This document shows, piece by piece, positions 1-15,467 of a stretch of 15,467 nt of DNA. The translations under genes and the position numbers were made by a program. The DNA is taken from the NCBI GenBank assembly GCA_013331805.1, contig DUFS01000073.1, forward strand, positions 3,315 through 18,781. The letters are read 5' to 3'. The notes beneath the pieces were generated by a model. It worked only from the letters and a program-made list of their open reading frames with translations. It searched no databases and was not told the DNA's origin. This DNA is from Candidatus Micrarchaeota archaeon (GTDB taxonomy: Archaea; Micrarchaeota; Micrarchaeia; Anstonellales; Anstonellaceae). Position 1 is the first letter of the stretch; the number at the start of each line of letters is the position of its first letter.

Positions 1-25
1 GCGGCAGTTATGCAACAAGGCATCT

Positions 26-1258
26 TTATCCCATTATTTTTCTTGCCGCATCCTCAATTGAAAGCAGCTCTTCCTTGCCGGTCTTGAGGTTCCGCAATGT
101 GACTTTTGCAGCCTTTATTTCCCGCTCGCCCACAATCGCAATCCATTCGCAGGAGCCTGCGGCGTTTTCAACCTGCTTTTTCAGGTTCCTGCAGTTCAAA
201 TCGGTCAGGGCGCTTATGCCTCCCTTGCGGAATGCCGCAGCAACAGAAAGCGCGGAGCCATAGAACCCCTCCTTGGCATTCGCGACAAACACCCCTTGTT
301 TTTCAAATTCCCTTTCCTTCATGAGCGCTAGCAGCCGCTCAATCCCCAGTGAAATTCCGACCGCGGAATCGCCCTGGCCGTACATGGAAAGCAAGCCGTC
401 GTACCTTCCGCCACCTGCCACGCTGCCCATCTCCTTGCCAAGAGAAAGCTCGAATATGGGGCCCGTGTAATAATCCAGCCCGCGCACAAGCGAAAAATCC
501 AGCTCAACTTTGATTGCTTTGGAGTACTCGGGCAGAAGATCAAGTATTTCCTTAAGGTCCTGCGCAGCTTCCTTGCTGTAGATTTCCGCAAGCTTGAGTC
601 TTGATTCGTTTCCTGAACTGCCAGTTAGCTCTGAAAGGAGCTTTTTTGCCGCCTCCTTTTTCACGCCGACCCCTTCAAGCATTTCAACGCAGGCGGCATC
701 CCCGATTTTTTCCCGCTTGTCAAATATTCTCAGCACTTCCCCTTCTTTTCCGGAAATAAGCCTGGAGGCTATTGCAGAAATTATCCTCCTGTCATTCAGC
801 CTGACTACCGGGGCAGGAAATCCCAGTTCCTGTATTGCTTCTGAGGCGCAGGCTATGAGCTCGGCTTCTGCCCGCACAGAGGGGCAGCCGATTATGTCCG
901 CGTCAGCCTGGTAAAACTCGCGAAGCCTGCCCTTTTGCGGCTCCTCCCGCCTCCAGACCGGCGCTATGCAGTAGCGCTTGAATGGCTTTTTGAACATGCT
1001 GGAGGACGATACCCTTGCAAGAGGCACGGTCAGGTCGAATCTTAGTGCCAACCTGCCATCGTCCACCCTGAAAAGCTGGCCCCTAATCTCCTCGCCGCAC
1101 TTTTTCTCCAGCACCTCAACTGTCTCGAGAGCAGGCGTTTCCATTGGCAGAAACCCAAATTTTTGGTATACGCCCCCTATCCTTCCCATTGCCCACTGCC
1201 GCTTCTGCATCTCGGCAGGCAAAAAGTCGCGCATACCCTTGGGAGCAGTGAAATCCAT
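26..1258 (-). CDS. hisS: Histidyl-tRNA synthetase
   Basis: 410 aa. N-terminal PKGMRDFLP, LRFDLTVPLAR, motif 2 WRREEPQKGRLREFYQADADI, RGLDYYTG, GGGRYDGL, motif 3 GISLGIERL, and a C-terminal anticodon-binding domain. Confidence 0.98.
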   Translation of the reverse strand: MDFTAPKGMRDFLPAEMQKRQWAMGRIGGVYQKFGFLPMETPALETVEVLEKKCGEEIRGQLFRVDDGRLALRFDLTVPLARVSSSSMFKKPFKRYCIAPVWRREEPQKGRLREFYQADADIIGCPSVRAEAELIACASEAIQELGFPAPVVRLNDRRIISAIASRLISGKEGEVLRIFDKREKIGDAACVEMLEGVGVKKEAAKKLLSELTGSSGNESRLKLAEIYSKEAAQDLKEILDLLPEYSKAIKVELDFSLVRGLDYYTGPIFELSLGKEMGSVAGGGRYDGLLSMYGQGDSAVGISLGIERLLALMKEREFEKQGVFVANAKEGFYGSALSVAAAFRKGGISALTDLNCRNLKKQVENAAGSCEWIAIVGEREIKAAKVTLRNLKTGKEELLSIEDAARKIMG

Positions 1259-1262
1259 GGGA

Positions 1263-1574
1263 CTAACCCTTCATGCTGGCGTTTATCCACTCTTTCAGGT
1301 TTTCCTTGGTGGTCGCGCCCACGCGGTTTGCGATCATCTTGCCGTTCTTGAGAAGCAATAGCGTTGGAATTGAGGCCACCCCGAACTTTTCCGAAAGCTC
1401 GGGCTGCTCGTCCACGTTCACCTTGCCGAATTTCAGGCCCTTCATCTCCTGCGAAAGCGCGTCCACCACAGGCCCGAGGATCCTGCAGGGCCCGCACCAG
1501 GGCGCCCAGAAGTCCACAAGCATCAGTCCTGTTTTCGTTTCCATTTCAAAAGTCTCTTCGGTCAGTGTAAGCAT
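1263..1574 (-). CDS. trxA: Thioredoxin (103 aa)
   Basis: DFWAPWCGPC active site and SIPTL cis-Pro motif. Start moved from the ORF-track 1739 to ATG 1574, which is preceded by GGGAGGGTGGGG (RBS-like). Confidence 0.96.
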   Translation of the reverse strand: MLTLTEETFEMETKTGLMLVDFWAPWCGPCRILGPVVDALSQEMKGLKFGKVNVDEQPELSEKFGVASIPTLLLLKNGKMIANRVGATTKENLKEWINASMKG

Positions 1575-1608
1575 TTTCCCCACCCTCCCAGCATAGCTTT
1601 CAGCGCAA

Positions 1609-1620
1609 AGTAAATAAAAG
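1609..1620 (-). promoter_or_regulatory. Putative TATA box for trxA-hisS
   Basis: Minus strand reads CTTTTATTTACT, about 35-45 nt upstream of the trxA ATG in an AT-rich intergenic gap. Confidence 0.45.
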
Positions 1621-1635
1621 CGATTACCCCTTGCT

Positions 1636-2097
1636 TCATTGCGTCCCAAAGTAAGACTTGAATTTCGGTGTTGTCGTGAGCGTCGAGCTTCTCCCTGACT
1701 TTTTCTGGATGACAAAGCCCTTTTCCACAAGCTCGGCAACGTCCTGGTAAATCGTGGAGCCCAGCTTGTCCGCCAAGAGTGACTTTTTTATCCCGTCGCT
1801 TTTCGAAATATAGGCAAGGGTGCGAAGCGCATGCCTTGAAATCTCCCCGGCCTGCGCGAAGTCCTTGACAGCATTCACGTACTCGGGGCGAAGCCGCATG
1901 TAGTACTTGCCCTCCTCAAAGGCAATTTCAATCGCGCTGCCGCTGCCTGAATACCTCTTTTGAAGCGAATCGAGCCTCTGGGAAATGAAGCCTGGCGCAG
2001 AGACACCTATGAGCTTTCCAAGCTCGGCAACCGCCAGGGGCTTGCTCGACATGAAAAGCGCAGCCTCGATTATCCTCTCGGCCTCGGTTTCGTCCAT
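1636..2097 (-). CDS. scpB: SMC-Scp complex subunit ScpB
   Basis: IIEAALFMSSKPL N-terminus, ALRTLAYI, LVEKGFV and C-terminal TTPKFKSYFG, matching ScpB tandem wHTH motifs. AGGAGG RBS; directly downstream of scpA. Confidence 0.93.
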   Translation of the reverse strand: MDETEAERIIEAALFMSSKPLAVAELGKLIGVSAPGFISQRLDSLQKRYSGSGSAIEIAFEEGKYYMRLRPEYVNAVKDFAQAGEISRHALRTLAYISKSDGIKKSLLADKLGSTIYQDVAELVEKGFVIQKKSGRSSTLTTTPKFKSYFGTQ

Positions 2098-2143
2098 GAA
2101 AATTTCCTCCTGAAATTTTCAGACATTTTCCTTCAGGAAAATG
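2096..2143. repeat. Double inverted repeat (double-hairpin module) over the scpB start and RBS
   Basis: TGAAAATTTC(2097-2106)-ctcct-GAAATTTTCA(2112-2121), GA spacer, then CATTTTCC(2124-2131)-ttca-GGAAAATG(2136-2143). Both stems are perfect. Confidence 0.85.
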
Positions 2144-2191
2144 CTGATAAGAATCACTCATCTTAAGCGCAATTTGTACTTGCCAGCCCCT

Positions 2192-3067
2192 TCATTTGCC
2201 CTTTTTCCCATCGTCCTCCTCTTCATCGCCTTCGTAGTTGTTATTTTCCTTTACCCTTATGAATATTTCGCCAAAGAATTTTTCCTGGAAAATGGTAAGC
2301 TCCCCGTCCTGAACCAAATGCAGCAGGGGAAGCAGGGTCATTATTATTTCGAGCGGGTTTTTCTCCGTCAGTATTGAGGAAAAGGTGGCAAGTCCTTCAG
2401 AGTCTTTTTCCTCAAGCACGCGCTCGTATATCTCCCCCATCCTCTCCTCAATCGAAAACTCCGGAAGCTGGATGTTTATCACAGAGGGTATTTCGATCTT
2501 CTGCGCCTTCTCCTCCCGTTTTTTCTGGTCCTCGAACACCTTTTCCATGGCAAGGAGAAGCTCGTCCAGCGTCACCATCCTCTTGGGGGGCACGCGGGTC
2601 TTGAGCTCAAGCACGGGAATTGTTTCGGGCTCGGAATCCTCCTCCACATAGGTTTCCTCGGACATTACCTGCGCCTCCTCCTCAAAGCGAAGCGCGTCGG
2701 ACTTGAAGCGAATCAGTATCGCAGCCGCAAGAATCAGGTTGGCAGGCACCCGAAGGTCCAGCATCTCCATCTTGCTTATCCTTTCAATGTAGCTTGATGT
2801 GATTTCCACCAGGTCAATGTTCCAGGGGTCAAGCTTCCTTGAGGCGACCAGGTCAAGCAGCATCTCGCGCCAGGTGGGGAATTCCACCAGCTTTTCCAAT
2901 CGCATGTCTTCTTCCTTCATTTTCGAGGTGTCAATGTGCCCCTCCCCTGCGTCCTCTATCCCCTCCTCGCCCGAAAAATCGGCCCCCCCCTCCTCTTTTT
3001 TTCCCTTCCTTTGGCTGGGACGGGGCGCAGCGCTTTCCGAAATGCCCTCTTCCTTCTTTCTGGTCAT
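2192..3067 (-). CDS. scpA: Segregation/condensation protein ScpA (kleisin)
   Basis: LDPWNIDLVEIT, ANLILAAAILIRFKS, VTLDELL and C-terminal LLHLVQDGELTIFQEKFFGEIFI, matching archaeal ScpA. Start moved to ATG 3067 (GGTGA upstream); the ORF track starts at 3163. Confidence 0.93.
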   Translation of the reverse strand: MTRKKEEGISESAAPRPSQRKGKKEEGGADFSGEEGIEDAGEGHIDTSKMKEEDMRLEKLVEFPTWREMLLDLVASRKLDPWNIDLVEITSSYIERISKMEMLDLRVPANLILAAAILIRFKSDALRFEEEAQVMSEETYVEEDSEPETIPVLELKTRVPPKRMVTLDELLLAMEKVFEDQKKREEKAQKIEIPSVINIQLPEFSIEERMGEIYERVLEEKDSEGLATFSSILTEKNPLEIIMTLLPLLHLVQDGELTIFQEKFFGEIFIRVKENNNYEGDEEEDDGKKGK

Positions 3068-3117
3068 GGCAAAAGTAATCACCCATTCCTTATATTCCTG
3101 ACGCCGTTTCTGCGTCA

Positions 3118-3127
3118 GCTTAAAAAA
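3118..3127. promoter_or_regulatory. Putative TATA element between divergent scpA and the 3162 gene
   Basis: GCTTAAAAAA (minus strand TTTTTTAAGC) in the 94-bp divergent gap. Confidence 0.4.
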
Positions 3128-3161
3128 CACCAGCTTCCGATTATAGGGGTTAAGGGGGAAC

Positions 3162-3656
3162 ATGGGCAGGGAAAAATCAGTCAGCGAAATAACCGACGAG
3201 GCAATAGCGGACGGCGGCTACCTCACCCTAGTCTACTTTGACCTCCATGCGAAAAGCTCGGATGAGGTGAAGAACATCATGGTCGGCTTCATAAGCAAGC
3301 TCACCAAGGAAAAGGGCGTGCTTTATGCTGTGGGCGAAATAGACCAGCCGATCGAAAAGGACGGCATCTGGTCCACATGGGCCGAAGTCAAGCTCCTTGC
3401 GTCCGACTTCGCAACCCTGGTACGGATAGCTTCGCAATATTCCCCCATAGGGATTGAAATACTGCGGCCTGACAGGGTAAATCTTGCGATCGGCGACGCG
3501 CAGGGCGTGCTCCTGGACATATCCCAGACCTCGCAGAATTTCACCCGCATGATAATGGAGCGCGTGCTTTCCAAGGAAGAGGTCGAGGAGTACAAGGTCA
3601 AAATGGCGTCCAGGGCCGAGCTGGGAAAGAGGCTGCTTGAGAAAAGCAAGTCGTAA
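3162..3656 (+). CDS. Conserved-looking archaeal hypothetical protein (164 aa, alpha/beta)
   Basis: Clean ORF with an AGGGGG RBS. The pattern STWAEV...F..L.....Y.P..IEIL.P resembles uncharacterised archaeal proteins as I recall them; function unknown. Confidence 0.8.
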   Translation: MGREKSVSEITDEAIADGGYLTLVYFDLHAKSSDEVKNIMVGFISKLTKEKGVLYAVGEIDQPIEKDGIWSTWAEVKLLASDFATLVRIASQYSPIGIEILRPDRVNLAIGDAQGVLLDISQTSQNFTRMIMERVLSKEEVEEYKVKMASRAELGKRLLEKSKS

Positions 3657-3691
3657 AAAGCTGCGGTGCGCAATCCATCGCAGGTGCTTTC

Positions 3692-4441
3692 ATGGAAAAC
3701 ACTCGCATCCGGTCTGGAATTCCCGGCTTGGACACCATGCTGGGCGGGGGCTTTTTGAAAACCAGCCTGACCGTGGTGGCGGGCGGAACGGGTTCAGGAA
3801 GGACAATCTTCGTTTCGCAGTTCCTTTTCAAGGGGGCTACAGCACACAGCGAGCCGGGCCTTTTCATATCATTTGACGACCAGAAGGACTCCCTTTACGC
3901 CAACTTGTCGCAATTCGGCTGGGACCTTGCTGACTTGGAGCGCAAGCAGAGAATCGTCTTCATCGAATACCCGCACAACGAGCTTGCCGCCTTTGCCGAG
4001 CAGGAGTCCGCGATGAAGGACCTGATATCCACCCTGGGCATAAAGCGCGTTGTGGTCGACTCCATCACCCCGTTTTCGCTAATGTTCACCTCGCAGGAGG
4101 AGCGCAGGCTCAATGTCATGAAGCTTGTTTCGGCCGTGAAAAGATGGAAGGTCACTTCACTGATTTCCGCTGAGACGATCCACGGCAACGAGGACTCCCA
4201 GTTCCCGCACACAGTATCAGGAGCGGAGTCATTCGCGGATGGATTCATCCACCTCTCGTTCCACAAGATCGAGGGCAAGCGCAGGAGGGCGGTTGAAATA
4301 GTGAAGATGCGCGGCTGCCGCCACGAGCACGAAATCAGGCGCGCGCAGATCAACAGCCAGGGCTTTGCAATCGAAATCCCCAAGAAGCCCGAAGAAGCGC
4401 AGGCTCACAAGAAGGTATTTTCAGATGGCAACCAAGCTTGA
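3692..4441 (+). CDS. KaiC/RAD55 (RecA-superfamily) single-domain ATPase with degenerate motifs
   Basis: RIRSGIPGLDTMLGGG, Walker A-like GGTGSGRT, Walker B RVVVDS, ADGFIHL and IVKMRG. AGGTG RBS. Confidence 0.93.
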   Translation: MENTRIRSGIPGLDTMLGGGFLKTSLTVVAGGTGSGRTIFVSQFLFKGATAHSEPGLFISFDDQKDSLYANLSQFGWDLADLERKQRIVFIEYPHNELAAFAEQESAMKDLISTLGIKRVVVDSITPFSLMFTSQEERRLNVMKLVSAVKRWKVTSLISAETIHGNEDSQFPHTVSGAESFADGFIHLSFHKIEGKRRRAVEIVKMRGCRHEHEIRRAQINSQGFAIEIPKKPEEAQAHKKVFSDGNQA

Positions 4442-5522
4442 GATAGACCCATGGGCATCGGAGCAGTCGTTCGACTACGCCAGGCTCTTTGCCGAATTCG
4501 GCATGTCCAAGATCACTCCTGAAATTTCAGACAAGCTCTGCTCAAAGCTTTCCAGGCGCGAGGTGCTCTTTGCCCACCGCGACCTGGGCTTCTGGCTAAA
4601 GGACGCGGAAGCAGGAAAAAGCGTTGCAGTGATGTCAGGCATCAAGCCGTCCTCAGAATTCCATCTCGGCTCCAAGCTTACCGCAGACGAGCTCATACAC
4701 TTCCAGAAGAAATTCAAGGCAAAGGTGTTCTATGCGATTGCAGACCTGGAAGCGTATGCCGACAACGGGCTTGCCCTGGAACAGACGCACGAGACTGCAA
4801 TTTCAAACGTCGCGGACCTTCTTGCTCTAGGGCTGGATGAGAAAAACGCCTACATCTACAAGCAGTCGCAGGAAAAGCGCGTGATGCAGATGGCCTATGT
4901 GTTTTCGCGCAGGGCCACCCCTGCGATGCTCAAGAGCCTGTATGGCGAGAGGAATTACTCGCTTTACTTTGCCGCGCTAACACAGGTCGGCGACATACTT
5001 CTTCCCCAGCACGCTGATTTCGGGGGAAGGAAGCGCGTGATAGTTCCTGTCGGCGTGGACCAGGACCCGCACATCCGCTTTGCCAGGGACATTGCTTTCA
5101 AGGAGAAACTGGTGCAGCCAGGCGCCACCTATCACAGGATAATGAAGAGCCTGAACGGGCTTGACAAGATGAGCAAGCGCGACCCCAATGCGACGCTTAG
5201 CCTTTCGGATTCGCCCGAAGTTGCTAAAAAGAAACTGATGAACGCATTCAGCGGGGGAAGGAACACGGCTGAGGAGCAGCGGCGACTTGGCGGGGAAATA
5301 GAAAAGGATGTGCTTTACGAAATAATGAAGTTCCACTTCTTGGAGGACGACTCGCTCCTGGAGGAAATGAAAGAGGACATGGTCTCGGGCAGGCTCCTTA
5401 CGGGCGAGTATAAGCTGAAATGGATTCCCTATGCCCTCGATTGGCTAAAAAAGCACCAGGAAAGGAAAAAGGAGATGCTGCCCAGGGCAAGAAAAATACT
5501 TGAGAAGGCTGCGCAGGATTAG
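4425..5522 (+). CDS. trpS: Tryptophanyl-tRNA synthetase (archaeal type)
   Basis: IDPW N-terminus, DYARLFAEFG, HIGH-like GIKPSSEFHLGS, PVGVDQDPH, KMSK and AFSGGR..EEQRRLGG. Start ATG 4425 overlaps the upstream gene by 17 nt. Confidence 0.96.
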   Translation: MATKLEIDPWASEQSFDYARLFAEFGMSKITPEISDKLCSKLSRREVLFAHRDLGFWLKDAEAGKSVAVMSGIKPSSEFHLGSKLTADELIHFQKKFKAKVFYAIADLEAYADNGLALEQTHETAISNVADLLALGLDEKNAYIYKQSQEKRVMQMAYVFSRRATPAMLKSLYGERNYSLYFAALTQVGDILLPQHADFGGRKRVIVPVGVDQDPHIRFARDIAFKEKLVQPGATYHRIMKSLNGLDKMSKRDPNATLSLSDSPEVAKKKLMNAFSGGRNTAEEQRRLGGEIEKDVLYEIMKFHFLEDDSLLEEMKEDMVSGRLLTGEYKLKWIPYALDWLKKHQERKKEMLPRARKILEKAAQD

Positions 5523-6515
5523 CTACTTTTTCGCCCTGGCAATCGCAAGCCTTGGAACGAACGCGCATAGGACAGACTGCTCGATTTGCTCGCTCCTGTG
5601 AAGGACCCCCGCGGAAAAGTGCCCGATTGCCCCGTGCCTTTTCCCGATGTCCTTGACTCCCGCCATATCGGCTAGCACTTTTGTCAGGTCGGATTCCTCC
5701 CTCCTTATCCTTTTCGCAATTTCTTCGGGAACCACGAAGCCCATTCCCGTGCCGTAGGTTTCCTCCTTGCCGTCAAAAACGCATGCAACCGTGATGTCGA
5801 TGTGCATTCCTTTCTTCAGGGTGAACAGGCCCGACTCCATCCCAATCGAGTAATCGCACCTGCCTTTTGCCCTTTTCCAAGAAGCCTGAGCACGGTTTTT
5901 CGCACCGGAAAAAGTTTCTTCATTGAAAGGATGGTCGGGCACTCCTGATTTTTCGCTGTGGTGATGCAGAACGAATTTTTTGCCGAATATCCTGTGAAGC
6001 GCGCGGGAGGTGCCGCTCAATTTGGTAGGGTTGATAGTCCCAACCTGCACTGCCAAAGGCCGGAGAAGCTCCCCTCCCAAATCTGTTTTTCCCTCGAAAA
6101 TGGACTGGCAGGATATTTTCCGCAGGTCTTCCCCGAAAACTAGCGGAACTGAGATGATTTTGAGAGGGGGCAGGCTGTTTTTCCTGCGAAGCGAGTTGAT
6201 CCTCTGCGCGGCGGGCGTTGTTTCCTCGCTCACAATTATTGCATCCACATCTTGCATTTTTTCCGCGCCGCCTGACTCGTTTTCTATCATGTGTATTTTC
6301 GTTCGCGAAAAGAGCCCAATCCGTTTCAGGGCGGCAAGGAGCGTCCTAAGCCTTCTTGCGTATGGAAAGGAAGGGTAAATCTTGTGCCTTTTGACGTAGG
6401 AGTCGCTTGTGAGCCCTATCGTGATTTCCGAAAAGCGCCCGCATTCCCTGAGCATGGAATCGTGCCCTGCGTGCACATAGGTGAAGGTCCCCCCCAGAAC
6501 GCAAGACCTGCCCAT
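5523..6515 (-). CDS. coaD: Bifunctional phosphopantetheine adenylyltransferase (CoaD-type) / YjjX-DUF84 inosine-xanthosine triphosphatase
   Basis: N-domain GGTF..HAGH, IGLTSD, IIVSEET, IN..R and ISC (nucleotidyltransferase). C-domain VGTINPTK, SGV..P, GAKNRA, GMESGL and GAIG (YjjX). Confidence 0.9.
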   Translation of the reverse strand: MGRSCVLGGTFTYVHAGHDSMLRECGRFSEITIGLTSDSYVKRHKIYPSFPYARRLRTLLAALKRIGLFSRTKIHMIENESGGAEKMQDVDAIIVSEETTPAAQRINSLRRKNSLPPLKIISVPLVFGEDLRKISCQSIFEGKTDLGGELLRPLAVQVGTINPTKLSGTSRALHRIFGKKFVLHHHSEKSGVPDHPFNEETFSGAKNRAQASWKRAKGRCDYSIGMESGLFTLKKGMHIDITVACVFDGKEETYGTGMGFVVPEEIAKRIRREESDLTKVLADMAGVKDIGKRHGAIGHFSAGVLHRSEQIEQSVLCAFVPRLAIARAKK

Positions 6516-6519
6516 AGCA

Positions 6520-7863
6520 TTACCACGTGTACTTTACCCCGAAAAGCTCGTATATGTAGCTCACCATGAAGACGAATCCCACGAAAAACGGGTAGAGCCA
6601 GAGCAGGCACACCAACGGGAGGATGTGCCGCATCTTGGGCTCGGTCTTGGAAATTTCAAAGCTTTTTATCAGGAAGTAGGCCCAGATGGCAAGCGAGAAC
6701 AGCCCCAGCACCCAGGCTGACTGGAACGTCAGAAGGCCGTTTCCCAGGCCTGCCACGGTCGCGCTCACCCCTGCAGAAAAATTGTAGGTGAATGGGGAAA
6801 GCCAGTCAAAGAAATTCCTGCTCCAGCTCATCAGGGTCCATGCCATGAAAAGCGCGGCGAAAAAGCCGCTTCCAAGGGTGGTTGGGAGTATGAATATCCC
6901 GAAGTCGCCGTACGCAGGGTTGAAGAACAGGTCAATGTACTTGAGTATGTTCATCACCCCGCCGCGGTACCAGCGAAGCCGCTGGCGGAAAAGCCTGCCG
7001 AGATCAGCAGGAACATCGGTAAGGACCGAGGTCTCGTGGCATGCGCGGATCTTGTACCCGTTCTTCTGCATGCGAAGCGCAATCTCCATGTCCTCGGTCA
7101 GGTTCTGCTCGTCAAAGCCCCCAAGTTTCTGCAGAATGGCTTTCTTGTAAAAGGCGGTCGGGCCTGGCGTCACGTATAAGCCGTCTATGCTCGCAATGGT
7201 GCGGAAGAAAAAGCCGAACGATATCCAGTATTCGATTTCCTGAATCCTCTGCAGGATGCTCCTGGGGTTGTTGACGCACACGAAGACGACCACCGAGGCG
7301 ACGCGCTCGTCCTCGTAGAAGTGCTTTATCACCTTCTGCAGGCAGTCCTCGGCAGGATAGGTGTCCGAGTCTATGCACGCCACTATCTCGCCCTTCGCGT
7401 GCTTCATGGCAAAGTTGAGCGCAGCCGCCTTGCCGCGGTGGAGTTTGTTCGGAAGCAGGGTTACCCCGGGCGTTTTCGCAAGCAGGTCAAAGGATCCATC
7501 GGTCGAGCCGTCGTCCACCACCAGTATGTCGAATTTCCCGGAGTACTTCATTTTCTTGCAGGCTTCAAGGCAGTTGAAAATCGTGCCCCTTGCATTGAAG
7601 GAGGGGATTACCACGGTCACGTGGGGGTATTTCTCAGGCTCAGGGATGGGCGGCTCTTCCTTTGCCCCCTCCAGCCAAAGGATCAGGTACGAGCTGAAAA
7701 TGAAAATCGAAAGGATGGTGTATCCCAGAAATATGATCTGGTAGGAGATTGACAGGAACACGAATACGCAAACCGCAAGCACCAGCATGCCCAGTATCGC
7801 AAGCTCGCGCCGCTCGGGTATGTGGATGGTGGAACGCTTGTGCTCTGCTTTCTTCACTTCCAA
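6520..7863 (-). CDS. Membrane GT2 glycosyltransferase (processive, cellulose-synthase-like motif set)
   Basis: DDGSTD, GKAAALN, DSD, TED and QRLRW motifs, with N- and C-terminal TM helices. Start proposed at TTG 7863 with GGGTGA upstream; the ORF-track start at 7908 overlaps the upstream gene. Confidence 0.92.
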   Translation of the reverse strand: MEVKKAEHKRSTIHIPERRELAILGMLVLAVCVFVFLSISYQIIFLGYTILSIFIFSSYLILWLEGAKEEPPIPEPEKYPHVTVVIPSFNARGTIFNCLEACKKMKYSGKFDILVVDDGSTDGSFDLLAKTPGVTLLPNKLHRGKAAALNFAMKHAKGEIVACIDSDTYPAEDCLQKVIKHFYEDERVASVVVFVCVNNPRSILQRIQEIEYWISFGFFFRTIASIDGLYVTPGPTAFYKKAILQKLGGFDEQNLTEDMEIALRMQKNGYKIRACHETSVLTDVPADLGRLFRQRLRWYRGGVMNILKYIDLFFNPAYGDFGIFILPTTLGSGFFAALFMAWTLMSWSRNFFDWLSPFTYNFSAGVSATVAGLGNGLLTFQSAWVLGLFSLAIWAYFLIKSFEISKTEPKMRHILPLVCLLWLYPFFVGFVFMVSYIYELFGVKYTW

Positions 7864-7879
7864 TACTGTCACCCGAGAA

Positions 7880-8533
7880 CTAGCCTTCAGCCGCCAGGTA
7901 TTCTTCAATTTCTTCCTCTGACTTCAGCCCCTGCAGGACCACGCTGTCGTCTATCACCAGTGCAGGGACCTTTTCTATGCCGTGGCGCTTGATAAAGACA
8001 TTGATGAACGGCAATTCAGTATCGTTGGGGAAGGCAAACACGCGCAAATTTGGGTGTTTTTTGCGGAGGCTGTCCAGCACCCCGCCCTGTGCCCGGCACT
8101 CGGGGCAGTCCAATTTCACGCGGTAGAAAAAAAGCACGGTGGTGTAGGGCGAGGAGTCGCAGAATTTCGAGGTTGCCCGCATGTTCAGGTAAAGCCCTGC
8201 GTTGGCAAGGTAATACTGGCTCTTTATGCGCTCGTACTCCGAGTTGATGATGTTGCTCTGCTCATAGTACTGTATCTTCTGCGAAAGCTCATATGCCCTG
8301 GCAGCCTTGGCCTCGGTTGTCTTGGAGACGTATTCGCAAAGCTCGCTTGTGGAGTTGCCCATTGTCTGCGCATAGAGGAAAAGCATGCGCTCGGACTCAG
8401 ACTGGAACATCAATTCGTCCACGCTGGAGCGGAGCTCTCCTGCCCGCATGGAGTCGAGCTGGGTTATGAAGAAGAACCCGAGGAGTGTAATGGCCAGCGT
8501 CAGAAGACCTGCTTTTATGTATGGGCTTGCCAT
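7880..8533 (-). CDS. Membrane-anchored thioredoxin-fold (CxxC) protein
   Basis: N-terminal hydrophobic helix, a helical region, then VLFFY...DCPECRAQG and VPALVID (Trx-fold cis-Pro). GAGGT RBS. Confidence 0.82.
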   Translation of the reverse strand: MASPYIKAGLLTLAITLLGFFFITQLDSMRAGELRSSVDELMFQSESERMLFLYAQTMGNSTSELCEYVSKTTEAKAARAYELSQKIQYYEQSNIINSEYERIKSQYYLANAGLYLNMRATSKFCDSSPYTTVLFFYRVKLDCPECRAQGGVLDSLRKKHPNLRVFAFPNDTELPFINVFIKRHGIEKVPALVIDDSVVLQGLKSEEEIEEYLAAEG

Positions 8534-8575
8534 AGCATCTAAACCTCTTGCCTTGTTTTTTGGTCCAGGGAAAGT

Positions 8576-10042
8576 CTAGCTCGGAGAAGGCCCGCCCTTG
8601 CTCTCCTCCCACATCCTGTGGATGAGCGAGCGGAGCTCATCGCGCTTGCGCTCGAACTCCCCTTCCTCTTCCTGCGACAGTTTCACTTTTTCCACAAACG
8701 ACACCGCCTTTTCCCTTGCCTGCAAAGCAATCGGCGCTGCAGCCGCCTTCATGGCCCTTGCCGGCTCGGACTCCATTCTTACTATTTCAGCCTCCTTGTG
8801 AAGCGCCTTGACATTTGCCTCCAGAAGCTCCTGCTCGCGCTTGAGCTCACGCAGCATGAAGGAAACCTTGCGAATCTCCTCCTTGTCGACAATCCCTTCG
8901 GCCCCGCCCCTCAGGGATTCCAGCGCAGCCATCTGGGAGGAGAGCTTCTTGGAAACATCAGATTGCTTGGTTGCAATATCGTTGTTCGCGTTTGCTATCT
9001 CCTCGGCAATGTCGACGTACTCCTCCTTCAGCTTTTCCTGCGCGGAAAATGCCTCGGTCTCCATTTTCTGGAGCGATGACAGCTTGGAGGTTTGCTTTCG
9101 CACCAGGGAAATCGCATCGGCAAGCTGTTCTGCGACCGCCTCCTTCTGCCTTTTCGCATCGTCGGCCATGCCGCGAAGCTCGGCAAGCTTTTTCTTCGCG
9201 CCTGTTATTGAGCCTTCCTGGTCCGCGTATTCAGAGATTTTCCGCTCGATTTCGATTACCCTGCCGTGCAGGCTCTGCTGCTCCTCCGCAAGGGCTTCCA
9301 TCGCCCCGGCGAGCTCACCCTTCAGGCTTTTTATCTCGGAAAGCTCGGACTGGAGCTCGGCAATGCGCTGGTCGCCTTTGCCCTGCTCGATCTGCTTCCT
9401 GAAGTCCTCCAGCCTTGCCTCGAACGCGCCGAAGAATGTCTCGTTGTCATCGATCTGGGACTGGAGCGTGGATTCGAAGTTCTTGAGGACTGAAAGCTCC
9501 TTGTCAATGCTGCGCTCAGGCTTCTCCCCCCCGCCTGCCCCGACCTGCGGGCCCAACGCAAGCAGCTTTTTCTTCAGCCTGTTCAGCTTTTCGGTTGCCG
9601 ATTTTGCCTGCTCCGAGTATTTCTTGTCAAGCGCTGCAAGCTCGCCTTTCATCTTTTCCGCTTCCTCGGGGCTCATGAGCGAAGTTGTTTCCAGCTTGTG
9701 GAGCTCCCCCTCGATTGCCTCCAGTTCCTCCCCGCCTTTATGCACCTTGGAAAGCAATGCCTCTATGTCCTCCTTGGTCCTTGTTGCCTTTGCCTCCAGC
9801 TTCTCGGTTTTCTGCGCAACGTATTCGCTTGATGGCGCGTGCCAGGTAAGGTATACTTTGGTGAGTTTGTAATCTATAGTTATGAGCTTCTCTTCCTCAA
9901 GCACGTGCGCCCAGTCCTCAATGGTCCGCTGGGGCTGCTTCAGCTCCTTTGCGGCAGCGCCGATTTCGATCTTGCCGCGCTCCTTGACCAGGCGTATCAG
10001 CTGGTCCACTCCCGTGGATATTAGTATGTCATCGAGCGCCAT
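8576..10042 (-). CDS. Hypothetical protein: N-terminal winged-helix-like domain plus long coiled coil (488 aa)
   Basis: TGVDQLIRLVKERGKIEIGAAAKELKQPQRTIEDWAHVLEEEKLITIDY fits an HTH/wing pattern, followed by about 400 aa of E/K/L/A heptad-rich sequence with no Walker motifs. Start moved to ATG 10042 (GGAGGT RBS). Confidence 0.85.
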   Translation of the reverse strand: MALDDILISTGVDQLIRLVKERGKIEIGAAAKELKQPQRTIEDWAHVLEEEKLITIDYKLTKVYLTWHAPSSEYVAQKTEKLEAKATRTKEDIEALLSKVHKGGEELEAIEGELHKLETTSLMSPEEAEKMKGELAALDKKYSEQAKSATEKLNRLKKKLLALGPQVGAGGGEKPERSIDKELSVLKNFESTLQSQIDDNETFFGAFEARLEDFRKQIEQGKGDQRIAELQSELSEIKSLKGELAGAMEALAEEQQSLHGRVIEIERKISEYADQEGSITGAKKKLAELRGMADDAKRQKEAVAEQLADAISLVRKQTSKLSSLQKMETEAFSAQEKLKEEYVDIAEEIANANNDIATKQSDVSKKLSSQMAALESLRGGAEGIVDKEEIRKVSFMLRELKREQELLEANVKALHKEAEIVRMESEPARAMKAAAAPIALQAREKAVSFVEKVKLSQEEEGEFERKRDELRSLIHRMWEESKGGPSPS

Positions 10043-10063
10043 CGCAAAACCTCCAAATCCAAT

Positions 10064-10073
10064 CCTTATAAAG
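10064..10073. promoter_or_regulatory. Putative (bidirectional) TATA box between the divergent wHTH genes
   Basis: CCTTATAAAG reads TTATAAA on + and TTTATAA on -, within the 80-bp divergent gap. Confidence 0.5.
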
Positions 10074-10122
10074 ATTTGTGCGGAACTCCTATTCGTAAAA
10101 TCCATCCGCAAGATGGGGAAAA

Positions 10123-11568
10123 GTGGCCAGCATGATCAGCCCGGACTTCGAAATCAGGCTCAGGCGCGAGGCAAAGACCTCTCTCCAGGTTTTCAAGGAC
10201 CAGTCCATACTCCGCAGGAAATTCGGGGATGACGGAGTCAGGCTCTATGACAGGATATTGGGGGACAAGACCGCGCACGAGCTTTTGGAAGAGCTTGGCA
10301 TGAACGAGGAAAAATTCGTTTCAATACTCGAGTTCATGAACAACAACGGCATGGTCTCGGTCGTGGAGGACGCCGAGCTTGAGTCCGCAAAATCCGCTGC
10401 AGGCAAGCAAGGCGAGGAAAAGGAGGAGTGGGCGCAAGAAAGCGAGCCGGCACTCGGCAAGGAGCCTGAAGAAAAAGAGGAAGGGCTAAGCGAAAAAGAA
10501 GAGGTTGAGGGCAAAGGCGGAAAAGAAGAAGGGGAAGGATCAAGCGAAGAAGAGGAGGGCAAAACAGAAGAAGACAAGGAAAAGCCTGGGCCCGAAAAAT
10601 CCCTGCCTGACGACCAGGGGCGCGATGAAGCGCTGCGCGGCATGCGGGGAAGAAAGCCCCGCCCCCCAAACAGGGCCGAAGTTCCTGAGGAGGAAGGCGA
10701 GCCTCTGCTTTCGCCTTTGGAAAAGGTGCTATTCGAAAAGTACGGGGACGTGGGCGTCCGGATTTACAATCTTATTGACGGGGAGAAAACAGCCGAGGAA
10801 ATACTGCGGCAGACAGGTGTCACCGAAGCCAGGCTTGTGGAAATACTCGAGTTCATGGACGAGCAGGGGATCATCAAGCTTGAAAAGCCGCCCGAGAAAG
10901 AGCCAGGGGAAAAACCCGAGGAAGAGGAGCGCTCAGCCGAGCCCGAGCAGGAGCCGCGCTTCAAGCCCATGATCGAGGAGGAGCCGGAAGAGATGCCCTT
11001 CACCCCTCCCAAGGCGCTTGAAAAGGAAAAGCCAAAGCCGAGAAAAGACGAGATAATGGAGGAGGAAGAGGAGCTGGAGCGCGAAATCGTGATGGTGGAC
11101 GTTCCTGAGCTTGCCAAGCTTTCGCTAATGCAAAAGGCGCTTCTCTTTGCCGAGCTTTCCACCAAGTTCGGAAAAAGCGCCAAGGACCTGATTGAGATGG
11201 TCGACAGCAAGCGGGACTTCATTGACCTTTCGCTTGGCACAGGGCTTTCATTTTTCGACGTTGACGCGATAATGGCGTATTTCGGGAAAAAGGGGCTGAT
11301 GAGCTTCAGGCAGCTGGGCCGCGAGGACATTAAGAAAAAGTACGGCGAGGACGGCTTCGCAATATACAAGCGCTTTGGCAGGGACGGACTCCTGCTTTAC
11401 GAAATGATCGGCAAGGAAGCCAGCCTCAAGGACATAATCGTCAAAAGCAAGCTGGAAGTTGACCGGGCGATAGAAATACTCATTTTCATCCACAGGGTCC
11501 TGGGGCTGGACGTCCCGATCGACAAGGGGCTGATTTATCGCCAGCTGGGAATGCGCAAACCGTATTAG
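10123..11568 (+). CDS. Hypothetical protein with four ~48-aa winged-helix-like repeats and acidic linkers
   Basis: Repeats of K[FY]G..G..[LI]Y..I.G.KT..E[LI]....G......[VI].IL.F....G begin at nt 10219, 10738, 11164 and 11371, separated by E/K/P-rich low-complexity linkers. Start is GTG 10123 or ATG 10132. Confidence 0.88.
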   Translation: MASMISPDFEIRLRREAKTSLQVFKDQSILRRKFGDDGVRLYDRILGDKTAHELLEELGMNEEKFVSILEFMNNNGMVSVVEDAELESAKSAAGKQGEEKEEWAQESEPALGKEPEEKEEGLSEKEEVEGKGGKEEGEGSSEEEEGKTEEDKEKPGPEKSLPDDQGRDEALRGMRGRKPRPPNRAEVPEEEGEPLLSPLEKVLFEKYGDVGVRIYNLIDGEKTAEEILRQTGVTEARLVEILEFMDEQGIIKLEKPPEKEPGEKPEEEERSAEPEQEPRFKPMIEEEPEEMPFTPPKALEKEKPKPRKDEIMEEEEELEREIVMVDVPELAKLSLMQKALLFAELSTKFGKSAKDLIEMVDSKRDFIDLSLGTGLSFFDVDAIMAYFGKKGLMSFRQLGREDIKKKYGEDGFAIYKRFGRDGLLLYEMIGKEASLKDIIVKSKLEVDRAIEILIFIHRVLGLDVPIDKGLIYRQLGMRKPY

Positions 11569-11595
11569 GTTTGCGCAGACATGCCCGCAGGCATG
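11551..11595. repeat. Double inverted repeat (double-hairpin module) enclosing the stop codon of the 10123 gene
   Basis: TGCGCAAACC(11552-11561)-gtatta-GGTTTGCGCA(11568-11577), GA spacer, then CATGCC(11580-11585)-cgca-GGCATG(11590-11595). Confidence 0.88.
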
Positions 11596-11609
11596 AAGAT
11601 GAGAAAGCC

Positions 11610-12038
11610 CTACCGATTCAGTATCCTGCTCAGTGCCATCCTCTCAATCGCAAGCCCGCCTTCGCTGTATTTTCCAATTTTCTTGCCCCATTCGGGCAAA
11701 GCCAATCGCCTGCATTTCTTTAGGAGCAGCTTCTTCTTCAGTTTCGAAATCGGAATTCCCTTTTTTGACACCAGCACGAAGTCCTTCACGCTTTTTGCCC
11801 CGATTTTCCGCGCTGCCGAGGAAAAGTTCGTTTCATTTGCAAGGAACAGCAATGCCTCGTTTGCCATCTTGCCAGAAATGTTTTTTTTCGCCGAGAATTC
11901 GGATTCGGCAAGCAAGAACGCGGCTTCCAGCTCCTTTTTGGTACGCATTGCTGCGGGATCGAGCAGCAGCATTCCTTGCGCAGCCTTCACAAGCTCGTGC
12001 ATGCTTGCGGCGGACGAGGAGCAGCGCAGGATCAGCAT
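11610..12038 (-). CDS. cgi121: KEOPS complex subunit Cgi121 (divergent)
   Basis: A...F..KKNISGKMANEALLFLA.....SSAARKIGAK and C-terminal IERMAL match the Cgi121 pattern. ATG 12038 lies about 23 nt from TTTAAA, so it is probably leaderless. Confidence 0.75.
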   Translation of the reverse strand: MLILRCSSSAASMHELVKAAQGMLLLDPAAMRTKKELEAAFLLAESEFSAKKNISGKMANEALLFLANETNFSSAARKIGAKSVKDFVLVSKKGIPISKLKKKLLLKKCRRLALPEWGKKIGKYSEGGLAIERMALSRILNR

Positions 12039-12060
12039 GCGTAGGTGCTCCGGTATAACC

Positions 12061-12068
12061 TTTAAAAA
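12061..12068. promoter_or_regulatory. Putative TATA box shared by divergent cgi121 and rps8e
   Basis: TTTAAAAA in the 79-bp divergent gap. Confidence 0.55.
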
Positions 12069-12117
12069 CAAGTGCCAGGATAAGCATTCCGCATTCGCGA
12101 TTCGAGGAGGTTATGGA

Positions 12118-12498
12118 ATGGAAAATTATCACGGCGCATCAGGATCCACCATCAAGGGCAGCGGAGGCAAGCGTGGCAGGCACTCGGACAAGAAGCTCCG
12201 ATACATCGGCGGGATTTTCACCGCAACTAAAGTGGCAAAAGAGGATGTCCGGATCATGAAAAGCAAGCGTGGGAACGCCTTGAAGATAAAGCTCAAGGCC
12301 GCAAGGTTCGCAAACGTGCTCACCAAGGACGGCATGAAGCGCGTGGCAATAAGAAACGTGCTTGAAACCCCTGACAACCGCCACCACGCCCGCCAGAACA
12401 TCATCACAAAAGGCGCTATCATCGACACCGAGGCAGGCAAGGTCAAAGTCACCAACCGCGTAGGCCAGGACGGGGTTGTGAACGGAAGGCTTCTGTAA
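12118..12498 (+). CDS. rps8e: 30S ribosomal protein S8e (eS8), 126 aa
   Basis: RGNALKIKLK, NVLETPDNRHHARQNIITKGAIIDTEAGKVKVTNRVGQDGVVNG. GAGGAGGT RBS at 12104-12111 fixes the start at 12118 inside the longer ORF-track frame. Confidence 0.97.
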   Translation: MENYHGASGSTIKGSGGKRGRHSDKKLRYIGGIFTATKVAKEDVRIMKSKRGNALKIKLKAARFANVLTKDGMKRVAIRNVLETPDNRHHARQNIITKGAIIDTEAGKVKVTNRVGQDGVVNGRLL

Positions 12499-12628
12499 GG
12501 CAAGGGAAGTTCACAACAAGTGGCTCGGAAGCCACTGTGTCGTCAACGGACGCCTGCTGTAAGGCTTTGGAAGTTGACGATAAGTGGCGCAACAGCGCCA
12601 CTGTGTCGTGAACGGTCGTCTACTCTAG
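12473..12628 (+). repeat. Tandem 64/66-bp double-hairpin units carrying recoded copies of the rps8e 3' end
   Basis: Units at 12473-12536 and 12537-12602 plus a partial third at 12603-12628. Each begins with codons for VVNGRLL*, and the two full units end in AAGTGGC...GCCACT hairpins. Confidence 0.92.
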
Positions 12629-13791
12629 AGCGAAAGCAGAATCGAAGGAATGATTATCAATCCCATTACGTGAGTCCTTCTAATTCCAAGGAGCGGCGGC
12701 AGGATCCCAATCGCAGTCGCAGTGGCAAAAACCAGAAGACCCGCCCCTCCTGAAATTATCGCCACGGCGCAGGAAAGGTAGGCAAGCACCAGGAGGTTGA
12801 TCTTCTTGGTGTCAATCTGCTGAAGCCTGTCGGCATATTTTGATAGCCTCATCAAGAGGAATGCGGAAACGCCAATGGAGACAAGCAGCACCCCGACCAG
12901 GGCAGGCAGGTCTGAAGGCATAACCGGCTCTATCTCGTTCATGATGGCAAGCGCACCCTCCCGCGCCTTGCCAATGGAAAGCAGCGCGGCAAAGGCGAAA
13001 ACGCCATGCGAAGCTGCTATTGATGACACAAGCGCAAGGAATTTCTTCGCATCGTCTGTGACAAGGATGGCTGAGGCAAAAATGGCAATCTGCGCAGGAG
13101 CGGCAATGCCGGGAAGCAGGTCAGAAAGCATTCCGAACAGCACGCCTGCGGCCACATAGGGCAGGAAGTCAAGACGGGTGCTCTCCTTTTTCTGCCTTGG
13201 TATTTTTCGCTGCTGCGTGAAGGAAAGAAGAATGCCGCTTGCTGCAAAGAGCCCTGAAAAGGAAGGGAAGAGCGGGTCATTAACCGCGCCGCGCAGGGTG
13301 GCCAATCCAAGAGCGCCTGAAAGCAGGAAAACGAATGCAGCAAGGGCGATTTTTCCTGCTGCCCTTTCAGACAAAAGCAGATAAATCGAAGCGCCAACCA
13401 GGATTATCGCCATGTGCGGACTAATTGCGCCAAAGGCAATTGGCAGAAGCACAAGCGACACAGGCAGGAGCAGTGCCGATGCCCCTGCGGAGAGCATCAC
13501 AGAAAAGGCGCACACTGCCAGAGCTTGCCGCCCCCTTCCCTCAAGGGCCATCCTGTGTCCCGGGAGCACGGACGCAACAACAGTGTCATCTGGTATTGAA
13601 AGGAAAATAGAGGGGAAGAACTGGAATACCAGATGAGCGCCAAGGACCGCCACGATAATGTATGCGAACGCTTCCGGATCGATCGGAAGGGTGGACAATA
13701 CGGATGCTATTGTGTTGGAGTGTATCCCCGGCACCAAGCCTGAGAAAATCCCAAGAAGGATCCCGGCCAAGAGGGCGATTACCTGAATCAT
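12625..13791 (-). CDS. Tripartite tricarboxylate transporter TctA-family (DUF112, archaeal) membrane protein
   Basis: GIFSGLVPGIHSNT, FFPSIFLSIPD, VLPGHRMALEGRG, LFPSFSGLFA and IRRTHVMG motifs; hydrophobic throughout. Confidence 0.9.
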   Translation of the reverse strand: MIQVIALLAGILLGIFSGLVPGIHSNTIASVLSTLPIDPEAFAYIIVAVLGAHLVFQFFPSIFLSIPDDTVVASVLPGHRMALEGRGRQALAVCAFSVMLSAGASALLLPVSLVLLPIAFGAISPHMAIILVGASIYLLLSERAAGKIALAAFVFLLSGALGLATLRGAVNDPLFPSFSGLFAASGILLSFTQQRKIPRQKKESTRLDFLPYVAAGVLFGMLSDLLPGIAAPAQIAIFASAILVTDDAKKFLALVSSIAASHGVFAFAALLSIGKAREGALAIMNEIEPVMPSDLPALVGVLLVSIGVSAFLLMRLSKYADRLQQIDTKKINLLVLAYLSCAVAIISGGAGLLVFATATAIGILPPLLGIRRTHVMGLIIIPSILLSL

Positions 13792-13800
13792 CGGATCACT

Positions 13801-14136
13801 TCACTTTGCATCTATCCTTTCAGCCTCCAGATACCTGTTGCCCCTGTATTCCTTTATCCTCCCAAGCACGACCGCCACCCTGCCATCGGACAAGAGGTAG
13901 GCTGAGGGTATTTTGCTGAAGCGAACGCTGATGCAGAGCTGGTCGCACAAGGAGAACTTGCCCTCTGTCAAATTTTCCGCAGTCCCCGCCACCTCAGCAA
14001 GGGTGTTTTCCTGCGAAACAAGCGCCTGGGCAATATTCATCCGCCTCGGGGTTTCGTTCATCAGGAAAAGGAGCGCTATGCCCAGGACTGCGACCAGGCA
14101 AGCGGCAACCACCACCTTCTTCTCGTCAAGCTGCAT
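13801..14136 (-). CDS. Small membrane-anchored OB-fold-like protein
   Basis: N-terminal TM helix, then the beta-rich pattern V.G......F.L.D....I.V...V.V.GRIKEYRG..YLEAERI. Start taken at ATG 14136. Confidence 0.7.
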   Translation of the reverse strand: MQLDEKKVVVAACLVAVLGIALLFLMNETPRRMNIAQALVSQENTLAEVAGTAENLTEGKFSLCDQLCISVRFSKIPSAYLLSDGRVAVVLGRIKEYRGNRYLEAERIDAK

Positions 14137-14148
14137 ACACGGCAATGG

Positions 14149-14171
14149 TTAAAAATCGGAAGATTAAAATC
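14149..14171. promoter_or_regulatory. Two TATA-like boxes in a 40-bp divergent gap
   Basis: TTAAAAATC (14149-14157) and TTAAAATC (14164-14171). Confidence 0.5.
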
Positions 14172-14176
14172 CCCTC

Positions 14177-15460
14177 ATGTCCCTGCTGATAAAAAATGCC
14201 TCGCTGCCGTCCGGAAAGAAAACCGATGTGCTGGTCGAGGGCGGCAAGATTTCTAAAATCGGAAGCTTCAGCTCGAACGCAGAGGAAAAGCTGGACGCAT
14301 CCGGCAAGCTCCTGATCCCCGGGCTCATAAACACGCACACGCACGCGGCAATGACCCTTTTTCGGGGCATTGCCGAGGACATGGAGCTTGCCAAATGGCT
14401 GTCATCAGTAAGGAGGGCGGAGATGCTCGTCACCCCTCCGCAGATCCGCGCTGGGACCGACCTCGCAATCCTTGAAATGATCAGGTCAGGCACCACCTGC
14501 TTTTCTGACATGTACTTCCACATGGATGAGGTGGCTGCATCCGTTTTGGAAAGCGGCATGCGTGCCGTGCTGGGCTACAGCATGGTGGACGGGGGCAATG
14601 CTGCGGGCACGCAGCAAAGCGCAAACGAGAAGAAAATGAATTCCGAGCTTTCGATTGCAGAAAAGTTCGTGAAAGATTGGCACGGCAAGGCAGAAGGAAG
14701 GATAACCTCCTCCATTCCGCCGCATTCGATCTACCTTTGCTCTGGCGAGCTTCTGAAAAAGTCGCATCAGCTTTCGGAAAAATACGGCGTTGTGCTTCAT
14801 ATCCACCTTTCTGAAACAAGGAAGGAGGTGTTTGACTGCCTAAAGGCGAACGGCAAGCGGCCTTCCCATTATCTTGATTCGCTTCGCGTGCTTTCCAGGC
14901 GCACTGTTGCCGCGCACTGCGTCTGGCTGACCAAGGAGGAAGTGAAGCTCCTTGCTGGCAAAGGCGTTTCAGCCTCGCTCAACCCGGTTTCCAACATGAA
15001 GCTTGCCGGGGGAGGCGCTTCGCCCATGCCCGAAATGCAGGAATCCGGCATGAACATTTCATTGGGGACGGACGGCTCTGCCTCCAACAACTCGCTTTCC
15101 ATGTTTGAAACCATCAAATTCGCTGCCCTTTTGCAGAAAAATGCGCGCTGGGACGCATCCGTGGCAAGCGCTGAAAGCGTTTTCCAGGCAGCCACCCTTG
15201 GCGGCGCGCGGGCTCTTGGGATTCCCGCAGGCGAAATAAAGGAGGGGAAGCTTGCGGACTTGGTGCTGGTGGATGCAGCGGCCCCGAACATGGTGCCTTC
15301 GCACAGCATTGTTGCCAATATTGCCTACGCAGCGCACGCGGGAAATGTCACAGACGTGATAATCAACGGGAAGGTTGTCATGCGCGAGAGGAAAGTGCTC
15401 ACAATGGACGAGGAAAAAATCGTGGAGAGGGCGCAAAAGGAGGCTGAGCGGCTTTCCTGA
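14177..15460 (+). CDS. mtaD: Amidohydrolase, MTA/SAH (or 5'-deoxyadenosine) deaminase-like
   Basis: PGLINTHTH metal motif, EMIRSGTTCFSDMYF, PHSIY, HIHLSET, AHCVWL, SNMKLA, GTDGSASNN and GKLADLV. Confidence 0.88.
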   Translation: MSLLIKNASLPSGKKTDVLVEGGKISKIGSFSSNAEEKLDASGKLLIPGLINTHTHAAMTLFRGIAEDMELAKWLSSVRRAEMLVTPPQIRAGTDLAILEMIRSGTTCFSDMYFHMDEVAASVLESGMRAVLGYSMVDGGNAAGTQQSANEKKMNSELSIAEKFVKDWHGKAEGRITSSIPPHSIYLCSGELLKKSHQLSEKYGVVLHIHLSETRKEVFDCLKANGKRPSHYLDSLRVLSRRTVAAHCVWLTKEEVKLLAGKGVSASLNPVSNMKLAGGGASPMPEMQESGMNISLGTDGSASNNSLSMFETIKFAALLQKNARWDASVASAESVFQAATLGGARALGIPAGEIKEGKLADLVLVDAAAPNMVPSHSIVANIAYAAHAGNVTDVIINGKVVMRERKVLTMDEEKIVERAQKEAERLS

Positions 15461-15467
15461 TTTCATC

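Follow-up and report, generated by a model that had tools for sequence, protein, structure and literature searches.

A putative insertion element of about 50 nt that carries a Shine-Dalgarno sequence adjoins the scpB start codon in a Micrarchaeota genome and recurs at start codons in its genus

Results and Discussion

The scpA-scpB locus

The window, by which we mean the whole analysed stretch of 15,467 nt (contig C78, positions 3315-18781), comes from a 1.19-Mb, 83-contig assembly of a Candidatus Micrarchaeota archaeon from groundwater, labelled G000 here. Its gene content is archaeal and includes S8e, a KaiC-type ATPase, and TrmB. On the minus strand, scpA is followed by scpB after a spacer of 94 nt (Table 1). 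The true start of scpA is uncertain because its Pfam domain begins only at residue 105 of the longest open reading frame.

The spacer contains the feature that concerns us. Read on the plus strand, T2097 to C2106 (TGAAAATTTC) pairs with G2112 to A2121 (GAAATTTTCA) around the loop CTCCT (2107-2111), forming hairpin A, and C2124 to C2131 (CATTTTCC) pairs with G2136 to G2143 (GGAAAATG) around the loop TTCA, forming hairpin B; the dinucleotide GA (2122-2123) separates the two. The start codon of scpB appears as CAT at 2095-2097, and the A of its ATG is the last paired base of hairpin A. An initial annotation of this DNA had described a double hairpin at the ribosome-binding site (RBS) of scpB, which we confirmed as two perfect hairpins within 2097-2143. 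It had also identified the first loop with the scpB Shine-Dalgarno sequence (SD), and the minus strand indeed reads AGGAG(G) there, 8 nt before the ATG.

Table 1. Features of the window discussed in the text, numbered from its first base.
Feature	Position	Strand	Evidence or remark
scpB coding sequence, 153 aa	1636..2097	-	PF04079, E 4.2e-26; N-terminus MDETE common to G001
Inserted element, 51 nt	2098..2148	-	filled vs empty orthologous sites at scpB and rpS10; model R1, 91 bits, E 1e-26
Hairpin A, 10-bp stem, 5-nt loop	2097..2121	-	read directly; -7.7 kcal/mol alone; 5/10 pairs with compensatory changes (30 copies)
New SD, AGGAGG, in the loop of hairpin A	2106..2111	-	8 nt before ATG; complementary to 16S 3' end GATCACCTCC
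Hairpin B, 8-bp stem, 4-nt loop, CAT..ATG foot	2124..2143	-	-7.0 kcal/mol; 7/7 pairs with compensatory changes (30 copies)
Displaced native initiation region: old SD GAGTGA(T) and spacer TTCTT	2149..2159	-	matches G001 empty site and other scpB orthologs
scpA coding sequence	2192..3163	-	PF02616, E 2.9e-14; 323 aa is the longest ORF, true start tentative
Related double-hairpin element, 48 nt	11551..11598	+	on the end of a 481-aa gene; other subfamily

The predicted fold of a 91-nt sense RNA consists of exactly hairpins A and B (-27.0 kcal/mol; z = -3.07), and 2 of 200 shuffles folded as well. Such arrangements are more common in this genome than expected by chance: we counted 255 perfect hairpins with a stem of at least 8 bp against approximately 127 in shuffles, and 35 adjacent pairs of perfect hairpins, whereas five first-order shuffles of the genome gave 3, 0, 2, 1, and 4. 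The heptamer CAGACAT, which occurs both at scpB (2120-2126) and in a second module of the window (11576-11582), is not enriched genome-wide (148 found, approximately 145 expected); thus, it is the structure with its context, and not the word, that carries the signal. A search of Rfam 15 with the interval 1950-2300 on both strands returned no covariance-model match at E ≤ 1.

Boundaries of the insertion

The closest relative of G000, G001 (85% ScpB identity), has an empty site at scpB, in which GTGATCCTT stands directly before ATGGACGAAACC. The filled site in G000 reads GTGATTCTT, then the 51-nt insert, then ATGGACGAAACC. We were able to parse the scpA-scpB spacer in 10 of 11 congeners. The module was absent from all 10 of these usable spacers, so that the site is filled only in G000 among the 11 parsed genomes. 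The initial annotation had proposed a comparison of this spacer in relatives; its length among them varies from 10 to 958 nt.

A second locus, the leader of rpS10, shows the same boundaries. There, 4 of 20 orthologous loci are filled (in G000, G014, G022, and G003). The flank of the filled locus in G022 ends in GGTGAAACA, followed by the insert and then by ATGGGCAAGGCA, while GGTGAAACA is joined directly to ATGGGCAAGGCA in the empty loci of G017 and G020; the flanks of G022 agree with those of the other two except for one upstream base. Filled G000 and empty G019 and G021 likewise agree in their flanks, with TTGGTGAATTG in common before the junction. With the filled and empty sites of both genes compared, the sense strand of the insert begins with ATCAG and ends with TTTTC, and AT is present at both junctions. 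At scpB, 2096-2146 is an equally good boundary for this reason. The junction repeat consists of AT only, and may be either a 2-bp duplication or simply the beginning of the ATG.

With the insert placed at 2098-2148, the stretch GAGTGA TTCTT beyond it is displaced, and its old SD is now 56 nt from the scpB ATG. Other scpB orthologs have the layout seen in the displaced region, GTGA or GGTG followed by 5 nt. Judged from these alignments, the element was inserted, exact to the base, between the native SD with its spacer and the ATG of scpB, and the comparison supports an upstream displacement of the old SD. The initial annotation had anticipated a displaced RBS, and in this respect it is supported by the empty site of G001, by rpS10, and by 19 of the 30 copies described below. 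Its excision point was off by five bases: the empty site that it reconstructed (GAGTGA, ttcttatcagc, and ATG) contains the old SD, but it also retains ATCAG, which are five bases of the insert.

The filled rpS10 loci are not sisters on a tree of EF-1alpha and S10. G014 is placed among the empty G002, G018, G009, G016, and G004, G000 stands beside the empty G001, and G003 and G022 share a subclade with empty relatives (G011b, G008, G017, and G020). Because G003 and G022 have a flank base in common, they may stem from one event or from a transferred allele. On these sequences, the rpS10 pattern would need at least two separate gains, or several losses that are exact to the base, and its patchiness could partly be the result of transfer of the filled allele between species. 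Within the population, metagenome contigs from four runs that span 2050-2200 all contained the insert, as read from contigs, which drop rare variants; one joint of low likeness (2025 to 2246, X9) was excluded from this comparison. The 20 sequencing runs listed for the stretch included none of RNA.

A repeat family at start codons

When the scpB-scpA region was used as a DNA query, the module (query 832-895) was the only part to match elsewhere in G000 and in further genomes of the genus. Six close copies are present in G000 (approximately 70 nt aligned, 75% mean column identity), and the ATGs that they adjoin belong to six different genes: scpB, CDC48, Oxidored_q6 (NuoB-like), rpS10, an L40e-like gene, and the RNase PH exosome subunit. 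On the sense strand, the copies follow one layout, which begins with (T)ATC[AG]G, continues with hairpin B on its CAT..ATG foot, TCTGAAAAT.., the SD, and ..TTTTC, and is then followed by ATGG. The length of the element varies from 47 to 60 nt.

We built a covariance model, R1, on these six copies. R1 includes ATGG, so its matches are biased towards start sites. At E ≤ 1e-5 it found 11 matches in G000, of which 9 adjoin an ATG, including one (C83) with a single intervening base. The other two are a match with an extra SD whose ATG lies 30 nt further on (C40) and a match on a gene end (C34:11020). At the same threshold, matches are present in 16 of the 23 genomes of the genus, with 0 to 15 per genome, and the suspicion in the initial annotation that the module is a repeated unit was thereby borne out. 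There was no match at this threshold in G009, G016, G004, G018, G002, G012, and G011, which are 100, 99, 97, 93, 87, 87, and 83% complete. Three of these seven element-free genomes are thus 97-100% complete, and all seven still keep the same genes. Among 121 genomes sampled from the order, 19 contained matches, 17 of them from the same family and 15 from the same genus. By these counts, the element is specific to this Micrarchaeota genus and nearly absent from the remainder of the order.

All 30 aligned copies adjoin an ATG. For an analysis of the genes behind the element, we fetched 27 loci of the genus and analysed 24, leaving out two with a TGCA-type second hairpin and neither SD nor ATG (L045 and L046) and one without the TCTGA junction, SD, and ATG (L047). 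At each of the 24, the ATG at the model position heads an open reading frame of at least 39 aa, and 18 of these had Pfam matches. The ribosomal genes among them encode S10 (three loci), L31e, S14, S27a, S12, and L19e. The others encode a KOW protein, prefoldin, UPF0147, PcrB (GGGP synthase), argininosuccinate lyase, deoxyhypusine synthase, a Toprim (DnaG-like) protein, a DHH protein, a class I tRNA synthetase, and a hydrolase.

Carried and displaced Shine-Dalgarno sequences

The 3' end of the 16S gene reads GATCACCTCC. Genome-wide, spacer lengths peak at 5 nt for GGTG and at 7-9 nt for GGAGG, two spacings that correspond to one register on the anti-SD; these statistics and the genomic context come from a crude gene caller that mis-set several starts. 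The element follows this register closely. An SD core lies 6-9 nt before the ATG in 29 of the 30 copies, and GGAGG lies at 7-9 nt in 18, ten of them at 8 nt as at scpB. The start codon behind the element is ATG in all 30 copies and ATGG in 28, compared with ATGG in 281 of 704 ATG genes genome-wide. Thus, by its position in the sequence, the putative new SD has canonical geometry. The view of the initial annotation that the module sits in a translation-initiation region and supplies the SD holds across the family, with an ATG adjoining 30/30 copies and an SD core in 29/30. A second, presumably older signal is frequently found on the far side of the element: an SD-like word stands at canonical spacing from the left junction in 19/30 copies, compared with 8.4% of random positions. 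Since the element carries an SD in the native 16S register, we infer that scpB is now translated from it.

Based on these results, we consider it likely, with a rough probability of 0.78, that the element is a gene-less, genus-specific insertion of about 50 nt that brings its own SD, now serves scpB, and reaches start codons in a site-selective manner. It would have entered scpB between the native SD with its spacer (GAGTGA TTCTT) and the ATG. The AGGAGG of the start-proximal loop would then have taken over the translation of scpB, leaving the upstream GAGTGA, 56 nt away, as a relic. The hairpins may be structures that a mobilising enzyme reads, or RNA that presents the SD and buffers the leader, or both. 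Finally, a site-selective process that favours a position between N and ATGG behind an SD would account for the placement better than random insertion and selection alone.

Conservation of the hairpins

We aligned 30 copies to R1 and quantified pairing in the two stems; the alignment leans towards the structure of the model as a result. Standard pairs fill 96.4% of the cells, compared with 74.0% in shuffles and 38-57% with slid partners. Changes on both sides of a pair occur in 12 of the 17 pairs (7/7 in hairpin B and 5/10 in hairpin A), and they occupy 99 cells against 24.1 expected in shuffles, a value that 0 of 500 shuffles reached. Both hairpins have been kept by compensatory change. Some copies have an AGTGGA..TCCACT hairpin instead of hairpin B (L034, L032, L044, and L043), and the family is therefore a mosaic. 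In sequence, TCT is common to 30/30 copies and is followed by GA in 25/30, and the ATCAG end is intact in 19/30.

Several other readings of these words were considered. An extension of hairpin B by pairing of TCAG with CTGA was rejected, as TAA in place of TGA in two copies is compensated within hairpin A (TTA for TCA). We weighed the known features of C/D-box sRNAs, K-turns, and bulge-helix-bulge motifs against the CTGA and TGATG words and dropped all three; the would-be guide segments are self-complementary. A promoter within the element was also dropped, as the A/T-rich boxes seen by eye lie outside it, in some copies, and at varying distances. The A/T-rich arm is probably too near the ATG for an archaeal TATA box. 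The insert is internal to an operon at both scpB and rpS10.

The covariation could also mean that the double hairpin acts chiefly as a regulatory RNA leader in cis (an operator for a translational regulator, or a signal for stability or processing that highly expressed genes have in common), read in the mRNA by a trans factor or an RNase, with its spread being secondary. We consider this rather unlikely as the main explanation, and it overlaps with the preferred one. It would fit the compensatory changes found at the same gene across species (rpS10 in G000 vs G014, and in G003 vs G022), as well as the near-invariant positions, namely the TCT and GA noted above and a G after the ATG in 28/30 copies. 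It would also fit the richness of the gene set in ribosomal proteins (S10, L40e, L31e, S14, S27a, S12, and L19e) together with prefoldin, the exosome, DnaG, and CDC48. However, the genes do not form one pathway, since scpB, argininosuccinate lyase, GGGP synthase, and a NuoB-like gene are among them, and seven genomes of the genus keep the genes without any copy. The Rfam search gave no match, and no candidate binding protein was found. The wobble pairs are not decisive for an RNA strand either: G-U pairs number 14 against 8 A-C, which does not clearly favour the sense strand.

Related elements on gene ends and within genes

The second double hairpin of the window, at 11551, was said in the initial annotation to bear the same signature as the scpB module. 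This stands for the architecture, the junction, and the flanking AT. The two have in common the order of hairpin A, GA, and a CAT..ATG hairpin, the word CAGACAT, AT at both junctions, a right end in ..GAT, and a similar length. It does not stand for the subfamily, as R1 did not find the 11551 module at E ≤ 1. By its sequence, we take this module to be a relative from another subfamily. It is absent from the same place in 11/11 orthologs that were aligned through the gene end. Most orthologs of the 481-aa gene end in G-[MLI]-[KR]-K-stop, and G014 and G021 have other hairpin elements there.

Further relatives lie on gene ends (C18:2827, C34:11020, and C57:1082, in addition to 11551) and in frame inside genes (C55:5033, a 51-nt insert in a RIO-like kinase, and C55:8447). 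In 5 of these 6, the next 12-18 nt imperfectly repeat the first 12-18 nt of the element and encode the same residues. In contrast to these relatives, the start-site subfamily has no such 12-18-nt end repeat and no long target duplication.

These relatives bear on a simpler account, in which insertion is non-selective and the survivors are copies that happened to fall exactly before start codons, where the SD that they carry keeps the gene working. Elements of other subfamilies do sit on gene ends and in frame inside genes, and the genome is approximately 87% coding by a crude gene call, so most random insertions would be lost. The excess of ribosomal and otherwise highly expressed genes among the sites would also fit retention by selection. 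Nevertheless, non-selective insertion should leave neutral intergenic copies, yet 30/30 adjoin an ATG and 28/30 an ATGG, and the rpS10 start has been filled to the same base in lineages that are parted by empty relatives. We consider this account improbable.

Search for a mobilising gene

Site-selective insertion, as we favour it, leads to the question of which enzyme might be responsible. Y1 transposase genes (PF01797) are present in 6/23 genomes of the genus and do not track copy number. They are missing from the element-bearing G015 (15 matches), G010 (8), G022 (7), G014, and G007, some genomes being incomplete, and G000 has three fragments only. A serine recombinase gene is found in 1/23 genomes and does not follow the element. 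Of the 16 element-bearing genomes, 12 have tyrosine recombinase genes, compared with 0 of the 7 element-free ones, and these genes track the element weakly. As the genomes are kin, this association may only mark lineages that are rich in mobile elements. In G003, neither end of a multi-copy 2.6-kb integrase element bears an A, B, or C hairpin, and the two integrase genes of G000 have no flanking hairpins.

Even so, the element might be a derivative of the REP or PATE kind that an IS200/IS605-type Y1 (HUH) transposase moves as single-stranded DNA, with the hairpins serving as left and right ends. Two hairpins near the ends, without terminal inverted repeats (TIRs) and without a clear target duplication, would suit such an element, and Y1_Tnp genes or fragments do occur in the genus, including the three in G000. 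On the other hand, Y1_Tnp is missing from the copy-rich G015, G010, and G022, and no fixed tetranucleotide is present 5' of the insert. IS608 is known to have a guide segment by its hairpin end, and here hairpin A begins at the junction, leaving no space for one. A Y1 origin is thus slightly less probable again than non-selective insertion, even though IS200/IS605 elements are reported for more than 65% of Micrarchaeota genomes in a 2026 survey (PMC13343696). Finally, perfect palindromes near a gene start could be double-stranded DNA operators through which a dimeric transcription factor controls scpB, but the stem sequences differ between copies while pairing is kept (7/7 pairs of hairpin B covary), which disfavours a factor that reads sequence, and the insert is absent from the 10 parsed scpB orthologs, making this reading very improbable.

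Returning to site-selective insertion of a cassette with its own SD, the placement before ATGG, exact to the base and recurring at one gene in separated lineages, suggests a mechanism of targeting for which none of the transposases identified in these genomes accounts. We also propose a broader model, tentatively and at less than even odds. In this model, the elements would be cassettes that home to start sites: they would recognise the SD, the spacer, and the position between N and ATGG, would insert or excise to the base by a hitherto undescribed mechanism, possibly guided by structure or pairing, and would swap the RBS of the gene for their own, presented by a hairpin. They would act as plug-in leaders for highly expressed genes of the tiny DPANN genomes, and sister subfamilies would re-supply the last codons and the stop at gene ends.

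Implications

If the main reading is true, inheritance is not the sole source of RBSs in these reduced archaeal genomes, as a mobile cassette of 50 nt can exchange them, and a single insertion would rewire how core genes (scpB, rpS10, and CDC48, for example) are translated. The matched sites with and without the element represent a natural set for the study of hairpin-presented SDs in archaea, a domain in which the use of SDs has been little characterised. For annotation, the element would explain oddly long, structured spacers within operons, and the SD nearest to a start codon may be a recent one.

Comparison with known systems

Rickettsia palindromic elements are bacterial, 100-150 bp long, and found in frame in coding genes. 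The relatives that lie in frame inside genes here, such as the 51-nt insert at C55:5033, are similar to them; the scpB copy differs in lying outside the coding region.

MITEs (miniature inverted-repeat transposable elements), such as the Correia elements of Neisseria, are gene-less, non-autonomous, lineage-specific, and co-transcribed with their neighbours. Two surveys of MITEs served for comparison (PMC11602168, PMC13343696). Like MITEs, the copies described here are gene-less and leave filled and empty orthologous sites, with 0-15 copies per genome and 4/20 rpS10 loci filled. Unlike MITEs, they have no TIRs, as the ATCAG... and ...TTTTC ends are not complementary and the inverted repeats are internal, and their junction repeat is at most 2 bp (AT). 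MITE finders that are based on TIRs require these repeats and have a size floor at or above approximately 50 nt.

REP sequences, with BIMEs and REPINs, are short extragenic palindromes that are mobilised by RAYTs and often paired; they form hairpins and can act on mRNA stability or translation. The foot of the REP palindrome is a conserved tetranucleotide of the GTAG type. REPs are not known to supply the SD of the gene behind them or to be tied to start codons. Our element resembles them in its many copies and palindromic hairpins, but it has no GTAG foot, its feet being CAT..ATG and TGA..TCA, and no RAYT or Y1 gene tracks the copies, a comparison that the incomplete genomes weaken.

In the literature on MITEs in Micrarchaeota and DPANN, and on MITEs or REPs at RBSs or start codons, we found no element like this one. 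The nearest description concerns Neisseria REP2 (CREN) and the Borrelia plasmid IR sequences, which are presented by Delihas (2011; PMC3184786) as dispersed intergenic repeats without TIRs that have two stem-loops, lie immediately upstream of ORFs, and carry an RBS. According to the same source, REP2 is bacterial, 120-150 bp long, and also carries a promoter and the ATG, and its origin and mode of spread are left unexplained there. The element of this study is similar in its two internal stem-loops, in adjoining the start of an ORF (30/30), and in carrying an RBS (29/30). It differs in being archaeal and only about 50 nt long, in having no detected promoter, and in lying between an older SD and the native ATG. 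Thus, compared by description, REP2 appears to be the closest published analogue of the element, from a different domain of life, and an analogue instead of a member of the same family.

Relatives at gene ends and inside reading frames

The gene-end elements (see table) supply the last codons and the stop anew (MEK*/MEK*; EKLV*/EKPV*), and at the C57 copy the stop is the sole change, from what we infer was TAG to TGA. The end of the 481-aa gene that carries the 48-nt double-hairpin element at window position 11551 bears an independent element in a congener, G014, where the end codons are repeated as well. Both in-frame inserts combine a hairpin of type A (named after the stem-loop that holds the SD at scpB) with an AGTGGA..TCCACT hairpin, and the first residues of each insert recur right after it (MKKSLG/MKKALG; MKKAHE/IKKEHE).

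Multi-hairpin arrays and a recombinase element

A second subfamily in the genome under study (G000) consists of longer arrays of several hairpins joined by conserved linkers, in the order TTCAG, a CAT..ATG hairpin, TCTGA, a TGCATTTT..AAAATGCA hairpin, CATCCACTGC and a last hairpin of the GGACAAA..TTTGTCC or TGAAAAA type. Both the SD and the adjoining ATG are absent from the G000 array loci.

G003 harbours many copies of a ~2.6-kb element that encodes a 400-aa tyrosine recombinase, and these copies are 87-92% identical; the genome has 17 PF00589 matches, and G017 has 11.

Coordinates of related elements, recombinase element copies and window ORFs (C, G000 contigs; L, loci fetched from the genomes)
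Feature	Genome	Position	Remark
Second-subfamily array	G000	C8:2801-2884	
Second-subfamily array	G000	C46:8643-8759	
Second-subfamily array	G000	C59:12108-12162	
Second-subfamily array	G000	C60:28542-28598	
Second-subfamily array	G000	C68:1835-1929	
Second-subfamily array	G000	C81:3859-3905	
Second-subfamily array	G000	C11:18748-18781	
Second-subfamily array	G000	C50:1456-1506	
Gene-end element	G000	C18:2827-2874	
Gene-end element	G000	C34:11020-11066	
Gene-end element	G000	C57:1082-1130	
Gene-end element	G014	L084	beyond stop of 481-aa gene
A-plus-AGTGGA-type element, 51 nt	G000	C55:5033-5079	in frame within RIO/Bud32-like kinase ORF
A-plus-AGTGGA-type element, 57 nt	G000	C55:8447-8499	in frame, end of CoA_binding_2 protein ORF
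~2.6-kb recombinase element	G003	L093:1825-4419	
~2.6-kb recombinase element	G003	L096:1235-3830	
~2.6-kb recombinase element	G003	L097:2053-4622	
305-aa ORF	G000	window 11581-12498 (+)	
153-aa ORF	G000	window 11610-12071 (-)	
Longest scpA ORF	G000	window 2192-3163 (-)	

Gene starts in the window

Because the S8e domain is confined to residues 192-305 of the 305-aa ORF, the ribosomal protein S8e probably starts far downstream of the ORF start. The upstream part is overlapped by the 153-aa minus-strand ORF, the end of which is conserved in relatives. The longest scpA ORF has ~100 additional K/E-rich N-terminal residues ahead of the Pfam domain; since the relatives' alignment begins only at about residue 36-80, the true start may lie further downstream.

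The scpA-scpB spacer in congeners

In G022 (L010), a different double-hairpin element, composed of a TGAAAAAGTTGC hairpin and a AGTGGAATT hairpin, lies in this spacer directly 3' of the scpA stop.

Three other congeners, G001, G003 and G015 (L003, L011 and L009), have a spacer enlarged by 270, 450 or 958 nt, and hydrophobic-looking reading frames within this additional DNA suggest small ORFs. Given the extra DNA in these three genomes, the scpA-scpB operon junction is a repeated site of gain.

What the first reader, a model, noticed from the sequence alone, without database searches (positions are those of the whole stretch)
2096..12628. Unifying hypothesis: a 'function-preserving' micro-insertion system acting at gene boundaries
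Four modules at three loci within about 10.5 kb share one layout: replacement of host functional sequence, then an arm complementary to the module's first 9-10 nt, a 1-2 nt spacer, a short hairpin with a 4-nt loop, and finally the displaced old host sequence. There are two sequence classes (CAGACAT/CAT..ATG and A-AGTGGC..GCCACT). Established: integrative elements can restore the 3' end of the target gene, and IS200/IS605 (HUH TnpA) ends use a guide at the foot of a hairpin that base-pairs with the cleavage site. Inference: these may be minimal non-autonomous elements or excision scars of a mobile-element family whose target is specified by base pairing, allowing insertion into a compact genome without breaking genes. 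No candidate enzyme is encoded in this window, and I do not recognise the pattern as a described element.
Basis: inference. Interest (0 to 1): 0.85.

Follow-up and report, generated by a model that had tools for sequence, protein, structure and literature searches.

The report
Tiny mobile hairpins that spare genes
The four small double-hairpin inserts in this window belong to a large family of roughly 50-base mobile DNA elements in tiny Micrarchaeota archaea that settle at gene starts and ends and bring along a replacement start signal or gene end, so the host gene keeps working; the enzyme that moves them is unknown.

Summary
All four modules are at the stated places and fold as two adjacent hairpins (z -4.7 to -7.1). 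Each is followed by a recoded copy of the host sequence it displaced.

They are not unique to this window. A covariance model finds 26 copies in this genome. It finds copies in 18 of 23 genomes of the genus and in 43 of 141 genomes of the order. One relative (G022) holds at least 11 near-identical 55-nt copies at unrelated sites, with no target duplication and no inverted ends.

Elements sit next to an A-rich site (ATGAAAAA-like) that resembles their own left end. They cluster at gene boundaries. One subtype always rebuilds a start codon and supplies a GGAGG ribosome-binding site.

Gene-end copies and their echoes differ almost only synonymously: 43 synonymous against 4 nonsynonymous codon changes.

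Target choice by base pairing is not supported for the main subtypes. No enzyme was found: Y1/HUH transposase, TnpB and reverse transcriptase do not track the elements.

Earlier notes of this scan report the same kind of element in other Micrarchaeota and in CPR genomes. I found no paper on it.

The parts
2096..2146 (+). Module L1 (CAGACAT class, ribosome-binding-site-in-loop subtype). Hairpin 1 at 2097-2106/2112-2121 with CCTCC in its loop, GA spacer, hairpin 2 at 2124-2131/2136-2143, tail CTG. It lies inside the start codon of ScpB on the minus strand.
2147..2161 (+). Displaced old ScpB leader (minus strand ...TGATTCTTAT). With the module removed it abuts GGACGAA, as in relatives.
1636..2097 (-). 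ScpB gene. The AT of its ATG start codon (2095-2097) is supplied by the module end, and GGAGG in the hairpin-1 loop lies 8 nt upstream.
11551..11598 (+). Module L2 (CAGACAT class). Its first 18 nt encode MRKPY plus stop and form the end of ORF 10123-11568. Hairpin 1 at 11552-11561/11568-11577, GA spacer, hairpin 2 at 11580-11585/11590-11595, tail AAG.
11599..11616 (+). Echo of L2. It encodes MRKPY again with all four non-Met codons changed synonymously. The stop is lost, and the echo overlaps the stop of convergent ORF 11610-12071.
12475..12538 (+). Module L3a (S8e type). It carries the working last 7 codons plus stop of the S8e gene (12118-12498). Hairpin 1 at 12475-12483/12509-12517, hairpin 2 at 12519-12525/12530-12536, tail GT.
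12539..12604 (+). Module L3b (S8e type), a second tandem copy with its own VVNGRLL-stop coding stretch (12539-12562). Hairpin 1 at 12540-12547/12573-12580, hairpin 2 at 12583-12590/12595-12602, tail GT.
12605..12628 (+). Third VVNGRLL-stop copy (echo). Its TAG overlaps the stop of the convergent TctA-family gene (12625-13791), the compact arrangement expected for the undisturbed locus.

Best explanation
The four modules are copies of a family of non-autonomous, gene-less mobile DNA elements of about 45-90 nt.

Layout of one element:
- Hairpin 1.
- A 1-2 nt spacer with an invariant G.
- Hairpin 2.
- A 3-nt tail plus A.

SHOWN:
- The whole double hairpin moves as one unit.
- It has no inverted ends and makes no target duplication.
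- It lands in one orientation immediately 5' of an A-rich site (A, T/A, G/A, AAAAA) that resembles its own left end.
- It also lands inside the hairpin-2 loop of other copies, and next to other copies, which gives nested and tandem arrays.
- Both hairpins are kept by compensatory changes.
- Because the left end resembles the target, the junction rebuilds what was cut: the AT of a start codon, or the first codons of a gene tail.
- Surviving copies at gene boundaries carry what the gene needs. This is GGAGG in the hairpin-1 loop, or a spare set of terminal codons with a stop inside hairpin 1, or the last bases of a tRNA.

INFERRED (about 0.35-0.4 for this step):
- The elements are cut and pasted in trans as folded single-stranded DNA.
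- The enzyme recognises hairpins and works like, but has not been shown to be, an IS200/IS605- or RAYT-type Y1 HUH transposase.
- Long spare gene ends arose when an element's left boundary shifted into the neighbouring gene.
- Such units then spread to the same site in related genomes.
For: Family and mobility:
- 26 hits in this genome at E<=0.001. Hits in 18 of 23 genomes of the genus, with 0 to 59 per genome. Hits in 43 of 141 genomes and 15 of 43 genera of the order.
- G022: 9 identical plus 2 near-identical 55-nt copies among the 20 loci fetched, with unrelated left flanks. 12 co-located hairpin-1/hairpin-2 pairs of one subtype.
- Filled against empty site at ScpB.
- The S8e end carries 0, 1 or 2 modules across 22 genus relatives. 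A co-occurring relative's contig has 64 nt where the window has 134.

Structure:
- 98.3% of cells are paired against 80.1% in shuffles.
- 16 of 19 pairs show changes on both sides.
- The covariation score is 0.453 against 0.130, reached by 0 of 500 shuffles.

Target:
- Site logo from 57 copies; the left flank is unrelated, 2.9 of 10 nt identical.
- Three nested insertions at the same spot of hairpin 2.

Gene boundaries:
- 20 of 41 modules lie within 40 nt of a gene stop, against 4.6 +/- 2.0 for random placement.
- Only 7 of 41 lie deep inside ORFs, against 27.5 +/- 2.9.

Function sparing:
- 10 of 10 genuine copies of the GGAGG-loop subtype abut a start codon.
- Spare gene ends at S8e, the wHTH gene and the L2 gene in several genomes.
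- A tRNA 3' end lies inside hairpin 1.
Against: - No autonomous copy was seen: the two hairpins are never separated by a gene.
- Y1 transposase does not track the elements. Across 141 genomes: both 15, element only 28, Y1 only 23, neither 75. G022, G103 and G065, all rich in copies, have no Y1 hit.
- This genome has only Y1 fragments.
- The ends of resident IS200-like and TnpB elements do not resemble the modules.
- Mismatches in the hairpins show no strand bias: 7 G.T against 7 A.C.
- The long echoes are not explained by ordinary insertion, since recent copies carry none.
- Their pattern is unexplained. Synonymous sites are near saturation while amino acids are identical, including lineage-specific residues.
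Confidence: 0.6

Rival explanations
1. Integration of a small circle, or homing by recombination. The element with its target-like segment recombines with the similar chromosomal segment, either site-specifically or by homologous recombination with DNA from co-occurring relatives. This leaves one copy of that segment on each side. Gene-end variants then spread between related genomes using the gene body and the echo as homology arms.
For: - Copies are flanked by similar segments of 8-39 nt.
- Some 5' arms match the echo better than they match their own 3' arm (C54; G014).
- A metagenome S8e module pairs one arm type with the other type's partner arm (L213).
- Hairpin-1 and hairpin-2 types reassort.
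- A relative at 88-90% identity co-occurs in the same samples.
Against: - The G022 copies keep a constant 5' arm whatever the target, and share only about 8 nt with it.
- No integrase lies beside the copies examined.
- Donors as distant as the synonymous divergence implies should also differ in amino acids, yet the copies share lineage-specific residues.
Confidence: 0.2
2. Spread without a dedicated enzyme, by replication template switching. Hairpins next to A-tracts stall replication. The nascent strand jumps by microhomology (ATGAAAAA) to another copy, copies the element, and returns through the A-rich site that follows it.
For: - Both junctions lie in the same A-rich motif.
- No enzyme tracks the family.
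- Tandem arrays are common.
Against: - B-type left ends share little microhomology with their targets.
- Ends are sharply defined in at least 11 copies.
- Class-1 copies hit one exact spot of hairpin 2 three times.
Confidence: 0.1
3. The hairpins are not mobile. They are ordinary functional RNA or DNA signals (terminators, mRNA-stabilising 3' hairpins, translation signals) that arose locally, with gene ends duplicated by slippage.
For: - A-type hairpin 1 looks like a two-way terminator: an A-run, a stem and a T-run.
- S8e-type stems tolerate G.T but rarely A.C on the sense strand (by eye).
- Many copies lie at gene 3' ends.
Against: - Near-identical copies lie at unrelated loci.
- Copies are nested within copies.
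- Copies occur inside coding frames and inside a start codon.
- L2 and the S8e type lack T-runs.
- Counts range from 0 to 59 among species of one genus.
Confidence: 0.05
4. RNA-level elements. The modules are spliced out of transcripts like archaeal bulge-helix-bulge introns, or spread through an RNA copy and reverse transcription. In that case the echo would be the coding end of the mature mRNA.
For: It would explain why echoes stay coding-like.
Against: - The folds are two independent hairpins with no bulge-helix-bulge geometry (by inspection).
- No Rfam family matches.
- No reverse transcriptase was found in G022, G021 or G006.
- Echoes do decay in some genomes.
Confidence: 0.03

Closest known systems
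IS200/IS605-derived miniature elements (PATE) and REP/REPIN elements moved by RAYT Y1 HUH transposases
   Same: - Gene-less and hairpin-based.
- No inverted ends and no target duplication.
- Orientation-specific insertion next to a short site that resembles the element's own end.
- Multi-copy, and often at gene 3' ends.
- The properties of the known families are recalled. I saw the REP/REPIN papers only as search listings.
   Different: - No Y1 or RAYT gene tracks them.
- Their ends are unlike those of the resident IS elements.
- They are two different tandem hairpins of about 50 nt, not an inverted REP pair.
- They carry ribosome-binding sites, start codons or spare gene ends.
Double-hairpin elements of fungal mitochondrial DNA (Paquin, Laforest and Lang 2000)
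   Same: - Two adjacent hairpins of roughly 50 nt.
- Thought to be mobile.
- I saw this only as cited in PMC5910586 (passage read). The rest is recalled.
   Different: - A different domain of life.
- No sequence relation was tested.
- To my recollection, no systematic rebuilding of gene ends is described for them.
Integrative elements that target the 3' end of tRNA or protein genes and carry a replacement end
   Same: The interrupted gene is completed by an element-borne copy, and the displaced original remains downstream. This holds for the S8e, wHTH-gene and L2-gene ends and for a tRNA 3' end.
   Different: - Those elements are kilobases long and encode an integrase; these are 45-90 nt with no gene.
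- Their repeats are near-identical att cores; here the copies are recoded synonymously.
Insertion with long target duplication (Nobusato et al. 2000; Furuta et al. 2010, PMC2853133, passages read)
   Same: An insert flanked by direct repeats of tens of bases that align with a single copy in the empty genome.
   Different: - The published cases are restriction-modification gene units with repeats about 93-100% identical by the tables seen (43-47 of 46-47 bp; 384/412 to 417/423 bp).
- Here recent insertions show no long duplication.
- Here the long repeats are 70-80% identical, with almost only synonymous differences.
Rickettsia palindromic elements (recalled, not checked)
   Same: Small palindromic repeats that can sit in frame inside protein genes without destroying them, as with the in-frame copies at C7 and C55.
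   Different: - Rickettsia elements are longer and are translated as extra peptide segments.
- They do not supply stops, start codons or ribosome-binding sites.

Membership tests
IS200/IS605-derived miniature element / REP-RAYT system | No terminal inverted repeats and no target-site duplication | tested here: met
   G022 copies have a constant 55-nt unit with unrelated left flanks. The ScpB filled/empty comparison leaves only a 2-nt ambiguity. Left flank against arm is 2.9 of 10 nt identical.
IS200/IS605-derived miniature element / REP-RAYT system | Conserved hairpins at or near both ends | tested here: met
   Two hairpins with 98.3% of cells paired and 16 of 19 pairs showing compensatory change. 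Fold z-scores from -4.7 to -7.1.
IS200/IS605-derived miniature element / REP-RAYT system | Orientation-specific insertion beside a short specific sequence | tested here: met
   Target logo A, T/A, G/A, AAAAA from 57 copies. Class-1 copies sit at the same spot of hairpin 2 in 3 of 3 nested cases.
IS200/IS605-derived miniature element / REP-RAYT system | A Y1 HUH transposase (TnpA or RAYT) in the genomes that hold the elements | tested here: not met
   Of 43 genomes with elements, 28 have no PF01797 hit, including G022, G103 and G065. The odds ratio is about 1.75 over 141 genomes. The assemblies are incomplete, so absence is not proven.
IS200/IS605-derived miniature element / REP-RAYT system | Ends shared with an autonomous element of the same genome | tested here: not met
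   The IS200-like ends in G003 and G019 and the TnpB element ends in G000 have different hairpins and termini. Only the TTTAT flank of two TnpB copies resembles the target.
Classical MITE (DDE transposon derivative) | Terminal inverted repeats flanked by a fixed-length target duplication | tested here: not met
Integrase-type integrative element restoring a gene end | Integrase gene, and near-identical att repeats flanking the insert | tested here: not met
   The modules encode nothing. The neighbours of the G022 copies examined are housekeeping genes. The repeats are recoded, not identical.
Archaeal bulge-helix-bulge intron | Two 3-nt bulges separated by a 4-bp helix at the two boundaries | tested here: not met
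   The folds show two separate perfect hairpins. The check was by inspection only; no dedicated tool was available.
Any curated RNA family (Rfam 15) | Match to a covariance model | tested here: not met
   The only hits in the window and 7 module-bearing loci at E<=0.1 were two tRNA genes.
Intrinsic terminator | GC-rich stem followed by a T-run | tested here: inconclusive
   A-type hairpin 1 has flanking A and T runs. L2 and the S8e-type modules have none. No RNA data were available.

The most novel reading that the evidence does not exclude
These are a new class of minimal mobile DNA of ultra-small archaea, and, if the earlier scan notes hold, of CPR bacteria too. The 50-90-nt cassettes are moved by an as yet unknown hairpin-reading activity, and they carry recoded spare gene termini. 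The spare copy and the displaced original are both kept coding because the element leaves and re-enters reversibly, so either copy may be the one in use. This would let selfish DNA colonise essential genes in genomes that have almost no spacer.
Probability: 0.25. Interest if true: 0.85.

Novelty: new variant of a known kind. Interest (0 to 1): 0.7.

Why it matters
These genomes are about 1 Mb with roughly 90% coding sequence, so almost any insertion should hit a gene. This family shows one way for selfish DNA to persist there: it lands on gene boundaries and rebuilds them.

It gives a concrete, testable set of substrates for finding a new hairpin-directed DNA enzyme, or an enzyme-free route. 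These are a 55-mer with defined ends and a defined target motif.

It matters for annotation. The modules create false long ORFs, false gene ends and apparent duplications in DPANN genomes.

The pattern of saturated synonymous change with identical peptides between copy and echo is an unusual population-genetic signal. It may report how often such elements leave and re-enter.

Tried and rejected
- Relaxed structural scan (G.U pairs and one wobble allowed): 387 hits against 156 and 156 in two shuffles. Too noisy to use.
- First alignment of all 18 modules was too heterogeneous for a model. A class-1 alignment was also too heterogeneous, so I used a fixed pattern instead. 2 of its 12 hits looked like chance matches.
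- RNA evidence: no RNA holder was listed among 20 runs.
- Contigs of four runs: the records at 99% identity or more that cover the two S8e modules keep them, none joins across them, and no joint within one population was seen.
- Reverse transcriptase: no hit in G022, G021 or G006.
- TnpB: over the cut-off in only 6 of 23 genus genomes.
- Viral contigs: three exact 17-mer hits, none matching the model, so chance.
- Genes between two G022 copies: M50 peptidase, FEN1-like, ZIP and KaiC-like. No candidate enzyme.
- ARAGORN missed both tRNAs next to modules. Rfam found them.
- Which S8e copy is the native one: identity to 14 module-free relatives gives no consistent answer.
- Metagenome scan for young, identical long duplicates: 16 S8e-like ends among 80 loci, 2 with a module and echo, both diverged.
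- Considered and dropped by inspection: diversity-generating retroelement repeats (differences are synonymous, not adenine-specific), integron attC sites (no R-box consensus), translational bypass, and a copy-specific guide rule.
- Literature: searches for double-hairpin elements, Micrarchaeota plus miniature inverted-repeat, IS605 plus MITE plus archaea plus hairpin, and long target duplication gave no paper on these elements.


Full report
SETTING

The window is G000:C78:3315-18781, part of a 1.19-Mb, 83-contig archaeal assembly with 52.9% G+C. Earlier notes of this scan label the organism Micrarchaeota; I did not test that label.

Pfam names most genes of the window:
- HisRS and thioredoxin.
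- ScpB (1636-2097, minus strand) and ScpA.
- A KaiC-like ATPase and TrpRS.
- A glycosyltransferase.
- A TrmB-like protein (10123-11568).
- Ribosomal protein S8e (12118-12498).
- A TctA-family transporter (12625-13791, minus strand).
- An amidohydrolase.

No transposase, recombinase or nuclease is among them.

As single strands, each of the four modules folds into two adjacent perfect hairpins. The z-scores run from -4.65 to -7.14, and 0 of 200 shuffles fold as well in any of the four.

After the S8e gene, the last seven codons plus stop (VVNGRLL*) occur three times. After ORF 10123-11568, MRKPY is encoded twice. All differences in sense codons are synonymous.

At L1 the module lies inside the ScpB start codon. 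With the 49 inserted bases removed, the old leader (…TGATTCTTAT) abuts GGACGAA. Relatives read …TGATTTTAT or …GTGATCCTTAT directly before GGACGAA. The module's own …CAT end rebuilds the ATG, and the GGAGG in its hairpin-1 loop lies 8 nt upstream.

IT IS A GENOME-WIDE FAMILY

- A strict scan of the whole genome gives 37 bins against 5, 6, 2, 9 and 13 in five dinucleotide shuffles. The scan required a perfect stem of at least 8 bp, a 0-3 nt spacer, and a perfect stem of at least 6 bp with a 3-5 nt loop.
- Most hits share one consensus.
- A covariance model built from 11 copies finds 43 matches at E<=1 in this genome and 26 at E<=0.001.
- It misses the CAGACAT class. I aligned 11 copies of that class from this genome.
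- Across 73 matches (62 distinct) from about 20 genomes, 98.3% of cells are paired against 80.1% in shuffles. 16 of 19 pairs show changes on both sides. The covariation score is 0.453 against 0.130, reached by 0 of 500 shuffles. Sliding the partner columns gives at most 60% paired.
- Mismatches show no strand bias: 7 G.T against 7 A.C.
- Rfam has no matching family.

IT IS MOBILE, OR WAS RECENTLY

- In the genus, 18 of 23 genomes have matches, with 0 to 59 per genome. The five genomes without any are the small ones of 0.8-1.0 Mb (at most 150 candidates are scored per genome).
- In the order, 43 of 141 genomes and 15 of 43 genera have matches.
- In G022, 9 of the 20 loci I fetched carry an identical 55-nt unit and 2 more differ by one base. 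Left flanks are unrelated and right flanks are A-rich.
- Pattern searches give 14 copies of that hairpin 1 and 14 of that hairpin 2. Twelve are co-located and none is separated by a gene.
- Hairpin-1 and hairpin-2 types occur in all four combinations.
- Three class-1 copies in this genome lie inside hairpin 2 of other copies, at the same position. A fourth nested case is in G021.
- The S8e end shows 2 modules in G000, G010 and G019. It shows 1 module in G013, G022, G006, G008 and G015 (perhaps also G012), and none in 12 other genus genomes.
- A contig of a relative at 88-90% identity in two runs has 64 letters where the window has 134.

TARGET AND ENDS

From 57 copies the site just after the tail reads as follows:
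- A at position 1 (54 of 57).
- T or A at position 2 (36 and 14).
- G or A at position 3.
- A at position 4 (51), position 6 (47), position 7 (49) and position 8 (42).

The left flank is unrelated to the arm, at 2.9 of 10 nt identical.

The element's own left end resembles this site. That explains why copies stack in tandem.

A copy's arm fits its own target hardly better than it fits other copies' targets: 6.23 against 6.02 +/- 0.09. The 9 B-type copies (arm AGGACAAA) all sit by ATGAAAAA-like sites. Target reading by the hairpin-1 arm is therefore not supported for the main subtypes.

Comparison at two gene ends shows that the A after the tail belongs to the element. Where relatives have TTG or CTG, the echo reads ATG.

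GENE BOUNDARIES AND SPARING OF FUNCTION

- Of 41 modules in this genome, 20 have the stop of an ORF of at least 100 aa within 40 nt. Random placement gives 4.6 +/- 2.0, with a maximum of 12 in 2000 trials.
- Only 7 of 41 lie 90 nt or more inside a long ORF, against 27.5 +/- 2.9. The gene set was my own crude ORF call.
- The GGAGG-loop subtype gave 12 pattern hits in G000, G001, G015 and G003, and 0 with the reversed control. Ten are genuine modules, and all 10 abut the start codon of a gene on the opposite strand.
- The same gene is hit in two genomes in two cases: S10 in G000 and G003, and an L40e-like gene in G000 and G001.
- One module overlaps the last 5 bases of an intron-bearing tRNA and is followed by those bases again. 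Another abuts a tRNA 5' end.
- Two copies lie in frame inside coding regions. One of these sites is also occupied in G013.

SPARE GENE ENDS AND THE UNEXPLAINED PATTERN

Long echoes occur at S8e and at a 166-aa wHTH gene.
- G000: MKKALSMLEKTY* is encoded twice, with 7 synonymous and 0 nonsynonymous changes.
- G010: MKKALSQLEKTI* is encoded twice, also 7 and 0.
- G017, G003 and G022 carry modules five codons before the stop.
- G001 has the same module as G000, but its echo is internally deleted.

Over 10 copy/echo pairs, chosen as at least 15 of 24 nt identical, I count 43 synonymous and 4 nonsynonymous codon changes, 5 stop-to-stop changes and 1 lost stop. This threshold leaves out the decayed echoes of G019, G013 and G015. 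Differences fall 11, 6 and 46 on codon positions 1, 2 and 3.

About 60-75% of degenerate codons differ, which is near saturation. Yet both copies share lineage-specific residues, while sister species differ at 2-3 of 12 residues in the same peptide (my count from that output).

Three simple readings fail or fall short:
- Duplication followed by drift of a dead copy does not fit.
- Import from species-level relatives does not fit.
- Recent G022 insertions carry no long echo, so ordinary insertion does not make them.

I read the long forms as elements whose left boundary moved into the gene and which then spread to the same site in close relatives. Alternatively, they are pairs in which both copies are exposed to selection because the element leaves and returns. 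Neither reading is shown.

THE ENZYME

- This genome has 7 TnpB genes and only fragments of Y1 transposase.
- Across 141 genomes the counts are: elements and Y1 together 15, elements only 28, Y1 only 23, neither 75.
- TnpB is over its cut-off in 6 of 23 genus genomes.
- Reverse transcriptase is missing from three copy-rich genomes.
- The ends of resident IS elements do not resemble the modules.
- The only hint is that two TnpB copies are flanked by TTTAT, which resembles the reverse complement of the target.

COMPARISON WITH WHAT IS KNOWN

The logic is closest to IS200/IS605-type single-strand transposition and its gene-less derivatives:
- no inverted ends;
- no target duplication;
- hairpins at the ends;
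- a site that resembles the element's own end.

Two defining features of that family were tested and not met, so I do not file the elements as members.

The architecture recalls mitochondrial double-hairpin elements (cited in PMC5910586). The outcome recalls integrative elements that restore gene ends, and 'insertion with long target duplication' (PMC2853133).

Four literature searches found no description of these elements.

Earlier notes of this scan describe the same kind of element at other genes in other Micrarchaeota, and similar ones in CPR bacteria. They are unchecked AI notes. They agree with what I see here, and they gave me the lead to the long-target-duplication papers.

VERDICT

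I rate this a new variant of a known kind (small hairpin mobile repeats) with an unusual gene-sparing habit.

Noticed in passing
G000 C37:6983-7027 and C77:12873-12923: A different pair of adjacent perfect palindromes built on the word TGCAACG...CGTTGCA. It is not related to the modules and may be another repeat or operator family.
   Followed up: no
G000 C65, C16, C47, C40, C66, C28, C50; C42:1220-1798; C56:2935-3231: Seven TnpB genes and only broken Y1 transposase genes in a 1.19-Mb genome. Two TnpB copies begin right after TTTAT and end in ...ATGTCAC.
   Followed up: partly
window 11581-12498: The 305-aa ORF listed here is an artefact. It runs through the L2 echo and the antisense of ORF 11610-12071, then continues in frame into S8e. 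Modules of this family can create false long ORFs.
   Followed up: partly
G000 C71:10331-10440 (L015 242-351, minus strand): A tRNA gene with an intron of about 38 nt. ARAGORN missed it and Rfam found it. A module overlaps its last 5 bases.
   Followed up: partly
G000 C7:678-731 and C55:8446-8502; G013 (L065): Modules inserted in frame, adding 18-19 residues near the C-termini of two proteins. By recall these look like MsrA and a CoA-binding protein; I did not check this with Pfam. The second site is also occupied in G013, where the module brings a stop.
   Followed up: partly
window 2147-2194: ScpA of this genome stops about 45 nt before the TGA that directly precedes the ScpB start in many relatives. 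The ScpA-ScpB junction has been remodelled here.
   Followed up: no
G008 (L130), end of the ortholog of ORF 10123-11568: A lone hairpin 1 that includes the stop codon, with no hairpin 2 and no echo. G006 has the same hairpin 1 plus hairpin 2 and an echo. It may be a precursor or a remnant.
   Followed up: no
window 8576-10111, 3162-3656 and 11610-12071: Three ORFs of 511, 164 and 153 aa have no Pfam match at E<=0.01.
   Followed up: no

Follow-up and report, generated by a model that had tools for sequence, protein, structure and literature searches.

Why should a gene end twice? Within the window (the whole stretch of DNA that was analysed, 15,467 nt), the last five codons of a wHTH-like gene stand at its working end and again a short distance downstream in other codons, with two hairpins between the copies and a convergent gene directly behind. 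Integrative elements at tRNA genes provide a familiar parallel: partial duplication at attL and attR leaves the 3′ end of the tRNA gene present twice and the gene intact. The reading favoured here, at a probability of about 0.55, is that the insert is a gene-less double-hairpin mini-element, ~48 nt long and lodged in the final codons of the wHTH-like gene, and that it belongs to a genome-wide family.

Results

The wHTH-like gene occupies 10123–11568 of the + strand, current translated end included (481 aa as given in the ORF list); its matches to TrmB and TFIIE-alpha are sub-threshold only, so its name is weakly supported, and orthologues were found in 40 of the 41 genomes searched, its own genome counted. 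Today it ends in MRKPY and TAG (ATG CGC AAA CCG TAT TAG, 11551–11568, + strand), and the same codons give hairpin 1 (11552–11577, + strand) its 5′ arm and its loop. This hairpin is a perfect 10-bp stem (11552–11561 paired with 11568–11577) around a 6-nt loop (11562–11567), with termini TG...CA as in other modules described below. The TAG straddles loop and 3′ arm, and the 3′ arm repeats the gene's own codons in inverted form. A GA spacer (11578–11579, + strand), punctuation common to other members of the family, leads to hairpin 2 (11580–11595, + strand), which has a CAT..ATG-type stem of 6 bp (11580–11585 paired with 11590–11595) and the loop CGCA; the hairpin-GA-hairpin order is also seen in modules on contigs C2, C18, C55 and C78 (at 5411). 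After an AAG spacer that recurs in the family (11596–11598, + strand) comes the second, untranslated MRKPY (ATG AGA AAG CCC TAC, 11599–11613, + strand), which we read as the displaced original end. It lies in frame at exactly +48, differs from the upstream copy at 5 of 15 nt, all synonymous, and is followed by no stop, the next codon being CGA. The convergent gene on the − strand (11610–12071) is probably cgi121 (NCBIfam Cgi121, 28.3 bits, cut-off 40), and its stop (CTA on the + strand, 11610–11612) falls inside the relic. The original prediction had described this arrangement from the letters alone; it proved correct to the base, from the MRKPY stop through the 10-bp stem, GA and the 6-bp hairpin with its 4-nt loop to the recoded in-frame MRKPY at +48, over the cgi121 stop and ahead of CGA.

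The region 11540–11625 folds at −31.4 kcal/mol, against −20.35 ± 2.98 for dinucleotide shuffles (z = −3.71), and none of 200 such shuffles folds as well. A search of the window with Rfam covariance models, at E up to 1, gave nothing relevant, and no bulge-helix-bulge of the kind expected of a BHB intron could be drawn by eye around the hairpins. Perfect hairpins of at least 8 bp that span a stop codon are not enriched as a general feature of the genome (23 vs. 17.9 expected), and no exact copy of either hairpin of the MRKPY locus was found elsewhere in it; this uniqueness of both sequences counts against shown mobility of this particular copy.

Further along, the same logic recurs in rps8e (eS8; 12118–12498, + strand; Pfam Ribosomal_S8e, 74.3 bits), whose end, VVNGRLL and stop at 12475–12498, is the first of three copies in an array (12475–12628, + strand; the others at 12539–12562 and 12605–12628). 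The copies are separated by two double-hairpin units of 64 and 66 nt, and the last stop overlaps that of a convergent TctA-family gene (12625–12627). Across 8 units from 6 genomes, 94.5% of cells in the rps8e hairpins pair, vs. 83.3% in shuffles, a value reached by 0 of 500 shuffles; two Val codons have wobble bases that covary with the positions they pair with, and G·U pairs occur that are valid on the + strand alone. The rps8e hairpins are thus maintained as RNA structure. A further double-hairpin module with the same grammar (TG..CA hairpin, GA, CAT..ATG hairpin) lies at 2097–2143 of the + strand. The MRKPY locus had been put forward as backing for the rps8e phenomenon, and it does stand as such: it is one more, rather weak instance, and it shows that the nearby rps8e case is not a one-off.

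Five matching residues might of course be chance, the echo being short and partly a common motif, and the original prediction had called for a genome-wide scan. With the 200 nt downstream of 1227 non-overlapping ORF ends as the search space and permuted downstream regions as the control, the scan was strongly positive: 6 exact 5-residue C-terminal echoes, against a permuted mean of 0.12 per genome, with no more than 1 in any of 100 permutations, and 5 echoes of 7 residues against 0.01 expected. When all 9674 ORF ends of at least 60 aa were taken, the counts were 12 vs. 3.9 (k = 5) and 7 vs. 0.75 (k = 7). MRKPY is the shortest of the six echoes and the sole one without a following stop; its ATG-AGA-AAG fits a flank motif, ATGRRRAAR, that is found at 5 of 37 other modules vs. 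0.16 expected. The excess of echoes, the grammar that this locus shares with the other echo loci, and the empty sites found in relatives at the predicted place (below) leave chance resemblance a vanishingly small probability. Hardly more credible is a translational device, in which ribosomes would hop 48 nt, as in the gene 60 of phage T4, or read through TAG onto the second MRKPY. A hairpin at the stop, the gap of 48 nt and matching Tyr codons at the take-off and landing sites would suit it; however, the frame after the second MRKPY runs without a stop as far as 12498, antisense to cgi121, so that a hop would add a long nonsense tail, 4 of the 6 echoes have their second copy in another frame, and tRNA genes have the same architecture. 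A bypass of the T4 gene 60 type was rejected, the landing site having no productive reading frame.

The modules follow a common grammar: a TG..CA hairpin, GA, a second hairpin of the type CAT..ATG or AGTGG..CCACT, a spacer AAG, ACA or CAG, and then ATGRRRAAR. The insert at the MRKPY locus conforms to it. Perfect hairpins with stems of at least 7 bp number 636 in the genome, vs. 329 in a shuffle, and form 38 adjacent pairs; flanking-repeat scores of at least 10 are reached by 9 of 74 module orientations, vs. 0.7 expected, and the flanking copies vary in length by locus (10, 11, 12, 14, 15, 15+, 24, and 39 nt). A crude ORF set placed 13 of the 38 modules "inside ORFs," a figure too rough to build on. 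Exact repeats of tRNA 3′ ends, 12–15 nt long, bracket modules at the genes for tRNA-Gln, tRNA-His, and tRNA-Asn (3 of 18 called tRNAs). One type of module is common to three loci, and an 18-nt motif of it was found in the source genome alone among 151 genomes of the order (150 others without a match), for which reasons this subfamily can be read as a recent burst, though the comparison points to no donor. Near-identical modules with different flanks also stand at unrelated loci on contigs C7 and C21.

A recombination scar would need no element: DNA of a relative would have replaced the 3′ end, joined by homology on the left and illegitimately on the right. The divergence between the copies does resemble that between orthologues, the rps8e ends of the source genome and of its closest sampled relative differing in 4 of 8 codons. 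The boundaries, however, are regular: relics begin either with TG or at the foot of hairpin 1, and spacers are repeated from one locus to another. The modules also fall into sequence families, tRNA genes have the same architecture, and we consider this explanation very improbable.

The junction was compared in those 19 relatives of the same genus whose retrieved sequence includes the ends of both genes. The gap between the wHTH-like stop and the cgi121 stop measures 0–9 nt in 8 of the 19, 37–74 nt in 5, and over 500 nt in 6, the last with other DNA in between. The first group provides the empty sites that had been predicted. The wHTH-like gene normally ends in ..RQ[LI]G[LM][KR]K and stop; in one relative (G007, locus L040), GMRKPAEA and stop directly abut the cgi121 stop, and an MRKP.. 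extension is therefore native to this sub-lineage. Another (G014, locus L009) has an independent insert of like architecture, with a relic, MRK and stop, followed immediately by the cgi121 stop. In the source genome, cgi121 itself has one extra C-terminal Arg compared with ..N and stop in most relatives; an ancestral end that overlapped cgi121 would need a stop to have been lost at CGA by 1–2 substitutions, with which the extra Arg is consistent. The filled form alone is seen in contigs from 4 metagenome runs and in one further metagenome contig, contigs being blind to rare variants; no RNA run appears among the 20 runs listed as containing the sequence. A cgi121 search of metagenome contigs for close relatives gave just two loci, one 99.9% identical and from the same organism, the other at 67% identity with a different gene on the wHTH side.

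The empty sites, the independent insert of G014 with its MRK-stop relic, the genome-wide scan, the family grammar and the modules at tRNA genes all support the view, put forward in the original prediction, that the downstream copy is a displaced ancestral end, and an insertion with displacement of the original end is very probable. Evolution in place, in which a 3′-UTR RNA structure (terminator or stabiliser) would have arisen on the spot and spread by local tandem duplication with the relic as a by-product and no mobile element involved, looks improbable. It draws on the covariation and G·U pairs of rps8e, which show selection on RNA structure, on the occurrence of arrays of 2–3 similar units, and on the uniqueness of the MRKPY-locus hairpins. 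The near-identical modules at unrelated loci (C7 and C21, and the three tRNA-type loci) speak against it, as do the patchy distribution of modules at orthologous junctions and the second hairpins at the wHTH-like gene end, which differ among three species.

Six pairs ascertained by amino acid comprise 51 codons, of which 21 are identical, 29 differ synonymously and 1 differs otherwise, this being the stop position at the MRKPY locus. Flanking copies differ at 38 of 153 nt (25% overall), yet the hairpins are perfect. A tally by reading gave 21 of 23 relic copies with a stop in register, 12 of those 21 with a stop codon unlike that of the upstream copy. In relative G010, the orthologue of another echo gene has its own module; lineage-specific residues are common to its active end and its relic end, so that any donor must be a close, unsampled relative, and the two ends differ by 7 synonymous and 0 non-synonymous changes.

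A plain target duplication of ~15 nt or more would make the copies identical at birth and all differences later, by synonymous drift in the translated copy, with the relic little changed through luck or some constraint. Several observations fit: young-looking modules have exact flanking repeats of 10–15 nt; relative G002 has a nearly identical duplication of 29–30 nt at the wHTH/cgi121 junction, so that duplication in place does occur; and a nucleotide-based scan found echoes with non-synonymous differences (C19, C53, and C83), which, like the decayed relics present in relatives, are expected from neutral decay of a plain target duplication. The synonymous-only pattern over the 5 codons of MRKPY is, moreover, weak evidence by itself (P about 0.01–0.02, a rough estimate). 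Against this, a relic that evolves neutrally would be expected to change at every codon position no more slowly than the active copy does at synonymous ones, and 29 synonymous differences were seen vs. 1 other; relic stops mostly remain stops yet switch identity; and hairpins are perfect despite the 25% difference between flanking copies. On balance we regard plain duplication as rather unlikely, though a real contender. For the recoding we favour a surrogate gene end, an upstream copy which came with the unit, at a little short of an even chance: separate histories of the two copies as working ends would explain why differences are synonymous only in protein genes and absent at tRNA genes.

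An enzyme was sought among Y1 transposases (PF01797) and tyrosine recombinases (PF00589). The former search gave three fragmentary TnpA-like matches whose adjoining hairpins are unlike the modules, the latter two genes in unrelated contexts with no modules alongside. A derivative of IS200/IS605 was rejected on that dissimilarity and because insertion without target duplication would be expected of it, and direct repeats flank the modules. REP and REPIN sequences are characterized by a RAYT gene and a conserved GT[AG]G head; one module subfamily here begins AGTGG, and the Y1 matches are fragmentary, none being shown as a RAYT. The modules were also rejected as MITEs: no terminal inverted repeats are shared family-wide (stems vary by copy, and only the punctuation and TG..CA recur), the first hairpin is made of the host gene's own codons, and a fixed short target-site duplication is absent, the flanking copies ranging from 10 to 39 nt.

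Discussion

The double-hairpin unit consists, in order, of a copy of the last five codons with a new stop, an inverted copy that pairs with it to form hairpin 1, GA, hairpin 2, and AAG. The wHTH-like gene now terminates within this unit, and what is very probably the original MRKPY lies untranslated 48 nt on against the cgi121 stop; the modules of the family sit likewise at the 3′ termini of protein-coding and tRNA genes, each between two copies of the host-gene end. A module may arrive by inserting in such a way that the target end stands on either side of it and an inverted copy is added; the unit of gene end, stop, and hairpins may then be inherited or swapped among related genomes. At the mRNA level, a role of the hairpins as a 3′-end structure, a terminator or stabiliser between convergent genes, is probable. 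We know of no enzyme or mechanism that explains a target copied in direct, inverted, and again direct orientation.

The likeness to integrative elements at tRNA genes is that in both cases the 3′ end occurs twice around inserted DNA and the gene is intact; the differences are that the repeats here are just 60–130 nt apart with hairpins alone between them, and that modules stack in tandem. Furuta et al. are said to have described, in 2010, the insertion of restriction-modification gene units with long, variable target duplications, which the present units resemble in the length and variability of the duplication and differ from in being hairpin-only. In prophage e14 at icd/icdC of Escherichia coli K-12, the element-borne 3′ end works and the original survives beyond the element as a C-terminal pseudogene; the differences between the copies are mainly synonymous, with two conservative substitutions (PMC13626634). 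Here too the gene's 3′ end is found twice and the copy proximal to the gene body is the working one; e14, however, is a 15-kb prophage with an integrase (PMC13626634), whereas the hairpins here are of about 30–48 nt, gene-less, and without a linked recombinase. Between the copies there are only 30–110 nt of hairpins, and the integrase genes are elsewhere in the genome. In the mitochondrial mobile ORFs of Glomus (atp6, atp9, cox2, and nad3) and Allomyces (atp6), an inserted C-terminus replaces the native one, which is left downstream; the copies have 64–81% nucleotide identity with high protein identity, and transfer from a relative was inferred by the authors (PMC3630166). Those ORFs are ~1 kb and encode a homing endonuclease (PMC3630166), whereas the unit here encodes nothing, and an ORF of that kind was rejected, since the 30 nt between copies are too short for any ORF. 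By analogy, e14 and the fungal mobile ORFs are the precedents we favour for element-borne replacement ends with mostly synonymous differences.

Among small repeats, MITEs, REP/BIME, RPE, and Correia elements are structured and multi-copy, often stand at gene ends and are in some cases fused to ORFs, and MJRE of Methanocaldococcus is named alongside small hairpin repeats (PMC2229807). As described there, MITEs, REP, RPE, and Correia elements have a short fixed target duplication (often TA) or none (PMC2229807), whereas the duplications here are of 10–40 nt and variable; unlike those elements, the modules build the target, inverted, into their first hairpin and regenerate the gene end. The double-hairpin elements of fungal mitochondria are tiny, gene-less, and thought to be mobile, possibly between species; they differ in being GC-rich, mostly intergenic, and fixed in sequence, and no duplicated gene end is described for them in the parts of the report used here (PMC10085805). 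A search of the literature on hairpin or MITE elements in Micrarchaeota or DPANN archaea found no description of elements like these.

A bolder extension, which we consider distinctly unlikely, is that the modules would be mobile DNA of a new, gene-less class, able to pick and repair its target by base pairing, with the inverted copy as a rewritable guide for insertion at the 3′ ends of genes and tRNAs. Essential genes such as those for eS8 and uS7 could then be targets, since each unit would bring a functional substitute for the end, and the displaced end would stay intact because leaving and re-entry, or exchange between genomes, would use both ends often enough.

If the mini-element reading is true, very small archaeal genomes host gene-less mobile DNA of some tens of bases, which hits the ends of essential genes and tRNA genes harmlessly because every copy brings a spare gene end; stacked relics would then record former gene ends much as fossils do, and perhaps exchange between species as well. 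Annotation of DPANN and CPR genomes can easily miscall gene ends and "pseudo-ends." Recoding of a repeated gene end extends somewhat beyond the modules: the first 400 kb of contig C1 of genome G019 hold two recoded echoes, one of which has just 13 nt between the copies and no double hairpin, so that recoded echoes are not strictly bound to the two-hairpin grammar.

The wHTH-end insert and its junction with cgi121

The wHTH-like gene (plus strand, 10123–11568) ends in the codons ATG CGC AAA CCG TAT TAG, most of which fall within a first hairpin of perfect pairing (plus strand, 11552–11561 with 11568–11577; loop of 6 nt). A second hairpin (plus strand, 11580–11595; 6 bp, loop CGCA) is preceded by GA and followed by AAG, and behind it, 48 nt downstream and in frame, a second copy of the gene end reads ATG AGA AAG CCC TAC (plus strand, 11599–11613). 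The two MRKPY copies differ at five positions, all five synonymous; the next plus-strand codon is CGA, and the stop of the convergent cgi121 gene (minus strand, 11610–12071) lies inside the second copy. The layout of hairpins, stop and MRKPY copy in the original prediction (11551..11616) is thus present in the sequence, and the stretch folds better than its shuffles (z = −3.71; none of 200 equally good). The name cgi121 is weakly supported (Cgi121 profile, 28.3 bits; cut-off, 40), as is that of the wHTH-like gene, whose TrmB match is below threshold; the eS8 identity of the nearby rps8e gene is solid. A frame at 11581–12498 stays open for 305 codons, antisense across all of cgi121 and in frame into rps8e, and is probably a shadow frame; long open frames (251–300 aa) likewise occur around rps8e in related genomes G010, G012, G004, G021, G022, and G003.

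The downstream copy had been interpreted as the displaced ancestral gene end, and the junction in relatives supports this. Among 19 same-genus relatives, the wHTH and cgi121 stops are 0–9 nt apart in 8 and 37–74 nt apart in 5, with other DNA between them in the remaining 6. The usual end of the wHTH-like gene in relatives is ..G[LM][KR]K-stop, and in G007 it is GMRKPAEA-stop, flush with cgi121. G014 carries an insert of the same architecture with a different second hairpin; its relic (the untranslated gene-end copy downstream) reads MRK-stop and directly abuts the stop of cgi121. In G006, another insert lies at a junction that cgi121 no longer adjoins. No empty allele was seen in the contigs of four metagenome runs or in a second metagenome contig, all of which are filled; among 20 sequencing runs listed, no RNA run contains the stretch. 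The cgi121 product ends in ..ILNR-stop (11610–11618), vs. ..N-stop in 14 of the 19 relatives compared. The extra Arg codon takes up the place expected for the former wHTH stop, which fits a cgi121 stop that may have shifted once the ancestral wHTH end was no longer in use.

Gene-end echoes across the genome

Peptide echoes were sought genome-wide as the last residues of 1227 non-overlapping ORF ends (1.19-Mb genome) recurring within 200 nt downstream, with permuted downstream regions as control. Echoes of the last five residues numbered 6 (0.12 in permuted regions) and of the last seven residues 5 (0.01); a looser ORF set likewise gives an excess over chance. Besides the wHTH-like gene, echoes occur behind the genes for eS8 (two extra copies), uS7, an FtsX-type permease, and a 166-aa protein. 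All share one order: gene end, stop, inverted gene-end copy (hairpin 1), one further hairpin (four loci) or three (the FtsX locus), and second gene-end copy. The 51 codon positions compared in six echo pairs comprise 21 identical, 29 synonymously different (stop-to-stop changes included), and one otherwise different, which is the stop position at the wHTH-end insert. Alone, this insert is the weakest example in the genome; it is interesting as a member of the family. A nucleotide-based scan (at least 18 matches of 24) gave 7 hits vs. 0.3 expected, and the three echoes it added carry non-synonymous differences. A third type of module, whose outer arms are G-rich, occurs at both the C19 (stop 7219) and the C59 (stop 12185) echo locus; the two copies at C19 differ by two amino acids and in their stop codon (TAG/TGA). 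In G019 (contig C1, stop near base 31732), a minus-strand gene for a 313-aa membrane wHTH-like protein ends in RQALLRRAG-stop, which is repeated after 13 nt with 7 of 9 codons synonymously changed and no double hairpin between.

At rps8e, the gene end VVNGRLL-stop occurs three times (plus strand, 12475–12628) with synonymous differences only, separated by two double-hairpin units (64 and 66 nt), and the last stop overlaps that of a convergent TctA-family gene (CTAG). One to three units are found in 7 of 22 same-genus relatives, two of the seven with decayed relics, and in none of 7 more distant genomes (both read by eye). Covariation across eight units of six genomes supports both hairpins: the wobble bases of two Val codons change jointly with the bases opposite them, and only the mRNA strand allows the G.U pairs. 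Position 12528 is C in contigs of all four metagenome runs and G in the window; the C variant changes the second-hairpin loop of the first unit from CGGA to CGCA, the loop of hairpin 2 in the wHTH-end insert. In metagenome contig L102, active and relic codons of rps8e are the same, yet the inverted copy within hairpin 1 matches, as its complement, the codon version of the window's first unit instead; this may point to copies having been exchanged or converted.

Origin of the synonymous differences

Duplication of the target in place by the module, with later divergence of the copies, is a rather doubtful explanation. It agrees with exact repeats at young modules, the three non-synonymous echoes, the decay of part of the relics in relatives, and the wHTH junction of G002, where a single hairpin is flanked by a nearly identical 29–30-nt duplication. 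A simply decaying duplication is opposed by the relics, which keep their residues and, by the author's reading of comparisons that leave out three decayed relics without register, keep the stop in register in 21 of 23 cases, 12 of these 21 with a stop codon unlike that of the upstream copy. It is likewise opposed by the G010 orthologue of the 166-aa protein, which has its own module and whose active and relic ends share residues absent from every other relative, despite differing at 7 of 13 codons. We favor, with a probability of only about 45%, passage of the unit together with a gene end between related genomes, because of which each copy would once have been a working end. Prophage e14 at icd (PMC13626634) and the mobile ORFs of fungal mitochondria (PMC3630166) do likewise, each carrying its own, surrogate gene end.

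The module family and tRNA genes

Perfect hairpins with stems of at least 7 bp number 636 in the genome vs. 329 in a shuffle, and 38 pairs are adjacent. Many pairs share a grammar: a TG..CA-ended hairpin; GA, replaced in some by GC or TCAGA; another hairpin, of the CAT..ATG, AGTGG..CCACT or ATTGGAAT type; and a three-base spacer (AAG, ACA or CAG), often then ATGRRRAAR. The wHTH-end insert fits it exactly. A further module of this grammar in the window (2097–2143; TG..CA hairpin, GA, CAT..ATG hairpin) separates two minus-strand genes, of which the downstream one has its start codon directly against the module. Near-identical modules occur at separate loci with different flanks, and direct repeats scoring at least 10 flank the modules in nine of 74 module orientations vs. 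0.7 from permuted flanks. The window gave no relevant Rfam match, and no account of hairpin elements of this kind in DPANN archaea turned up in the literature searched; the module is a small and apparently undescribed variant that combines two known themes, the surrogate gene end and the hairpin repeat. No enzyme linked to the modules was found among the Y1 transposase and tyrosine recombinase genes of the genome. The Y1 transposase genes are fragmentary and of IS200/IS605 type (C56:3022-3243, C28:24389-24514, C42:1532-1690); one adjoins a TnpB-like ORF and one is broken by a run of N.

The cleanest module-flanking repeats are the last 12–15 bases of tRNA genes. Behind tRNA-Gln, tRNA-His, and tRNA-Asn (3 of 18 genes called by ARAGORN) stand one or two modules, then exact re-copies of the gene's own 3′ end, the last followed by a T-run; in a fourth case the contig ends within the locus, and there is one further candidate. 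These loci (His, Gln, Asn, and the one at a contig end) lie at C13:1-270, C46:8800-8980, C55:9780-10000, and C36:17990-18179 of the source genome, and three share a single module type. An 18-nt motif of this type is absent from 150 other genomes of the order, and the type is therefore read as a recent burst in the lineage. Each tRNA case holds an imperfect inverted target copy inside the module, which gives the order target, inverted target, hairpin(s), target as the signature.

Follow-up and report, generated by a model that had tools for sequence, protein, structure and literature searches.

The rps8e gene of this Micrarchaeota archaeon, which encodes ribosomal protein S8e, is followed by two further copies of its own last eight codons, differently spelled but synonymous, with a double hairpin between each copy and the next. 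On balance, and with somewhat better than even confidence, the array is best read as two stacked cassettes, each made up of a copy of the rps8e last eight codons and a ~40-nt double hairpin belonging to a gene-less element confined to one family of Micrarchaeota.

The window (the whole stretch of DNA analysed, 15,467 nt) comes from a genome of 1.19 Mb in 83 contigs. Its rps8e gene encodes 126 amino acids (Pfam Ribosomal_S8e, E 1.5e-20) with the C-terminus VVNGRLL*, where the asterisk represents a stop codon, and its final eight codons are GTT GTG AAC GGA AGG CTT CTG TAA. The same ending is encoded three times in all (Table 1). An earlier sequence-only reading of this DNA had given the differences among the copies as purely synonymous; a recount confirms this, with 5, 6, and 7 differences per 24 nt in the pairwise comparisons, and the coordinates and sequences in that reading were likewise exact to the base on recheck. 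If differences were placed at random, the probability of all being synonymous would be 0.001 for copy 2 and less than 5e-5 for copy 3. Tandem Repeats Finder describes the array as 2.1 copies with a period of 64 (12481-12615).

Copy 1 and copy 2 are each followed, in order, by a spacer, a 9-nt arm, a single unpaired A, a GC-rich hairpin of 7-8 bp with a 4-nt loop, and GT. Each arm is complementary to the first nine bases of its own copy (the VVN codons), and pairing between the two therefore places the stop codon in the loop of stem 1. As RNA, the array has a predicted fold of -72.5 kcal/mol (z = -3.69), with none of 200 shuffles equally stable. Copy 3 shares the sequence CTAG (12625-12628) with the stop codon of a convergent TctA-family transporter gene. 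An Rfam 15 search with E up to 1 gave no match to 12473-12628 or its surroundings, and a tRNA gene search of the whole window found none. The insertion point had been placed in the Gly codon, which is more precise than the array allows: the position is not resolvable within the repeated 24 nt.

Table 1. Positions of the rps8e array and the adjoining gene, numbered from the first letter of the window.
Feature	Position	Strand	Basis or remarks
rps8e coding sequence	12118..12498	+	translation; Pfam Ribosomal_S8e
Copy 1, working last seven codons and TAA; its first 9 nt are the stem 1 5' arm of unit 1	12475..12498	+	
Stem 1 3' arm, unit 1 (GTTCACAAC)	12509..12517	+	9/9 pairing with 12475-12483; 25-nt loop containing the stop codon; MFE fold
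Hairpin 2, unit 1	12519..12536	+	7-bp stem (12519-25/12530-36), 4-nt loop cgga
Copy 2, spare VVNGRLL*, untranslated; stem 1 5' arm of unit 2	12539..12562	+	5 synonymous differences from copy 1
Stem 1 3' arm, unit 2 (GTTGACGAT)	12573..12581	+	pairs with 12539-12547 by 8 bp and one G-T: 12540-47 with 12573-80 is 8/8, G-T at 12539/12581
Hairpin 2, unit 2	12583..12602	+	8-bp stem (12583-90/12595-12602), 4-nt loop
Copy 3, most distal spare VVNGRLL*, without hairpins downstream	12605..12628	+	TAG overlaps the tctA stop
TctA-family transporter gene, convergent	12625..13791	-	Pfam TctA, E 1e-39

The assembled contigs of public runs (Logan contigs) were searched for the array. A 4846-nt contig from run X2 and a 2592-nt contig from run X4, which belong to different studies, cover 12250-12850 with 2 and 1 letter differences, respectively; a third run has a contig covering 12360-12850; and metagenome contig L065 matches the array except for one loop position. 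Where the window has cgga in the hairpin 2 loop of unit 1, all four runs and L065 have cgca (C at 12528). In X2 there is, besides, C>T at 12551, an Arg-to-Cys change if copy 2 were read, and perhaps an early sign that spare copies can vary freely. Two runs additionally contain a relative ~88% alike, with 64 letters between the flanks vs. 134 in the window, i.e., a one-unit allele. Because contigs from other runs span the array, it is not an assembly error. The merging of co-occurring strain haplotypes into one contig might be suspected, given that the source is a metagenome-assembled genome and that the one-unit relative is present in two of the same runs, but with the array spanned in runs of different studies at only 1-2 differences, the agreement of L065, and the same layout in 19 relatives, it can for practical purposes be dismissed. 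The independent contigs and the relatives likewise uphold the earlier view that the units are real modules and neither slippage noise nor misassembly.

S8e is present in all 61 related genomes; the genomes compared are all metagenome-assembled. The layout adjoining rps8e, with one or two units, is found in 19 distinct relatives from three genera of one Micrarchaeota family. It occurs at 17 of 45 distinct rps8e loci, with units of 57-68 nt and the second copy decayed in two (L007 and L010), and there are two further rps8e arrays in genus g2 (L108 and L111). The distance from the stop codon to the next copy is 33-44 nt in all 19 arrays, and 40 nt in the window. A covariance model built from the rps8e unit, designated R1, has a match at rps8e in 12 of the 42 family genomes. 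Alleles with zero, one, and two units, whose existence had been anticipated, were found among relatives and run contigs; of the window's nearest relatives, L004 has no unit and L067 has one. Units at rps8e are thus gained or lost among close relatives, with at least 12 changes of presence or absence on a tree of the rps8e gene body (last eight codons left out; 44 rows, 354 columns, quick search).

Covariation was examined in 20 aligned units for both stems together (17 pairs, 336 cells), and the pattern of substitution shows both predicted stems to be preserved through compensatory change. Ninety-four percent of the 336 stem cells are paired, and in 10 of the 17 pairs both partners have changed; covariation scores 0.434, vs. 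0.204 in shuffles, with none of 500 shuffles as high; and pairing falls to 20-53% when the partner columns are slid by 1-3. At the wobble positions of both Val codons, changes are matched in the arm (C-G, G-C, U-A, and A-U), so each arm follows the copy that precedes it. G-U stem cells number 32, vs. 8 A-C, part of the G-U coming from one stem-base column that is possibly no true pair; this bias favors the sense strand as the structured one, be it as RNA or as single-stranded DNA.

Such structures could be purely local: a functional RNA element in the 3' untranslated region of rps8e (a stabilizer, an aid to termination, or an S8e autoregulatory site), multiplied by tandem duplication without mobility, and with the spare ends as by-products. 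The covariation of both stems and the G-U pairs on the sense strand are in keeping with this, and in at least one array, that of L111, a hairpin-plus-end unit has recently been copied in tandem. The evidence on the other side comes from the relationships among units and from their distribution outside rps8e, and is given below.

Variation in 20 distal copies is mostly at third codon positions, like that in 15 working copies. Compared with their own working copies, the distal copies have 73 synonymous and 42 non-synonymous codon differences, where ~96 non-synonymous would be expected at random; none of 3000 simulations gave a non-synonymous count as low, although the copies are interrelated and their independence is overstated in that test. 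The non-synonymous changes are mainly K/R, L/I, and V/I/M/A. Decay is confined to distal copies, in line with the polarity proposed for the array: copy 3 of L012 has a 1-nt deletion, copy 3 of L027 is unreadable, copy 2 of L013 reads AVNGKISL, copy 2 of L070 has lost its stop, and the distal copy of L111 reads VVNRRRI*. In three genomes with a homologous unit (L066, L070, and L075), a hand count gives 5 and 5 differences in the distal copies for L066-L070 and L066-L075, vs. 3 and 2 in the working copies, the distal changes including non-synonymous ones. Since the distal copies change more, and non-synonymously, the spare ends are not under strong selection; on this substitution pattern, they are young relics of formerly translated ends.

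A translational or RNA recoding device, skipping from copy 1 to copy 2 or 3 so that the spare ends are translated and selected, would also draw on the codon-like third-position variation, and on the location of the stop codon inside a stem-loop. However, copy 2 is out of frame, 40 nt beyond the first stop, at a distance that varies among relatives (33-44 nt); skipping would yield an identical protein; among orthologs, the distal copies have diverged more quickly than the working ones and include lost stops and frameshifts; one strain has Arg changed to Cys in copy 2; and the predicted fold consists of plain hairpins, with neither a bulge-helix-bulge nor an Rfam match. Recoding is accordingly considered very improbable. 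Programmed bypass or readthrough was set aside for want of a fixed take-off and landing frame, the spacing being 33-44 nt. An archaeal bulge-helix-bulge intron, which would need a pair of 3-nt bulges at the borders of each unit, separated by 4 bp, was set aside as well: no such bulges appear in the predicted fold and, as we read the sequence, the central 4-bp helix could not be built from equivalent cut sites in near-identical copies. The anatomy also spoke against integron attC and CRISPR-like readings.

The order of the units along the array can be approached through the nearest neighbors of whole units (end plus hairpins). In all three comparisons, the distal unit of a two-unit array has its best match in a relative's single unit: L068 unit 2 is closest to L020 unit 1 (0.90), L027 unit 2 to L028 unit 1 (0.84), and window unit 2 to L066 unit 1 (0.79). 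This agrees with the polarized arrays envisaged earlier, and fits the addition of new units beside the gene body. The two units of the window are 0.76 alike, vs. 0.75-0.79 to units of other genomes; being no closer to each other than to units elsewhere, they are no recent tandem copy, which counts against purely local duplication. Duplication of an end with its hairpins would, moreover, give no constant trailing end copy. A further indication of polarity is a T-rich tract, the usual archaeal terminator signal: of 15 arrays, 9 have it behind the last copy and none behind the first stop; of 27 unit-less loci, 12 have TTTT no more than 12 nt from the stop codon. From its position behind the last copy, it follows that the last copy holds the ancestral position and that the units, upstream of the tract, should be co-transcribed with rps8e, as a local 3'-untranslated structure would also be.

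The direction of gain, that is, import vs. copying in place, is resolved in one genome pair. L020 and its unit-less sister L024 are 89% alike. The distal copy of L020 has 5 differences in 24 from the sole end of L024, with AAGCTTCTCT in common; the proximal, working copy has 10, and Arg in place of Lys. With a foreign-like proximal end and a native-like distal one, the unit in L020 brought a non-native end and displaced the native one, which is again not what local duplication would give. The more native-looking copy is distal in L020, L066, and L070, and proximal in L068, L073, L018, and the window. The proposal that each module supplies a recoded end therefore holds in part: L020 vs. L024 is in its favor, but ordinary homologous recombination that exchanges whole units between lineages explains much of the apparent recoding, with no need for a dedicated insertion on every occasion. 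That copy 3 is the ancestral end in the window, as had been supposed, has no mark in the sequence; copies 1, 2, and 3 have 4, 5, and 7 differences from the nearest unit-less relative, with copy 1 closest, and only the position beside tctA argues for copy 3.

Some units may have been exchanged between lineages. The gene bodies of L068 and L020 are 77% alike (57% at third positions), vs. 90% for the unit they share, which suggests either inter-lineage transfer or constraint; the unit comparison covers 58 nt, with P about 0.02 by a rough binomial estimate, and identities of units this short (57-68 nt) have a wide error. Unit 1 of L067 is a mosaic, with an arm that fits copy 1 of the window and not L067's own copy, and mosaic units of this kind point to recombination among units. 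A sliding-window breakpoint search inside rps8e itself found no decisive recombination breakpoint.

The double hairpin is also found away from rps8e. At E up to 0.01, the R1 model matches 44 places in 19 of the 42 family genomes: 18 at rps8e and 26 elsewhere, the latter in 10 genomes. At E up to 0.001, there are matches in 17 of 41 genomes of the same family, vs. 0 of 109 in 11 sister families sampled from the order. By these matches, the double hairpin is a dispersed, gene-less element restricted to one Micrarchaeota family. Since its 26 places outside rps8e include antisense positions in coding regions and positions upstream of tRNA genes, a structure serving the rps8e 3' untranslated region alone now appears unlikely.

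Seventeen of the non-rps8e R1 places were read individually. They have a common plan: a first hairpin with a recurring base (about RTYGNC...GNCRAT) and a variable upper part, then one A, then a hairpin of the form RGTYGYGC-loop-GCRCRACY, followed by GTGT or GTAT. Several are at tRNA genes: double hairpins abut the 5' end of tRNA-Thr as arrays of alternating hairpins, and others lie immediately 3' of tRNA-Pro, ahead of a T-run; inside the duplicated 3' end of another tRNA (L124); and, in L126, with a copy of the first 20 nt of tRNA-Val on either side. In pre-pilin-like genes they are found antisense and in frame, with GQGAT repeated before EYLV (L117, L118, and L127); the repeated motif of these signal-peptide units is GQGAT or GQAA.

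Further examples come from the source genome. On contig C34, a NifU-like gene has the end DEKLV*, then an arm and a hairpin (AGTGGAGC...GCTCCACT), then a second end, EEKPV*, which abuts the start of the next gene as the single end does in relatives. This double hairpin is present at the NifU-like locus in none of 19 relatives; L160 instead has another insert, of 27 nt, behind which the end is repeated. In a pilin-like gene on C83, MGKSRGQAAIERRFCATAGSLKGQAAIDCASHNARTLRAQAAMEYLV represents two in-frame units, with three copies of the cleavage-site motif. Four more modules, intergenic, have AGTGGAAT-type hairpins and a common following motif. ACAATGAAAAA follows the second hairpin at four loci and is part of the element, not a copy of the target, so not every module shows a target duplication. 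Where there is one, as is often the case, the element is flanked by two copies of the target end, 18-29 nt long and varying in length; lying between two copies of a gene end, it leaves the gene whole.

By scan and by eye, there are about seven module loci in the source genome, the additional ones picked by eye from a noisy scan list. Genome-wide scans for double hairpins were uninformative, with 954 hits for a loose pattern vs. 563 in shuffled sequence, and 189 vs. 237 for a tighter one. The motif AAGTGGC-N-GCCACTGT, put forward as a search key for further modules, occurs in the source genome only in the two rps8e units; relatives of the module exist in looser form.

The analysis turned up neither an inserting enzyme nor an autonomous parent for the element. 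Y1_Tnp genes are present in 12 of the 42 family genomes, 7 of which also have module matches, vs. 5.4 expected by chance; as a candidate mobilizer, a Y1 (IS200/IS605) transposase thus showed no association with module-bearing genomes. The leader of a 687-bp IS200-like element has module-like hairpins, a weak likeness of about 20 bits. A pair of modules 3.8 kb apart in G036, considered as the ends of a transposase element, turned out to be 109-nt inverted repeats around ordinary genes (stomatin-like, PIN toxin-antitoxin, and Pelota-like).

The array could conceivably consist of attachment-site remnants, left by an integrase-type element (virus or plasmid) that entered the 3' end of rps8e carrying a replacement end and lost its interior each time. 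A working end beside the insert, a displaced end downstream, and polarized stacks would all be consistent with this, as would the use of tRNA genes as targets. But the larger cargo that was looked for between units (integrase, HUH, or IS110) is absent: 0 of 19 arrays have more than 33-44 nt between copies. Nor is there a further copy of the rps8e end within 1.5-4 kb downstream, or a long identical core in the copies; and the same two hairpins would have to outlast every independent deletion. Two hairpin-pattern scans of viral contigs found no carrier: the matches were a single one within a coding region, attributable to chance, and 18 with a lone hairpin in one phage family, and neither set of matches has the first hairpin or an rps8e end. 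Remnants of this kind are judged improbable, if less so than recoding.

The anatomy runs from the target through an inverted copy of its first 9-14 nt and a constant hairpin to the target once more, and fits neither cut-and-paste nor peel-and-paste transposition, nor integrase recombination, nor simple slippage. The gene-pairing arm also changes with the locus, which is at odds with a simple fixed-end transposon. Template switching during repair or replication is our guess as to the origin.

Among known systems, integrative elements that enter the 3' ends of tRNA or protein genes restore the gene, as e14 does at icd: the gene is completed by the copy on the element side, its former end is displaced, and repeated arrivals build tandem polarized arrays. 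The rps8e array is similar in its duplicated gene end, with the displaced end downstream of the restored working one, and different in having no integrase, no cargo, and no identical core, the insert being a covarying double hairpin. The double-hairpin elements of Allomyces mitochondria, reportedly described by Paquin et al. in 2000, are said to be short, mobile, and gene-less, with two hairpins; we know of no gene-end duplication reported for them. The Micrarchaeota element resembles them as a short, gene-less, two-hairpin unit, although theirs is an organellar setting.

Like MITEs, the Micrarchaeota element has many dispersed copies (the 26 matches outside rps8e and the source-genome loci above). 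MITEs, however, have common terminal inverted repeats and a short target duplication of fixed length, whereas here the stem 1 arms differ by locus, with only a short base motif recurring, and the duplications vary between 18 and 29 nt. REP/BIME sequences lie outside genes, are palindromes that begin with a conserved tetranucleotide, come with a RAYT gene in the same genome, and leave the target unduplicated; the present element has target-end duplications, some intragenic copies, and no association with a Y1 transposase. More generally, it can be compared with the small palindromic repeats described in bacteria (REP/BIME, MITEs, and Rickettsia palindromic elements; PMC10969869), which are likewise gene-less, multi-copy hairpins at gene ends, some of them in frame inside genes. 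It differs in having one arm derived from the target at each locus and a target duplication of 18-29 nt, and no linked transposase was found.

The closest known design is that of the gene hybrids made by mobile ORFs in fungal mitochondria, described for atp6 of Allomyces macrogynus and for atp6, atp9, cox2, and nad3 of Glomus (PMC3630166). In these, an endonuclease insert is described as bringing an in-frame, diverged C-terminus, its differences mostly synonymous, while the native one lies unused downstream, and the inserted end is inferred by those authors to be of horizontal origin (PMC3630166). The inserts are ~1 kb, with a LAGLIDADG or GIY-YIG endonuclease gene (PMC3630166); those at rps8e are hairpins of 33-44 nt, too short for an ORF, stacked, and in an archaeal host. 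Bacterial restriction-modification genes are described as inserting with long target duplication, by a mechanism given in that account as unknown (PMC2853133). They too have no mobility gene and variable long direct target repeats, some over the 3' end of a gene, but the units are kilobase-sized and the repeats longer than 30 bp and nearly identical (PMC2853133), as compared with ~40 nt and diverged copies in the Micrarchaeota inserts. None of the systems compared joins a ~40-nt gene-less insert, a long and diverged end duplication, an inverted arm derived from the target, and polarized stacking. A search of the open-access literature on Micrarchaeota and DPANN hairpins, repeats, and MITEs found no description of the element.

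If the array does consist of stacked cassettes, each unit would arrive with a copy of the gene end. New units would join beside the gene body and push older ends outward, copy 3 being the oldest, and whole units (end plus hairpins) would also pass between related lineages by recombination. With units exchanged in this way, and each end selected while it was working, here or in a donor, neighboring copies would come to differ only synonymously. The copy beside the gene body is the one translated; the outer ones retain a once-working spelling, and then decay. Lying ahead of the T-rich terminator, the units would form an untranslated 3' tail on the rps8e transcript, and for this reason the selected structure would probably be an RNA fold. 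Such a fold probably stabilizes or marks the 3' end of rps8e, but it may equally serve only the element.

A broader proposition, held tentatively and with rather less than even confidence, is that DPANN archaea have a minimal class of mobile DNA: a ~40-nt gene-less double hairpin at gene and tRNA ends that copies 18-29 nt of its target together with an inverted version of the target's first bases, so that essential genes survive and stacks record past spellings, by neither classical transposition nor integrase recombination. Template switching or a structure-specific enzyme may lie behind it. Whatever enzyme or repair route makes a long target duplication along with an inverted copy, it would represent a new mechanism of insertion.

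If the cassette reading is true, repeated invasion is tolerated by a ribosomal-protein gene that is essential and present only once in a minimal genome, since each invader brings a working copy of the end that it displaces. This trick of end replacement has so far been known from kilobase elements carrying enzymes, and not from 40-nt hairpins. The stacks of retired ends would then be dated fossils, both of synonymous history and of DNA exchange between uncultivated lineages. To judge from their positions, the elements also lengthen the signal peptides of pre-pilins and add structured tails to mRNAs and tRNA precursors; by altering these products, they may affect how DPANN genes are expressed, and how genes are called in metagenome-assembled genomes of these archaea.

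The NifU-like gene of the source genome (G000), which lies outside the window, ends in DEKLV, with its stop codon inside the loop of a stem. This is followed by a hairpin, AGTGGAGC-agca-GCTCCACT, and then by a second, slightly decayed copy of the gene end (EEKPV and stop), which adjoins the start of the next gene. The layout is identical in kind to that of rps8e. In the relative G019 (locus L160), a different insert, of 27 nt, directly follows the NifU-like gene, and the end of that gene is repeated after it; it is an independent hit at a site also occupied in G000.

Gene-less double-hairpin modules also occur between genes. In four intergenic copies in G000, the second hairpin is of the AGTGGAAT type and ACAATGAAAAA comes after it; these copies appear to form a sub-family of the repeat in that genome.

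Locations of the features described
Feature	Genome or locus	Coordinates	Strand
NifU-like gene end	G000 C34	11016-11067	-
Intergenic module	G000 C7	681-700	
Intergenic module	G000 C21	47568-47587	
Intergenic module	G000 C79	3529-3550	
Intergenic module	G000 C4	2575-2596	
tRNA gene with intron	G000 C37	6925-7103	-
Pilin-like preprotein units	G000 C83	36772-36898	-
481-residue protein	Window	10123-11568	+
Array at tRNA	L124	460-587	
Array at tRNA	L124	~1440-1580	
Array at tRNA	L126	~330-500 (reverse complement)	-
Pre-pilin insertions	L117, L118, L127	~1500-1560 of each	
IS200-like element	L130	1385-2069	
IS200-like element	L131	1275-1961	
Inverted repeat, copy 1	L183 (G036 C3)	95-203	
Inverted repeat, copy 2	L183 (G036 C3)	3944-4052	

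At tRNA genes, double-hairpin arrays are found directly 3' of tRNA-Pro and directly upstream of tRNA-Thr (loci L112, L114, L116, L124, and L126 of relatives). A 29 nt tRNA 3' end is repeated in L124, the second copy having a module inside; in L126, a module is flanked by a repeat of the first 20 nt of tRNA-Val. In G000, ARAGORN calls a 179-nt tRNA gene with a 107-nt intron; several perfect hairpins form in the folded intron, including two that lie side by side as in a module.

Some units lie in frame within reading frames of genes. In the G000 pilin-like preprotein, two antisense hairpin units are read through in frame, yielding the motif (R/K)(G/A)QAA three times before EYLV. Homologous pre-pilin genes in G021 and G020 carry one or two in-frame insertions of 17 residues, encoded by antisense double hairpins, with a repeated GQGAT motif. 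Within the window, a 481-residue protein contains repeated segments that resemble winged helices, and its long central part is rich in Glu and Lys; its only match, to TrmB, is weak (24 bits, under the cut-off).

A 687-bp IS200-like element, with a Y1 transposase as its sole gene, is present in two genomes in copies 84% alike; its leader contains a GC-rich hairpin that scores ~20 bits with the covariance model built from the rps8e units. Finally, a module lies inside a 109-nt inverted repeat in the relative G036. The copies, 99% alike, enclose a 3.74-kb segment in which stomatin-like, PIN toxin-antitoxin, and Pelota-like genes lie, and the repeat could enable this segment to invert.
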